DNA of 64,000 nt from Pseudolysinimonas sp. (lineage in GTDB: Bacteria > Actinomycetota > Actinomycetes > Actinomycetales > Microbacteriaceae), in the NCBI GenBank assembly GCA_036499485.1, contig DASYDQ010000032.1, forward strand, positions 17,576 through 81,575, written 5' to 3'. Position numbers and translations under genes: made by a program. This document shows positions 1-64,000 of this stretch, one piece after another (position 1 is the first letter of the stretch; each line of letters starts with the position of its first letter). The notes beneath the pieces are model-generated. The model worked only from the letters and a program-made list of their open reading frames with translations, was not told where the DNA came from and did not search any database.

Positions 1-2
1 TC

Positions 3-536
3 GACCAGATCAAGACGATCGCCCAGGAGCTCGCGACCGACAACTTCGACTTCTCGAAGTTCTATGGTTCTGACGGCAACTTCGGTGTCATCGACCCGAG
101 CTACACGAACGCCGACATCGCGGGTGCCCAGTTCACCAACCCCGGTGTCAACGTCTCGGGCGCCTTCAAGTCGAAGCTGGACAAGTTCACGGCCAAGGAC
201 GGCGCCAAGCCCCTGACGGCCTACAGCTACGCACCGGAGTCGTACGACGCGGTCGTGCTCCTGGCCCTCGCTGCCCTCCAGGGCGGCAAGGTCGACGGCA
301 CCACGCTGAAGAACAACCTGCAGGCGGTCTCGGAGGACGGCACCAAGTGCACCACCTTCGCGGACTGCGCCAAGCTGATCGCCTCCGGCAAGGACATCAA
401 CTACGACGGACTCTCGGGCCCGATCACGTTCGATGCCAACGGCGACCCGCAGCAGGCGTACATCTCCATCTACAAGTACGCCAAGGGCAACACGAACTCC
501 TTCGAGAGCGCCGAGTTCGGCGACCTCAGCAAGTAG
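3..536 (+). CDS. Branched-chain amino acid ABC transporter substrate-binding protein (5'-truncated by window edge)
   Basis: Open frame from window start; C-terminal YAPESYDAV...INYDGLSGPITFDANGD is typical of LivJ/K-type binding proteins; converges on liv ATPase/permease genes. Confidence 0.85.
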   Translation, partial: DQIKTIAQELATDNFDFSKFYGSDGNFGVIDPSYTNADIAGAQFTNPGVNVSGAFKSKLDKFTAKDGAKPLTAYSYAPESYDAVVLLALAALQGGKVDGTTLKNNLQAVSEDGTKCTTFADCAKLIASGKDINYDGLSGPITFDANGDPQQAYISIYKYAKGNTNSFESAEFGDLSK

Positions 537-557
537 TCCGCTGACCCCGTAGTACAC

Positions 558-591
558 GAAGAGCCCCGGTCCGAGAGGACCGGGGCTCTTC
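558..591. terminator. Bidirectional intrinsic terminator hairpin
   Basis: Perfect 15-bp stem GAAGAGCCCCGGTCC-GAGA-GGACCGGGGCTCTTC between convergent genes. Confidence 0.85.
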
Positions 592-612
592 CGTTTCGGG
601 AGGCGGACGCCG

Positions 613-1416
613 TCAGCCTCCGACGGTCGGCGTCGAGGCGTTCGCCGTGTGGTCCGTCGCGAGGGTGCCGAGGTACAGTTCGATCACCTTCGGATCGTTC
701 ATCAGCGAGCGACCCGTGCCGGTGTAGGCGTCCTTGCCCTGGTCGAGCACGTAGCCGCGGTCGCAGATCTGCAATGCGCGGCGGGCGTTCTGCTCGACGA
801 TCATCACCGAGACGCCGGCCCGGTTGATCTGAGCCACGTTGATGAAGGTCTCGTCCTGGCGCACCGGCGACAGGCCCGCGCTCGGCTCGTCGAGCAGCAG
901 CACCGAGGGGTCCGTCATGAGGGCCCGCGACATCGCCACCATCTGGCGCTCGCCGCCGGAGAGCGAGCCGGCGCGCTGACCGAGGCGCTTCTTGAGCTCG
1001 GGGAACAGAGTCGACACGAACTCGAGCCGCTCGGGAAAGGCCTTGGGCTTCCGATACACCCCCATCTGGAGGTTCTCCTCGATGGTCAGGCTGGGGAACA
1101 CGTTGTTGTTCTGCGGGACGAAACCGACGCCGCGGGCGACGAGCTTGTCGGCCTTCAGCCCCGTGATGTCCTGCCCGTTCAGCTCGACGTTGCCGCTGCG
1201 GATGTTGACCTGGCCGAAGATCGCCTTCAGCAGCGTCGACTTGCCGGCTCCGTTGGGTCCGATGATGCCTACGAGCTCGCCCTTGGCGACGTACACGTTG
1301 CAGCCGTTCAGGATGTTGACGCCCGGGAGGTAGCCGGCCACGAGATCCGTGGCGGTCAGCACGATCTGCTCGCTCGCCGTGCGCGGGGTGACCTTCGGCG
1401 CGGTTTCTGTGCTCAT
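613..1416 (-). CDS. livF: Branched-chain amino acid ABC ATP-binding protein (LivF-like)
   Basis: GPNGAGKST, LSGGERQ, LLLDEPS; start MSTETAP overlaps the upstream stop (ATGA). Confidence 0.9.
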   Translation of the reverse strand: MSTETAPKVTPRTASEQIVLTATDLVAGYLPGVNILNGCNVYVAKGELVGIIGPNGAGKSTLLKAIFGQVNIRSGNVELNGQDITGLKADKLVARGVGFVPQNNNVFPSLTIEENLQMGVYRKPKAFPERLEFVSTLFPELKKRLGQRAGSLSGGERQMVAMSRALMTDPSVLLLDEPSAGLSPVRQDETFINVAQINRAGVSVMIVEQNARRALQICDRGYVLDQGKDAYTGTGRSLMNDPKVIELYLGTLATDHTANASTPTVGG

Positions 1417-2360
1417 TTTTCCTGGGCCTCCTTCTCCTCGGCCAGCTCTTCCTCGAGCTCCGCGATGAGCGGCGAGCCCTCCTCCTTGGCCACCTCGAGC
1501 TGGCCGGTCAGGCTGCCGAGGTCGGTGTCGTGATGGGCTCCCAGATAGGCGTCGATGACGGCGGGGTCGTCCATGACGACATCGGGGTAGCCCTCGGCGA
1601 CGATCTTGCCCTCGGCCATCACGATCACCCAGTCGGCGATGGTGCGCACCATGTGCATGTCGTGCTCGACGAAGAGCACGGTCATCCCGGTGGATTTCAG
1701 ATCCAGGATGTGGCCGAGCAGCGACTGCGTCAGCGCCGGGTTCACGCCCGCCATCGGCTCGTCGAGCATGACGAGCTGCGGCTCGGTCATGAGCGCGCGC
1801 GCCATCTCGAGCAGCTTGCGCTGGCCGCCGGAGAGGCTCGCGGCGTAATCGTCGGCCTTGGTGTCGAGCTTGAAGCGGGCCAGGAGCTCCATCGCCCGCG
1901 CGGTGATGTCGGTCTCGCGCTTGCGCCACAGCGGGCTGATCAGGGCGGTCAGGAAGTGCTCGCCGCCCTGCTTCTGCGCGCCGAGCCGCATGTTCTCGAG
2001 CACGCTCAGCAGGGCGAGCGCCTTGGTCAGCTGGAAGGTGCGCACCATGCCGCGGCGGGAGACCTTGTAGGCGGGGACGCCGGCGAGGTCCTTGCCGTCG
2101 AAGACCCAGGTGCCGGTGTTCGGCTTGTCGAATCCGGTCAGCAGGTTGAACAGGGTGGTCTTGCCGGCGCCGTTGGGGCCGATCAGCGCCGTGATCACGC
2201 CGCGCGGGATCTCGACGTGCTCGACATCGACCGCCGTCATGCCGCCGAAGTTCCTGGTGACGTTGTCGGCGATCAGAATCGGGTCCACCTTCTTGACGCC
2301 CGGGACCGGCTCGCCGATCTGCAGCCCGGTCGCCTTGGTCGAACTCTTCTTGTCAGGCAC
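1413..2360 (-). CDS. livG: Branched-chain amino acid ABC ATP-binding protein (LivG-like)
   Basis: GPNGAGKTT, RTFQ, LDEPMAG, VEHDM, VIDAYLG. Confidence 0.9.
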   Translation of the reverse strand: MPDKKSSTKATGLQIGEPVPGVKKVDPILIADNVTRNFGGMTAVDVEHVEIPRGVITALIGPNGAGKTTLFNLLTGFDKPNTGTWVFDGKDLAGVPAYKVSRRGMVRTFQLTKALALLSVLENMRLGAQKQGGEHFLTALISPLWRKRETDITARAMELLARFKLDTKADDYAASLSGGQRKLLEMARALMTEPQLVMLDEPMAGVNPALTQSLLGHILDLKSTGMTVLFVEHDMHMVRTIADWVIVMAEGKIVAEGYPDVVMDDPAVIDAYLGAHHDTDLGSLTGQLEVAKEEGSPLIAELEEELAEEKEAQEK

Positions 2361-3327
2361 CGAAATGCGCCTCCCTCTTCTTACCCAGGATTCCCTGGGG
2401 GCGGAACACGATGATCAGGATCAACGCAATGCCCACCAGCACGAAACGGATCGGGCCCTGTTGCACCTGCGTGATGGGCAGCAGATGGTTGGCGACCAGG
2501 AGGCTCAGCACGCCGTCGGTGAGCGACAGCACGACCCAGAAGATGATCGACCCCAGGATCGGCCCGAGCACGGTGGTCGCGCCGCCGAGCAGCATGATCG
2601 TGAACAGGAAGAACGTGGTCTGCGTGCCGTAGTTGTCGGGCTGCAACGACGTCGGCACGATGTTGATGATCACGGCGAGGGCGGCGAGAACGCCGCCGAT
2701 CATCAGCGCCTGCATCTTGTACCAATAGACGTTCTTGCCGAGGGCGCGCACGGCGTCCTCGTCCTCGCGGATGCCCTTCACGATCCGGCCCCACGGGCTG
2801 CGCATGAGCTGCCAGACGAACAGGGCGGCGATGGCGACCGTCACCCAGCCGACGATGATCACCCAGAGATCATCCTGGTTGTAGGTGAGTACGCCGAAGC
2901 CGTATCTGCCGACCGGGATCGGGTTGATCGAGTCGAAGGCCTTCGACGAGCCGTTGATGCCGTCCGTGCCGCCCGTGATCGGCGTCAGGCTCGGCGTCTT
3001 CACGGTGAAGCGCAGGATCTCGGCGGCCGCGATGGTCACGATGCTGAGATAGTCGGCCCGAAGGCGCAGGGTCGGAACGCCCAGGATGAACGCGAAGATG
3101 ATCGCGCCGACGATCGCCGCAAGCACGGAGCCCCAGAGCGGCCATTCGAACTTGACGCTCGTGATCGCGAAGGCGTAGCCGCCGACCGCCATGAATCCCG
3201 CCTGGCCGAAGTTGACCAGGCCGGTGAAGCCGAAGCAGACCGCGAGGCCGAGGGCCGCGAGGGCGTAGGCGATCGTCTGCGGTGACAGGACCTGGCCGAT
3301 GGCCAGGATGATGAAGTTGAAGTCCAT
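2353..3327 (-). CDS. livM: Branched-chain amino acid ABC permease (LivM-like)
   Basis: GLVNFGQAGF, LRLRADYLSIVT, GIREDEDA, FRPQGILG. Confidence 0.9.
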   Translation of the reverse strand: MDFNFIILAIGQVLSPQTIAYALAALGLAVCFGFTGLVNFGQAGFMAVGGYAFAITSVKFEWPLWGSVLAAIVGAIIFAFILGVPTLRLRADYLSIVTIAAAEILRFTVKTPSLTPITGGTDGINGSSKAFDSINPIPVGRYGFGVLTYNQDDLWVIIVGWVTVAIAALFVWQLMRSPWGRIVKGIREDEDAVRALGKNVYWYKMQALMIGGVLAALAVIINIVPTSLQPDNYGTQTTFFLFTIMLLGGATTVLGPILGSIIFWVVLSLTDGVLSLLVANHLLPITQVQQGPIRFVLVGIALILIIVFRPQGILGKKREAHFGA

Positions 3328-3346
3328 GGTCGTCTCCTTCCCTTTC

Positions 3347-4831
3347 CTAGCCGATTCGCTCTCGCCGGCCGAAGATGCCCTGCGGTCTGATCAGCAGGAT
3401 CACGATCATGACGAGCAGCGCGGCGGCGTTCTGGACGGTGGTGTACTGCGATCCGAAGAGCGGCACCAGGTTCACCAGAAGGCCGATGATGAGCGAACCC
3501 ACCAGCGCACCGAAGGCGGTGCCGAATCCACCGAGGGTGACCGCTGCGAAGATGAGCAGCAGGATGCTGGCACCGGTGTCCCAGCGCAGCGTCTGGTGGT
3601 AGCCGATCAGCACGCCGGCCAGGCCGGCAAGGGCGCCCGACCCCGTCCACACGATGCGGATGATCCGCTCGACGTTGATCCCGGATGCCGCGGCGAGCGA
3701 TTTGTTGTCGGCGACCGCGCGGGTGGCCTTGCCGATCCGGGTGCGCAGAAGCAGGAACGCGACGAGCAGCAGGAGCACGATGCAGATGATCACGCTGACG
3801 ATGTCGATCTGCCGCAGCTTCACGGGCCCGAAGGCGATCGTGGTGCCCGTCGGAACCGGCAGCACCAGCTGGTCGGGGCCGAAGATGAACTGGTACAGAT
3901 AGCGCAGCACGAGTGACAGGCCGATGGACACGATCATCAGGGGGATCAGTCCGACGCCACGGCGGCGCAGCGGCTTCCAAAGCCCCAGATCCTGGGCATA
4001 GCCGAAGACCCCGCCGAGCACGAACGCCGAGATCAGGGCGACCGGGATCGGGAAGTGGAGCACGTCGCTGAAGACGTAGCCCACCAGGGCACCGAAGGTC
4101 ACCAGCTCGCCGTGCGCGAAGTTGCTGAGGCCCGTCGTGCCGTAGATCAGGGAGACGCCGATGGACGCCAGCGCCAGAAGCAGCCCGAAGATGATGCCGT
4201 TCACGATGAGGTTCGACGCCAGCGCGAAGTAGTCGGTCTTCACGCCGCCCCCACCGTTGCCGGATCCCGGCGAGGGGCTGGCCGAGCTTCCCGGGTTGGT
4301 GGACGCGCCGCCCGGAGTGAGCAGGAAGTAGGCGGGATCGCCCTGGTCGCCGCCGGCGATCGTGATCTTGAGCGGATTGATCGCGGGCCCGAGCGCCTTG
4401 TCGGGGAGGCTGGTGGCATCCAGAGTGAAGACGTAGTCGCCGCTCCTGGGCACGTCGACCTCGACCTTGCCGTCCGCTCCCGTGACGTAGCTCTGCGAGA
4501 AGCTCTTCGGTCCGGTGACCTTCACGGTCACGCCGGGGACGTTGCTCTTGTCGGCGGCGACGCGCACCCAGATCTCGGCGTACTGCGCCGGCGCTGTCGC
4601 TGTGGGAGTCGGCGTGGGAGTGCCGGTCGGGTCTGCGAGTGTCGTTGCAGCGGCGGGCAACGCGGTGAAGGCCAGCGCCGCGGCGGTGGCGACGACAGCG
4701 AGCAGACCGAGCACCGCGCGGACTGCGCCCGTGCGCCCCGTGTCTACGCGCCCCGTGCCGATGCGCCCGTTGCCGACGCGCCCGGTGCCGATGCGGCCAG
4801 TGCGGGATGTTGCGTGTGGCGCCTTCGCCAT
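3347..4831 (-). CDS. livH: Branched-chain amino acid ABC permease (LivH-like) with N-terminal extracytoplasmic domain
   Basis: GLSNFAHGE, RAVADN, RPQGIFG; start placed at ATG 4831 after a GGAGGT RBS; signal-like helix and a beta-rich domain precede the permease. Confidence 0.85.
   Translation of the reverse strand: MAKAPHATSRTGRIGTGRVGNGRIGTGRVDTGRTGAVRAVLGLLAVVATAAALAFTALPAAATTLADPTGTPTPTPTATAPAQYAEIWVRVAADKSNVPGVTVKVTGPKSFSQSYVTGADGKVEVDVPRSGDYVFTLDATSLPDKALGPAINPLKITIAGGDQGDPAYFLLTPGGASTNPGSSASPSPGSGNGGGGVKTDYFALASNLIVNGIIFGLLLALASIGVSLIYGTTGLSNFAHGELVTFGALVGYVFSDVLHFPIPVALISAFVLGGVFGYAQDLGLWKPLRRRGVGLIPLMIVSIGLSLVLRYLYQFIFGPDQLVLPVPTGTTIAFGPVKLRQIDIVSVIICIVLLLLVAFLLLRTRIGKATRAVADNKSLAAASGINVERIIRIVWTGSGALAGLAGVLIGYHQTLRWDTGASILLLIFAAVTLGGFGTAFGALVGSLIIGLLVNLVPLFGSQYTTVQNAAALLVMIVILLIRPQGIFGRRERIG
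4727..4804 (-). repeat. Degenerate 15-bp tandem repeat encoding about 5 copies of (T/N)GR(I/V)(G/D) in the LivH N-terminus
   Basis: Translation RTGRIGTGRVGNGRIGTGRVDTGRTG. Confidence 0.7.
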
Positions 4832-5010
4832 GGATACCTCCGGGGGGACGAGCGGTCGCGGCCGCGTTCGAGCGATGCCGCCGCGATGGACGATCCGAGC
4901 GTGGTGTTCACCGTACTGGCCGTTTGTGTCTCCCGTGTTTCGATATCGCAACACTCGCGCATCACCGGAAGACGTCAGCGGTTGCCTCATCTTGGAGTGT
5001 GATGGAATAG

Positions 5011-6621
<1,611 letters not shown>

Positions 6622-6714
6622 CCCGCGCTGTTATAACCTGGTCGGCTCGCCCTCCGCGAGCCCCGTGCCGCTTCTCGAAGCGCAACGGGCTCGACGAGCG
6701 GCGAGAGGCGAGCG

Positions 6715-8418
6715 ATGGGCTTCATCGACGTCAACAACGTCTCCCTGACCCTGGCGGACGGGCGCCCGCTGCTCGACGAGGTGTCGTTCCGGGTCGGGGA
6801 CGGCGCGGTCTCGGCCCTGATCGGCGCGAACGGGGCAGGCAAGTCAACGCTGCTCAAGATCATCCGCGGCGAGGTGCGGGCCGATTCCGGTGCAATCACG
6901 CTCGACGGTGGCCTCGGGGTGATGGATCAGTTCGTCGGCCATCTGCGCGACGACTCGACCGTGCGCGACCTGCTGATCTCGGTGGCGCGCGCCTCGGTGC
7001 GGGATGCGGCCCGTGCGCTCGACGCGGCCGAGGAGGCCCTGCTCGACGAGGACTCGACCGAGCGGCAGATGGCCTACGCGACCGCGCTCGCCGACTACGG
7101 GGATGCGGGCGGCTACGACCAGGAGGTCGTCTGGGATCAGTGCACGATCGCGGCGATCGGCATCCCGTTCGAGCGGGCCAAGTACCGCGCGGTGACGAGC
7201 CTGAGTGGCGGCGAGCAGAAGCGCCTCGCGCTGGAAGCGCTGCTGCGCGGCCCCGAGCAGGTGCTGCTGCTCGACGAACCGGACAACTACCTCGACGTGC
7301 CGGGCAAACGCTGGCTCGAGGAGTCGTTGAAGGCCACGCCGAAGACCGTGCTGCTCGTGAGCCACGACCGGGAGCTGCTCGCGCGCGCCGCCGATCGGAT
7401 CATCACCCTCGAGCTGGGTGCCGCCGGCAACACGGTGTGGACGCACGGTGGCGGCTTCGCGAGCTACCACGACGCCCGCCGTGACCGCATGGAGCGCCTC
7501 GATGAGCTCAAGCGGCGCTGGGACGAGGAGCACGCCAAGATCAAGCAGCTCGTCGCGACGATGAAGGTGAAGGCCACCGCGAGCGACGAGTTCGCCTCCC
7601 GGTACCGGGCAGCCCAGACGCGCCTGCGCAAGTTCGAGGAGGCCGGGCCGCCACAGCTACGTCCGCTTGAGCAGAATCTCGCGATGCGGCTGCGCGGGGC
7701 GCGCACCGGCCGCCGCGCCCTGGTCGTCGAGCAGCTCGAGCTGACGGGCCTGATGCAGCCATTCGATCTCGAGGTCTGGTACGGCGAACGCGTGGCCGTG
7801 CTCGGATCGAACGGGTCGGGCAAGTCGCACTTCCTGCGGCTGCTGGCGCTCGGCGGCAGCGAGCCGGATCCGCGGGCGGGACATGTGACCAGCGTCGGCC
7901 AGACCCTCGATCCGGTCGCCCACACCGGAGTCGCCCGGCTGGGCGCGCGCGTCGTGCCGGGCTGGTTCGCGCAGGCGCACGAGCATCCGGAACTGGTGGG
8001 GCGCACGCTGCTGGAGATCCTGGCCCGCGGCGACGGCGAACGAGACGGGCGCGGTCGTGAGGGCCGCGGTCGCGAGGAGGCCAGCCGCGCGCTCAACCGC
8101 TACGGCCTGGTGGATGCCGCCGAGCAGACCTTCGAGTCCCTGAGCGGCGGTCAGCAGGCTCGTCTGCAGATCCTGCTGCTGGAGCTCAGCGGGGCCACCA
8201 TGCTGCTGCTCGACGAGCCGACCGACAATCTCGACCTGGTCTCGGCCGAGGCCCTGCAGGACGCGTTGGAGCACTTCGACGGCACGGTGCTCGCCGTGAC
8301 GCACGACCGCTGGTTCGCTCGCTCCTTCGACCGCTTCCTCGTCTCCGGAAGCGACGGGCGCGTCTACGAATCCGACGAGCCGGTCTGGGACGAGAAGCGG
8401 GTCGTCCGCGCCCGCTGA
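6715..8418 (+). CDS. ABC-F family ATPase (two NBDs, no membrane domain)
   Basis: GANGAGKST/LSGGEQ/LLLDEPDN and GSNGSGKS/LSGGQQ/LLLDEPTDN separated by a helical linker. Confidence 0.9.
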   Translation: MGFIDVNNVSLTLADGRPLLDEVSFRVGDGAVSALIGANGAGKSTLLKIIRGEVRADSGAITLDGGLGVMDQFVGHLRDDSTVRDLLISVARASVRDAARALDAAEEALLDEDSTERQMAYATALADYGDAGGYDQEVVWDQCTIAAIGIPFERAKYRAVTSLSGGEQKRLALEALLRGPEQVLLLDEPDNYLDVPGKRWLEESLKATPKTVLLVSHDRELLARAADRIITLELGAAGNTVWTHGGGFASYHDARRDRMERLDELKRRWDEEHAKIKQLVATMKVKATASDEFASRYRAAQTRLRKFEEAGPPQLRPLEQNLAMRLRGARTGRRALVVEQLELTGLMQPFDLEVWYGERVAVLGSNGSGKSHFLRLLALGGSEPDPRAGHVTSVGQTLDPVAHTGVARLGARVVPGWFAQAHEHPELVGRTLLEILARGDGERDGRGREGRGREEASRALNRYGLVDAAEQTFESLSGGQQARLQILLLELSGATMLLLDEPTDNLDLVSAEALQDALEHFDGTVLAVTHDRWFARSFDRFLVSGSDGRVYESDEPVWDEKRVVRAR

Positions 8419-8472
8419 ACCGCTCCTTCGCGGCAATCCGGGCGGCCTGCGCGCCGGGGAGTTCGACACAAC

Positions 8473-8530
8473 CGGGCGGCTCCGGCGCGACCGGGCCGCC
8501 TGGGCAGCCCCGATCGGCAGTACTCGCCCG
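8473..8530 (+). repeat. Palindromic 58-bp direct repeat, left copy
   Basis: 51/58 identical to 9581-9638; internal hairpin GGCGGCTCCGG...CCGGGCCGCC. Confidence 0.85.
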
Positions 8531-8644
8531 GACTGACCGCAGTGGCAGCTCGGGCGTCTCCTCCACGGGTGTCAACGTCACCGGCGGAGCACGAATGCAG
8601 GCACGTTGCTCTCGCTTGGGCAACAGGTCAGGCACTGTTCCCCG

Positions 8645-9580
8645 ATGGATGTGAGCGCCGACTCGTTGCAGTTCAGTCGCGACGTCATCGAACAAGGTGG
8701 TCTCCGGAACCTTCGCCGCGCGGCGAAACGTGGCCGCCTCGTTCGAGTTCATCGCGGCGCTTTCGTCCCCGCGGGAGACTGGCGGCCCCTGACAGAGACG
8801 GAGCGGTACACATATCGGATCCTCGGGGCGATCGGGAGTGCACGCACGATCCCCGTTGTCAGTCACGTCTCAGCGGCCGTTCTTCACGGTGCCCCCATCG
8901 TCGGTCCGCTGCCCGCGCTGATTCACGTTCTGGCGACGCGGGCCGCGGGAACCCGCACCGAGCACGGGTACCGAAAGCATGCGACGCCCTTCTTGACGAC
9001 GGGCCTCGACATTCGCGGCGAGTTGAGGATGACGTCGCTCGTGCGCACCCTGGCAGACGTCGCCGCCGACTCACCGCTCGTGACGGCCGTCGGAATGCTC
9101 GACTGGGCCCTGGCACATCATCCGGTCTCGAAAGGAGATGTGCTCGGTGCGCTCGACGAGTTCGACATCCGGCGAGGGCGTCGTCGGGCGGAGCGAGCCA
9201 TCGCTTTCGCGGACGCCCGGGCCGGGTCGCCGGGCGAGTCGCTCAGCCGGGTCAGGATCCACGAAGCGGGCATGCCGGCCCCCCAGCTGCAGGTCCCGTT
9301 CGGCGATCAGGCGGGCAGGATCGGCGTCGTCGATTTCTGGTGGCCGGAGTATCAGCTGATCGGCGAGTTCGACGGCGTCGCCAAGTACGTGCGCGAGGAG
9401 TTCACGGGCGGTCGAGATGCGGCCGACGTGGTTATCGCCGAGAAGCGGCGAGAGGATCGGCTCCGAGCCCTGGGCCCGATCGTCGCGCGATGGGGATGGC
9501 CGCTGGCGTGGGGTGATCTGGGTCTGGAAGCTCTCTTGCGCACCTATGGCTTGCCCATCAGGCGGCGTCGCCTTGGCTGA
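8645..9580 (+). CDS. AbiEi-like wHTH protein with C-terminal DUF559/Vsr-like (PD-(D/E)XK-type) endonuclease domain
   Basis: LVRVHRGAF, VVSHVSAAVLHG, TSLVRTLADV, SPGESLSR, VDFWWP...GEFDG..KY, EKRREDRLR; CACTGT -10-like hexamer 6 nt before ATG 8645. Confidence 0.8.
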   Translation: MDVSADSLQFSRDVIEQGGLRNLRRAAKRGRLVRVHRGAFVPAGDWRPLTETERYTYRILGAIGSARTIPVVSHVSAAVLHGAPIVGPLPALIHVLATRAAGTRTEHGYRKHATPFLTTGLDIRGELRMTSLVRTLADVAADSPLVTAVGMLDWALAHHPVSKGDVLGALDEFDIRRGRRRAERAIAFADARAGSPGESLSRVRIHEAGMPAPQLQVPFGDQAGRIGVVDFWWPEYQLIGEFDGVAKYVREEFTGGRDAADVVIAEKRREDRLRALGPIVARWGWPLAWGDLGLEALLRTYGLPIRRRRLG

Positions 9581-9638
9581 CGGGCGGCTCCGGCGCAACC
9601 GGGCCGCCTAGGCGGCCCCGATCCGCCGTGTTCGCCCG
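9581..9638 (+). repeat. Palindromic 58-bp direct repeat, right copy
   Basis: Starts immediately after the stop codon of 8645-9580; matches 8473-8530. Confidence 0.85.
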
Positions 9639-9673
9639 CATTCGGCCATCCCGGGCTCGAGACTCGGGCCCCG

Positions 9674-9723
9674 GCGGCGGCGGGTACATCGCCGGAGCGA
9701 AGCCGCCGCAGGGGCGGCGGCGC
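9674..9723 (-). repeat. REP-like dispersed repeat, copy A
   Basis: Reverse complement GCGCCGCCGCCCCTGCGGCG...GCGATGTACCCGCCGCCGC matches the copies at 39804, 45730 and 45818. Confidence 0.7.
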
Positions 9724-9736
9724 CTAGGCTAGCCGA

Positions 9737-10858
9737 GTGAGTGACATCGAGATCGGCCGGTCCAAGCGGGCGCGTCGCGCCTATGCCTTCGACGACATCG
9801 CGATCGTGCCCAGCCGCCGCACGCGTGACCCGCAGGATGTCTCGGTCAAGTGGTCCATCGACGCCTTCACGTTCGAGATGCCCGTGCTCGCCGCCCCGAT
9901 GGACTCGGTGGTCAGCCCTGCCACGGCGATCCTCATCGGGCAGCTCGGCGGCCTGGGCGTGCTCGACCTCGAGGGCCTGTGGACCCGCTACGACGACCCC
10001 GAGCCGGTGCTCGCCGAGATCCGGGCCCTGAAGCCGGATGTCGCGACCGCCCGCATGCAGGAGCTCTACGCCGCGCCCATCCAGCCCGCCCTGATCAAGG
10101 AGCGGCTCGCGCAGATCCGCGCAGCCGGAGTCCCCGTGGCCGGAGCCCTCTCCCCGCAGCGCACCCAGGAGCACTCGCAGGCGGTCGTCGATGCGGGAGT
10201 CGACCTGTTCGTCATCCGTGGCACCACGGTCAGCGCCGAGCATGTGAGCAAGACGGTCGAGCCGCTCAACCTGAAGAAGTTCATCTACGAACTCGACGTT
10301 CCCGTGATCGTGGGGGGAGCGGCCACCTACACGGCCGCGCTCCACCTGATGCGTACCGGCGCGGCCGGCGTGCTGGTCGGCTTCGGCGGGGGAGCGGCGT
10401 CGACCACGCGCGCGAGCCTCGGCATCCACGCTCCGATGGCTACGGCGGTGGCGGATGTCGCGGGCGCGCGGCGCGACTACCTGGACGAGTCGGGCGGCCG
10501 CTACGTGCACGTCATCGCCGACGGCGGCCTCGGCACCAGCGGAGACATCGTCAAGGCGATCTCGGTCGGCGCGGATGCCGTCATGCTCGGCACCGCGCTG
10601 GCGCGCGCGAACGAGGCGCCGGGCGGCGGCTGGCACTGGGGTGCCGAGGCCCACCACGCCGAGCTTCCCCGCGGCAGCCGCGTCCAGGTCGGCCGGCTGG
10701 CGCCGCTCGAGCAGCTGCTGTTCGGCCCGTCGTCCAACCCGGACGGCCGGGTGAACCTCATCGGGGCGCTGCGCCGCTCGATGGCGACCACCGGATACTC
10801 CGACCTCAAGGAGTTCCAGCGCGTCGAGGTCGTCGTCGCGCCGTACGCCCAGAGCTGA
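9737..10858 (+). CDS. guaB3: GuaB3 family IMP dehydrogenase-related protein
   Basis: MSDIEIGRSKRARRAYAFDDIAIVPSRRTR, GTTVSAEHV, DLKEFQRVEV; leaderless TAGGCT promoter. Confidence 0.93.
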   Translation: MSDIEIGRSKRARRAYAFDDIAIVPSRRTRDPQDVSVKWSIDAFTFEMPVLAAPMDSVVSPATAILIGQLGGLGVLDLEGLWTRYDDPEPVLAEIRALKPDVATARMQELYAAPIQPALIKERLAQIRAAGVPVAGALSPQRTQEHSQAVVDAGVDLFVIRGTTVSAEHVSKTVEPLNLKKFIYELDVPVIVGGAATYTAALHLMRTGAAGVLVGFGGGAASTTRASLGIHAPMATAVADVAGARRDYLDESGGRYVHVIADGGLGTSGDIVKAISVGADAVMLGTALARANEAPGGGWHWGAEAHHAELPRGSRVQVGRLAPLEQLLFGPSSNPDGRVNLIGALRRSMATTGYSDLKEFQRVEVVVAPYAQS

Positions 10859-10956
10859 CGTGACCGCCGGCCGACACGGCCGTCGGCGCCGGCGTCGCCT
10901 GGGCTGCCAGAAACGGCCCCCCAGCCCGGCGAACGCGCGCTCGGTAGAATGAATGC

Positions 10957-11487
10957 ATGACCGAGGTACGACGTGTGAAGCTCCCCGGTGTCGGGGTGCT
11001 GCACACCTTCGTCACCGATGATGGCGGCAAAGTGGGTGTGATCAGCCACCGTTCGGGCCACAGCGACCTCATCACGTTCGCGGATGCCGAGGACGGCACC
11101 GCGAAGAAGGTCTCGCTCCGTCTCGACGAGGACGAGGCCCACACCCTCGCCGAACTGCTCGGCGGCACCAAGATCACCGAGTCGCTCTCGGGCCTCGACC
11201 AGATCCCGGGCCTGTCGATCGACTGGTTCCACGTCGACTACGACGACCACATCGCCGGTCAGCCGATCGGCAACATGACCGACCGCGGGTTGCCCGGCGT
11301 CACGGTCGTCGCGATCGTGCGCGGAGAGTCCGCCAACCCGGCCCCGGCCGTGGACTTCAAGGTCTTCCCCGGCGACACCCTCGTGGTCGCCGGCGCCCCC
11401 GAGAAGGTGGCCAAGGCCTTCCTCTTCTACCGCACCGGCGAGTTCAAGGCGCGGGCCGAGTCCGTGGACGCGCCGCCCGGAAGCTAG
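10957..11487 (+). CDS. Cation:proton antiporter regulatory subunit (KhtT-like, RCK_C domain)
   Basis: LPGVG N-terminus, LDEDEAHTLAELLG, VTVVAIVRG...GDTLVVAG. Confidence 0.88.
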   Translation: MTEVRRVKLPGVGVLHTFVTDDGGKVGVISHRSGHSDLITFADAEDGTAKKVSLRLDEDEAHTLAELLGGTKITESLSGLDQIPGLSIDWFHVDYDDHIAGQPIGNMTDRGLPGVTVVAIVRGESANPAPAVDFKVFPGDTLVVAGAPEKVAKAFLFYRTGEFKARAESVDAPPGS

Positions 11488-11491
11488 CGCC

Positions 11492-12994
11492 GTGGGCAAC
11501 GAACTCCTCGTCCTCGGCGTCCTGTTCGTCATCGCCTACGTACTCGGGCGCCTCGGCAAGATCATCGGGTTGCCCGCGATCCCGATCTACATGCTCGTCG
11601 GGCTCATCGCGAGCCCGAACTTCCACTGGTTCCCGCTCGACTTCAAGGCGGCGGATGTCGAACTCGTCGCCGTCGTCGGCCTGATCTTCCTGCTGTTCAG
11701 CCTCGGCCTCGAGTTCGACCAGGACGAGTTCTTCGGCAACATCCGCTCGCTGCTGCTCAGCGGCGGCACCCGCATCGTGATCAACATGGGAGCCGGATTC
11801 CTGTTCGGGCTCTGGGTCGGCTGGGGGACCCGCGAGGCGCTGATCATCGCCGGGATGACCGCCACCAGTTCCAGCGCGATCGTCACGAAGCTGCTGATCG
11901 AGTTGCGGCGCCTGACCAACCGGGAGACCCCGGTCATCCTGGGCATCACGGTGGTCGAAGACGTCTTCGTGGCGATCTACCTGGCGATCGTCACGGTGAT
12001 CATCGGCCACGAGACGAGCGTCTGGCAGGTCGTGTTGCGGCTCACGGTCTCGTTCGTGTTCCTGGTGGGGATGTTCGCACTCGCGCGCTGGGGCGGACGT
12101 GTGGTGTCGCGGCTGGTGGGTGCGCGCGACGACGAGCTGTTCACCATCCTGTTCTTCGGGCTCGCGGTGGCGTTCGGCGGCATCGGCGAACTGCTGGGGG
12201 TCTCGGACGCGATCGGCGCCTTCCTGATCGGCCTCGTGCTCGGTGCCACCCGGTACAAGGCGCGCATCGAGCAATTCGCCTTGCCTCTGCGCGACGTGTT
12301 CGGCGCGTTCTTCTTCCTCAACTTCGGGCTCGCGCTCAACCCGGCGACCTTCGGTGGCGTGCTCGTGCCGGTGATCGTCGCGGTGGTGATGACGCTGGTG
12401 CTCAACACGGCAGGCGGCCAGTTGATCGCGGTGCTCAACAAGCTGACGCCCGCCGAGGGCTTCAACGTCAGCGGGATGCTGCAGAACCGCGGCGAGTTCG
12501 CGCTGATTCTTGCGACGCTGGCGGCGGCCGCGGGCTTGGACTCTCGGCTGACTCCCTTCGCGGGTCTGTACGTTTTGATCATGGCGATTGTCGGACCCGT
12601 GCTCGCGGTCAACTCGGAGCGCGCGGGCGACTGGATCTTCACGCGGCGCTTCGGCACGCGCCGGGTTGCGATCGTCTCGGACGCGGACTCCGTTCGCGAT
12701 CGCGACTTCGCGTTGGCGGAGGCGGCGATGGCCGGTGCCGGCGACGACGAGCTCGCCGCCCTGGACGTCGCGGCATCCGATCACGTCGCGCCCGGCGCCA
12801 TCGAGGGCACCGGGACGTTCCTGACGGAGGAGCACGAGGGCGAGCTGCTGGCCCCCGGCGCCGATCCGGATGCCGCGACCGCCCCCCACGACGAGGACGA
12901 CCTCGAGGCGCGCATCCGCCGCCAGGCCGGCCAGCAGAGCGACCACGACGCCTCGACCGACCACGCGGACCGCGACCGCGATCCGGAGTACTGA
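11492..12994 (+). CDS. CPA2 cation:proton antiporter (KhtU-like) with acidic C-terminal tail
   Basis: LLFSLGLEF, TSSSAIVTKLL, ITVVED, NRGEFALI; many hydrophobic helices. Confidence 0.9.
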   Translation: MGNELLVLGVLFVIAYVLGRLGKIIGLPAIPIYMLVGLIASPNFHWFPLDFKAADVELVAVVGLIFLLFSLGLEFDQDEFFGNIRSLLLSGGTRIVINMGAGFLFGLWVGWGTREALIIAGMTATSSSAIVTKLLIELRRLTNRETPVILGITVVEDVFVAIYLAIVTVIIGHETSVWQVVLRLTVSFVFLVGMFALARWGGRVVSRLVGARDDELFTILFFGLAVAFGGIGELLGVSDAIGAFLIGLVLGATRYKARIEQFALPLRDVFGAFFFLNFGLALNPATFGGVLVPVIVAVVMTLVLNTAGGQLIAVLNKLTPAEGFNVSGMLQNRGEFALILATLAAAAGLDSRLTPFAGLYVLIMAIVGPVLAVNSERAGDWIFTRRFGTRRVAIVSDADSVRDRDFALAEAAMAGAGDDELAALDVAASDHVAPGAIEGTGTFLTEEHEGELLAPGADPDAATAPHDEDDLEARIRRQAGQQSDHDASTDHADRDRDPEY

Positions 12995-13800
12995 TGAGCA
13001 TCGCCGCAACGCCTCCCCGCACCCGACGACTCGGTCCCGAGTTCTGGGCGATCGCCCGGCGCCCGCGCTGGATCGCGGCTTTGATCCTGGCGCTCGCCAT
13101 CGCCGCGGGCTTCGCGGCGCTTGGGCAGTGGCAGATCGCGCGCAGCTTCGCCACGGCAACCGTCGTGCACACCGACACCGAGACGCCGGTCGCGCTCAGC
13201 ACGCTGGCCAAGACCGGCGCCGCGGTCACCGATACGCAGCTGGGGCGCATGATCACGACCGACGCGACACTCGTCCACGGCGACTTCGTGGTGCTCAGCA
13301 ACCGCCTGAACGGCGGGACCGCCGGCTATTGGCTGGTCGGCCACGCGCACACGGCTCACGGGGAGCTGGCGGTCGCCCTCGGCTGGGCGCCGACGCGCGC
13401 CCAGGCCGTGGCGGCAGAGGATTCCGCGTCGATCACGAGCCCGCTGATCGGGCGCTTCCTGCCCAGCGAGCCGCCGGATCAACCCGACGTGTCCAAGGGC
13501 GTGCAGAGCGCGGCATCCGTCCCGGCGTTCATCAATCAGTGGGCGAGCTTCGACGGCTCGGTCTACGGCGGCTATGTTGTCGCGGCGACGCCGGCCTCCG
13601 GCCTCGAGACGATCGACTCGCCGGCGCCCAGCCAGGAGGTCTCCCTCAACTGGCTCAACATCTTCTATGCGGCCGAGTGGGCGATCTTCGCCGGCTTCGC
13701 GATCTACCTCTGGTACCGCCTGGTGCAGGACGAGGTGGAGAAGGAGAACGAGCTGAGCGATGGGGCTGAGGCTCAGGTTCTCGTACGGGCGAAACCGTAG
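12994..13800 (+). CDS. SURF1 family protein
   Basis: LGQWQIAR, VALGW, YAAEWAIFA; usual neighbour of DUF3817 and guaA in actinobacteria. Confidence 0.8.
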   Translation: MSIAATPPRTRRLGPEFWAIARRPRWIAALILALAIAAGFAALGQWQIARSFATATVVHTDTETPVALSTLAKTGAAVTDTQLGRMITTDATLVHGDFVVLSNRLNGGTAGYWLVGHAHTAHGELAVALGWAPTRAQAVAAEDSASITSPLIGRFLPSEPPDQPDVSKGVQSAASVPAFINQWASFDGSVYGGYVVAATPASGLETIDSPAPSQEVSLNWLNIFYAAEWAIFAGFAIYLWYRLVQDEVEKENELSDGAEAQVLVRAKP

Positions 13801-13809
13801 ACTGAAGTC

Positions 13810-14277
13810 ATGCCGACCGGACCCCGTATCGAGGACGTCGCCCGCGTCCGCCTCCTGCTTCGCATCTTCCGGGTCTCGGCGATCATCACCGGTGTCCTGC
13901 TGCTCGGGCTCTGCCTGATGATGGTGTTCCGTTACGGTTTCGGGGTCGACATCGAGGTGGGCGGCCCCTTCGGGCTCGTGGCGCTCGTGCCGCCGAAGGA
14001 GATCACGGCCGTCAACTTCTCGACCCTCGAGCTGATCACCCACGGCTGGCTCTACGTGCTCTACCTCGGGCTCGACTTCCTGCTGTGGCGCTTGGTGCGG
14101 TTCTCGTTCGGGCGCTTCCTGTGGTTCGCGCTCGGCGGTGTCATCCCGTTCCTGTCGTTCTACTTCGAGTTCCGCATCCCGGCCTACATCAACGGACGGA
14201 TCGCGGAGACCGAGGCGAGGCAGGCCGCGGTCGTGGCGCCCGCATCCGCCTCTGCCTCCGCCGAGGCGGCCGCGTGA
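13810..14277 (+). CDS. DUF3817 membrane protein
   Basis: [26 protein letters not shown]. Confidence 0.8.
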
Positions 14278-15857
14278 CGGACGGTGAGGCCCGACCGGTC
14301 CTCGTCGTCGACTTCGGCGCCCAGTACGCCCAGCTGATCGCGCGCCGCGTGCGTGAGGCCGGCGTCTACAGCGAGATCGTCCCGCACACCATCACGGCTG
14401 CCGAGGTCAAGGCCAAGAACCCGGCAGGCATCGTGCTGAGCGGCGGTCCCTCGAGCGTCTACGAGCAAGGCTCGCCCGAGCTCGATCCGGGGGTGCTCGA
14501 GCTCGGCGTGCCGACGCTCGGCATCTGCTACGGATTCCAGATCATGGCGCAGCAGCTCGGCGGCGAGGTCGCCCCGACCGGGGTGCGCGAGTACGGCTCG
14601 ACGGCCGTCCGGCTGAGCACGCCCGGCGGCGACGGCGGCGCCTTCCTCGCCGGCCAGCCCGATGAGCAGACCGCGTGGATGAGCCACGGCGACTCCGTCG
14701 TCAAGGCGCCAGAGGGGTTCGAGGTGCTTGCCACCAGCGACGCGACCCCGGTGGCCGCGTTCGCGAGCGATGCCCGCAAGCTGTACGGGGTGCAGTGGCA
14801 TCCCGAGGTGAAGCACTCGCAGTACGGCCAGCGCGTCATCGAGAACTTCCTGCACGACGCGGCCGGCATTCCGGCCGACTGGAACAGCGGCAACGTGATC
14901 GCCGAGCAGGTCGAGAAGATCCGCGCGCAGGTCGGCAGCGGCAAGGTGATCTGCGCGCTCTCCGGGGGCGTGGATTCCGCGGTCGCGGCCGCACTCGTGC
15001 ACAAGGCGGTCGGCGACCAGTTGGTCTGCGTCTTCGTCGACCACGGGCTGCTACGGGCTGACGAGCGCCGGCAGGTCGAGACGGATTACGTGGCGGCCAC
15101 CGGCATCCGGCTCGTCACGATCGACGCGGCCGAGCAGTTCCTGACGGCGCTCGCCGGCGTCACCGACCCGGAGCAGAAGCGCAAGATCATCGGGCGCGAG
15201 TTCATCCGGACCTTCGAGCAGGCGCAGGCCGACCTGGTCGCCGAGTCGGCGGCCGACGGCGACCCGATCGCGTTCCTGGTGCAGGGGACCCTCTACCCGG
15301 ATGTCGTCGAATCCGGTGGAGGCACCGGCACCGCGAACATCAAGAGCCACCACAACGTCGGGGGGCTCCCCGACGACCTGCAGTTCGAGCTCGTCGAGCC
15401 GCTGCGCACCCTGTTCAAAGACGAGGTGCGGGCGATCGGGCGCGAGCTGGGACTGCCCGAGGTGATCGTCGGCCGCCAGCCGTTCCCGGGGCCGGGGCTG
15501 GGCATCCGGATCGTCGGCGAGGTCACCTTCGAGCGCCTCGAACTGCTGCGCAAGGCGGATGCCATCGCCCGCTTCGAGCTGACCGCCGCCGGCCTCGACG
15601 GCGAGATCTGGCAGTGCCCGGTCGTGCTGCTGGCCGACGTACGGAGCGTCGGCGTGCAGGGCGATGGCCGCAGCTACGGGCACCCCATCGTGCTGCGCCC
15701 GGTCTCGAGCGAAGACGCGATGACCGCCGACTGGACGCGTCTGCCCTACGACACCCTCGCCAAGATCTCGACGCGCATCACCAACGAGGTCGCCGGCGTG
15801 AACCGGGTCGTGCTCGATGTGACGTCGAAGCCTCCGGGCACCATCGAGTGGGAATGA
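14274..15857 (+). CDS. guaA: GMP synthase (glutamine-hydrolysing)
   Basis: [44 protein letters not shown]; GTG start overlaps the DUF3817 stop. Confidence 0.97.
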
Positions 15858-15930
15858 GCCGCTGACCTCCGACCGAGAGGTGACGGCGTGGCCGTGATGT
15901 GGAGTGGGCACGGAGCCCGTCGACCCCGGA

Positions 15931-16875
15931 TCAGCCGTTCTTCTTCGGCTTGAGTCGGGCGGCCACGTCGCTGCCGGCCTTGCCAGCGGCCTCGGCAATG
16001 CGGTGACTCGTCCGCTTCCCGGCCAGCTTCAGGTCGGCGACAGCGCGGCTTGTCTCTGCGAGGTGAGGCGGAAACTCTCCTGGTGCGTCGGGGAAGGCCA
16101 ACCGTGAGGCCTTGATCACGTCTCTGCCGAACCTGAAGTGGGTCACCCCGCCAACCAGTGCGCCCACCCCGTAGTCGATGGCGGCCTGTTTCTTTCCGTG
16201 CAACTTCGGCACGGAATCCAGCCGACCCGTCTCGATCGTTCGGACGAGATCCTTCGCTGCGCGGCCGGGGAGAGCTTCGGCGAGGGTGTTGGCCCAACGT
16301 GACCAGTCGCCGCCGGCTTGTTCGGTCTCGGGAGTGGCGGGTGAGATGCCACCGGATATCGAGTGCGCGAGGTCGGTCGCCATCTTGGAGATCAGCTCCT
16401 GACTGACGCGTCCGTTCGACAGGCCGAGCACGAGCGCGGACGCCTGGTCCTTGTCGTATCTCAGTCCGTGGATGTCGGCGATCGCGAGCGCGAAGAGGGT
16501 CGTGGTGTCGAACTGCAGCCTCGCTTGTCCTGCGGGGAGCATGGTGGCTGCTTGTTGGGCCGCCGCTTTTGCCGCGACGAGCGCGACCTTCTTCCCGCCC
16601 GTGAGGCCCTGACCGGATGGGATGTGCGCAACGCCGAAGTTGGCGATCATTCCGCCGACTCCCATCACCGCACCGCTCCCCGTGACAGCGCCGTGATACT
16701 CGCGCTCGATCCTTCGGATCACCTGCGCGGGAGTGGCATCCGGATTGAGAAACCTCAGCCACTTGACATAGCGGCGGGCCATCGCATGACGGAAGTTGAC
16801 GGCCTTGGCGATCTCGCGGGCAGCGACGTCACTGGCGAGCACGAGATCCTTCGAGACTGCCTTCTGCTCGGTCAT
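15931..16875 (-). CDS. Hypothetical protein (EcsC-like helical family, tentative)
   Basis: 314-aa ORF with GAGGGA RBS; NPDATPAQVIRRIEREY and Gly-rich hydrophobic segments; more A/T-ending codons than neighbours. Confidence 0.6.
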   Translation of the reverse strand: MTEQKAVSKDLVLASDVAAREIAKAVNFRHAMARRYVKWLRFLNPDATPAQVIRRIEREYHGAVTGSGAVMGVGGMIANFGVAHIPSGQGLTGGKKVALVAAKAAAQQAATMLPAGQARLQFDTTTLFALAIADIHGLRYDKDQASALVLGLSNGRVSQELISKMATDLAHSISGGISPATPETEQAGGDWSRWANTLAEALPGRAAKDLVRTIETGRLDSVPKLHGKKQAAIDYGVGALVGGVTHFRFGRDVIKASRLAFPDAPGEFPPHLAETSRAVADLKLAGKRTSHRIAEAAGKAGSDVAARLKPKKNG

Positions 16876-16926
16876 TTTCGATCCCTCTGGCTCACGTCGC
16901 CTGCTTCACAGTTCCGCACCTCGAGG

Positions 16927-17442
16927 CTAGCGAAGGCGGCCAACAGGCAGCTCCGCTCCCGGGCGGGGAACCGCCACGGCGCGCGCCACCCACGCCGACG
17001 CCACGATCACCAGGAACTCGATGCCGAGGGCTGGCAGCATCCCGTCGTAGTCCGGAAAGAGCCGGGCGACGACCACGGCGCCCGCGAGCACGAAGATGAC
17101 GGTCGGGTAGCTGCGCAGCGGACGGTGGCGCACGAGCAGCCAGCCGATGTAGGGCAGTACGAGCACGGCGATGAAGCGCGGGCCGGTGAGCAGCAGCAGC
17201 GCGGCCGGAGTCGAGAGCAGGATGGCCACGATGCGGCGCCAGCCGTCGGAGGGGATGATGCTCCAGCCGGCGACGTGCGCCAGGGTCCCGGCCAGGAGCA
17301 GCAGCAGCACGTAGGTATCGGAGCCCGCCACGGCCATCGCGCCGCTGACGATCAGGACGGCGCCCTGAATCGTGCGCGTCCGAGCCGTTCCCCAGCGCAG
17401 CGGCAGGGTCGCGGGTCGAGGGGTCGGCGCGGGGGCGGTCAC
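16927..17442 (-). CDS. Hypothetical membrane protein
   Basis: About 6 hydrophobic helices; GTG start overlaps the upstream stop (GTGA). Confidence 0.65.
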   Translation of the reverse strand: MTAPAPTPRPATLPLRWGTARTRTIQGAVLIVSGAMAVAGSDTYVLLLLLAGTLAHVAGWSIIPSDGWRRIVAILLSTPAALLLLTGPRFIAVLVLPYIGWLLVRHRPLRSYPTVIFVLAGAVVVARLFPDYDGMLPALGIEFLVIVASAWVARAVAVPRPGAELPVGRLR

Positions 17443-17822
17443 GCGTTCAGGACGAGGTAGCTGATCCCGAGCACGAGCAGCGCAGCGAGCGAGAGGTAGC
17501 CGAGCACGATGGCCACCCAGGCGATCGCCGTGCCGCGCTCGCCGGTGCGGCTGATCTGATTGAGGGCGAGGTGGCCGAACAGGGCGGCCAGCGGGCTGAC
17601 CAGGCAGCCCAGGATGAGTGCGAGCACGGCCAGGATGTTGACCCTGACCGCCGGGGCCGTCGGCAGGCTCTCGGGGGGCGTCGGCTCGTCGGCCGGGATG
17701 TCCTCGGCGCGCAGCACGTCGGGCGTGGGCGCCGCGACCGGCACCCCGGTGGGCGCGCCGCAGTAGATGCAGAACTTCCACTCCGGCTGCAGCTCACGGG
17801 AGCAGTTCGCGCAGACGGCCAT
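17439..17822 (-). CDS. Zinc-ribbon + DUF4190 membrane protein
   Basis: CANC...CIYCG; NILAVLALILG...FGHLALNQISRTGERG. Confidence 0.8.
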   Translation of the reverse strand: MAVCANCSRELQPEWKFCIYCGAPTGVPVAAPTPDVLRAEDIPADEPTPPESLPTAPAVRVNILAVLALILGCLVSPLAALFGHLALNQISRTGERGTAIAWVAIVLGYLSLAALLVLGISYLVLNA

Positions 17823-17847
17823 GATGCCGCCAGATTATCGTGAGCAC

Positions 17848-18852
17848 ATGAGAGCCCTGCACCCCCCGTTCGTGATCGGGCACCGCGGGGCCCCCGGCTA
17901 TCGTCCCGAGCACACCCGCGCCTCCTTCGAGCTCGCCTTCGCCCTCGGCGCGGATGCGGTGGAACCCGACCTGGTGTCCACCCGGGACGGCGTGCTCGTG
18001 GTGCGGCACGAGAACGAGATCTCGGGCACGACCGATGTGGCGAAGCATCCGGAGTTCGCGGATCGGCGCACGACGAAGGAGATCGACGGCGCGAACCTGA
18101 CCGGGTGGTTCACCGAGGACTTCACCTGGAAGGAGTTGGCCAGCCTGCGCGCGGTCGAGCGGCTCCCGAAGGTGCGGCCGCACAACGCCACGTTCGACGG
18201 CACCCAGCCGATGCTGCGCCTCATCGACCTGCTCGACATCGTGGACCGCTCGTGCGAGCGGCACGGGCGCTCGCTGCGCCTCGTCGCCGAGATCAAGCAC
18301 GCCACCTACTTCGACTCGATCGGCCTGCCCCTCGATCAACTCGTCGCTGACCGGCTGGGGCGATGGGGATCGCGCGAGCGCCTGACGATCGAGTGCTTCG
18401 AGCAGACCGTGCTCGGCCAGGTGAAGGCCCGCGGCGTCGATGCCGAGTACGTGTACCTCCTCGAGTCGACGGGCGCGGCAGCCGATCTGGTGGCCCGCGA
18501 CGGCGACCGGGCCGAGACCTACGCCGAGCAGCTGACGGATGCCGCCCTCGCGCGTCTCGCCCGCGAGGTGGACGGTGTGAGCGTCGACAAGACGCTGCTG
18601 ATCGACGGCCCCAAGAGCGCGCACCCCGGAAGCACCGACCTGGTCGCGCGCGCTCACGAGCACGGGTTGAGCGTCTTCACCTGGACCCTCCGACCCGAGA
18701 ACCGCTTCCTGGCCCCCGGCCACCGCATCGGCGGAGGAGCAGCGGATTGGGGCGACTGGCGCCGCGAGTTCGAGCTCATCCTGAGCACCGGCGTGGACGG
18801 GGTGTTCGCCGACCACCCGGACCTCACGGTGGCCGCGCGCAACGGCCTCTAG
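17848..18852 (+). CDS. Glycerophosphodiester phosphodiesterase (GlpQ/UgpQ family)
   Basis: IGHRGAPGYRPEHT, EPDLV, RHENEI, EIKH, GVFADHPD. Confidence 0.92.
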   Translation: MRALHPPFVIGHRGAPGYRPEHTRASFELAFALGADAVEPDLVSTRDGVLVVRHENEISGTTDVAKHPEFADRRTTKEIDGANLTGWFTEDFTWKELASLRAVERLPKVRPHNATFDGTQPMLRLIDLLDIVDRSCERHGRSLRLVAEIKHATYFDSIGLPLDQLVADRLGRWGSRERLTIECFEQTVLGQVKARGVDAEYVYLLESTGAAADLVARDGDRAETYAEQLTDAALARLAREVDGVSVDKTLLIDGPKSAHPGSTDLVARAHEHGLSVFTWTLRPENRFLAPGHRIGGGAADWGDWRREFELILSTGVDGVFADHPDLTVAARNGL

Positions 18853-18894
18853 GCCTCAGCCGTCGTCGTACCCCGCCGGTAGAATCGAGGGATC

Positions 18895-21312
18895 ATGACC
18901 TTCGTTCTGGACGCCTTCGACGGGGATCCAGGCACCGCGCCCGGCGGCGCTCCCTCGCCCGACGAGGCTCTGCTCGATGGACTCAACCCCCAGCAGCGCG
19001 AGGCCGTGCTCTACCGGGGCCAGTCTCTCCTGATCGTCGCGGGAGCCGGCTCGGGCAAGACCAGCGTGCTGACGCGCCGCATCGCCGGGCTCATCCAGAC
19101 CCGAGAGGCGTGGCCGAGCCAGATCCTCGCGATCACCTTCACCAACAAGGCGGCGGCCGAGATGCGCGAACGGGTTCAGGCCCTCGTCGGTGGCGCCGCC
19201 GAGGGGATGTGGATCTCCACCTTCCACTCCGCGTGCGTGCGCATCCTGCGTCGGCAGGCCGAGGTCATGGGCATGAAGCAGGGCTTCAGCATCTACGACT
19301 CGGCAGACAGCCGCGCGCTGATCAAGCGCATCCTGAAAGAACTGGATGCCGACACCCTCGGCTTCACCCCCGGCAACGTGAGCGCCAAGATCTCGAAGCT
19401 GAAGAACGAGCTGACCGATGCCGAGAGCTACTCGCGCAACGTCAACTCCGACGACCCGAACGACGTGGCGTTTCTCGAGATCTTCCGCCGCTACTCGGCC
19501 GGCCTGCGCCGAGCGAACGCGTTCGACTTCGACGACCTGATCGCCGAGACCGTGCACCTCTTCCGGGCCTTCCCCGACGTGGCGGCGCTCTACCAGCGAC
19601 GGTTCCGGCATGTGCTGGTCGACGAGTATCAGGACACCAACCACGCGCAGTACGCGCTGATCCGTGAGCTCGTGCGGCCGATCAAGCCGCAGAACGTGCC
19701 CGAAGACACCCGGATGCGCGTGGACGCGAACGGCGGCATCCCGGGCGCGTCGCTCACCGTGGTCGGCGACTCCGACCAGTCGATCTACGCCTTCCGCGGC
19801 GCCGACATCCGCAACATCGTGGAGTTCGAGCGCGACTTCCCCAACTCGAAGACGATCCTGCTCGAGCAGAACTACCGCTCGACGCAGAACATCCTCGATG
19901 CCGCCAACGCCGTGATCGGCAACAACTTCGATCGCATCGCGAAGAACCTGTTCACCACCGTCGGCTCGGGCGACAAGATCGTGGGCTACACCGGGTACAC
20001 CGGTCACGACGAGGCGCAGTTCGTCGCCGACGAGATCTCGACCCTGCACGACGGCGGCGAGCGCTACAGCGACATCGCGGTCTTCTACCGCACGAACTCG
20101 CAGACCCGGGCGCTTGAGGAGATCTTCATCCGCTCGGCCATCCCCTATCGGGTTCTCGGCGGCACCAAGTTCTACGAGCGCGCCGAGATCAAGGATGCGA
20201 TGGCCTACCTGATCCAGGTGGCCAACCCGGCAGACGACCTGGCCCTGCGTCGCATCATGAACGTGCCCAAGCGCGGGATCGGACCGGCGACCGAGGCCGC
20301 GCTGCAGGCGCATGCCGACCGGGTTGGGGTGCTGCTGCGCGACGCGCTTCCGGATGCCGGTGATCTCGGCCTCGGACCGAAGGTCACCACCGCGATCCTC
20401 GACTTCGCCGCGATCATGGACGAGGCGTCGGATTCGGCCGCGACCACCAAGCCCGCCGACATCCTGACCACGATCCTGAACCGCACCGGCTACATCGACG
20501 CGTTGCGCGCCACGCGCGACCCGCAGGACGAGGCGCGCATCGAGAACGTCGAGGAGCTCGTCGCGGTCACCAAGGAGTTCGCGCGCAACAATCCGGAGGG
20601 GACCCTCGTCGACTTCCTCACCGAGGTGTCGCTGGTCGCCGCCGCCGATGAGCTGGATGACTCGAGCGGCACGGTCTCGCTGATGACGCTGCACACCGCG
20701 AAGGGCCTCGAGTACGAGTCGGTGTTCCTCACCGGCATCGAGGAGGGTTTGATGCCGCACCAGATGTCCACCGGCGAGCCCGGCGGCCTGGCCGAGGAAC
20801 GCCGCCTGTTCTACGTCGGCATCACGCGCGCCAAGAAGCGGCTCTACTTGTCGCTTGCCATGACCAGGTCGACGTTCGGCGACACCAGCGTCGCGATGCC
20901 GAGCCGCTATCTGCAAGAGATCCCGGCCGAGCTCATCGAGTGGCGGCAGAGCCCCGGTGCGGCGACCTCGCGCAACGGGACGCGGTCGCGGGCGCTGAAC
21001 GGGCGCTCGTCGTACGGCAGTTCCACAGCCGGGTCGGAGCGGTTCGGAGTGAACTCGCTCGCCCCGGCTCCGTCGAGGGTCAAGACCGAGTGGACCTCGC
21101 CCGTGACCAACAAGGTGCGTGACAACGGCGACCTCACGCTGGCGGTGGGAGACCGCATCCGGCACGCCGATTTCGGCGAGGGACGCGTGAGCGCCGTCAC
21201 CGGCGAGGGCACCAAGAGCATCGCCGAGGTGCAGTTCGAGCAGGCCGGTCGCAAGCGGCTTCTGATCAAGATCGCGCCGATCGAGAAGCTGTCGGCGCCT
21301 GTGGATGACTGA
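18895..21312 (+). CDS. pcrA: ATP-dependent DNA helicase PcrA/UvrD1
   Basis: AGAGSGKT, TFTNKAA, VDEYQD, GDSDQSIY, QNYRST, TLHTAKGLE, EERRLFYVGITRA; C-terminal Tudor-like domain. Confidence 0.95.
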   Translation: MTFVLDAFDGDPGTAPGGAPSPDEALLDGLNPQQREAVLYRGQSLLIVAGAGSGKTSVLTRRIAGLIQTREAWPSQILAITFTNKAAAEMRERVQALVGGAAEGMWISTFHSACVRILRRQAEVMGMKQGFSIYDSADSRALIKRILKELDADTLGFTPGNVSAKISKLKNELTDAESYSRNVNSDDPNDVAFLEIFRRYSAGLRRANAFDFDDLIAETVHLFRAFPDVAALYQRRFRHVLVDEYQDTNHAQYALIRELVRPIKPQNVPEDTRMRVDANGGIPGASLTVVGDSDQSIYAFRGADIRNIVEFERDFPNSKTILLEQNYRSTQNILDAANAVIGNNFDRIAKNLFTTVGSGDKIVGYTGYTGHDEAQFVADEISTLHDGGERYSDIAVFYRTNSQTRALEEIFIRSAIPYRVLGGTKFYERAEIKDAMAYLIQVANPADDLALRRIMNVPKRGIGPATEAALQAHADRVGVLLRDALPDAGDLGLGPKVTTAILDFAAIMDEASDSAATTKPADILTTILNRTGYIDALRATRDPQDEARIENVEELVAVTKEFARNNPEGTLVDFLTEVSLVAAADELDDSSGTVSLMTLHTAKGLEYESVFLTGIEEGLMPHQMSTGEPGGLAEERRLFYVGITRAKKRLYLSLAMTRSTFGDTSVAMPSRYLQEIPAELIEWRQSPGAATSRNGTRSRALNGRSSYGSSTAGSERFGVNSLAPAPSRVKTEWTSPVTNKVRDNGDLTLAVGDRIRHADFGEGRVSAVTGEGTKSIAEVQFEQAGRKRLLIKIAPIEKLSAPVDD

Positions 21313-21387
21313 ATGTCATGTTTGCCCAGACTGTGACATTCTGGGTGGGTACTTCCTTCCGTCTCAAGCGCATGTTGAGGAGTCGTC

Positions 21388-21678
21388 GTGGCCGTTTACA
21401 AGGTGTCGTCCGAGGTCCTGTCCGGGGCTGCCAGTCAGTTGACCGCGGGATCGGGCGAGGCGCAGGAGCTGCTCGTCCGGCTGCGCAAGCTGGTGGAGTC
21501 GTTGGGCAGCGACTGGGAGGGCTCGGGAGCGGGCGCCTTCAACGACCTGTACCACGAGTTCAACACCGCGGGCGGTCAGCTGACCGAGGCCCTGGACGGG
21601 ATCGCGTCGCTGCTCTCGAAGGCGGCGGGCTACTACGCGGAGTCCGAGACCAACGTCGCGAACGCGTTCCGCAGCTGA
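21388..21678 (+). CDS. WXG100 family T7SS protein (EsxA/YukE-like)
   Basis: 96 aa, central WEG, C-terminal YAESE (YxxxE) signal; GAGGAG RBS. Confidence 0.92.
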   Translation: MAVYKVSSEVLSGAASQLTAGSGEAQELLVRLRKLVESLGSDWEGSGAGAFNDLYHEFNTAGGQLTEALDGIASLLSKAAGYYAESETNVANAFRS

Positions 21679-21708
21679 GCTGCTGAGCGAGGGTGATGCA
21701 GGCGGCCC

Positions 21709-22026
21709 ATGTCTGAATTGCGGGTAGCGTCCGACGCGGTTCGCGACGCCGGAGCCCGGGCTCGCGCTCTCATGCAGGAGTTCGCGGAAGGTGTGAGCGA
21801 GACCGATCGGATGTCGGCGAACCTCGTGAGCACCTGGACCGGCCCGGCGTCCGCATCGTTCCTGGCGGGGTGGACGGAGTGGGCACGCGGGGCGTCGGAG
21901 GTTCAGACGGCTCTCGCGGGCATCGCCCGACTGCTCGGCGAATCGGCTGACCAGTACGAGAGCACCGAGTCGGCGGTCACGCAGGTGTCGAAGGACTCGT
22001 CCGTGACGGTGGGCGGCGAGCGATGA
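21709..22026 (+). CDS. WXG100 family protein (EsxF-like)
   Basis: LRV..., WTG, GWTEWARGASEVQ, YESTE (YxxxE). Confidence 0.88.
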   Translation: MSELRVASDAVRDAGARARALMQEFAEGVSETDRMSANLVSTWTGPASASFLAGWTEWARGASEVQTALAGIARLLGESADQYESTESAVTQVSKDSSVTVGGER

Positions 22027-22307
22027 CGCGTTTCCGGGTGGACACCGACGAGCTGGATCGCGCCGTTGCCGCGATCGCCGCGTTGGCGGCGCTGAGTGAG
22101 AAGCTGCTGACCGAGGTCGACGCGCTCGCTGCCGCGGCATCGGCGGAGTGGTCGGGTGAGGCCAATGCGCAGTTCGTCGCGCTGAAGGCCGAGTGGGCGC
22201 AGGGGGCCAGACTCATGTCGGAGGGCATCCGGACGATCCATCAGGCGGCGACCGCCTCACACGGCAACTACGTGCAGAGCTCGGCCGCCGCGAGCCGGCT
22301 CTGGTGA
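22023..22307 (+). CDS. WXG100 family protein (EsxE-like)
   Basis: FRVD, WSGEA, WAQGARLM, SHGNY...LW C-terminus; ATGA overlap with the upstream gene. Confidence 0.88.
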   Translation: MTRFRVDTDELDRAVAAIAALAALSEKLLTEVDALAAAASAEWSGEANAQFVALKAEWAQGARLMSEGIRTIHQAATASHGNYVQSSAAASRLW

Positions 22308-22314
22308 GGCACTG

Positions 22315-23970
22315 ATGGTCTCGTTGCTGGTCGACACCCTCTCGTTCGTCGAGGCGGGTTCTCAGGCGGCCGAGGTGGCCCGGTCGGTGGATCGAGCGCT
22401 GTCGCGCGCGGCATCCGGCCTGGGCCGTTTGAGTCACATGGCAGGGTCGGACTCGAACGGGCTGAAGTGGGCGGGGGCCTATGACCAGGCCGCCGGGCAG
22501 CTGTTCGGCTACGCCGCCCAACTGCACGACGCGACGTCGACGGTCGCGCGCAACCTCACTGCGACCGGCTACTACTACGAGGTCGCCGAGATCACGAACG
22601 CCGGGCAGACGGTGGAGCTGGTGCTGCCCGCCCCGATCCTCGAAGCGAGCTGTCCCTACCTCCCGTCAGCCGCGGGCGGTGCGCGGGTGTTCCCGAACCC
22701 GAACCCCGCCTTCGAATGGATCGCCGAGCAGATCGCCAACCTGATCGGCGACATGTGGCCGGACGGCGACACCACCAAGCTGGACGAGGCGTCCAAGGTG
22801 TGGCACGCCTTCGCCGACGACCTCGATGACGTCGCGTCGGGCCTGTCATCCGTGAAAGGCGCTCTCGACGGGGTCGACACCCCGGAGCTGCCACGCGTGC
22901 ACGACTCCATCGACCGCGTCCGCACCTTCGCGAAGAAGCTGGCCACCGCATCCCGCGACCTCGGCACCGCAGCCAACCAGCTGTCGGGCAAGATCGCTTA
23001 TGTCCACACGCAGACCGAGATCACGGTCGGGATCACGATCGGCGTGATCGCGGCGACCGTCGCGGCGGCGCTGGGGCTGACGGTCTTCACCTTCGGGATC
23101 TCGGACGCGGCCGGAGTGGCGGGCGTCGCCGGAGAGACGGCGGGCGCCGTCGCCACCATCACCGGATTCATCGGCGAACTGGCGGCCACGATCTCGTCAG
23201 CGGTCGGCGGCATCGTCGCATCGACAGCAGGCCTGGTGGGGATCAGCGCCGACATGGCCGCGACGATCGGGGTGACCGTCGGGGACGTCAGTGCGACCGC
23301 CGTGCTGTGGGGCTTCGCCGGAGCAGCCGAGAACACGATCGTCACGGGAGTCACCGAGCCCGGCAGCGACCTGTCCGAGGCCGCAGGTGAGGGCTTCATC
23401 AGCTGGGGCATCGGCGGCGCGCTCGGCGGTGCCCTGGGCGGTGGGCTCGGCAGGACCGTCGAGTTCGTCGGCGGAGAGGGTGTCGCCGGGACGGCCGGCG
23501 CCGCCGAAACCATCAGCGGTCTGTCCCCGGAGATCACGCACGGCGTGCGATTCTTCGGCCAGGAGCAGCTCAAGTACTACACGGGCGCGAACGCGACCCT
23601 GGGGCGCGCGGGCGATGCGATCTTCTTGATGCCCGAGCAGGACGCGGGCTCCGTGCTGAACGGCATCGATGCGGCCATCAAGTCCGGCTTGGCGCCGAGC
23701 GTCACGAACGCCGCGCGCACCGGGGGGGACATCTATGGCGTGGTGGTGCCGCTCGACGGGATCGCGACGCGGGTCCCGACCATCGCGGACGCGAACGGCT
23801 GGCCCCACTTCAGCCTCGGCGGCCACACCGGGGTGAACATCGACGGCATCCAGTTGTTGAACGACACCCGCGAGTTCGTCGTCGATGGCGGCATCGACCT
23901 GCCACCTGGGACGATGGCCTTCAAGTTGCTGGATGGTGGTGCATGGGACATCGTGGGGATGGTGGGCTAG
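22315..23970 (+). CDS. T7SS polymorphic toxin: CpnT-like N-terminal domain, hydrophobic Gly/Ala-rich linker, unknown C-terminal domain
   Basis: MAGSDSNGLKWAGAYD, YYEVAE, PSAAGG, MWPDGDTTKL motifs as in the CpnT N-terminus; about 150-aa globular C-terminus. Confidence 0.82.
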   Translation: MVSLLVDTLSFVEAGSQAAEVARSVDRALSRAASGLGRLSHMAGSDSNGLKWAGAYDQAAGQLFGYAAQLHDATSTVARNLTATGYYYEVAEITNAGQTVELVLPAPILEASCPYLPSAAGGARVFPNPNPAFEWIAEQIANLIGDMWPDGDTTKLDEASKVWHAFADDLDDVASGLSSVKGALDGVDTPELPRVHDSIDRVRTFAKKLATASRDLGTAANQLSGKIAYVHTQTEITVGITIGVIAATVAAALGLTVFTFGISDAAGVAGVAGETAGAVATITGFIGELAATISSAVGGIVASTAGLVGISADMAATIGVTVGDVSATAVLWGFAGAAENTIVTGVTEPGSDLSEAAGEGFISWGIGGALGGALGGGLGRTVEFVGGEGVAGTAGAAETISGLSPEITHGVRFFGQEQLKYYTGANATLGRAGDAIFLMPEQDAGSVLNGIDAAIKSGLAPSVTNAARTGGDIYGVVVPLDGIATRVPTIADANGWPHFSLGGHTGVNIDGIQLLNDTREFVVDGGIDLPPGTMAFKLLDGGAWDIVGMVG

Positions 23971-24185
23971 CCGACCTTCCGGGACCCGGATGCGACTACT
24001 GCCGCTCCGGGTCGACGACGCAGACGGAGATCCCCTTGCTGAATCTTGGACTGGCGATCGACCAGAAGAGCGATGTGTTCCGATGCGTCGTCTGCGGCAC
24101 CTTCTGGGACGAGGGTGAAGCCTATCCACGACGAATTTCTCTCAACCGCGCGCGAGCGCTCCTCCCCGATCTGGAGCTGTCATGA
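23943..24185 (+). CDS. Small CxxC-CxxC zinc-ribbon protein, putative immunity protein
   Basis: GCDYCR...FRCVVCGTFW; overlaps the toxin 3' end and is coupled to the next gene by ATGA. Exact start uncertain. Confidence 0.65.
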   Translation: MGHRGDGGLADLPGPGCDYCRSGSTTQTEIPLLNLGLAIDQKSDVFRCVVCGTFWDEGEAYPRRISLNRARALLPDLELS

Positions 24186-24586
24186 CCGAAGACATCCCGA
24201 CGACGCCGTTCGAAGAAGCGCTCGTTCGCGGCGCACGGCAGGAGGAGTCGCTGGCCGAGATCCTCGGCAAGTTCTGGAACGAGTTGCTCGTCGTCCCATC
24301 CGGCGCGGATGTGTCCGTCGCTTCGAACACCCTCCAGCCGGTACTGTTCGCGCGGGAGTCGGATCGCATGATGGCCGTCTACACCGATTTCGGCCGTATC
24401 CCCGGTGACATCTCAAGCAAGGCACCCTATGCGGTGCGCCTTCATGGCCGGGATCTGCTGCGAGGGGTTCAGCCCGGGGTCGGACTGGTGGTCAATCCGG
24501 GAACGACGTGGGGATTCGAGATCCTTCCCAGCAGCATCCCGGCGATCGTCGCCACATTCGGCCAGACCCCGACGGAAAGCGCCTGA
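24182..24586 (+). CDS. SseB-family protein, putative immunity protein
   Basis: FEEAL..., LLVVPS, MAVYTD, GRDLL...GLVVNPG...FEI pattern; GGAG RBS. Confidence 0.75.
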   Translation: MTEDIPTTPFEEALVRGARQEESLAEILGKFWNELLVVPSGADVSVASNTLQPVLFARESDRMMAVYTDFGRIPGDISSKAPYAVRLHGRDLLRGVQPGVGLVVNPGTTWGFEILPSSIPAIVATFGQTPTESA

Positions 24587-24610
24587 GGGCGACCTGGCGG
24601 GAAAGGCCGG

Positions 24611-27600
24611 CTAGTCCGGCAGCTGCAGCAGCGTCAGCTCGCCATCACCGAGGTTCGCGAGCCCCCGGCCCGGCTGCACGCCGGTGCTCAGGCTCGACCG
24701 AGACAGGCGTGCGCCCACCAGCTCGCCGTCGCTGATGCTCTGCGGGCTGAGCAGGATGCCGCTGCGGTTCTTGCGGATCTCCACCTGCCAGCCGCTGAAT
24801 CCGCCCGCGACCTGCGAGCTGTCCCCGCCGAGGACGATTCCCACGCCGCGGTCACGGGCGCCGCGCACCAGATCCTTCAGCCAGTCCTTCGCCGCGACAT
24901 CCCGCAGCAGCTCCCCGTCGTCCACGATGAGCACCCGCTTCGTCGCGCCGTCGAACAGGGGCGCGAGCTCCGCCTCGGTGAGCTCGCTCCCCGTGAGCAC
25001 GGCGGCGACGCCCGACGTCCCCTCCAGCGCTCGCAGCGGCGAGGGACGGGGCGCGAGCACGACGATCGATGCGCCGCCGTCGAGCAGGGTGCGGGCCATC
25101 GTGGCGAGCACGGTGCTGCGGCCTGATTTGGCCGGGCCGGCCACCACAAAGGTCGGAACGCCCTCGAACAGGTTCACCCCGTGGCCGCGCAGTTCGTCGC
25201 CGCCGACTCCGACGAGGGCCCAGCCGGCTGCCCGCTGCTCGTCGCCGGTGCGCGCCAGGGCGTCGGCGAGAGTCAGGGTGGTCGGCAGCGCATCCAGCCG
25301 GAAGGGGCGCCGGGATGCCTCGAGCCCGGCGTCGCGGCTGGTGGCGCGTGCCGCGATCTCTCGAAGGGCCGCCGCCTGGGCCGCCCCGGAGGGATCGGGC
25401 GCCAGCAGTGCGATCTGCAGCTCCACGGCGTTCTCGGAGCGGAACGCCCGGCCGGGCGGGATGTCCTCCGGCAGTTTGCGCGGGTTCAGGTTGGCGAGCG
25501 AATAGTCGGAGCGCTCGGTGAGTCTCAGCATGAGCTTGCTGTCGACCAGGGTCGAGATGCGCCCCGACAGCAGCTGCCGGTCGCCGGTGATGATGAGGTG
25601 GATGCCGACGCTCGCTCCCTCGCGAAGCAAGAACTGAACCTGGTCGACGAGTGCGCCGTCGTCGACGGTGCCGAGGCTCGTCAGGAAGCCCTCCCACAGG
25701 TCGATCAGCAGGAGGATGTGCGGCAGTCGCGCCGCGGCACCGGCTGCCCCGTCCACTGCGGCCCTTCGCTGCTCCGCGAGATCGGCGAAGCCTCCCGAGG
25801 AGAGCACGCCCTGGCGGGTGGCGACCTCTGCGAGGAGGCGGGCGAGGAGGCGCTGCACGCGATCCACCTGGTGGCGCTGCGCGATCGCGCCGGAGTGCGG
25901 GAAGTCGGCGAGAGGCAGAAGGGCGCCGTTGCCGCAGTCGATGCCGTAGATGTGCAGGTCGCTCGCCCTGACACGCGCGGCGCCCACGCCGGCGATGGTC
26001 CGAAGTGTCTGACTGCGCCCCGAGCGCGGAGCCCCGATCACGAAGAGATGGCCGAAGACGTCCAGATCGATGAGTGCGGGCTTCTGCAGCTGCTGGCTCG
26101 GGTGATCCTCGATGCCGTAGGAGAAAGCGGCGGGGTCGGCCCCGAAGGCCCGCACGAGCGACTCGATCGTCACCTCGTCGGGCAGGGCGGGCAGCCACGG
26201 CTCGGGCTGCTCGGCGATCCCGAGGCGCTCGGCGGCGCCGCGGATCGCCGCGACCAGCGCCCGCAGGTCGGTGTCGCCGGCCTCGCTCCGGGTGGCCTCG
26301 GCCCGGGCGGCCGTCGGGGCCGGATCGGCGAGCTCCGCGAGCGTCATGGTGCGGATGAGCGGCTCGGCCCCCGCGTCCCGGCCGTTCGACGTGCTCGGCG
26401 TGCCGGGGCGGCGGCCGCCGACGCGGCCGGCCTGGAAGGGCACCAGCGAGCTCGCACCCAACCGCACGTAGGCACGGCCGGGCGTCGACTTGCTGATGCG
26501 GGCGGCATCCGGGGCATCGATGACATCGGTGCTCTCCGACGCGTCGGTGACCCGGAGCGCGATGCGCAGGTTCGTGTTGGCCCGGATCTCGGGCGAGACG
26601 ACGCCGCTCGGCCGCTGCGTCGCCAAGATCAGATGGATGCCAAGCGACCGCCCCCGTTGCGCGATGTTCACCAGTCCGTGCACGAAGTCGGGCAATTCCC
26701 GGGCGAGCGAGGCGAACTCGTCGATGACGATCGCCAGGCGCGGGATGGGGGCCAGGGTCGCCTGCCGGGCACGCAGATCGAGATAGTCGGGCAGATCCTT
26801 TGCGCCGGCCGCGGCCAGCAGGTGCTCGCGGCGGCGCAGCTCCGCGCCGAGGGACTCGAGAGCCCGCTCGACCAGGTGCGTGTCGAGGTCGGTGACCATG
26901 CCGACGGTGTGCGGGAGGTCGACGCAGTCCTTGAACGCGGCGCCGCCCTTGTAGTCGACGAGCACGAAGTTCATCTCGTCGGGCCGGTTCGCGACGGCGA
27001 GCGAGGCGACCAGAGTCTGCAGCAGCTCGCTCTTGCCCGAACCGGTCGTGCCGGCGATGAGTGCGTGCGGGCCGTCGACGCTGAGGTCGATCGAGAACGC
27101 CCCGTCGATCGATTCGCCCACCACGGCCACCGTGCTGCGGGGCGAGCGCTGCCACCCGGCCGCCACGGCGTCGGCGGTCGGCGGATCGAGGTGGAGCACG
27201 TCGAGCAGGCGGCTCGAGTTCGGGATCGACCCGTCGCCCTCCTCCGGGCTGGCGTCGTGGATCGGTGCGATGCCGCGCGCGACCCAGTCCAGCCAGTCGT
27301 CGTCGATCAGATCGGGGCGGATGCCCTTCAGCACGTCGACGCGCTGCTGACGGATGACCAGTCCTTCGGCATCCGCGATGACCACCGCCGTGCACTCCTC
27401 GGGCAGCAACCGTTCGTCGGAGTCGACGCACAGGCTGTAGATCCCGACCGACGGGCCTTCCTTCAGCACCCGCACCAGGCCGGGCATGCTGCGCATGCGG
27501 CGTGCGCCGTCGATCACGACGACCACCTCGGACCCGGTCCACTGGCCACCGCCGTTGCCGGCGGACTCCTGCCGCGCGTCCAGCAGGGCCACGAGCTCGG

Positions 27601-29014
27601 CGATGCGGCGCGCGGTGCTCGACGCCGTGACTCCGAGGGTGGTCATCGTCTCCTGGCCGAACGCGGGCTGCACGTGGGGGAGCCACGACATCCAGTGCCA
27701 GGGCTTCTGGCCCGAGGCATCCGTCAGCAGGTACAGCTGCACATCGCGGGGGCTCTGCAGAACGGCGAGTTGGGCGACCGCCCATTGCGCGAGGCGTCGT
27801 GGCCGATCGCCCCAGCCCGCGATGCCGACGACCCCGCGCTCGCCGAGCTGGAACACGGCGGGCGCGTCCCGGGCATCCCAGGTGACCGTGCGGCGGTGCT
27901 CGAGCTGCTCGGGGTCGTCCAGGGTCACGCGCGAGGGCTGCGTCGCCGTCCCGACCCGGATGCGCAGGTGGTCGGGATCGGAGTTGCGCCGCTCCCACAA
28001 CCGGGGCAGCGGGCGGGTGGCGATCTCGGCGAGTTCGGCCGGATCGGGCGCGTTCCGGAGCAGCTCGGCGCGCTCGGCGACCAGGGCGGCGGCGGCATCC
28101 GATTCGATGACCGCCTTGTGCGTGCGGTACTCGGCCGCCTCGGTGCGCCGTGATTTCTTACCCGTGCGTTTGTCGGTGAGGTAGTTCGCGACGATCGTCA
28201 CCGGCGACAGGGCTGCGATCAGCAGGAAGTAGTAGTTCTTGAGGAGGAGGGCCGAGGCCCCGGCGATGACGAGCGGAAGGATCGCGGCCAGGATCGGCAG
28301 CGGCCGGGCCTTCTGATCGCGCGGGGGAGCAGGCAGCCGCAGCGAGGTGCTGGTCTCGGGCGGGAGGATGCGGGGCGGCCGGTTGTAGTCGATCCCGCCG
28401 CCCTGTTCCGAGGGAACGAAGGCCGCAAGGTCGTCATCTGGGCGCGCCAGCTCGATCAGGCGGCCGGCGATCGAGATCTGCCCGCCGGCGGGCCACGCCG
28501 TGGCGACGGATGCCGCGATCTCGTCGCCGTCGAGGGTGGCGGCGGTCTCCGCTCCTGCCGGCCGCACCGTGACGGAGTCCGCTCCCGCGATGTCGACCAC
28601 GAGCTCGATGGGCGCGATCCGCGAGCGGTCGTCGATGCGCAGTGCGGCATCCGGCGATGAACCGATGGTGACGATGCCGCGCCAGGCATGCAGCGTGGTG
28701 CCAGCTCCCTCGCCCGAGACGATGCGGAACTGCACCAGGGCGTCCTCTGGGGTCGTCTCCCAGGCGGCGAGGGCGGCGCGCGGTCCGATCACCACCGAGC
28801 TGCCCTCGCGCATCCCCGCCGTGGTCAGCGGTTCCGTCATCGGGACCACCCGGCCGTCGACCAGCAGGGCGAGCGCCGAGCCACCGGGATCGGCTCCGAC
28901 GGCCGCGGCGAGCTTCGGCACGATCTCGGTGAGCGCTGCGGACTCCTCCGCCTCGAGCAGGACGTCGCTCGCCGAGCCGGTGCGCGCATCCGACACGGAG
29001 ATCATCAGGCGCAT
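24611..29014 (-). CDS. EssC/EccC-like FtsK/SpoIIIE T7SS coupling ATPase (ubiquitin-like + FHA-like + 2 TM + D0 + 3 ATPase domains)
   Basis: YNRPPR, RLWERR, DGPHALIAGTTGSGKSELL, LVDYKGG, IVIDEFA, GRSLGIHLILATQRP, PWLPALP, GAPRSGRS, GPAKSGRS. Confidence 0.92.
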   Translation of the reverse strand: MRLMISVSDARTGSASDVLLEAEESAALTEIVPKLAAAVGADPGGSALALLVDGRVVPMTEPLTTAGMREGSSVVIGPRAALAAWETTPEDALVQFRIVSGEGAGTTLHAWRGIVTIGSSPDAALRIDDRSRIAPIELVVDIAGADSVTVRPAGAETAATLDGDEIAASVATAWPAGGQISIAGRLIELARPDDDLAAFVPSEQGGGIDYNRPPRILPPETSTSLRLPAPPRDQKARPLPILAAILPLVIAGASALLLKNYYFLLIAALSPVTIVANYLTDKRTGKKSRRTEAAEYRTHKAVIESDAAAALVAERAELLRNAPDPAELAEIATRPLPRLWERRNSDPDHLRIRVGTATQPSRVTLDDPEQLEHRRTVTWDARDAPAVFQLGERGVVGIAGWGDRPRRLAQWAVAQLAVLQSPRDVQLYLLTDASGQKPWHWMSWLPHVQPAFGQETMTTLGVTASSTARRIAELVALLDARQESAGNGGGQWTGSEVVVVIDGARRMRSMPGLVRVLKEGPSVGIYSLCVDSDERLLPEECTAVVIADAEGLVIRQQRVDVLKGIRPDLIDDDWLDWVARGIAPIHDASPEEGDGSIPNSSRLLDVLHLDPPTADAVAAGWQRSPRSTVAVVGESIDGAFSIDLSVDGPHALIAGTTGSGKSELLQTLVASLAVANRPDEMNFVLVDYKGGAAFKDCVDLPHTVGMVTDLDTHLVERALESLGAELRRREHLLAAAGAKDLPDYLDLRARQATLAPIPRLAIVIDEFASLARELPDFVHGLVNIAQRGRSLGIHLILATQRPSGVVSPEIRANTNLRIALRVTDASESTDVIDAPDAARISKSTPGRAYVRLGASSLVPFQAGRVGGRRPGTPSTSNGRDAGAEPLIRTMTLAELADPAPTAARAEATRSEAGDTDLRALVAAIRGAAERLGIAEQPEPWLPALPDEVTIESLVRAFGADPAAFSYGIEDHPSQQLQKPALIDLDVFGHLFVIGAPRSGRSQTLRTIAGVGAARVRASDLHIYGIDCGNGALLPLADFPHSGAIAQRHQVDRVQRLLARLLAEVATRQGVLSSGGFADLAEQRRAAVDGAAGAAARLPHILLLIDLWEGFLTSLGTVDDGALVDQVQFLLREGASVGIHLIITGDRQLLSGRISTLVDSKLMLRLTERSDYSLANLNPRKLPEDIPPGRAFRSENAVELQIALLAPDPSGAAQAAALREIAARATSRDAGLEASRRPFRLDALPTTLTLADALARTGDEQRAAGWALVGVGGDELRGHGVNLFEGVPTFVVAGPAKSGRSTVLATMARTLLDGGASIVVLAPRPSPLRALEGTSGVAAVLTGSELTEAELAPLFDGATKRVLIVDDGELLRDVAAKDWLKDLVRGARDRGVGIVLGGDSSQVAGGFSGWQVEIRKNRSGILLSPQSISDGELVGARLSRSSLSTGVQPGRGLANLGDGELTLLQLPD

Positions 29015-29065
29015 GCCCGAAGTCTATTGATCCTCACTGTGTCGCCCCGTGGGCATACTGGAGCC

Positions 29066-29446
29066 ATGGCATCCGTGATCGAATTCACCCTCAATGGCGA
29101 CCAGGCAGCCGCACGAGACACCGTCATGTCTGCGACCGCCTCTCAGGGCTTCGCCGCCCAGTCGACCAACGAGTGGAGCTACCTGCTCACCCGCGGCAAC
29201 AACACCAAGACGCTGCTGCTCGGCGCAATGGCCGGCAAGGACTTCTACCTCAAGTTCGGGGTGGACTTCTCCGTCGCCGGCGACGGATTCATCGCGCGGC
29301 TCTCGCGCGACGTCGCCGGCAGCGCGCTTCGCGGCGGGGTGATCGGGGCGTCCAAGGCCTCCGACGTCTTCCAGCAGCTGGCGGATGCCGTCGGCGCCGC
29401 CGCCACCCAGGCGGGCATCTACGTCGCGAACCGCACGGTCTCCTGA
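29066..29446 (+). CDS. Hypothetical protein divergent from the T7SS ATPase
   Basis: 126-aa ORF with high-GC codon bias; CATACT -10-like hexamer 6 nt upstream of ATG. Confidence 0.7.
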   Translation: MASVIEFTLNGDQAAARDTVMSATASQGFAAQSTNEWSYLLTRGNNTKTLLLGAMAGKDFYLKFGVDFSVAGDGFIARLSRDVAGSALRGGVIGASKASDVFQQLADAVGAAATQAGIYVANRTVS

Positions 29447-29456
29447 CCCCGGCTCC

Positions 29457-29972
29457 ATGGACGCCGACGAGCTCGCCGCACTTCGCGCGTCCGGCGCGCT
29501 CGCCGAGACGCGGCTGACCCCGCCGCCCGCCGTCGGGTCGCCCGCCGCGCGGCGCGCAACGGCCTCGCCGTTCGCCGGTCCGGATGCCGCATCCCGCCCC
29601 GCACGCGCCGAGCACCCGGTCGCGGCTCCTGCGGCGGTCGCGTCGAACGTCGAGTTGCAGCTCTCCAGTGGAGAGCACCTCCGAGTCGCCGGTCGCGGCG
29701 TGATCGGCCGCGACCCCTCTGAGGCGCCGGGCGCCTACGCACACCGGATCACCCTGGCCGACACCGAGAAGCTGCTGTCGCGTGCGCACCTCGAGTTCGG
29801 GTTGGAAGGGAACGGGCAGTTCTGGATCTCCGACCTGCATTCGACGAACGGGGTCGTCGTGGAGCGGGCGGGGCAGGCTCCGCAGCGCTGCCTGCCCGGC
29901 TACCGGGTCGTGATCCAGCCGGGCGATCGGGTCATGTTCGGGGGCCGCATCCTGACCATCACGGCGAGCTGA
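29457..29972 (+). CDS. FHA domain-containing protein
   Basis: IGRDP, LSRAH, DLHSTNG, GDRVMFG: canonical pThr-binding motifs; Pro/Ala-rich N-terminus. Confidence 0.85.
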   Translation: MDADELAALRASGALAETRLTPPPAVGSPAARRATASPFAGPDAASRPARAEHPVAAPAAVASNVELQLSSGEHLRVAGRGVIGRDPSEAPGAYAHRITLADTEKLLSRAHLEFGLEGNGQFWISDLHSTNGVVVERAGQAPQRCLPGYRVVIQPGDRVMFGGRILTITAS

Positions 29973-30004
29973 CTACTCCCGCGGGAGTATTTCCGGATTT
30001 CATC

Positions 30005-30035
30005 TTGTGCACTATTCCGATATATCGGTATAGTG
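30005..30035 (+). promoter_or_regulatory. padR promoter overlapped by a palindromic operator
   Basis: TTGTGC-N18-TATAGT overlapping near-palindrome CACTATTCCGATATATCGGTATAGTG. Confidence 0.7.
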
Positions 30036-30099
30036 TCGTTATCGGTCACGATGACTCGCGGACTCCATCTCCGCGGCGGGACCGTCCAAGGAGATTTTC

Positions 30100-30777
30100 A
30101 TGCGAAACAACAACTTCGATCCTCGAATCGCCGCCATGCGCGGCGCCCGCTTCCACCACGACGGCCAGGACGGGCACGATGACCACGGTCACCAGCACCC
30201 CGGCCGTGGACGTGGCGGCCGCGGATTCGGCCCCGGTTTCGGCCAGGGCTTCGGCGGCGGCTTCCCCGGTGGCTTCGGCCCAGAGATGATGCGCGACTTC
30301 GCGCAGGCATGGGGCGGCCACGGCCGTGCCCGCAAGGGCGACGTGCGCGCCGCCATCCTGTCCCTGCTCTCGGAGGCGCCGGCCACCGGCTACGCGCTGA
30401 TCAAGGGCATCGCCGAGCGCACCGACCAGGCCTGGCGGCCGAGCCCCGGCTCGGTCTACCCGACGCTGCAGCAGCTCGTCGACGAGGGCCTCGTGCGCCA
30501 GCAGGCCGCCACCGATGGTGGCAACGGCCGCACCGACTACGAGCTGACCGACGAGGGCACCGCCTACGTGGCGGACCACAAGGAGCAGCTGGATGCCGCG
30601 TGGCAGGCCTCGGGCCCGCAGCGCGGTGGCGTCGACCACGAGTTCATGGCCAGCATCGGCCGGCTCTTCGACGCGGTCAAGCAGTTCCCGCGCTCGGCAA
30701 CGGCCGAGCAGCGCACGGCGGCGACCGCCAAGATCGACGAGCTCCGTCGTGAGCTCTACAAGATCCTGGCCGACTAG
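30100..30777 (+). CDS. PadR family transcriptional regulator
   Basis: GDVRAAILSLL, PSPGSVYPTLQQL, YELTDEG, RRELYKILA. Confidence 0.92.
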   Translation: MRNNNFDPRIAAMRGARFHHDGQDGHDDHGHQHPGRGRGGRGFGPGFGQGFGGGFPGGFGPEMMRDFAQAWGGHGRARKGDVRAAILSLLSEAPATGYALIKGIAERTDQAWRPSPGSVYPTLQQLVDEGLVRQQAATDGGNGRTDYELTDEGTAYVADHKEQLDAAWQASGPQRGGVDHEFMASIGRLFDAVKQFPRSATAEQRTAATAKIDELRRELYKILAD

Positions 30778-30795
30778 CGGTTCAGCATTCCCACG

Positions 30796-30836
30796 GGCCG
30801 AGGCTCGGTACCCACGTACCGGGCCTCGGCCTTTCT
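30796..30836 (+). terminator. Intrinsic terminator after padR
   Basis: GGCCGAGGCTCGGTAC-CCAC-GTACCGGGCCTCGGCC followed by TTTCT. Confidence 0.75.
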
Positions 30837-30938
30837 CGTGCCCGGTGCCCGAAAGAACCCCGGATGTTTCCACGCGGTCAGCCGGCATCCGGACAACGCG
30901 CAGAGTCTCACCGGGTAGAGTTCTCTACGGCTCGAAAG

Positions 30939-30972
30939 TCTCTTGACATCGAACTATCTCGGCGTCGAGACA
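30939..30972. promoter_or_regulatory. Tandem imperfect palindromes upstream of sucC
   Basis: TCTCTTGACATCGAACTA overlapping TATCTCGGCGTCGAGACA. Confidence 0.5.
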
Positions 30973-31032
30973 GTCCCACCTCCTTGGGCATCGAGCCGGC
31001 CAGCTCCAGCGCCAACGGAAGAAGCAAGCAGC

Positions 31033-32196
31033 GTGGATCTTTTCGAGTATCAGGCCCGTGATCTCTTCGAGAAGTACGGCGTCCCCGTACTCCCCGGCAT
31101 CATCGCCGACACCCCGGCGGAGGTGCGCGCCGCGGCCGAGAAGCTCGGCGGTGTCACCGTCGTCAAGGCGCAGGTCAAGGCCGGCGGCCGTGGCAAGGCG
31201 GGTGGCGTGAAGGTCGCCAAGACCCCGGATGACGCGGAGGAGCTGTCGACGGGCATCTTCGGCCTCGACATCAAGGGCCACACCGTCAAGCGGGTCATGG
31301 TCGCCGCCGGCGCGGACATCAAGCAGGAGTACTACTTCTCGGTGCTGCTCGACCGGGCCAACCGCAGCTACCTGAGCCTGAGCAGCTACGAGGGCGGCAT
31401 GGAGATCGAGGAGCTCGCGGTCGAGCGCCCCGAGGCCCTGGCCCGCGTCGAGGTGAACCCCGAGGAGGGGCTCGACCTCGAGAAGGCCAAGGCCATCGCG
31501 GTTGCTGCGCACTTCCCGGCCGACCTCATCGACAAGGTCGCCCCGGTCTTCGTGAAGCTCTACGAGGTCTACACCGGCGAGGACGCGACCCTGGTCGAGG
31601 TCAACCCGCTCGTGCTCACGGGAGCCGGCGACATCGTCGCGCTCGACGGCAAGGTCTCGCTCGACGAGAACGCCGACTTCCGCCACCCCGACCACGAGGC
31701 CCTCGAAGACAAGGATGCGGCCGACCCGCTCGAGGCGAAGGCCAAGAAGCTGGGCCTCAACTACGTCAAGCTCGACGGCCAGGTCGGCATCATCGGCAAT
31801 GGCGCGGGACTGGTCATGAGCACCCTGGACGTCGTCAGCTACGCCGGCGAGAAGCACGGCCACGTGAAGCCCGCCAACTTCCTCGACATCGGCGGCGGAG
31901 CATCCGCCACCGTCATGGCGAACGGCCTCGACGTGATCCTCGGCGACGAGCAGGTCAAGAGCGTCTTCGTCAACGTCTTCGGCGGCATCACCTCCTGCGT
32001 GGCGGTGGCCGACGGCATCGTCAAGGCTCTCGAGATCCTCGGCGATGCCGCCACCAAGCCGCTCGTCGTCCGCCTCGACGGCAACCAGGTGGAGGAGGGT
32101 CGGGCGATCCTCGCGGCGGCGAACAACCCCCTTGTGACTCTGGCCACGACCATGGATGACGGCGCCGACAAGGCAGCCGCCCTCGCGAACGTTTAA
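31033..32196 (+). CDS. sucC: Succinyl-CoA synthetase beta subunit
   Basis: [42 protein letters not shown]. Confidence 0.97.
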
Positions 32197-32205
32197 GGAA
32201 CTGCA

Positions 32206-33096
32206 ATGTCGATCTTCCTCAACAAGGACAACAAGGTCATCGTCCAGGGCATCACGGGCGGCGAGGGAACCAAGCACACCGCTCTCATGCTCAAGGCCGG
32301 AACCCAGATCGTCGGCGGCGTCAACGCGCGCAAGGCCGGCACCACGGTCGAGCACGATGGCGGCGTCTCGCTTCCCGTGTTCGGAACCGTCGCGGAGGCG
32401 ATGAGCGAGACGGGCGCCGACACCTCGATCATCTTCGTGCCGCCGGCCTTCGCCAAGGACGCGATGGTGGAGGCCATCGACGCCGGGATCCCCCTGCTCG
32501 TCGTGATCACCGAGGGCATCCCGGTGCAGGATTCGGCCGAGGCCTGGGCGCACGCCAAGGCGAAGGGCAACGTCACCCGGATCATCGGGCCGAACTGTCC
32601 CGGCATCATCACGCCGGGTGAAGCCCTGGTCGGCATCACGCCGGCCAACATCACCGGAACCGGCCCGATCGGACTCGTGAGCAAGTCGGGCACCCTGACC
32701 TACCAGATGATGTTCGAGCTGCGCGATCTTGGCTTCTCGACCGCGATCGGCATCGGCGGCGACCCGATCATCGGGACGACGCACATCGACGCGCTCCAGG
32801 CGTTCCAGGATGACCCAGACACCAAGGCGATCGTGATGATCGGTGAGATCGGCGGCGACGCCGAGGAGCGCGCGGCCGACTTCATCAAGGCGAACGTCAC
32901 CAAGCCGGTCGTCGGCTACGTCGCGGGCTTCACCGCCCCCGAGGGCAAGACAATGGGCCACGCCGGCGCGATCGTCTCGGCCGGAGCGGGCACCGCGCAG
33001 GGCAAGAAGGAGGCCCTCGAGGCCGCAGGGGTCAAGGTCGGCAAGACGCCGAGCGAGACCGCCGCCCTGATGCGCGAGATCATCGCGGCGCTGTGA
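32206..33096 (+). CDS. sucD: Succinyl-CoA synthetase alpha subunit
   Basis: [26 protein letters not shown]. Confidence 0.97.
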
Positions 33097-33099
33097 TCG

Positions 33100-33801
33100 T
33101 CACGGCTTCTTCTTGATCGTCTCGTTCCACATGAAGGCGAAGAAGTTGGGCGTGCCGTCGGTGGTGCGCACCTCGGGCGTCTCGCGCACGAACTCGGATC
33201 CCGCGGCCAGCCGCAGCAGGAAGTCCGCGAGGTCGGCCCGCGAGGTGTAGCGCCCGCTCAGGTGGTCGGTCGCCGAGACACGGTAGTCGCTGACCACCTC
33301 CGCGGTGAACAGGCCCGAGGGCCGCACGACCGTCCAGTCGAGTGCGCTCGCCGCGACGGTCGCCTCCATGGCGCGCATGTCGTCGTAGGTCGTCTTGCCG
33401 ATCCCGTTCACCACGTATGGCTGCAGCACCTTCTCGAACAGCCAGGTCTCCGTCGGATCCGGATGCACGTCCACCGCGCTCGAGCTGACGCAGGCCAGGC
33501 GGCGCACGCCGTGCTCGGTCATGCCCGAGACGATGTTGCCCGTTCCCACCGAGTAGATCGTGATGGGGTCTTTGCCGAAGGGGACGCCGAGGGTCGACAG
33601 CACGGCATCCTGGCCGGCGACGGCGGCCGACACGGCGGCGAGGTCGAGCGCGTCGCCGGCGACGACCCTGAGGCGTTCGTGCGCGAGCCCGAAGGTCTCG
33701 GGGTGCCGCGTCACCGCGGTGACCTCGTGGCCGGCGTCGAGCGCCTGTGCGGTGAGCACGCGGCCCGTTCCGCCGTTGGCGCCGAAGAGCGCGATCTTCA
33801 T
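33100..33801 (-). CDS. NAD(P)-binding atypical SDR (flavin reductase/BVR-B-like)
   Basis: MKIALFGANGGTG, DWTVVRP, SRADLA. Confidence 0.88.
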   Translation of the reverse strand: MKIALFGANGGTGRVLTAQALDAGHEVTAVTRHPETFGLAHERLRVVAGDALDLAAVSAAVAGQDAVLSTLGVPFGKDPITIYSVGTGNIVSGMTEHGVRRLACVSSSAVDVHPDPTETWLFEKVLQPYVVNGIGKTTYDDMRAMEATVAASALDWTVVRPSGLFTAEVVSDYRVSATDHLSGRYTSRADLADFLLRLAAGSEFVRETPEVRTTDGTPNFFAFMWNETIKKKP

Positions 33802-33872
33802 GAAGGTGTCCTCTACTCTGTGATCAGGAAGCCAGATAATATGAAAATCATAACATATCGAACGGGTAGTGA

Positions 33873-34340
33873 ATGAGCGAGTCAGCGCGCGACCGGAGGC
33901 GGGCCGTCAATGCGGTGAAGGAGGGCCTGCGCGAGCTGCGCACGCAGCTCGCCGCGCTCAACCACCGGGTGGGGTCCGAGGCGTCGCTGCGCGACGCGGA
34001 CCTCGACACCTTCGACCTCGTGGCCCGGCATGGGCCGATCAGCCCGAGTGCTCTCGCCAAGCTGGCGGGGCTGCATCCGGCCACCATGACCGGGGTGCTC
34101 GACCGGCTCGAGACGGGCGGGTGGATCGAGCGTCGCCGTGACGCAACCGATCGTCGGGCGATCGCGGTCAGTGCGGTTCCCGCTCGTGCGGGCGACATGC
34201 TGCGCCTGTTCGGTGGAATGAACACCGCGATGGATGCCGTCTGCGACGGCTACGACGACGACCAGCTGGCGACCATCAGCGACTTCCTGATCAAGGCAGC
34301 CCGGGCGGGGCAGGAGTCCGCCGCCGAACTCGTCCCTTAG
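33873..34340 (+). CDS. MarR family transcriptional regulator
   Basis: SPSALAKLAGLHPATMTGVLDRLE...DATDRR; divergent from the SDR gene. Confidence 0.9.
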   Translation: MSESARDRRRAVNAVKEGLRELRTQLAALNHRVGSEASLRDADLDTFDLVARHGPISPSALAKLAGLHPATMTGVLDRLETGGWIERRRDATDRRAIAVSAVPARAGDMLRLFGGMNTAMDAVCDGYDDDQLATISDFLIKAARAGQESAAELVP

Positions 34341-34349
34341 GCTCACGGC

Positions 34350-35942
34350 ATGCGCGCACGCCGACCCCTTCGCCGCCCGACGGCCCGTCGTTCGCTGGGC
34401 CGCCGCGCTGCACTGGCTGCCACGATCGCGGTCGCGGCCCTGATCCTCTCGGGCTGCACCTTCTTTCCGGGCGCCACGGGGAGCACGCAGACGGCGACGA
34501 CGCACACCGATGAGACCGTGCCATCCAACCTGAAGCGCTTCTACGACCAGAGCCTCACCTGGAAGAAGCTCAGCGGAGGCATCGACTCGACCTACGTGAC
34601 GGTGCCGCTCAGCTGGGACGACCCGACCGGCGCCACGATCAAGATCGCGGTGGCGCGCCACTCGGCGGGCTCCGGCAAGATCGGCTCGCTGCTGATCAAC
34701 CCCGGTGGCCCCGGTGGCTCCGGCTTCGACTTCGTCGATCAGGCCGTGAACTACATCGTCACGCCGGCGGTGCTGAAGAAGTACGACATCATCGGCTTCG
34801 ACCCGCGCGGCGTCGGCCGCTCGGAGCCCGCGATCACCTGCTACACCGACCCGAAGCAGGAGGACCAGCTCCTCTACGGCACCTATCCCGACGCCTATGG
34901 CACGCAGGCCTGGATCGACGATCTCACGGTGGTCGAGAAGAACTGGGCGGCGGCCTGCCTGAAGAACACCGGTCCATTGCTCGGCCACATCGACGCCGAG
35001 AGCAACGCGCGCGACATGGACGTCATCCGGGCGGTGCTGGGTGACAAGACGATGCACTACCTGGGCTACTCCTACGGCACTTACCTCGGCACGATGTACG
35101 CCGAGCTGTTCCCGAAGAAGGTCGGCCGCATGGTGCTCGACGGTCCGATCGACCCGTTGGTGGGGCAGCTCGACTCGCTGGCCACCCAGATGGCCGGCTT
35201 CGACAGCGCCCTGAAGAGCTACATGGCCTACTGCCTCGCCCAGAAGGGATGCCCGTTCACGGGCACCGTCGATGAGGGCCTGCAGCAGGTGCGCGCCGTG
35301 CTCGACGGCATCGATGCGCGCCATCTCATGGGGTCCGATGGCCGCGCCGTCGACTCCGCGACCGTCGGGACCGGCATCTCGTACACCCTGTACTCCGAGG
35401 ACAGCTGGCCCGACCTCACCACGATGTTCCAGGACCTGGCCAAGGGCGATGCCGACTCCACGCTCGAGAACGCCGACGGCTACAACGACCGCAGCGCCAA
35501 CGGCACCTACGACAACGAGACCGACGTCTATGCCGCGGTCACCTGCGCCGAGAGCGACATCGGCCACGATGGTGTGACGCCGCTCGAGGGCCTGACGAAG
35601 ATCGACAAGGCGGCGCCGATCCTCGGCAAGTACTTCGCCTACGACGACTACGCCGTGCTCGACACCGCCTGCTCGAACTGGCCCGAGCCGGTCGCCAAGC
35701 TGCCGACGACCTTCGACGCGGTCGGTGCCGCGCCGATCATGGTCGTCGCCACGACGAACGACCCGGCGACCCCCTACGCGGGCGGCGTCTCGCTCTCGAA
35801 GCAGCTGTCGAGCGGGGTGCTGGTGACGCACAAGGGCGAAGGTCACACGGTCTACGCCCAGGGCGACTCCTGCGTGGACACCACGGTCGACGACTACCTG
35901 ATCAACGGGACGGTCCCCCAGTCCGACCCGATGTGCGACTGA
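34350..35942 (+). CDS. Lipoprotein alpha/beta hydrolase (TAP-like peptidase)
   Basis: Lipobox LSGC, NPGGPGGSG, FDPRGVG, GYSYG nucleophile, DPATPY, GEGH. Confidence 0.9.
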   Translation: MRARRPLRRPTARRSLGRRAALAATIAVAALILSGCTFFPGATGSTQTATTHTDETVPSNLKRFYDQSLTWKKLSGGIDSTYVTVPLSWDDPTGATIKIAVARHSAGSGKIGSLLINPGGPGGSGFDFVDQAVNYIVTPAVLKKYDIIGFDPRGVGRSEPAITCYTDPKQEDQLLYGTYPDAYGTQAWIDDLTVVEKNWAAACLKNTGPLLGHIDAESNARDMDVIRAVLGDKTMHYLGYSYGTYLGTMYAELFPKKVGRMVLDGPIDPLVGQLDSLATQMAGFDSALKSYMAYCLAQKGCPFTGTVDEGLQQVRAVLDGIDARHLMGSDGRAVDSATVGTGISYTLYSEDSWPDLTTMFQDLAKGDADSTLENADGYNDRSANGTYDNETDVYAAVTCAESDIGHDGVTPLEGLTKIDKAAPILGKYFAYDDYAVLDTACSNWPEPVAKLPTTFDAVGAAPIMVVATTNDPATPYAGGVSLSKQLSSGVLVTHKGEGHTVYAQGDSCVDTTVDDYLINGTVPQSDPMCD

Positions 35943-35946
35943 GAGC

Positions 35947-37215
35947 ATGACCCGGCGCCTCACCCTGCTGTTCTCGGCTCTCGAGGCGCTGCTCGTCGTC
36001 GCGATCGGGGTCGCGATCCCGCTGGTTCCTCTCACGATCGTATGGGCGGCGACCTTCGGCTTCGCGCCGGACTGGGCGATCTTCTGGCGGGGCTCCGCCG
36101 ACATCTGGCTGATCGGGCACGGTGTCGATGTCACCTTCACGCTCGATCATGTGACGGCGGCCGCGCTCGGGGTCGCCGGTGCCGGCGCGCCCGTCAAGAT
36201 CACGATCGCGCTACTCGGTTTCGCCCTGCTCACCGTGCTGCTCGGCGTGCGCGCCGGGGAGCGCGTGGCCGAGACGGGTCATCGAGCGCTGGGTCTTCTC
36301 ACGGCGGTCGTGGTGTTCGGGGCCGCGTCGTCGGTGGTCACCCTGACCGCGCTGAACTCCGCCGCGCGCCCCTCGATCTGGCAAGGGGCGCTGCTGCCGA
36401 CCCTGGTCTTCGCCGTCGGGCTGCTGCTCGGAATGCTGCGCGAGGGCCGCGATCGGGCCCGGGATGCCGCGGCTCCCGCCGCGCGTCGTCGCCCGCTGCG
36501 CGAGCTGATCGCCGGCTGGCCGTCTCAGGCCCGCGCGGCGATGGGCGGAGCCCTCCGCGCCGGAGCCGCGGCCGTCTCGATCACGACGCTGGCCAGTGCT
36601 GCCGCTGTCGCCCTGCTGATCGCCGTGCACTACGCGCAGATCATCCGTCTCTACGAGGCGCTGCACACCGAGGTGATCGGCGGCGTCGCGCTGACGGCCG
36701 GCGAGCTCGCCTTCCTGCCGAACCTGGTGATCTGGGCGGCGTCCTGGTTCGTCGGCCCCGGTTTCGCGATCGGGGCCGGATCGCACGTCTCGCCGCTCGG
36801 CACGGCCATCGGTCCAGTGCCGACCATCCCGCTGCTCGGCGCCCTCCCTACCGGAGACCTGGCCTTCGGATACGCGGGTCTGCTCGTTCCCGTGGTGGCG
36901 GGATTCCTGGCCGGCGCGGCGACCCGCCCGTTCATCGTCCGCGCACTGGACGCTGCGGACGACGGCAGCGGCCCCGCCCCGTCGCACGGGCTGGCCTTCC
37001 TGGTCACGGCGATCGGCGGGGGCGTCTTCGGCGGCGCGTTGATGGGGCTGCTGGCGGCGGTATCCGGGGGAGCGGCCGGTCCGGGCCGGTTCCAGCAGGT
37101 GGGACCGGACGCCCTCGCGGTCGGACTCGCGGCCGCGCTCGAGTTCGCCCTCGCGATCGGCATCGGGATCGCGGCATCCGGTCGGCTGCCCCGTCGTGGC
37201 CGGCTTCGCCCCTGA
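35947..37215 (+). CDS. DUF6350/PerM-like membrane protein
   Basis: WLIGHG, FLPNLVIWAASW..GPGF, PLLGALP, SGGAAGPGR; typical position upstream of purN. Confidence 0.8.
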   Translation: MTRRLTLLFSALEALLVVAIGVAIPLVPLTIVWAATFGFAPDWAIFWRGSADIWLIGHGVDVTFTLDHVTAAALGVAGAGAPVKITIALLGFALLTVLLGVRAGERVAETGHRALGLLTAVVVFGAASSVVTLTALNSAARPSIWQGALLPTLVFAVGLLLGMLREGRDRARDAAAPAARRRPLRELIAGWPSQARAAMGGALRAGAAAVSITTLASAAAVALLIAVHYAQIIRLYEALHTEVIGGVALTAGELAFLPNLVIWAASWFVGPGFAIGAGSHVSPLGTAIGPVPTIPLLGALPTGDLAFGYAGLLVPVVAGFLAGAATRPFIVRALDAADDGSGPAPSHGLAFLVTAIGGGVFGGALMGLLAAVSGGAAGPGRFQQVGPDALAVGLAAALEFALAIGIGIAASGRLPRRGRLRP

Positions 37216-37349
37216 GGTGCACCGAGCACATCGGCCGCGTTCGCGCTCGCGCTCGACGCCTCCCGCCGCCTTGCCGCGATCGTCGGCACCGGGCCGGTCG
37301 GCCGCCCGGGCAGCACGTGGCGTGCCTTCGGCGCATCCGACCCGCGTCC

Positions 37350-37426
37350 GGTCGACGGATCAGGACATTTCTCGCCGTGTGAGCCCGATCGGCCGGCACA
37401 AGCCGGATTGTCCTGATCGGTCGACC
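37350..37426. repeat. Intergenic 18-bp inverted repeat (REPIN/MITE-like)
   Basis: GGTCGACGGATCAGGACA ... TGTCCTGATCGGTCGACC, 17/18 complementary, 41-nt spacer. Confidence 0.65.
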
Positions 37427-37450
37427 AGCGGCCGCCGATAGGCTCAAGCC

Positions 37451-38041
37451 GTGCTTCGACTGGTCGTCCTGATCTCGGGGGGCGGCTCGAACCTGCGGGC
37501 GCTGCTCGATGCCTCCGGCGACGCGGAGTTCCCCGCGCGGGTCGTCGCGATCGGGGCGGACCGCGACGCGGAGGGGCTGGCGCACGCCGAGGAGTTCGGC
37601 ATCCCGAGCTTCGTGGTGCCGTTCGGCGCCTTCGACAGTCGCGAGGCGTGGGGCGACGAGCTCCTCGACCAGTTGCGCCAGTGGCAGGCCGACCTGGTCA
37701 TCCTGTCGGGCTTCATGCGGCTGCTGCCTCCGCGGGTCGTCGACGCCCTCAGCCCGGCCCTGATCAACACCCACCCCGCGTATCTGCCCGAGTTCCCCGG
37801 CGCGCATGCGGTTCGGGATGCCATGGCGGCGGGCGTGCGCGAGACCGGTGCCAGCGTGATCGTCGTCGACAACGGGGTGGACTCGGGGCCTGTGCTCGCG
37901 CAGCGCCGGATCCCCGTGCTACCGGGCGACACCGAGGCGCGACTGCACGACCGCATCAAGGTCGTGGAGCGGGAGTTGCTCGTGGAGGTCGTGCTCGATG
38001 TGGCGAACGGGCGGATCGACCTGGCTGCTCCGACGCCGTAA
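37451..38041 (+). CDS. purN: Phosphoribosylglycinamide formyltransferase
   Basis: [29 protein letters not shown]. Confidence 0.96.
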
Positions 38042-38047
38042 ACTGAT

Positions 38048-38158
38048 CCCGTCGCAACTGGCGTTGAGATGGGTGACCATCGGGGAGCGACGGGTCCGGA
38101 CCGCACCGTCTTGAGAAGGCGCTGTCGGGCCCTGATCGTTTCGGCCGTTCGCCTGGGC
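38048..38158 (+). ncRNA. ZMP/ZTP (pfl) riboswitch
   Basis: CCCGTCGCAACTGGCG...GATGG-GTGA-CCATCGGGGAGCGACGGG, linker, GCCGTTCGCCTGGGC matches the pfl consensus; lies directly upstream of purH. Confidence 0.9.
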
Positions 38159-38206
38159 TGAACCGGATGCTCATCCCTATCCGGTCACACCCTGAAGGAG
38201 CCGCCG

Positions 38207-39793
38207 ATGTCCGGTCCCACCATCGATCCCGCCGCCTACCGCCCGCGCGATCTCGTCCCCATCCGCCGCGCGCTCGTCTCGGTCAGCGACAAGACCGGGC
38301 TGGTCGAGCTCGCCGAGGCGCTGGCCGAGGCCGGCGTCGAGATCGTGTCAACGGGCTCGACGGCCAAGACCATCGCCGACGCCGGCCACCCCGTCACCCA
38401 GGTCAGCGAGCTGACCGGCTACCCCGAGTCGCTCGACGGGCGCGTGCGAACGCTGCATCCGCTCGTTCACTCCGGCCTGCTCGCCGATCTGCGGCTCGAG
38501 TCGCACGAGACCGAGCTGGCCGAGCAGGGCATCGCGCCCTTCGAGCTGCTGGTCAGCAACCTCTACCCCTTCGAGGCGACCGTCGCGGCGGGCGCCGAAC
38601 CGGACGCCGTGGTCGAACAGATCGACATCGGCGGGCCGGCGATGGTGCGCGCTGCCGCCAAGAACCACGCCAACGTCGCGGTCGTCACCAGCCCGGAGGG
38701 TTACGCCGACATCGTCGATGCGCTGAAGAGCGGCGGCACCACCCTGCTGCAGCGCCGTGAGCTGGCGTGCGAGGCGTTCCGCCACACGGCGCGCTACGAC
38801 GTCGCGGTGGCCAGCTGGATCGGCAACGTGCTCGCGCCCGACGACGAGGGCTCGGGCTTCCCCGGCTGGGTCGGCGCCACCTGGGATCGAGTCACCGCGC
38901 TGCGCTACGGCGAGAACTCGCACCAGCGCGCCGCGCTCTACGGAACGGCAGGAGCATCCGGCATCGCGCAGTCGACCCAGCTCGGCGGCAAGGAGATGTC
39001 GTACAACAACTACGTCGACGCGGATGCCGCGGTGCGCGCCGCCTACGACCACCCGACCCCGACCGTCGCGATCATCAAGCACGCCAACCCGTGCGGCATC
39101 GCGACGGCCGACACCATCGCCGCGGCCCACGCCGCCGCGCACGACTGCGATCCGGTCTCGGCCTACGGCGGGGTGATCGCAGCGAACCGCCCGATCACCA
39201 AGGAGGCGGCCGAGTCGATCTCGCCGATCTTCACCGAAGTGGTCGTCGCGCCGGGCTTCGAGCCCGAGGCGCTCGCGATCCTGCAGGCGAAGAAGAACCT
39301 GCGCCTGCTGCAGCTGCCCGATGGCTACGCCCGCGGCGACTTCGAGCTGCGGCAGATCTCCGGCGGCATCCTGGCGCAGCAGGCCGACACGCACTTCGAG
39401 CCCGCGCTGCAGTGGAAGCTCGTCGCCGGTGAGCCGGTGGATGCCGCGACTCTCGCCGACCTCCAGTTCGCCTGGATCGCCTGCCGCGCGGTGAAGTCGA
39501 ACGCGATCCTGCTCGCCAAGGGCGGGGCGTCCGTCGGAGTCGGCATGGGCCAGGTCAACCGCGTGGACTCCTGCAAGCTCGCCGTCGAGCGCGCGGGGGA
39601 GCGCGCGGCCGGCAGCGTGGCCGCGTCGGACGCGTTCTTCCCCTTCGACGACGGGGCGCGCATCCTGATGGAGGCCGGGGTCGCGGCGATCGTGCAGCCA
39701 GGCGGGTCGATCCGCGACGACGACGTGATCGCGGCGGCCAAAGAACTCGGAGTGACCATGTACTTCACCGGGGAGCGGCACTTCTTCCACTGA
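38207..39793 (+). CDS. purH: Bifunctional AICAR transformylase/IMP cyclohydrolase
   Basis: [53 protein letters not shown]. Confidence 0.97.
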
Positions 39794-39803
39794 GTTCGTT
39801 GGT

Positions 39804-39861
39804 GCGCCGCCGCTCCTGCGGCGCACGCCGCGAACGCGCCGTACACGCCGCCGCGTTCGCT
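39804..39861 (+). repeat. REP-like dispersed repeat, copy B
   Basis: GCGCCGCCGCTCCTGCGGCG...CGTACACGCCGCCGCGTTCGCT. Confidence 0.75.
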
Positions 39862-39898
39862 GGGCCCCCTCATAGCAACGTCTGACAGGCTCCTGAAC

Positions 39899-41098
39899 GT
39901 GAGCCCTCTCTCCCGTCGCCTCGTCGCGGCCTTCGCCACCTCGGCGATCGTCGCGGCCGCCACCTACCTCGTCACCACGCTGCTCTACTTCGCCGCGAGC
40001 GGGAGCACCGCCGCCGCGCTCGCGCAGATCCTGCTCTACTTCGCGTTGCCGGCGGTGACCCTGTTCGTGCTGCTCGGGGTGGTGCTGCTGCTCGAACGCG
40101 CTCGCCGCATCTGGCTCCTGGTGATCCTGACGCTGGTGGCCGTGCTGCTCGCGGTGTGGGTCGGCGTCTTGCTGACGCTCCTGGTCGAGGGCAACCCGGT
40201 CTCCGGCGCCTTGCTCGCCTACGTGATCGGCGCGGCGCTCGGCTTCGGCCTGATCTTCGAGGTCGTTGCGGTGCTACTGGTCGGGCTCGCGGGCCGCCGG
40301 CTGTTCGGCGCGATCCTGCGGCCGCGCCGCGGGCAGCGCATCGCCATGGTCCGGATGCCGGCGCCCACTCTGGCCGACGGCCAGCTGACCCATCAGAAAC
40401 GCGTCCCGGTGGATGCTGAACTCGCCGTGCGGCAATGGCGTGACTACACCGCGGCGCTGGAGGGTGCCGGTTGGACGGTCGAGCAGGTCGATCCGGCCGA
40501 TGAACTGCCCGACTCGGTCTTCGTCGAGGACCTGGCGGTCGTCATCGACGGCACGGCCGTGCTCGGCTATCCGGGAGCTGAGTCCCGTCGCGGAGAGCTG
40601 GAGGCGGTGCGTGAGGCGCTGCGCGGTCGCGGCTACGACCTGAAGCCGATCACCTGGCCCGGCACCCTGGACGGAGGAGACGTGCTGCAGCTCGGATCCA
40701 CCATCTTCGTCGGGCGCGGCACGCGAACGAACGCCGAGGGCATCCGGCAGCTTCGTGAGATCGCCGCTGCCCTCGGACGCACGGTCGTCGCCGTGCCGCT
40801 GCCCAAGGTGCTGCACCTGAAGACCGCCGTGACCGCGCTGCCCGACGGCACGGTGCTGGGGCTCGCGAAGGGTGCTGGCGCGATTCCGGCCGGCACCTTC
40901 GAACGGTTCCTCGCGGTGCCCGAGCCCGAGGGGGCGCACGTGGTGGTGCTCGCCAGCGACACCGTGATGATCGCGGCATCCGCGCCCGAGACGGCGAAGC
41001 TCATCACCGATCTGGGTTACCGCACGGTCATCGTGGACATCTCGGAGTTCGAGAAGCTCGAGGGATCGGTCACCTGCCTGTCGATCCTGCTGCCGTAG
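39899..41098 (+). CDS. ddaH: Dimethylargininase (DDAH) fused to an N-terminal membrane domain of about 4 TM helices
   Basis: PDSVFVED, LDGGDV, RTN, LHLKT, EFEKLEGSVTCLS; hydrophobic first ~140 aa. Confidence 0.85.
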   Translation: MSPLSRRLVAAFATSAIVAAATYLVTTLLYFAASGSTAAALAQILLYFALPAVTLFVLLGVVLLLERARRIWLLVILTLVAVLLAVWVGVLLTLLVEGNPVSGALLAYVIGAALGFGLIFEVVAVLLVGLAGRRLFGAILRPRRGQRIAMVRMPAPTLADGQLTHQKRVPVDAELAVRQWRDYTAALEGAGWTVEQVDPADELPDSVFVEDLAVVIDGTAVLGYPGAESRRGELEAVREALRGRGYDLKPITWPGTLDGGDVLQLGSTIFVGRGTRTNAEGIRQLREIAAALGRTVVAVPLPKVLHLKTAVTALPDGTVLGLAKGAGAIPAGTFERFLAVPEPEGAHVVVLASDTVMIAASAPETAKLITDLGYRTVIVDISEFEKLEGSVTCLSILLP

Positions 41099-41162
41099 CC
41101 CGCGGTTCAGTAACCGGAGCCCCCATTGCCGGCCGTGCAGACGCGGTGCCATGCTGTGCGGC

Positions 41163-41753
41163 ATGAGCCGCCTGCGTGCCGTCCCCATCGCCACCGTCGT
41201 CGTCGCCGTCGCCCTGCTGCTCGCCGGATGCCACCCCACCTCGGGCCCCTCCGGCTCGCCCACGGCGTCCCCCACGTCGAGCACGAGCGCGACGCCGACC
41301 CCCACCCCGACGCCGACCGCGACGGATACTGCGGACTGCAGCGCGAATCAGCTCCAGATCGTCTACGGCGCGACCGACGGCAGTGCCGGCCATGCGCACG
41401 GTGTGCTCACCTTCGGCAATCTGGGGCAGACGGACTGCATCCTCACCGGGTACTCGACCGTCTCCTTCCAGAACCCCACCACGCTGCAGCCGATGGGTCC
41501 CGCCGCCGTGCACGACCCCTCGGAGTCGGCGGGTCCCGCGGACGCGAGCGTCGACGGCTTCTCGACCGCCGACCTCACCATCACGGATGCGAGCATCGTG
41601 GGGGGCTGCACGATCGTCACCGCCACGGCGCTGCTCGTCACCCCGCCCGGGATGTCGCACCAGTTCGTGGTCCCGGTCGACCCCACCCAGGCCTGCTCGA
41701 ACGACGTCGGGCTGCTGAGTGTGAGCAGCAACTACATTCCCGACGGCAGCTGA
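41163..41753 (+). CDS. DUF4232 lipoprotein
   Basis: LLAGC lipobox, S/T/P linker, CSANQL, FGNLGQTDCILTGY, VTPPG. Confidence 0.8.
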   Translation: MSRLRAVPIATVVVAVALLLAGCHPTSGPSGSPTASPTSSTSATPTPTPTPTATDTADCSANQLQIVYGATDGSAGHAHGVLTFGNLGQTDCILTGYSTVSFQNPTTLQPMGPAAVHDPSESAGPADASVDGFSTADLTITDASIVGGCTIVTATALLVTPPGMSHQFVVPVDPTQACSNDVGLLSVSSNYIPDGS

Positions 41754-41868
41754 CAGCGGATCGGCAAGCTGAGCTTGCTCTGTCGTCGGCCTCGGGCATA
41801 GTCTGGAGGGCTGTCCGGTGCTCACCGGTGGCACGACGACCGGTCGTAGAAACCTCGGGGAGGCTGCC

Positions 41869-41961
41869 ATGAAGACGTACGGAATCACGCGGAAGACCGC
41901 GCAGAAGTCCGCTGCCGTCATCGCCTTCGGCCGCCCGGCCGCCCGAGGCTCGCGACCGTAG
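41869..41961 (+). CDS. 30-aa small ORF, putative leader peptide ([30 protein letters not shown])
   Basis: GGGGAGG RBS 5 nt before ATG; upstream TTGCTC-N18-TAGTCT promoter-like element; precedes ABC exporter genes. Confidence 0.5.
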
Positions 41962-42077
41962 CGGCACAGCCCGCCCGCACTCGGCGGCCGTGGGAGCCAG
42001 CTCCCGGCCGCACCATTCACCCCAGCACCGCCGCCAGGCCGCGCGTCCGCGCGCGTCCGCCCGACTCCGGAAGAGTC

Positions 42078-43910
42078 ATGTCGAACACGCCCTCCACCTC
42101 GTCCGCTGCGACCGACGCCGTCATCGTTCGCGGAACGGCCCGCACCATCCTGCGCATCATGCCCTGGGTGCGCCCTGCCCTGCGCCGCATCATCCTGGGC
42201 ATGGTCGTCGCCCTGCTCGCCGGCCTCGTCTCGCTCGGGATCCCGATCATCCTGCAGAACCTGGTCGACGGCCCGTTGTCGAGCGGCGACGGCGCCCAGA
42301 TCTGGCCCGCCGCCCTCGTCGTGCTGCTCCTGGGCGCGCTCGAGGCCGCCTTCATCGCGGCACGCCGCTGGTTCGTGCTGACGCCAGGCACGCACGTCGA
42401 AGCATCGCTGCGCAACACCCTCTATGCCAAGTTGCAGGATCTCCCGGTCGCCTTCCACGACCGGTGGCAGAGCGGCCAGCTGCTGTCGCGCGTGATGAGC
42501 GATCTCAGCCTGATACGGCGGTGGCTCTCGTTCGGCATCGTGCTGCTGATCGTGAACGTCGTCACGATCCTGGTCGGCTTCGTCGTGCTGTTCTTCTGGA
42601 GCTGGGAGCTCGGCCTGGTGTTCCTGGTCTGCTCGATCCCGCTCTGGATCTACGGCTACGTCTTCGAGCACAAGTATTCGGTCGTCGCCCGCCGCTCGCA
42701 GGACCAGCAGGGCGACCTGGCGACCGCCGTCGAGGAGTCGGTGCACGGCATCCGGGTGCTCAAGGCCTTCGGCCGTGGCCGCTACTCGCTCGAGAAGTTC
42801 AGCCGTCAGGCCGAGGAGCTGCGCGGCACCGAGATCGAGAAGGCGCAGGCGATCGCCGGGATCTGGCTCTGGCTGCTGCTGGTTCCGGATGTCGCGTTCG
42901 CCCTGTGCCTCTTCGGCGGCGTGTGGCTCGCCTCGACCGGGCAGCTCACGGTCGGACAGCTGTTCGCCTTCTTCGCGACCGCCACCGTGCTCCGCTTCCC
43001 GATCGAGTCGATCGGCTTCCTGCTGTCGATGACCTTCGACACCCGCACCGCCATCGATCGGCTCTTCGAGGTGATGGACGAGACCAACACGATCACGGAC
43101 CCCGAGCACCCGAGGACGATCACGCACCCCGAGGGGCGGCTGGTCTTCGATGCGGCGCACTTCAGGTACCAGGATTCGCCCGCCCAGTTCCCCGATCTGC
43201 TCGACGGGATCGACCTGGAGCTTCAGCCCGGCGAGACGATGGCCCTGGTCGGGCTCACCGGGTCCGGCAAGACCACGCTCACGGCGCTCGCGACCCGGCT
43301 CTACGACGTGACCGGCGGGCGGATCCTGCTCGACGGCGTCGACATCCGGGACCTGACCCGTGAGGAGCTACGCCGCCACATCAGCATGGCCTTCGAGGAC
43401 GCCACTCTGTTCTCGGCGTCGGTGCGCGACAACGTGCTGCTCGGCCGGCCCGAACTGACGGGCGGAGGACGTGAAGCCGACGCGGTGCTGGAGGAGGCCC
43501 TCGAGATCGCTCAGGCCGATTTCGTGGCCGAGCTGCCGAACGGCGTCGACACCCGCGTCGGCGAGGAGGGGCTGAGCCTGTCCGGCGGTCAGCGGCAGAG
43601 GCTCGCGCTCGCGCGCGCGGTCGCCGCACGGCCGGCGGTGCTGGTGCTGGATGATCCGCTGTCAGCGCTCGACGTCGACACGGAGGCGCGCGTCGAGGCC
43701 GGGCTGCGTCGCGTGCTCGCCCGCACGACGGCCCTCATCGTGGCGCACCGCCCCTCGACCGTGCAGCTCGCCGATCGCGTCGCCCTGCTCGAGAACGGGC
43801 GGGTGACGGCGGTCGGCAAGCACTCGGAGCTGCTGGCCTCCAACGAGCACTACCGATTCGTCATCTCGTCGCTCGACGACGACATCCAGGAGATCGAGGT
43901 GAACGCATGA
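42078..43910 (+). CDS. ABC exporter, TMD-NBD half transporter
   Basis: Six TM helices; [15 protein letters not shown], degenerate Walker B LDDPLS. Confidence 0.92.
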
Positions 43911-45718
43911 GCACCGTCATCGGGGTGGAGGGCGAGGAGCGCTCGGAGTACACGCGCGAGGAGAGTCGCGCCATCCGGGCCCGCTCGCTGCGCCTGCTCG
44001 GCTCGCTGCTGCGCCCCGTGCGCGCACGCGTCGCGGTCTCTCTCGTCGTCATCGTGGCCAGCACCGCCCTGCAGGTCGCTGGCCCGACGCTGATCGCGCT
44101 CGGCATCGACCAGGGCCTGCCCGCGTTGATGAAGCACCAGGACTGGATGCCGATCATCCTGGTCGTCTCGGCCTACCTGGTCTCGGGCATCTTCGGCGCC
44201 GTGCTGATCTCACAGTTCACGGTGCTGTCGGCCCGGATCACGCAAGCCGTGCTGATCGACCTGCGCAAGCGGGTGTTCCTGCACGCCCAGCGGCTGAGCC
44301 TGGAGTTCCACGAGAGCTACACCTCCGGTCGGATCATCGCGCGGCAGACCAGCGACCTCGAGTCGATCCGCGACCTGTTCGACTCAGGGATCACGGGGCT
44401 GGTGCGCGGCATCCTCTACATGGTGTTCATCGCGGTCGCGCTGGTGCTGCTCGACCCGTGGAGCGCTCTGGTGCTCGCGGTGGCGCTCGTGCCGCTGTTC
44501 TTCCTGACCCGCTGGTTCCAGAAGCGCTCGGAGTCGCTGTTCCGCGCCACCCGGGTGTTCTCGGCTCGGCTGATCGTGCACTTCGTCGAGACGATGACCG
44601 GCATCCGCGCGGTGAAGGCCTTCCGCAAAGAGAAGCGCAACGAGAGCGAGTTCGGCGAGATCGTCGAGGACTACCGGGTCGCCAATGCCCGGGTGATCCA
44701 GCTGTTCGGGATCTTCGACCCCGGCCTGATCCTGATCGGCAACGTCACCGTGGCGATCGTGCTGCTCGTCGGCGGGTTCCGCGTGCTGGGAGGCGCGCTG
44801 GAGATCGGTGCGCTGCTCGCCGTCGTGCTCTACACCCGGCGCTTCTTCGACCCGCTGGAGGAGATGGCCGAGTTCTACAACTCCTACCAGGGGGCCGCCG
44901 CGGCGCTCGAGAAGATCTCGGGCGTGCTCGAGGAGGAGCCGAGCGTCGCCGACCCGGCCCAGCCCATCGACCTGTGGCAGGCCCGCGGCGCCGTCGACTT
45001 CGACGACGTGCGCTTCGCCTATCACGAGGACCGGGTCGTGCTGCCCGATTTCGAGCTGCACATCCCGGCCGGGCAGACGGTCGCGCTGGTGGGATCCACC
45101 GGCGCCGGCAAGTCGACGCTCGCGAAGCTCATGGCGCGCTTCTACGACCCGACGGAGGGCGCCGTGCTGCTCGACGGGATCGACCTGCGGCGGCTGCATC
45201 CCAAGGACCTCCGTCGCGCGATCGTGATGGTGACCCAGGAGGCGTACCTGTTCAGCGGCTCGGTGGCCGAGAACATCGCACTCGGCAAGCCCGAGGCGAC
45301 CCTCGACGAGATCCAGGCGGCGGCGCGCGCGGTGGGGGCGGATGCCTTCATCCGTGCGCTGCCCGACGGCTACGACACCGACGTGAACAAGCGCGGCGGC
45401 CGGGTGTCGGCCGGACAGCGGCAGCTGGTCTCGTTCGCGCGCGCGTTCCTCGCCGACCCCGCGGTGCTGATCCTCGACGAGGCGACGGCGTCGCTCGACA
45501 TCCCGAGCGAGCGTCTCGTGCAGGAGGGCCTCACGACCCTGCTGTCTGATCGCACCGCCGTGATCATCGCGCATCGCCTCTCGACGGTGGCCATCGCCGA
45601 TCGCGTGCTCGTCATGGAGCACGGGCGCATCGTGGAGGACGGCACCCCCGCCGACCTCATTGCCGGCACCGGCCGCTTCGCCAAGCTGCACGCCGCTTGG
45701 CGAGACAGCCTCGTTTGA
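43907..45718 (+). CDS. ABC exporter, TMD-NBD half transporter (heterodimer partner)
   Basis: [20 protein letters not shown]; ATGA overlap with the upstream gene. Confidence 0.92.
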
Positions 45719-45729
45719 GCCTTCTTGTT

Positions 45730-45876
45730 CGCCGCCGCTCCTTCGGCGAACCCGCTCCGCGCGACGTACACGCCGCCGCGCTTCGCTAGCCGCCTGAGCC
45801 GCGCGACCCGCCGGAAGGCGGCGGCGTGTACGTCGCCTTCCGGCGCACGCGCGCCGCAGAAGCGGCGGCGCGCCAA
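45730..45876. repeat. Inverted pair of REP-like repeats (copies C + D), REPIN-like
   Basis: 45730-45787 (+) and 45818-45876 (-) share GCGACGTACACGCCGCCGC and CGCCGCCGCTYCTKCGGCG; located between convergent genes. Confidence 0.78.
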
Positions 45877-45977
45877 TAGGCAGGTGGTGGGGCCCCCGGT
45901 AACCAGCCGGGAAGCCCCACCCGTGTCGTACCGAGCAGACGGGGATCAGGGACCGTCGCTCGCATGCAACGACACGA

Positions 45978-47621
45978 TCAAAGCACCGGTTCCTCCAAGG
46001 AGTCACGGTACTGGCCGGGTGATTGGCGGGTGATCTCCCGCTCAAGCCCCAGCGAGCGTGCGGCGCGGATGGCCTCCTCGCGCGTGGTGACGCCCAGCTT
46101 GCGGTAGAGGCGCCTCAGGTGCGTCTTGACCGTGTTGGGCGAGATGTAGAGCTCGGCTGCGATCGCCGCGACCGTGAGCCCGCGCTGCACCTGCGCGAGC
46201 ACGAGACGCTCCCGGGGGCTCAGGGTTTCGACCTGCCCCTGCGCGTCAGCGGTGCGCTCGAGGATGCGTGTGATCATCAGCTGTGCGTCCGGGCGGTGCC
46301 GGCGCTCACGGGCGCGGGTCGCGATCGTGAAGAGCGACCCGGACGGGATGCGGGTCAGGGGAGCTCGTGCACCGGTGCGCGCCATCGTCACGAGAGCCCG
46401 GTCGGCGTTCACGTCGGACACGACGTAGTTGCCGCGCTCGAGCTCGATGGTCGCCCGGATCAGCTGGATGTCGACCAGGGTGCGACCGCAGTGCGCATCG
46501 CCGAGCGCTTCGCAATCGCGGATCGCCTCATCGGCGCCCACCAGGTCGCCGTGCCGCAGCCTCAGCTGCGCCACCACTCGGGCAGGGCAGAGCGGATGTC
46601 CGTCGTGGGGCTTCAGGGTCTGCAGGATCGCCCACGCCTCGTCGCCCTGGCCGAGCCCGGTGAGGACGGCGGCGCGCATGAGGCCGCCGAAGTCCATGCC
46701 GATGGAGTGCGTGTCCCAGCCGACGTACCCCTGCCCGGCCTGCTTCAGCACGTCGAGGGCCACGACGGGATGCCCCTCGAGGGCACGCAGCTGTGCCGAC
46801 ACGATGTGGACGAACGGCTCCCATTCGTTGCGTCGCCCCGCTTCGATCATGGCGGGCTCGAGCCGTGCGGCGAGTTCCAGGTCGCAGCGCTCGTTCGCGA
46901 CCATCACCTCGGCGGCTAGGGCGGGTGCCCCGAAGCCGGTCTCCAGCAGGTCCGTTCCCTCGGCGAGGTCGCGGGCCTCGGCGACCTGCCGCAGGGCTCG
47001 ATCCAGGTCCCCTTCGGATCCGTCGAGCACCGAGAGCGCTCCGAGGCACTCGATGTGCTCGGCGCGCGTGAGGGAGGCGGCATGCCCGCGGGCGTACTCG
47101 AGGTGCGGCCTGGCGATCGCGAAGAGCGCCTCGTGCAGGTCGATCAGGCCATGCTCGAGACTCCAGCGCGCACCGAGCTCGATGCGCATCGGAACCGCGG
47201 ACCCGAGTCGCGTCTCGATCATGGCCTCGGCCTCGTCCACCTTGACGCGGGCTTGGGCGAGAAGGCCGCAGTTCCGCAATGCGGTGGCGTGGCCGAGGAG
47301 CACCGAGATCACGCAATGCGCGGGCACGTCGGGCGAGCCGGCGATCGCGACCTCAGCGGCCCGGAAGTAGCCGAGCGCGGATTGCCCGCGTGGGGATCCC
47401 TGCGCGCGATAGCTGCCTCCCATGGCGGCGGCGATGCGCGGGTCCGAGTGCCAGACCTCCACCGGCAAGCCGGCCACCAGCTCGCGGAAGGCGATCCCGT
47501 GCTCCTCGGACATCACGCGAGCCTGCGGATGGATCGCCTCGCGGACGCTCTCGGCGTCCCCTCTTTCGACGGCGTCCGCGATCGACCTCTTGAAGGTCTC
47601 GAAGTCGGAAGCTACGTGCAC
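45978..47621 (-). CDS. MalT-like TPR + LuxR HTH transcriptional regulator lacking the N-terminal NTPase domain
   Basis: LSPRERLVL...IAAELYISPNTVKTHLRRLYRKLGV; helical body; no Walker A; AGGAG RBS before GTG. Confidence 0.85.
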   Translation of the reverse strand: MHVASDFETFKRSIADAVERGDAESVREAIHPQARVMSEEHGIAFRELVAGLPVEVWHSDPRIAAAMGGSYRAQGSPRGQSALGYFRAAEVAIAGSPDVPAHCVISVLLGHATALRNCGLLAQARVKVDEAEAMIETRLGSAVPMRIELGARWSLEHGLIDLHEALFAIARPHLEYARGHAASLTRAEHIECLGALSVLDGSEGDLDRALRQVAEARDLAEGTDLLETGFGAPALAAEVMVANERCDLELAARLEPAMIEAGRRNEWEPFVHIVSAQLRALEGHPVVALDVLKQAGQGYVGWDTHSIGMDFGGLMRAAVLTGLGQGDEAWAILQTLKPHDGHPLCPARVVAQLRLRHGDLVGADEAIRDCEALGDAHCGRTLVDIQLIRATIELERGNYVVSDVNADRALVTMARTGARAPLTRIPSGSLFTIATRARERRHRPDAQLMITRILERTADAQGQVETLSPRERLVLAQVQRGLTVAAIAAELYISPNTVKTHLRRLYRKLGVTTREEAIRAARSLGLEREITRQSPGQYRDSLEEPVL

Positions 47622-47922
47622 GGTCTGATCTCCTGGGTATGACCGGGCCCGCGCGGAGGCGATATCTCCCGGTCCGCGACGTCGCGGGTGAATGGGGTGG
47701 TGACGTTCGCTCGGTGATGGCCGTCCCAGGTGACCATCGCCGGGTGAGCGGAACGGGTGATGCTCATGCTACGGGCGGGATCCGTCTCATGTCCACCAAA
47801 AGGAGGACAGACAGACCGCCCAAAACGGGGGACATCGCCGGTGTTCGGGGTACAGCTTGCCAGCACTCAGCAGGGTTCGGAGCCGAGGCGCGCCGAGATC
47901 GGTCCCCGGGTAGGCTCGACGC

Positions 47923-49812
47923 GTGAGCATGCGGGGTGGCGGAGGCGGCGGGGGCCGCGGAGGCGCAGGCCGGGTGAGCAGCGGGGACGTCGCGGCCCAG
48001 AGGGCCGTGAACGCCGAAGCTCCGCGAATACCGCACCTCCTTGGCCGGATCGGCGAGCTGTTCGTCCCGTACCGGCGGCAGCTGATCGTGACCATCGCGC
48101 TGGTGCTGGTCAGCGCGGGGCTGAGCGTCGTGCCGCCCCTGCTGACTCAGAAGGCCTTCGACCAGGGGCTGTTCCCACCGGCCGGGCATCCGGACGTGCC
48201 GGTGCTGTTGACACTGGTCGGGCTGATGGTCCTGATCTGGCTCGCCTCGGCGGGGATCGGCGTCGGACAGACCTATCTGACCGCACGGGTCGGCAACTCC
48301 GTGATGGGTCAGCTGCGCATCCGGCTGTTCTCGCACCTGCAGGCGATGGAGCTCGGGTTCTTCACCCGCACCAAGACCGGCATCATCCAGTCCCGGCTGC
48401 AGAACGACGTCGGCGGCGTCGCGAGCGTTCTGAGCAACACGATCTCGAGCGTGGTCGGCAACACCGTCACGGTCATCGCGGCCTTCGTCGCCATGCTGGT
48501 GCTGAGCTGGCAGATGACGCTGGTCGCGATCATCCTGCTGCCCGCCCTGGTCATCGCCCAGCGCCGCGTCGGCCAGGTGCGCGCGCGCATCGCCGCGAAG
48601 ACGCAGGAGTCGCTGTCGGAGATGACGGCGATCACGCAGGAGACGCTGAGCGTCTCGGGCATCCTGCTGGCCAAGAGCTTCAATCAGCAGAAGTCCGAGA
48701 TCGGCCGCTACTCCGACGAGAACCAGAACCAGATCCGCCTGCAGGTGCAGCAGCAGATGAGCGGCCAGTGGTTCTTCGCCATCGTGAGCGTGTTCCTCTC
48801 GGTGATCCCGGCGGTGATCTACCTGGTCGCCGCCTGGCTGATCTTCCAGAAGGTGGATGTCACGCCCGGAACGATCGTCGCATTCACCACCGTGCAGTCC
48901 CGCCTGCTGTTCCCGCTGATGGGACTGCTCCGCGTCGCGCTCGACCTGCAGACCTCGCAGGCCCTGTTCGCGCGCATCTTCGAGTACCTCGACCTGGTGC
49001 CCCGCGTCGCCGACGCTCCCGATGCCCGTCCGGTCGCCCCCGCCAAGCTCGGCCACGTGCAGTTCGAGAAGGTGGTGTTCCGCTACCCGGACACCGAGCC
49101 CGATTCCACGGCGACCCTCAAGGAGATCAGCTTCGACATCGAGCCCGGCCAGTACGCGGCCTTCGTCGGACCGTCGGGCGCCGGCAAGACGACCGTCTCC
49201 TATCTGGTGCCGCGGTTGTACGACGTCTCGGGGGGCGCCGTGCTGTTCGCGGGCGACGACGTGCGCGAGCTGCAGCAGGAGTCCCTGATCGGCTCGATCG
49301 GCATCGTCAGCCAGGAGACCTATCTCTTCCATGCCACGATCGCCGAGAACCTGCGATACGCGAAACCGGATGCGACCGACGAGGAGCTGATCGCGGCGGC
49401 CAAGTCGGCCAATATCCACGACACCATCGTGTCGTTCCCTGATGCCTACGACACCGTCGTCGGGGAGCGCGGCTACCGGCTCAGCGGCGGCGAGAAGCAG
49501 CGCGTTGCGATCGCCCGCGTACTGCTCAAGGACCCGGCCGTGCTCATCCTCGACGAGGCGACCAGCGCGCTCGACACGGTCTCGGAGCGGATCGTGCAGA
49601 ACGCCCTGGATCAGGCCGCGCGCGGCCGAACCACCATCGCGATCGCCCACCGGCTCTCGACCGTGGTCGCCGCCGACGTCATCTTCGTCGTCGAGGCCGG
49701 GCACATCGTCGAGCACGGAACGCATGCCGAGCTGCTGCGCAACGACGGCGTCTACTCCAAGCTCTTCGCCGAGCAGTTGGCCGCTGCCGAGATTCCGGGG
49801 CTCGAGGTCTGA
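47923..49812 (+). CDS. ABC exporter, TMD-NBD half transporter
   Basis: GPSGAGKT, LSGGEKQ, LDEATSALD; leaderless TAGGCT promoter. Confidence 0.92.
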   Translation: MSMRGGGGGGGRGGAGRVSSGDVAAQRAVNAEAPRIPHLLGRIGELFVPYRRQLIVTIALVLVSAGLSVVPPLLTQKAFDQGLFPPAGHPDVPVLLTLVGLMVLIWLASAGIGVGQTYLTARVGNSVMGQLRIRLFSHLQAMELGFFTRTKTGIIQSRLQNDVGGVASVLSNTISSVVGNTVTVIAAFVAMLVLSWQMTLVAIILLPALVIAQRRVGQVRARIAAKTQESLSEMTAITQETLSVSGILLAKSFNQQKSEIGRYSDENQNQIRLQVQQQMSGQWFFAIVSVFLSVIPAVIYLVAAWLIFQKVDVTPGTIVAFTTVQSRLLFPLMGLLRVALDLQTSQALFARIFEYLDLVPRVADAPDARPVAPAKLGHVQFEKVVFRYPDTEPDSTATLKEISFDIEPGQYAAFVGPSGAGKTTVSYLVPRLYDVSGGAVLFAGDDVRELQQESLIGSIGIVSQETYLFHATIAENLRYAKPDATDEELIAAAKSANIHDTIVSFPDAYDTVVGERGYRLSGGEKQRVAIARVLLKDPAVLILDEATSALDTVSERIVQNALDQAARGRTTIAIAHRLSTVVAADVIFVVEAGHIVEHGTHAELLRNDGVYSKLFAEQLAAAEIPGLEV

Positions 49813-49900
49813 GCCGCCGTCCGACCCGGTGCTAGGACACCGTTCCCGCACTCGTTAGAGTGAGGCATTCCCAGTTCGACCTGTCGCGTGGAGGCCCAGG

Positions 49901-52177
49901 GTGACGTCTGACGCCGCAGCTGCTCAGCGGCCTGCGCGCGCGCCCAAGAACAACACGCTCAGCATCAAGTCGCTGATCCTGCTGATGCTGCTCGCGGTGA
50001 GCATCGGGTCGAATCTGGTGGTCGGGATCATCGGCTACATCAACGGGACGGACTCGCTCAAGGCGGCCGCGACCGACCGGCTCGTCGAGGTGCGCGATTC
50101 GCGTTCCCGCGAGATGACCTCGCTCTTCGACTCGATTCAGAGCTCCCTGCTGCTGGCCAGCCGCGATTCTGCCGTGGTCGATGCCGAGCAGGCCTTCTCG
50201 TCGGCCTACGACGAACTGGATGCCGCGACAACGGCCTCCGCGCCCGCCGGTTCCGGCACGGTGACCGGGGGGTCGTCCACCTCGGCCGACGCTGTCGCGG
50301 CCAGCACCCCGAACGTGCTCACCGATGCGCAGGAGGCGCAGTTGCAGAGCTACTTCACCGACGACTTCGGCCCGAAGCTGCAGAAGGCGACCGGCAAGAC
50401 CGCCGATGCCTCCAGCTTTCTGCCGAGCGACCCGGCCGCCCGTTACCTGCTCTACCACTACGCGCTCGCGAAGGACCCGTCCGCCCTCGGCGACGCCGGC
50501 GACGGCAGCGCCTGGTCGGCCGCGAGCGCGCAATTCCACGACTACCTGAGCCGGATGGCCTCGCTGCTCAAGTTCGGCGACCTCGCCCTGATCGACCCGA
50601 GTGGCCGCGTCGTCTACACAGCGGACAAGAACGTCGACCTCGGTGCCAGCCTCACCTCCGGCCCCTACAGCTTCACGAGCCTGGCCACCGGCTTCGATCA
50701 GGCGATGTCGCAGAACCGGTTGGACTCGGTCGTGTTCACCGACTTCAAGGCCTACGCTCCCGCGTTGGACGCGCCGACCGCCTGGGTCGTCGCACCTCTC
50801 GCCGGTGCGGGCAAGATCGTCGGGGCGATCGCGGTGCAGCTGCCGGTATCCCGGATCGATGACGTCATGACAGGCGGCCTGAGCTGGCAGAAGAGCGGGC
50901 TGGGCAAGACCGGCGAGTCGTACCTCGTGGGCGACGACGGCTACATGCGCTCGCTGTCGCGCGACCTCGCCGAGAATCCGAAGCTCTTCGTCAAGGAGGC
51001 CATGGCCTCGGGCTTGACGAGGCAGCAGGCCGACGAAGCGGTGGCGCGCAAGGAGAGCCTCGGCATCCAGCCGGTGAAGACGGATGCCGTGAAGCTCGCC
51101 CAGCAGGGCAAGACCGGCACGATCACCACCAACGGCTATCTCGGCGGGAGCACGGTCGCCGCCTATGCCCCACTCGACCTGCCCGACCCGAACCTTCGCT
51201 GGGTGATCGTCGCCGAGATCGACACCGACGAGGCTCTCGCGCCGGTCAATGACTTCACGGCGCGGCTGGCGATCTCGGCCGCCATCATCGTGGCCATCGT
51301 CTCGATCATCTCGGTGATCATCGCCGGCGCCGCCGTGCGCCCGTTGCGGCGGCTGCGCGACGCCGCCCGGCGGATCGCGGCCGGCGAATCCGGGGTGCAG
51401 GTCGAGCCGGGAGGCACGGACGAGCTCGCCGATGTCGAGTCGGCGTTCAACGACATGTCGCGGAGTCTCGAGCTGCGAGCCGCCCTCATCGAGCAGCAGA
51501 AGGACGAGAACGAGCAGCTGCTGCGCACCCTCATGCCCGAGACCCTCGCCAAGCGCTACAAGGAAGGCGCGAAGACGATCGTCGAGGATCACCAGGAGGT
51601 GACCGTGCTCTTCGCCGACATCGTCGGTTTCGAGGAGTACAGCCAGACTCTCGGCTCGTCCGAGAAGGCGCTCGAGACGCTCAACGACATCTTCCGGGCC
51701 TTCGACGACGCCGCAGAGGAGCACGGGGTCGAGCGGGTGCGCACCACCCGGCAGGGCTACCTCGCGAGCTGCGGCCTGGCCGTGCCGCGGGTGGACAACG
51801 CGCGCCGCGCGGTGATGTTCGCCATCGACATGCAGCAGATCGTCGAGCACTTCGGCGCGCAGCAGGGGGCCAAGCTCGCGATCCGGGCCGGCATCGACAC
51901 GGGGACGGTCTCCAGCGGACTCGTGGGCCGCTCGCGGGTCGTCTACGACCTGTGGGGAGACGCGGTGAGCCTCGCGTTCCGGTTGCAGGGCGGAGCGAAC
52001 GAGCCGGGCATCTTCGTGACCCAGCGCGTGGTCGACAAGATCGCTGACCAGCTGCCCTTCACCGACTCGGGCGTGGTGTCGACGCCGGGCGGCAATCAGC
52101 GCGTCTGGCGCATCGATCCGACCGCCGTGGACAGCGACGAGCAGCCCAGCACCTCGCCCGAGGCGGCCCCGCTGTGA
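49901..52177 (+). CDS. Membrane Cache-HAMP class III adenylate/guanylate cyclase-like protein (degenerate active site)
   Basis: TM, Cache-like GKTGESYLVG, TM, HAMP (PLRRL...DELAD), FADIVGF, YDLWGDAV. Confidence 0.88.
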   Translation: MTSDAAAAQRPARAPKNNTLSIKSLILLMLLAVSIGSNLVVGIIGYINGTDSLKAAATDRLVEVRDSRSREMTSLFDSIQSSLLLASRDSAVVDAEQAFSSAYDELDAATTASAPAGSGTVTGGSSTSADAVAASTPNVLTDAQEAQLQSYFTDDFGPKLQKATGKTADASSFLPSDPAARYLLYHYALAKDPSALGDAGDGSAWSAASAQFHDYLSRMASLLKFGDLALIDPSGRVVYTADKNVDLGASLTSGPYSFTSLATGFDQAMSQNRLDSVVFTDFKAYAPALDAPTAWVVAPLAGAGKIVGAIAVQLPVSRIDDVMTGGLSWQKSGLGKTGESYLVGDDGYMRSLSRDLAENPKLFVKEAMASGLTRQQADEAVARKESLGIQPVKTDAVKLAQQGKTGTITTNGYLGGSTVAAYAPLDLPDPNLRWVIVAEIDTDEALAPVNDFTARLAISAAIIVAIVSIISVIIAGAAVRPLRRLRDAARRIAAGESGVQVEPGGTDELADVESAFNDMSRSLELRAALIEQQKDENEQLLRTLMPETLAKRYKEGAKTIVEDHQEVTVLFADIVGFEEYSQTLGSSEKALETLNDIFRAFDDAAEEHGVERVRTTRQGYLASCGLAVPRVDNARRAVMFAIDMQQIVEHFGAQQGAKLAIRAGIDTGTVSSGLVGRSRVVYDLWGDAVSLAFRLQGGANEPGIFVTQRVVDKIADQLPFTDSGVVSTPGGNQRVWRIDPTAVDSDEQPSTSPEAAPL

Positions 52178-52187
52178 TGGTGACGCG

Positions 52188-53624
52188 GTGAACATCCTCG
52201 CCCAGCCCTGGTTCTGGCCGGCCCTGACGGTCATCATCGGCCTGCCGGTCGTGCTTCTGGTGCTCGGCGAGGTGCACACCTCGATGGTGCGGGCCGGCAG
52301 CCCGGGCGCGCGGATCGTGCTCCTCGTGCGCAATGTGCTCGCGCCGCTCGGCGCCGTGCTGATCCTGTTCACCCAGATCCCGCAGAGCGGTGGCAGCGCA
52401 GGCTTCACCTGGGCGAAGGTCGTCGCGACGGCGTTCGGCTTCGTCGTCATCCTGGTGCTGCTCGGCGGATTGAACCTCGCCGTGTTCGTGACGGCCAAGC
52501 AGGGCACCTGGCGCAACCGGATCCCGTCGATCTTCGTCGAGATCGCCCGGGTGCTGCTCATCGTGGTCTGCGTCGCCGTGCTGTTCGCCTGGGTCTGGGG
52601 CGCCGACATCGGGGGATTCTTCACGGCCCTGGGCGTCGGCTCGATCGTCATCGGCCTCGCCCTGCAGAACGCGGTCGGCTCGCTGCTGAGTGGTCTGTTC
52701 CTGGTCTTCGAGCAGCCATTCGAACTTGGCGATTACCTGGTCACGCCGAACGGCAAGGGCCGCGTCGTCGTCATGAACTGGCGTGCGACCCACATCGATT
52801 CGGCGAACGGGATCATCATCATCCCGAACTCGACCCTCGCGGGGGAGTCGTTCACCAACCTGAGCCGCGCGACCGATCCGTGGGAGACCTCGACCGACGT
52901 GCGATTCGCCTCCGACGATCCGCCGCAGGAGGTCATCGATCTGATGGTCGCGGTGGCGTCGGATCTGCCGGAGGTGCATCCGGACAGCCAGCCCTATGCC
53001 ATCCCGATCGGCAAGAACTGGTACGAGATCAATATCGCGCTCACGGCGCCGGGCAAGTCGTACATGACGCTCGGGATGTTCCGCACCCGCCTCTGGTACG
53101 CCGCTCGCCGCAAGGGTCTGCACCTGGATCGCGACCTGACCGACAACTACGCGACGCCGGAGCGGACGAAGCACATGCTCAGCCGCGTTGCTCCCTACCT
53201 GTACCTCACTCCCGAGGATGTCGAGACCTACGTGCACCACGTGAAGCTCGAGCGCTACGGCGACGGCGAGACGGTGCAGCGCGTCGGCGAGATCCCGGAT
53301 GGCCTCCGCGTGATCGTCTCGGGCGTCGCTCAGTTGAGCATCCCCGGCCCGGCGGGCGCTCAGTACCCGGTCGCGCAGCTCAAGAAGGATGACTTGCTGG
53401 GCCTCACCGCCCTCACCCGTCAGGCGGTCGCCGTCACCGCGACGGTCGTCGACGAGCTCGCGGTGCTGCACATCCCGACCGCGATCGTCGACACCCTGGT
53501 CAAGACCCGGCCGGCCCTGGCCAGGGACATCGGCCTGGCGATCGACCACCGTCAGCAGATCGGCGCGAAGATCCTGGCCGACGCCGGCCAGAAGCCGGAG
53601 CCGGACGCACTGGTCATCGCATGA
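52188..53624 (+). CDS. MscS family channel with C-terminal cNMP-binding-like domain
   Basis: GLALQN, QPFELGD, NWRATHI, IPNSTL; C-terminal YGDGETV...VIVSG fold. Confidence 0.88.
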   Translation: MNILAQPWFWPALTVIIGLPVVLLVLGEVHTSMVRAGSPGARIVLLVRNVLAPLGAVLILFTQIPQSGGSAGFTWAKVVATAFGFVVILVLLGGLNLAVFVTAKQGTWRNRIPSIFVEIARVLLIVVCVAVLFAWVWGADIGGFFTALGVGSIVIGLALQNAVGSLLSGLFLVFEQPFELGDYLVTPNGKGRVVVMNWRATHIDSANGIIIIPNSTLAGESFTNLSRATDPWETSTDVRFASDDPPQEVIDLMVAVASDLPEVHPDSQPYAIPIGKNWYEINIALTAPGKSYMTLGMFRTRLWYAARRKGLHLDRDLTDNYATPERTKHMLSRVAPYLYLTPEDVETYVHHVKLERYGDGETVQRVGEIPDGLRVIVSGVAQLSIPGPAGAQYPVAQLKKDDLLGLTALTRQAVAVTATVVDELAVLHIPTAIVDTLVKTRPALARDIGLAIDHRQQIGAKILADAGQKPEPDALVIA

Positions 53625-53632
53625 GCCGCACG

Positions 53633-53673
53633 CAGTTCCGCCCCCGCGGCCGAAGCCGACGGGGGCGGAACTG
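53633..53673. terminator. Bidirectional terminator hairpin
   Basis: CAGTTCCGCCCCCG...CGGGGGCGGAACTG between convergent genes. Confidence 0.8.
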
Positions 53674-53699
53674 TTCAGCGCCTCTGCGAGATGCGTCTC

Positions 53700-54734
53700 T
53701 TAGAAGTTGTACTGATCGATGTTGTCAGCCGTGAAGATCAGCGGCTTGCCCGCGACCACCACGTTGTCGACGACCTTCAGGCTGCCCTTGTCGCCGGCCT
53801 TGAGCGTGCCGTTGCCGCTCTTCGGGTAGGTGCCCTTGATCTTGGCGTCGATCGCGTAGACATCGGTGTAACCCATGTCGGCCGGGTCCCAGAGCACGCA
53901 GTTCTTGATCAGACCGCTCTTGACCATGTCCTTGACATCGCTCGGGATGCACAAGCCAGCGACCGGGACCTTGTGCGGGTCGATGTTGAGCGACTGCTCG
54001 GCCTTGATCGCGCCGGACATTCCGCCGCCGATGACCCAGACGCCGGTGGTGTCGGGGTGGGCCGCCAGGTAGCTGGTGGTCACCGACAGAACCGTTGCGG
54101 GGTCGTCGTTGCCCGGGATGACCTGGTCGATCTTCATGCCGGGGTACTTGGTCGGGATGTACTGCTGCATCTGCTTGACCCAGGTGATCTGGTTGGCAGC
54201 GGTCGACGTGGAGGTGACGAGAAGGAAGGTTCCCTTCTGGTTCACCTGGTCGGCCATCGTGTCGGTGATGGCCTGGGCGACCTGCAGGTTGTCGGCCTGG
54301 TTGATGAAGAACTCACGAGCGTCGGTGTCGGCCTCCGCGTTGTAGGTCGACACGGTGATCCCGGCCTTCATCGCCTGCTTGAGGGCGGGGGCGACGGCGG
54401 AGGGGTCGTTCGGGGCGATCGTGATGGCGGCGGGCTTGGTCTGGATCGCGTTCTCGATCGCCGTGACCTGGCCCGCGGCATCCGCGGTGCTGGGGCCGAC
54501 GAAGTCGATCGTGTAGCCGAGCTCCTTCGCCGCCTTCTCCGCGCCGGTCCTGACCGCGGCGAAGAACGGGTCTCCTGTCGCCTTCGGGATGAGCACGATC
54601 GTCTTCGAGGTCGGCGCGGTGCCGCCTCCGGTGGGGGCCGTGGTGGAGCAGCCGGCGAGGCCGACCGCGGCTGTGACGGCGACGGCGACAGCGAGCGACC
54701 TCGTCCATGAGGTGCGTCGGGCATTTCGGAACAT
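53700..54734 (-). CDS. Sugar/AI-2-type ABC substrate-binding lipoprotein (LsrB/RhaS-like)
   Basis: LAGC lipobox, IPKATGDPFF, NQITW, LWDPADMG. Confidence 0.85.
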   Translation of the reverse strand: MFRNARRTSWTRSLAVAVAVTAAVGLAGCSTTAPTGGGTAPTSKTIVLIPKATGDPFFAAVRTGAEKAAKELGYTIDFVGPSTADAAGQVTAIENAIQTKPAAITIAPNDPSAVAPALKQAMKAGITVSTYNAEADTDAREFFINQADNLQVAQAITDTMADQVNQKGTFLLVTSTSTAANQITWVKQMQQYIPTKYPGMKIDQVIPGNDDPATVLSVTTSYLAAHPDTTGVWVIGGGMSGAIKAEQSLNIDPHKVPVAGLCIPSDVKDMVKSGLIKNCVLWDPADMGYTDVYAIDAKIKGTYPKSGNGTLKAGDKGSLKVVDNVVVAGKPLIFTADNIDQYNF

Positions 54735-54736
54735 GT

Positions 54737-55738
54737 CTAGCCTTTCTCTTTGTGTGGGGCAGGGCCGGAGAATCGCGCGAGCGCGTTCCGGATGGCGGGC
54801 AGTTCATTGACGACGACGAGCCCGATCATGAGGGCGCCGACCGCGATGTACTGCCAACTCGTGTCGATTCCGCCGAGCACGAAGCCGTTCGAGATCAGGC
54901 CGATGGCGACGGTGGCGAGAACCGTGCGGAGCAAGGAGATCTGGCCGCCGCGGATCGAGGCGCCGCCGACGACCACCGCCGCGATCGCAAGCAGCTCCAG
55001 CCCGTTGCCGGCGTCGCCGCGGCTGCTGAACACGCGCGAGGTGTAGATGAGGCTCGAGACGCCGGCGAGCAGGCCACTCAAGGCGTAGACGCCGATCCGC
55101 ACCGCGTCGACGCGCAGCCCGCTCAATCTCGCCGGCTCCTCGTTGGTGCCGATGAGGATCACGCTGCGCCCGGCTACGGTCCGGTGGATGATCAGCGCGA
55201 GCACCGCGGCGACGAGGATCCAGACGATCGTCTGCCCGGGAACCCCGGCGAAATACGACTGACCGAACGCGATGAAGCTGTCGGGGAAGCCGGAGAACCC
55301 CATCCCGTTCGAGATGCCGAGCGCGATCCCGCGGAAGGCCGAGAGCGTGCCGAGGGTCACCAGCAGCGGATGGAGTCGGAGCAGCACGACGAGCGTGCCG
55401 TTGATGATCCCGCAGAGCAGCCCACTCGCGACGGCGAAGACGATCGAGAGGCCGAGCGGAACCCCGTGGCTGTAGCTGAATCCGAGCACCACGCTGCTGA
55501 CCGCGACGATCGCGCCCACCGACAGGTCGATACCGCCTGACGCGATGACCACGGCCATCCCGAGAGCGATGAGGCCCGTCTCCGCGTTGAGGCGCGTGAC
55601 ATTGAGGAGGTTGCTGAAGGAGAAGAAGTACGGCGAGAGGGTCGAGAAGATGAGCAGCTCGACCGCGATCAGCAGGATGAGTCCGACGGCGCGGCCTCCG
55701 CCGGATTGGGCGAAGCGGAAGAAGGATTCACGCGACAC
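54737..55738 (-). CDS. Sugar ABC permease (RbsC/LsrD-like)
   Basis: GGIDLSVG, LVTLGT, IAAVVVGG. Confidence 0.9.
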   Translation of the reverse strand: MSRESFFRFAQSGGGRAVGLILLIAVELLIFSTLSPYFFSFSNLLNVTRLNAETGLIALGMAVVIASGGIDLSVGAIVAVSSVVLGFSYSHGVPLGLSIVFAVASGLLCGIINGTLVVLLRLHPLLVTLGTLSAFRGIALGISNGMGFSGFPDSFIAFGQSYFAGVPGQTIVWILVAAVLALIIHRTVAGRSVILIGTNEEPARLSGLRVDAVRIGVYALSGLLAGVSSLIYTSRVFSSRGDAGNGLELLAIAAVVVGGASIRGGQISLLRTVLATVAIGLISNGFVLGGIDTSWQYIAVGALMIGLVVVNELPAIRNALARFSGPAPHKEKG

Positions 55739-56678
55739 GAGCGACCCCCGATCGAGTGAAGCGGTCGCGCGCCACGGCGAGCAGCAGGCAGATCCCGTAG
55801 ACCAGGGGAGTCCAGGTTCCCGGCACTCCCATGATCACGATGCCCGAGGAGACGACGCCGGTGATGACGGCTCCGAGGATGGGTGCCGCATCCGTTCCCT
55901 TTCCTCCATTGATCGAGGTCCCGCCGATGGCGACCGCCGCGATGACCTGCAGGATGATGTTGTTGTTGATCACAGAGGTCTGCATCCCGCCCAATTGACC
56001 GATGTACACGATGCTGGCCACACCGGCGAGCGCACCCGCCAGGATGAACGTGGTGATCAGGACCCGGCGGATCGGAACGCCCATCGTGCGCGCCGCCCCC
56101 GGGTTGTCGCCGAGGGCGACCAGGTCCCGCCCCCATCGGGTGTTGCGTCGCACGATCCCGACGATCACGAAGAGCACAGCCAAGGTCAGGATCGAGTTCG
56201 GGACGAAGAGGAGGGAACCCGCACCCAAGGCGACCGCGCTGTCAGGGACGCCGACGATGTTGCGGGAGTTGGCGATGAGCAGCGCGACGCCCTGGAAGCC
56301 GTAGAGGGTCCCGAGGGTGACGACGATCGAGGGGACGGGGGTGAACGCGATCAGCAGGCCGTTCACGAGACCCGCGACGGCGCCCACGGCGATGGCCGTG
56401 CCGACCGTCGCGAAGAACGAGCCGGTGCTGAGCGCGACGAAGCCGGCCGCGAATCCCGACAGGGCGAGGACCGATCCGAGGGAGACATCGATCTCGCCGC
56501 CCAGGATCACCAGGTTCTGGCCGATCGCCATGCACGCCGTGACGGCGACGACCGTGAGGATGGCCTGCAGGTTCGACGGATTGGTGAATCCGCGGGCGAA
56601 GATCGCGAAGAACACCACGAGCACGACGAGCACCGCGATCGCCGAGACGTCACGGTGGCGGGCCAGGAACGACCTCAT
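55728..56678 (-). CDS. Sugar ABC permease (RbsC/LsrC-like)
   Basis: GEIDVSLG, VVTLGT, IAAVAIGGTS. Confidence 0.9.
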   Translation of the reverse strand: MRSFLARHRDVSAIAVLVVLVVFFAIFARGFTNPSNLQAILTVVAVTACMAIGQNLVILGGEIDVSLGSVLALSGFAAGFVALSTGSFFATVGTAIAVGAVAGLVNGLLIAFTPVPSIVVTLGTLYGFQGVALLIANSRNIVGVPDSAVALGAGSLLFVPNSILTLAVLFVIVGIVRRNTRWGRDLVALGDNPGAARTMGVPIRRVLITTFILAGALAGVASIVYIGQLGGMQTSVINNNIILQVIAAVAIGGTSINGGKGTDAAPILGAVITGVVSSGIVIMGVPGTWTPLVYGICLLLAVARDRFTRSGVARVA

Positions 56679-58177
56679 CGCGGTTCCCCCTCGGCACCGC
56701 TGAGCGCTGCCTCGCCGATCTTCAGCTCGGTGCGGTCGTCGCCGGTGAGCTCGGCCGCGATGCGGCCGCCCTGCATGACCAGGATCCGGTCGGACAGCAG
56801 CAGGACCTCCTGGATGTCGGAGGAGATCACGATGACCGCCGTTCCGCGGGCGGCGAGCTCGTCGATGACCGCGTAGATCTCCTGGCGCGCGCCCACGTCG
56901 ATCCCGCGGGTGGGTTCGTCGAGGATGACGACCTCGGGCGACGAGGCGAGAGACCGGGCCAGCAGCACCTTCTGCTGGTTTCCGCCCGAGAGCGACCCGA
57001 CCGGTTCATTGAGAGTCCGGCGGAACGTGAAGCGGCGCATCGCCTCGACGGCGAAGCCGCGCTCCTTCGCCTTCGACAGCATGCCGACCCGTCGCAACGA
57101 GGGCAGCGCCAGTACCGAGACGTTCGTGGTGACGTCGAGCGGGAGGAACAGCCCCTGCGATTGGCGCTCCTCCGGTGCGAATCCCAGGCCACGTGCCAGG
57201 GAGCCGCGGACCGTCGGCCGCGGCACCGGCTTGCCGTCGATCTCGACCGACCCCTTCGTGGCCCGCGTGCGGCCGAAGATCGCCTGAGCGAGTTCGCTCC
57301 GCCCCGAGCCGACGATGCCGGCGATCCCGAGGACCTCGCCCCGTTTCACGTCGAGCGAGATGTCCTCGAACCGGGGCGGCTGGCTGAGGCCCGTGACGCG
57401 AAGGGCGACCTCGTCGGTCGACCGGTTCGTGGCGCGGGCGACGAGATCCACCTTGCGGCCGACCATCTGCTCGATGAGGGTGTCGGGGGCGTACTGCGAG
57501 CGAGGGCCAGTGGAGACGAGGCGACCGTCGCGCATCACCGAGATGACATCGGCGATCGCCAGGACCTCGTGCATCCGGTGCGAGACGTAGAGAACCGCGA
57601 CGCCGCTCTTGCTCAGATCGCGCACCACCTCCAGCAGACGCTGCGACTCCCACTCGTCGAGGGCGGCGGTGGGCTCGTCCATCACGAGGAGGCGCACGTC
57701 GGACATCAGGGCACGGGCGATGGCCACGATCTGCCGTGCGCTGTAGGGGAGGTCCTCGACGGGTTCGGCCGGGTTCACGGTGAGGCCGAGCCGGGCGAGT
57801 GCCGCCTCGGCTCGGGTCGTCATCGCGCGGCGGTCGATCCTCCCGAACAGGGCCCGCGGGCGTTTTCGCGCGACGAACAGGTTCTCGGTCACGCTGAGTG
57901 ACGGGTAGAGCTGCAATTCCTGCGGGATGAGGAAGATGCCTTCGCTCTCGGCCTGCAGTGCCGAGTGGAAGACCGCGGCTTCGCCGTCGACTTGGATCTC
58001 GCCGGAGGTGACGGAGTGGACACCCGCCAGCATCTGGGCCGCAGTGCTCTTCCCTGCCCCGTTCTCGCCGATCAGGGCGTGCACCTCCCCGGCCGCGATG
58101 ACGAGGTCGAGGCCGTGGACGGCCACCGTCGTGCCGAACTCCTTGCGCGCGTCGACCAGGGCGAACGATCCCGTCAT
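56675..58177 (-). CDS. Sugar ABC ATP-binding protein (tandem NBD)
   Basis: GENGAGKST, MDEPTA, LSGGNQQK, DEPTRGIDVG. Confidence 0.92.
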   Translation of the reverse strand: MTGSFALVDARKEFGTTVAVHGLDLVIAAGEVHALIGENGAGKSTAAQMLAGVHSVTSGEIQVDGEAAVFHSALQAESEGIFLIPQELQLYPSLSVTENLFVARKRPRALFGRIDRRAMTTRAEAALARLGLTVNPAEPVEDLPYSARQIVAIARALMSDVRLLVMDEPTAALDEWESQRLLEVVRDLSKSGVAVLYVSHRMHEVLAIADVISVMRDGRLVSTGPRSQYAPDTLIEQMVGRKVDLVARATNRSTDEVALRVTGLSQPPRFEDISLDVKRGEVLGIAGIVGSGRSELAQAIFGRTRATKGSVEIDGKPVPRPTVRGSLARGLGFAPEERQSQGLFLPLDVTTNVSVLALPSLRRVGMLSKAKERGFAVEAMRRFTFRRTLNEPVGSLSGGNQQKVLLARSLASSPEVVILDEPTRGIDVGARQEIYAVIDELAARGTAVIVISSDIQEVLLLSDRILVMQGGRIAAELTGDDRTELKIGEAALSGAEGEPR

Positions 58178-58333
58178 GCGATCCCGCAGTTCGTGACGAG
58201 GCGGAATCGTTTAGTCAGGGTGCACGGTTGCGCGCAGCCGAAAACGGGTGAAGTCCGCGCGCACATGCCGTCGGCTGCATCCATGTCGATCTCTTCTCCA
58301 GCCGTTGAGCCACTGCGCTCATTCAGTCCAGCA

Positions 58334-58355
58334 GAACGTTTGCCTCCAAACGTTC
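58334..58355. promoter_or_regulatory. Perfect inverted repeat, putative operator
   Basis: GAACGTTTG-CCTC-CAAACGTTC in the divergent intergenic region. Confidence 0.6.
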
Positions 58356-58449
58356 ACCTACACAGAACATAATGTCCCACGTCCGCACTGGCAAGAGCCG
58401 CCACGCGGCCGACCCCGTAACACGCAGCGCCCGCAACTAGGCTCGCTGC

Positions 58450-59814
58450 ATGGACTACGCCGAGACCGTGCTCGACCTGATCGGGCACACCCCGCTGGTC
58501 AAGCTGAACAAGGTGACCGAGGGTGTCGGCGCGACGGTGCTCGCCAAGATCGAGTACCTCAATCCCGGCGGGTCGAGCAAAGACCGCATCGCGGTGCGCA
58601 TCATCGACGCGGCCGAGCGGGAAGGCAAGCTCAAGCCCGGCGGCACCATCGTGGAGCCCACGAGCGGCAACACCGGGATCGGGCTTGCGCTCGTCGCCCA
58701 GCAGCGCGGCTACCGCTGCGTGTTCGTCTGCCCCGACAAGGTCAGCGAAGACAAGCGGAACACCCTGATCGCCTACGGCGCGGAGGTCGTTGTCTGCCCG
58801 ACCGCGGTCGCGCCCGACAGCCCAGAGAGCTACTACTCGGTGAGCGACCGGCTGTCGCGCGAGATCCCGGGGGCGTTCAAACCCGATCAGTACTCCAATC
58901 CCAACGGGCCGCTCAGCCACTACGAGACAACGGGCCCGGAGATCTGGGAGCAGACCGAGGGGCGCATCACGCACTTCGTCGCCGGCGTCGGCACAGGCGG
59001 CACCATCAGCGGCGTCGGCAAGTACCTGAAGGAGGTCTCGAGCGGACGGGTGCGGGTGATCGGCGCCGATCCCGAGGGGTCGGTCTACTCGGGCGGCACG
59101 GGACGGCCATATCTGGTCGAGGGCGTCGGCGAGGACTTCTGGCCCACCGCCTACGATCCGACGGTCGTGGACGAGATCGTGGCCGCATCCGACGCCGAGT
59201 CGTTCGAACTGACCCGCCGCCTGGCGCGCGAGGAGGGGCTGCTGGTCGGAGGTTCCAGCGGGATGGCAGTGGCATCCGCCCTGAAGGTCGCTCGCACCCT
59301 GGGGCCCGAAGACATCATGGTCGTGCTGCTGCCGGACGGCGGTCGCGGCTACCTCGGCAAGGTCTTCAACGACGGATGGATGCGCAGCTACGGCTTTCTC
59401 CCGGCGGATGAGGGCAAGACCGTCGGTGACATCGTCGGTACCAAGAACGGCGCCCTGCCCGAACTCGTGCACGCGCACCCCAGCGACACGGTGCGCGACG
59501 TGATCGGGATCTTCAAGGAGTACGACGTCTCGCAGGTGCCCGTGCTGACGGCCGAGCCGCCGGTCGTGATGGGCGAAGTGGTCGGTTCGATCGACGAGAA
59601 GAGCCTGGTGGACGCGGTGTTCAGCGGCCGTGCCCAACTCACCGATCCGGTCTCGGGATTGATCGGGCCGCCTTTCGCGTTGATCGGGAAGCACGAGTCG
59701 GTCGAGTCGGCGCGCGAGCACCTGCGCAATGCCGACGCCCTGATGGTCACCGATGACGGCAAGCCCGCCGCGGTGCTGACCCGGCACGACCTGCTCACCT
59801 TCCTCAACAGCTAG
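58450..59814 (+). CDS. cbs: Cystathionine beta-synthase
   Basis: NPGGSSKDR (PLP Lys), TSGNTG, GTGGT; C-terminal CBS domains. Confidence 0.93.
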   Translation: MDYAETVLDLIGHTPLVKLNKVTEGVGATVLAKIEYLNPGGSSKDRIAVRIIDAAEREGKLKPGGTIVEPTSGNTGIGLALVAQQRGYRCVFVCPDKVSEDKRNTLIAYGAEVVVCPTAVAPDSPESYYSVSDRLSREIPGAFKPDQYSNPNGPLSHYETTGPEIWEQTEGRITHFVAGVGTGGTISGVGKYLKEVSSGRVRVIGADPEGSVYSGGTGRPYLVEGVGEDFWPTAYDPTVVDEIVAASDAESFELTRRLAREEGLLVGGSSGMAVASALKVARTLGPEDIMVVLLPDGGRGYLGKVFNDGWMRSYGFLPADEGKTVGDIVGTKNGALPELVHAHPSDTVRDVIGIFKEYDVSQVPVLTAEPPVVMGEVVGSIDEKSLVDAVFSGRAQLTDPVSGLIGPPFALIGKHESVESAREHLRNADALMVTDDGKPAAVLTRHDLLTFLNS

Positions 59815-59832
59815 AAAGACCCGAAAGCCTCA

Positions 59833-61023
59833 ATGACCTCCGACAGCACCACCCCCGATTCCTCCGCCGCCGACTTCAGCACCACCGCGATCCACGCCGG
59901 GCAGGAGTTCGACCCCGCCACCGGAGCGGTCATCCCCCCGGTCTACTTCACGACGACGTTCGTTCAGGACGGCATCGGCGGCTTCCGCAACGGCTACGAG
60001 TACGCCCGCGGCGGCAACCCGACGCGGGATGCGCTCCAGACCCTTCTCGCCGCGCTCGAGGGCGGTGACCGCGCGTTCAGTTTCGCGAGCGGGCTGGCCG
60101 GCGAGGACACTCTGCTGCGCGCCATCCTGAAACCGGGCGATCACGTGCTCATGGGCAACGACGTCTACGGCGGATCGCACCGGCTGGTCAATCGGACGCT
60201 CGTGCCCTGGGGCGTCGAACTGTCGACGGTCGAGATGATGAACCTCGATGGAGTGAGGGCGGCGCTCCGCCCGAACACGAAGGTGGTCTGGCTCGAGACG
60301 CCGAGCAACCCGCTGATGAAGATCACCGACATCGCGGCCATCGCCGAGATCGCGCACGCGGCCGGGGCGATCGTCGTGGTGGACAACACCTTCGCCTCGC
60401 CCTATCTTCAGCGGCCGATGTCACTCGGCGCGGATGTCGTCACGCACTCGACCACCAAGTACCTCGGCGGTCACAGCGACGTGCTGGGAGGCGCGGTGGT
60501 GCTGAAGAACGAGACCACCATTGGCGGCGAGAGCCTCGCCGACAAGGTGGGATTCCTGCAGTTCGGCGTGGGTGCCGTCTCGGGTCCGATGGATGCCTGG
60601 CTCACCATTCGCGGCATCAAGACGCTGGCCGTGCGAATGGACAGGCACTCCTCGAATGCGCAGACCATCGCCGAGAAGCTGGTCGGACACCCGAAGGTCC
60701 AGACCGTCTACTACCCCGGCCTGCCCGATCACCCGGGACACGAGCTCGCCGCCCGGCAGATGAAGGCCTTCGGCGGGATGATCTCCCTCAAGCTCGCCGA
60801 CGGCCCGACAGCGCGGAAATTTGCCGAATCGACGAAGCTGTTCCAGCTCGCGGAGTCCCTCGGGGGCGTGGAATCGCTGATGTGCTATCCGGCCGAGATG
60901 ACGCACGCCTCCGTCAAGGGGACCGCACTCGAGGTCCCCGACAGCGTCGTGCGCCTGTCGGTCGGCATCGAGGGCGTCGACGACCTGCTGGCCGACGTGC
61001 TGGGGGCGCTCGAGCGGGTCTGA
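59833..61023 (+). CDS. metB: Cystathionine gamma-synthase/gamma-lyase
   Basis: YARGGNPT, ETPSNP, DNTF, HSTTKY, AESLGG, RLSVGIE. Confidence 0.9.
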   Translation: MTSDSTTPDSSAADFSTTAIHAGQEFDPATGAVIPPVYFTTTFVQDGIGGFRNGYEYARGGNPTRDALQTLLAALEGGDRAFSFASGLAGEDTLLRAILKPGDHVLMGNDVYGGSHRLVNRTLVPWGVELSTVEMMNLDGVRAALRPNTKVVWLETPSNPLMKITDIAAIAEIAHAAGAIVVVDNTFASPYLQRPMSLGADVVTHSTTKYLGGHSDVLGGAVVLKNETTIGGESLADKVGFLQFGVGAVSGPMDAWLTIRGIKTLAVRMDRHSSNAQTIAEKLVGHPKVQTVYYPGLPDHPGHELAARQMKAFGGMISLKLADGPTARKFAESTKLFQLAESLGGVESLMCYPAEMTHASVKGTALEVPDSVVRLSVGIEGVDDLLADVLGALERV

Positions 61024-61117
61024 CCGTCGGTGGTGCGTGGGACCGTGGCGTGAATGCCGTGATCTCCGGCAGGAACGGTGCAGAGCAGGCATTCCGCCCA
61101 CTGTCAGGATGGAGCCC

Positions 61118-62407
61118 GTGACCGCCGAGCCCGTGATCAGCCAGCCGTCCGCTCCACCGGCCGGACGCATCGGACTTGCCACGGCATCCGCCTTGTACGT
61201 GGCCGCCGTGCTGGGCACGGGAGTGCTCGTGCTGCCCGGGCTCGCCGCGGACGCGGCCGGTCCCGCGTCGATCCTCGCGGTGGGCGCGGTGCTGCTGCTC
61301 TCGATCCCACTGGCCGGCACGTTCGCGGCGCTCGCGGCGCGATATCCGGATGCCGGCGGCGTCGCCACCTTCGTCCGGCTCGCGCTCGGCGGCACCGCCG
61401 CGCGGGCGACGGGCTACTGGTTCTTCTTCGGGGTGGGATTCGGCGCCCCGGTCGTCGCGGCGCTCGGCGGGGAGTACCTGGTCGCGGCCCTCCGCCTCGA
61501 CAACGGGTTCGTCCCGCTCATCGGATTCGCCTTCCTCGCGGTGCCGCTCGGCCTCGCCGCGTTCGGGCTCAAGGTCAGCGGGCGCGTCCAGTTCGGTCTG
61601 TCGGCACTGCTCGTGCTCGTGGTGGTGGGCGTGGTCGCCAGCGCGGCGCCCCATCTGACGGCGTCGCACTTCACCCCGTTCCTGACGCACGGCTGGGCCG
61701 GGGTCGGGCTGGCCATCTCGCTGTTCGTCTGGGCTTTCGCGGGCTGGGAGGCGGTGACGCACTACGCGGGTGAGTTCCGCAACCCGCGCCGCACCATCCA
61801 CATCGCGACGGCGATCGCGGTCGCCGTCGTCGGGCTCGCCTACCTCGCGCTCCAGTTCGCCACAGTCGGCGTGCTGGGCGCCGGCGGCAGCTCGAGCAGC
61901 GTGCCTCTCATCGACCTCGTGACGGTCACCTTGCCCGGATTCGGCCCGATCGCGGTCGCGGTGATCGCGACCGTGGTCGTGATCGGCGTGCTCAACGCCT
62001 ACATCCCGGCCTTCGCCAACCTCGGTGCCGCTCTGGGCCGCGACGGTCAGTTGCCGCGCTGGTTCGCGCGGGGTGCCGAGGCCGGAGCGGTTCCGCGCCG
62101 TGCGCTCGGCCTCGTCGCGGTGCAGATGCTGATCTACACCGGCGTCTTCTTCGCCTTCCATCTGGATCTGGAGAGCTTCATCCTGATCCACACCAGCTCG
62201 ATGGTGGCGGTCTACGCGCTCGGGATGGTGGCGGCGGTGAAGCTGCTCAAGCCCCGCACGGCCGGCTTCGCGATGGCCGTCATCTCGGTGGTGCTGACCG
62301 CGGGACTCCTGGTTCTCGCCGGCTGGCACCTGATCGTGCCCGCCGTCCTCGGTGTCATCGCCGTCGCGATCACGGTCGTGCAGAGGCTGCGAAGACCCAG
62401 CAGCTGA
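61118..62407 (+). CDS. APC-family amino acid permease/exporter (YjeH-like)
   Basis: AVLGTGVLVLP, WAFAGWE, EFRNPRR; about 12 TM helices. Start could be ATG 61109 or GTG 61118. Confidence 0.82.
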   Translation: MTAEPVISQPSAPPAGRIGLATASALYVAAVLGTGVLVLPGLAADAAGPASILAVGAVLLLSIPLAGTFAALAARYPDAGGVATFVRLALGGTAARATGYWFFFGVGFGAPVVAALGGEYLVAALRLDNGFVPLIGFAFLAVPLGLAAFGLKVSGRVQFGLSALLVLVVVGVVASAAPHLTASHFTPFLTHGWAGVGLAISLFVWAFAGWEAVTHYAGEFRNPRRTIHIATAIAVAVVGLAYLALQFATVGVLGAGGSSSSVPLIDLVTVTLPGFGPIAVAVIATVVVIGVLNAYIPAFANLGAALGRDGQLPRWFARGAEAGAVPRRALGLVAVQMLIYTGVFFAFHLDLESFILIHTSSMVAVYALGMVAAVKLLKPRTAGFAMAVISVVLTAGLLVLAGWHLIVPAVLGVIAVAITVVQRLRRPSS

Positions 62408-62418
62408 GCCGTTCGACG

Positions 62419-62451
62419 CGGATGTGACGACTGGCGCTCTTGTCACATCCG
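62419..62451. promoter_or_regulatory. 10-bp inverted repeat before the LacI gene (operator or terminator)
   Basis: CGGATGTGAC-N13-GTCACATCCG followed by CATAAT. Confidence 0.5.
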
Positions 62452-62537
62452 TGCATAATGGTCTGCAGCCACTCCACGGAGCAACTCAGCGACGAGCCCC
62501 CGCGACGGTGTGCACCATCCACCACGTCGGGAGGGCT

Positions 62538-63563
62538 GTGACGACCGAGCCGACGACCGCCCGCGCCCCCAACATCCGCGACGTGGCGCGCGAGGCAGGC
62601 GTCTCCTACCAGACCGTCTCGCGGGTCATCAACGACTCGCCCCGCCTGCGGCCGGAGACCCGGCAGCGCGTGCTGGAGGTGATCGAGCAGCTCGGTTACC
62701 GCCCGAACCAGGCCGCGCGAGCCCTGGTCACCAGCACCTCGAAGGTGATCGGCGTGCTCGTCGCCAGCCGTGCGGCAGCCTACGGCGCCCAGACGATCCT
62801 CTACGAGATCGAGGATGCCGCCCGCGACGCCGGCTTCACCCTCGCCATCGTCACCACGGCAAGCGACGACCACTCGGTGCGCAGCGCCCTCGACCAGCTC
62901 GATGGACAGGCGGTGCGCGCGGTCGCCGTGGTGGCCCCGCAGGCCCGCGTCTTCGACCTGCTCAGTTCCACGCCGTTGCGCGTGCCCTACGTGCTGCTCG
63001 ATCCCGACCGGCGCGATGTTCCGCACAGCATCTCGGTCGACCAGTTCGAGGGGGCGCGGATCGCCACCCGGCACCTCATCGAGCTGGGGCATCGCCGCAT
63101 CATCCACCTGGCAGGTCCGCAGGATTGGATCGAGGCGGAAGCCAGGATGCAGGGCTATCTGCGCGAGGTCGCCGACGCCGAACTCATGGTGCGCCCGCCC
63201 GTGCTGGGCGACTGGACGGCGGACTTCGGCTACCGGGCCGGGCGCGAGCTGCTGGCGGGCGAGGATTTCACGGCCGTGTTCTGCTCGAACGACCAGATGG
63301 CGCTCGGGCTGCTGCACTCGTTCCGGGAGGCGGGGATCCGCGTGCCCGAGGATGTCAGCGTCGTCGGCTTCGACGACATCCCGGATGCGGCGCACTACTG
63401 GCCGCCGCTGACCACGATCCGGCAGGACTTCGCCGAGATCGGGCGCCGCTCGGTGGACCTGCTCCTGGCCGAGCTCGGCGCCGGCGGGCAGCGCCATGCC
63501 GATCCGATCCGGCCGGAGCTGGTGCTGCGCTCCTCCACCGCCGTGCCGGGGGGTCGGCGATGA
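62538..63563 (+). CDS. LacI family transcriptional regulator
   Basis: [48 protein letters not shown]; GGAGG RBS before GTG. Confidence 0.93.
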
Positions 63564-64000
63564 CCGCTCTGCAGACCGCTCCGATGGGCGTGGCGACCGA
63601 GACGCCGATCCTCGAGATGCGCGGAATCACCAAGGAGTTCCCGGGGGTCAAGGCGCTCTCCGACGTCTCCCTCACCGTGGGTCGTGGGCAGATCCACGCC
63701 GTCGCGGGCGAGAACGGCGCGGGCAAGACGACGCTCATGAGGGTGCTGTCCGGCGTGCACCCCTACGGTTCGTACCGCGGCGACATCGTCTACGAGGGCC
63801 AGCTGCAGCGCTTCCGCAACGTCGGATCGAGCGAGGCCGTCGGCATCGTGACGATCCACCAGGAGTTCGCGCTGATCCCGGAGCTCTCGATCGCCGAGAA
63901 CATCTTCCTCGGCAGCGAGCTCACCCGCGGCGGGGTGATCGACTGGGGCGAAGAGAGCCGGCGCGCCACGGAGCTGCTCGCGCTTGTCGGGCTGCGGGAG
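63560..64000 (+). CDS. Sugar ABC ATP-binding protein (GguA/MmsA-like), 3'-truncated by window edge
   Basis: [35 protein letters not shown]; ATGA overlap with the LacI gene. Confidence 0.88.

What the first reader, a model, noticed from the sequence alone, without database searches (positions are those of the whole stretch)
21388..29972. Minimal hybrid type VII secretion locus: EsxFE/CpnT-like substrates beside a single ubiquitin-FHA-fused ATPase
Seen: three WXG100 genes, a toxin carrier and two small coupled genes converge on one 1467-aa FtsK ATPase, with a divergent hypothetical + FHA pair behind it, all between pcrA and padR-sucCD. No eccB/eccD/eccE/mycP (T7SSa) or esaA/essA/essB (T7SSb) genes occur in this 64 kb. 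Established: the M. tuberculosis esxF-esxE-cpnT operon depends on ESX (T7SSa) systems, whereas FHA-bearing EssC and a homodimeric EsxA are T7SSb traits. Inference: this is a stripped-down T7SS variant for interbacterial competition that mixes both lineages, possibly needing only the ATPase plus WXG100 proteins. Related variants may already be catalogued bioinformatically.
Basis: partly seen in the sequence, partly recalled or inferred. Interest (0 to 1): 0.85.

Follow-up and report, generated by a model that had tools for sequence, protein, structure and literature searches.

The report
Third-lineage secretion motor with toxin cassette
This locus pairs a type VII secretion motor from a widespread actinobacterial lineage that is neither the tuberculosis nor the Staphylococcus type with a swappable cassette carrying a likely antibacterial toxin and its predicted antidote, and it probably borrows its membrane partners from elsewhere in the genome rather than working alone.

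Summary
Genes confirmed. The 1467-aa ATPase has a ubiquitin-like domain, an FHA fold lacking the phosphothreonine motif, two membrane helices and three P-loops. It is not a T7SSa/T7SSb hybrid: it lies in a separate actinobacterial clade (97/98). Grouping it with EccC or with Olsenella-type TsdC is rejected (AU p≤0.0002). No EccB, EccD, MycP, YukD, EssB or EsaA was found in this 76%-complete genome, and 42 of 76 genomes carrying the motor have no EccD match. 'ATPase plus WXG100 only' is unproven. 48 of 56 relatives with full flanks have a membrane or surface partner gene nearby. This genome also holds a complete Esr sensing cluster with a second, short EccC on contig C34. The WXG100x3-carrier cassette was swapped in. 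Its C-terminus is a Pfam-unnamed polymorphic-toxin domain (197 clusters, also on RHS carriers). The 80-aa CxxC gene lies just behind it in 6 of 6 other genomes (one copy broken) and is predicted to bind it (0.82 vs best control 0.04). The scan noted this ATPase family four times before on other DNA, and FHA-fused EccC appears in a 2026 preprint. Verdict: new variant of a known kind.

The parts
21388..21678 (+). WXG100 protein, 96 aa, WEG hinge and C-terminal YxxxE; likely the EsxA-like core substrate (93-96% identical to the copies in sister G004)
21709..22026 (+). WXG100 protein, 105 aa, WTG hinge and YxxxE; likely co-secretion (Lap-like) partner of the carrier
22023..22307 (+). WXG100-like protein, 94 aa, WSG hinge, no YxxxD/E; sits directly before the carrier in the other copies; likely second Lap-like partner
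22315..23970 (+). Polymorphic toxin carrier, 551 aa: helical PF25547 N-terminus, hydrophobic Gly/Ala linker, and a C-terminal ~150-aa toxin domain (residues ~405-551; invariant E520, conserved D443, D492, H498, GGxT, NxxRE) with no Pfam or PDB match
23943..24185 (+). 80-aa CxxC...CxxC protein overlapping the toxin stop; predicted cognate immunity protein
24182..24586 (+). SseB_N protein, 134 aa; accompanies this toxin family but is also kept behind a different toxin tip in G004, so likely an accessory rather than the cognate immunity
24611..29014 (-). Type VII ATPase, 1467 aa: ubiquitin-like domain (1-80), FHA fold without the pThr motif (90-195), two TM helices (236-280), a non-catalytic EccC-type domain, and P-loops at 655 (intact, Walker B at 761), 994 and 1293
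29066..29446 (+). 126-aa soluble hypothetical protein; conserved beside the locus within the genus only; function unknown
29457..29972 (+). Stand-alone FHA protein, 171 aa, with intact GR / SRxH / STNG motifs and a Pro/Ala-rich N-terminal arm holding a TPPP also seen in G004 and Curtobacterium; candidate phospho-switch

Best explanation
The locus encodes the membrane ATPase of a third, actinobacterial lineage of type VII secretion (ubiquitin-like and FHA domains fused in front of an EccC-type motor) beside a swapped-in cassette that likely exports a polymorphic antibacterial toxin, and the motor probably uses surface and phosphorelay partners supplied in trans by the genome's Esr cluster. Shown: gene content, domain architecture, clade position, cassette swap, toxin-tip variability and toxin-immunity gene linkage. 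Inferred: the ATPase hexamerises through its two TM helices to form the pore. Its fused ubiquitin-like domain does in cis what YukD/EsaB or the EccD ubiquitin domain does elsewhere. The WXG100 proteins bind the carrier's helical N-terminus and present YxxxE signals to the ATPase domains. The toxin domain acts on a neighbouring cell (competitor or epibiont), and the CxxC protein blocks it in the producer. The adjacent intact FHA protein could couple the Esr kinase to the motor.
For: Architecture: FHA E 3e-7; FHA Z 15.2, rmsd 2.2, 102 aligned; YukD 7 of 70 and ubiquitin 6 of 70 family members. Lineage: 18 Ubl-FHA-family rows form one clade (97/98). Clade A + Olsenella-type TsdC is rejected (p 0.00024) and clade A + EccC is rejected (p 9e-6). 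The protein is below all three NCBIfam cut-offs. Independence from ESX: no EccD- or MycP-like gene in 79 of 79 related loci, and no EccD match in 42 of 76 genomes. G015 and G033 (99% complete, no EccD or EccB match) have WXG100x3 + PF25547 toxin carriers beside a motor of the family. Partners: 48 of 56 full-flank loci have a membrane, surface or kinase partner gene within 10 kb, and 73 of 76 genomes have at least one of a dead-motor-domain membrane protein, EsrA, TsdI or EccD. This genome has the full Esr set plus a 973-aa EccC. In Schaalia, an Esx-linked Esr pathway is needed for effector secretion (bioRxiv 10.64898/2026.09.08.750141). Toxin: domain within 20 aa of the C-terminus in 118 of 121 homologues, and on RHS carriers. 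Different tips on the same N-terminus in G004 and G015. Immunity: linkage in 6 of 6 genomes; predicted complex 0.82 vs best control 0.04.
Against: No secretion or killing was measured. EsrA occurs in 20 of 20 Microbacteriaceae tested, including 4 without the full-length motor, so its presence does not show dependence; the near-complementary split between EsrA and the dead-domain membrane protein follows taxonomy. The motor's own FHA lacks the pThr motif, so a direct phospho-link is not given. The cassette converges on the motor instead of sharing its operon, and the short C34 EccC could be the exporter instead. Compact plasmid cassettes without any partner gene exist. Three genomes (G037, G043, G051; a more distant branch) have none of the four partner types. 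The genome is 76% complete. The toxin's chemistry is unknown.
Confidence: 0.5

Rival explanations
1. Truly minimal system: the self-contained motor (its own ubiquitin-like and FHA domains, two TM helices) plus WXG100 proteins is enough to export the toxin across the membrane; partner proteins seen elsewhere are regulators or cell-wall add-ons.
For: The same motor clade sits beside unrelated partner sets: a dead-domain membrane protein in Streptomyces and Micromonospora, kinase-TsdH-TsdI in Bifidobacteriaceae, Tad operons, or none. So no single partner is universal. 8 of 56 full-flank loci, including 4 Curtobacterium, have none nearby. Plasmid cassettes of 5-7 genes lie beside IS elements or a recombinase. 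The fused ubiquitin-like domain removes one need for EccD or YukD.
Against: 73 of 76 genomes hold some partner set. The studied T7SSa and T7SSb systems use further membrane proteins (PMC11217815 introduction). The hosts of the plasmids may supply partners; they were not searched.
Confidence: 0.28
2. The cassette is cargo of a conventional or reduced ESX (EccC/EccD) machine lying in the unassembled quarter of the genome, and the neighbouring motor is incidental.
For: Genome 76% complete. Sister G004 carries eccD (with YukD domain) and an EccC-clade ATPase in the same pcrA-padR island.
Against: The contig is continuous across that site in this genome and lacks those genes. G004 has no EccB match. 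G015 and G033 have the same kind of cassette with no EccD or EccB match at 99% completeness. Of the 5 same-genus genomes searched, only G004 has EccD.
Confidence: 0.1
3. Decaying island: the motor lost its native cassette and no longer secretes; the cassette persists only as an immunity reservoir.
For: The clade's usual helical partner, T7SS_signal substrate and ~210-aa companion (each in 40-42 of 56 full-flank loci) are not found in this genome. Broken motors occur among relatives (L124, L134).
Against: All nine frames are intact. The block 21298-29026 is 87.6% identical to G004 with every frame kept. The Walker A and B motifs of domain 1 are intact.
Confidence: 0.12

Closest known systems
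Esr-linked Esx system of Actinomycetales (Wang et al. 2026, bioRxiv 10.64898/2026.09.08.750141; read: abstract, introduction, results, discussion, bioinformatics methods, supplementary legends; supplementary tables not seen)
   Same: EccC-type ATPase, WXG100s and helical-bundle effectors, linked to an Ig/MoxR/vWA/transglutaminase/kinase/phosphatase/FHA pathway. FHA-to-EccC fusions are reported. This genome has the full Esr set on C34, and the ATPases of Esr-adjacent loci fall in the same large clade as the window's.
   Different: Here the motor is unlinked from Esr, its FHA is degenerate, and it carries a ubiquitin-like domain (the word does not occur in the paper). The cargo is a folded polymorphic toxin with immunity, not a disordered AesB-type effector. 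Whether the Schaalia EccC is in this clade was not tested.
T7SSd (Garrett, Higginson and Palmer 2024, PMC11217815; main text read to the reference list, supplement not readable)
   Same: Actinobacterial, FHA-bearing ATPase, no EccB/D/E/MycP or Ess genes, no separate ubiquitin-like gene. Bifidobacteriaceae loci with kinase, TsdH-like and TsdI-like genes carry an ATPase of the window's clade.
   Different: The ATPase beside a 1654-aa TsdI-type gene (Olsenella type) is only 29% identical, keeps the pThr motif, has no ubiquitin-like domain and groups with EssC/TscC. The window has no TsdD, TsdH or TsdI.
T7SSb (EssC/YukB + EsaB/YukD + EssA/EssB/EsaA; LXG toxin-Lap-immunity cassettes)
   Same: FHA in front of the TM helices, without the pThr motif; toxin carrier with two small helical partners and a downstream immunity gene.
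   Different: One FHA plus a fused ubiquitin-like domain; EssC model score 551 vs cut-off 778; no EssB or EsaA found; separate clade.
T7SSa/ESX and the mycobacterial esxF-esxE-cpnT operon
   Same: WXG100 genes ahead of a helical carrier with a C-terminal toxin; the same carrier N-terminus bears a TNT domain in G015.
   Different: No EccB, EccD or MycP found; ATPase outside the EccC clade; three WXG100 genes; the toxin tip is not TNT.

Membership tests
Type VII secretion (general) | FtsK/SpoIIIE ATPase with two N-terminal TM helices and multiple P-loop domains | tested here: met
   (T. curvata-type EccC 4nh0 E 9e-110; YukB 9qks E 5e-106)
Type VII secretion (general) | Linked WXG100 substrates | tested here: met
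Type VII secretion (general) | ATPase-dependent secretion | not testable with these tools
   needs a deletion mutant and secretome
T7SSa / ESX | ATPase in the EccC clade and above the EccCa/EccCb cut-offs | tested here: not met
   392/509 and 319/347 bits; AU p 9e-6
T7SSa / ESX | EccB, EccD and MycP in the locus | tested here: not met
   absent from the continuous locus; EccD- and MycP-like genes in 0 of 79 related loci
T7SSa / ESX | EccB, EccD, EccE and MycP elsewhere in the genome | tested here: inconclusive
   none found but the genome is 76% complete; EccE control did not ring
T7SSb | ATPase above the EssC cut-off and in the EssC clade | tested here: not met
   551/778 bits; separate clade
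T7SSb | EssB, EsaA, EssA and a separate EsaB/YukD | tested here: not met
   absent from the locus; EssB, EsaA and YukD not found in the 76%-complete genome; EssA not searched
T7SSd | TsdC-clade ATPase with a conserved pThr FHA motif | tested here: not met
   29% identity, motif degenerate, AU p 0.00024. The reference TsdC was taken from metagenome loci identified by the 1654-aa TsdI and gene order, not from the paper's accession list
T7SSd | TsdD, TsdH and TsdI in the cluster | tested here: not met
   absent from the locus; TsdH-like and TsdI-like not found in the genome
Esr-linked Esx | Complete Esr pathway in the genome | tested here: met
   C34:22662-40682: FHA-like, PP2C, kinase, 1977-aa Ig/FnIII, MoxR, DUF58, transglutaminase, zinc-ribbon/FHA, short EccC; matched by domain content, not by alignment to the Schaalia proteins
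Esr-linked Esx | Esr adjacent to, or controlling, this ATPase | tested here: inconclusive
   not adjacent; control cannot be tested by sequence; EsrA in 20 of 20 family genomes regardless of the motor
Polymorphic toxin system | Variable C-terminal domain on a constant carrier, shared with other carriers | tested here: met
Polymorphic toxin system | Tightly linked cognate immunity gene | tested here: met
   6 of 6 genomes, one copy broken; predicted binding 0.82 vs best control 0.04
Polymorphic toxin system | Toxic activity and its chemistry | not testable with these tools
   needs expression assays; fold model unusable
EsxE/EsxF-CpnT | Orthology of the WXG100s and carrier to the M. tuberculosis proteins | not tested
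   no M. tuberculosis sequences were compared; only PF25547 and a TNT tip in G015 were seen

The most novel reading that the evidence does not exclude
A one-protein type VII translocon: a motor that has absorbed the ubiquitin-like and FHA subunits and alone forms a working export pore. It moves on plasmids, plugs into unrelated partner sets (Esr, TsdD/H/I, Tad-linked or a dead-motor membrane protein), and accepts swapped-in toxin cassettes, here an unnamed toxin fold with a zinc-ribbon antidote. Its ~50%-identical relative in Streptomyces coelicolor and S. lividans would make the minimal requirements of type VII secretion directly testable.
Probability: 0.28. Interest if true: 0.82.

Novelty: new variant of a known kind. 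Interest (0 to 1): 0.5.

Why it matters
Which parts of a type VII machine are really needed is an open question, because only the ATPase and WXG100 proteins are shared across subtypes. This lineage spans Streptomyces, Micromonospora, Curtobacterium, Promicromonospora and Bifidobacteriaceae. It scores below the curated EssC and EccC cut-offs, and NCBI names its members only 'FtsK/SpoIIIE domain-containing' or 'cell division protein FtsK'. It offers a compact test case in laboratory streptomycetes. It also suggests that some loci filed as T7SSd lack a ubiquitin-like gene because the domain is fused to the motor. The cassette adds a polymorphic toxin domain with no Pfam or PDB match and a predicted CxxC immunity protein.

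Tried and rejected
Hybrid origin of the motor: rejected by tree and AU tests. T7SSd membership: first suggested because Bifidobacteriaceae TsdD/H/I-type loci carry this motor; rejected once an Olsenella-type TsdC was fetched. Whether the bifidobacterial motors are nested inside the clade or sister to the rest is unresolved (AU p 0.21). SseB as cognate immunity: disfavoured because it is kept behind a different toxin tip in G004; not folded. Structure of the toxin domain: the model from a 5-row alignment had pLDDT 41.5 and was not searched; a 74-row profile found nothing credible in the PDB (best E 0.03). An ADP-ribosyltransferase-like reading of the invariant glutamate is only a resemblance recalled from memory. 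The ubiquitin-like domain was not folded alone, so the fold searches tested only the FHA; hhalign to YukD gave only 40% probability. The protein atlas gave no answer. The EccE search was uninformative. The MycP-like hit in G004 lies among housekeeping genes, not in an ESX cluster. The promoter and terminator scan gave nothing usable, and GC content does not mark the locus as foreign. The first alignment run for the tree timed out. Literature searches found no paper describing a ubiquitin-like/FHA-fused type VII motor. Subscription papers on Streptomyces ESX are outside the library, and the supplements of both key papers were not seen; either supplement may list members of this clade.


Full report
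Observation. A 126-aa hypothetical and an FHA gene are divergent behind it, between pcrA and padR-sucCD. The window lies in a 2.54-Mb, 76%-complete Microbacteriaceae assembly; the closest named homologues of the ATPase (70-85%) are from Pseudolysinimonas.

The motor. It has two TM helices (236-280) and P-loops at 655, 994 and 1293, with an intact Walker B at 761. A model of residues 1-330 from 70 rows (pLDDT 85) shows a beta-grasp topology at 1-80 and an FHA at 90-195 (Foldseek E 3e-7; Z 15.2, rmsd 2.2 over 102 residues). Seven of 70 members match YukD and 6 match ubiquitin; hhalign to YukD gave 40% probability. The ubiquitin call is therefore likely, but was not fold-searched alone. The FHA has GS where the phosphothreonine motif (recalled: GR, SxxH, NGT) has GR, and lacks the rest. 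The separate FHA gene at 29457 keeps the motif. The protein scores below the EssC, EccCa and EccCb cut-offs.

Lineage. Trees were built on the segment spanning the non-catalytic domain and ATPase domain 1: 97 rows by FastTree, 68 rows by IQ-TREE, and a 28-row careful tree. In the last, the ubiquitin-FHA motors and the short Esr-linked EccCs form one clade (97/98), apart from EccC (100/98) and from EssC, TscC and an Olsenella-type TsdC (100/100). Holding the window's subclade with TsdC or with EccC is rejected (p 0.00024 and 9e-6). The tool flagged uneven composition in nine rows and a long outgroup branch. The TsdC reference came from metagenome loci found with a 1654-aa TsdI-like protein, the length the paper gives for O. 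uli TsdI. Six Bifidobacteriaceae loci with a TsdI-like gene, five also with kinase and four with TsdH-like genes, carry a motor of the window's subclade (40-43% identical). It includes a 50%-identical S. coelicolor/S. lividans protein. So this is not a T7SSa/T7SSb hybrid but a third lineage.

Is it minimal? In the own genome EccB, EccD, MycP, YukD, EssB and EsaA were not found. Among 79 related loci (80 fetched, one duplicate of G001 dropped) none holds an EccD- or MycP-like gene. Of the 56 with at least 22 kb of sequence, 53 have a WXG100, 40 a small helical partner, 42 a T7SS_signal or RHS substrate, 42 a ~210-aa companion and 37 a membrane protein whose cytoplasmic part resembles the non-catalytic EccC domain. 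48 have some membrane, surface or kinase partner and 8 have none.

Across 76 genomes with the full-length motor (80 searched, 4 same-family genomes without it set aside; 2-3 carry broken motors; completeness is not given for the 50 reached through loci), 42 have no EccD match. 34 have the dead-domain membrane protein without EsrA, 28 have EsrA without it, 5 have both, and only 3 have none of these, EccD or TsdI (TsdI was scored from loci only; the dead-domain search scored at most 33 candidates per genome). ESX independence is thus well supported. Self-sufficiency is not shown, but it is not excluded: the split follows taxonomy, EsrA is in 20 of 20 Microbacteriaceae, and compact cassettes ride on plasmids.

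What the window hides. Contig C34 carries an FHA-like protein, PP2C, a Ser/Thr kinase, a 1977-aa Ig/FnIII protein, MoxR, DUF58, a transglutaminase, a zinc-ribbon/FHA protein and a 973-aa EccC that lacks the ubiquitin-FHA front and the third P-loop. This matches by content the Esr pathway of Wang et al. 2026, who report Esr next to Esx in 40% of 3502 cases, FHA-EccC fusions, and Esr-dependent effector secretion that limits Saccharibacteria. The window's stand-alone FHA has a disordered arm with a TPPP also present in G004 and Curtobacterium, a plausible substrate for that kinase. This link is inference.

The cassette is swapped. Sister G005 keeps the clade's usual cassette between the motor and the hypothetical gene; this genome has lost it. 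G004 has three tandem WXG100-carrier cassettes at the pcrA site with different tips, an array of seven similar small genes, and a separate eccD-eccC pair with TNT toxins before padR. G015 has the same cassette type with a TNT tip, and G033 has a WXG100x3-carrier with Ntox15 and ADP-ribosyltransferase domains, each near a motor of the family. Both genomes are 99% complete with no EccD or EccB match. This supports export of such carriers by these motors.

The cargo. Residues ~400-551 match 197 clusters at 50% identity. The domain ends within 20 residues of the C-terminus in 118 of 121 near-full matches among 149 retrieved, with an invariant glutamate. Ten of 21 carriers scanned have RHS repeats. 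It has no Pfam or PDB match. Six of 120 other Microbacteriaceae genomes have the domain. In all six a homologue of the 80-aa CxxC protein lies within about 450 bases downstream (one is broken), with SseB alongside in four. A predicted complex of toxin domain and CxxC protein scored 0.82 against a best control of 0.04; runs agreed in at least 87% of contacts and partner pLDDT was at least 70. That mark was reached by 116 of 157 solved complexes and 2 of 215 mismatched pairs, roughly applicable since my own alignment was used. The interface includes the conserved D492-H498 stretch. This supports binding but does not show it.

Mechanism and verdict. Most likely the motor forms the pore, uses its fused ubiquitin-like domain in place of YukD/EccD, exports the carrier with its WXG100 partners against neighbouring bacteria, and draws on the Esr cluster for surface and regulatory partners (0.5). 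Motor-alone secretion gets 0.28, a decaying island 0.12, and a hidden ESX 0.1. The scan's earlier notes describe the same ATPase family on four other genomes, and one supplied the lead to the Esr paper. New here are the tested exclusion from T7SSd, the co-occurrence counts, the cassette swap and the toxin-immunity pair. New variant of a known kind; interest 0.5.

Noticed in passing
G000:C34:22662-40682 (L006, L003): Complete Esr-type cluster ending in a 973-aa EccC without the ubiquitin-FHA front or third P-loop, followed by alanine dehydrogenase. The same short EccC sits at this place in other Microbacteriaceae (L076, L084, L088, L089), including genomes without the full-length motor; its role is unexplained.
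   Followed up: partly
G000:C45:149800-157600 (L005:3586-11984): Another FtsK-domain system: Hsp70-like, DnaJ/TPR, GrpE, a single-domain FtsK of about 900 aa, two small helical proteins and a glutamine-deamidase toxin fragment in one operon.
   Followed up: no
G000:C45:204980-205234 (L002): Lone WXG100 gene behind a two-component system near groEL, away from any secretion ATPase.
   Followed up: no
L103, L095, L116, L131, L135, L153 (Bifidobacteriaceae): T7SSd-type accessory genes paired with a ubiquitin-FHA motor rather than an Olsenella-type TsdC; suggests motor exchange, and may explain the missing ubiquitin-like gene in some T7SSd-like loci.
   Followed up: partly
G004:C7:207000-251000 (L077, L037, L078, L072): About 44-kb conflict island between pcrA and padR: three toxin cassettes, an array of seven similar ~87-aa genes, orphan toxin tips, and eccD-eccC with no EccB match in the genome.
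   Followed up: partly
L115:8809-9777 and relatives (alignment A5): Membrane protein with an EccC-like non-catalytic domain, often with LysM repeats, beside the motor in 37 of 56 full-flank loci and found in none of 20 Microbacteriaceae genomes of the handle set; candidate core partner in streptomycetes.
   Followed up: partly
L170 (NZ_CP081962.1) and L171 (NZ_CP109482.1): Compact motor-plus-cargo cassettes on a Curtobacterium plasmid and, between IS elements, on a Streptomyces plasmid.
   Followed up: partly
L091, L127, L128, L138 (Curtobacterium): The motor also lies near pcrA, beside a three-gene block resembling phosphoribosyltransferase and NUDIX-regulator genes (read from sequence only), suggesting an old insertion site.
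   Followed up: no
L123:15973-16611 and relatives: ~210-aa soluble companion without a Pfam match in 42 of 56 full-flank loci, missing from this genome; could be a chaperone or immunity family.
   Followed up: no
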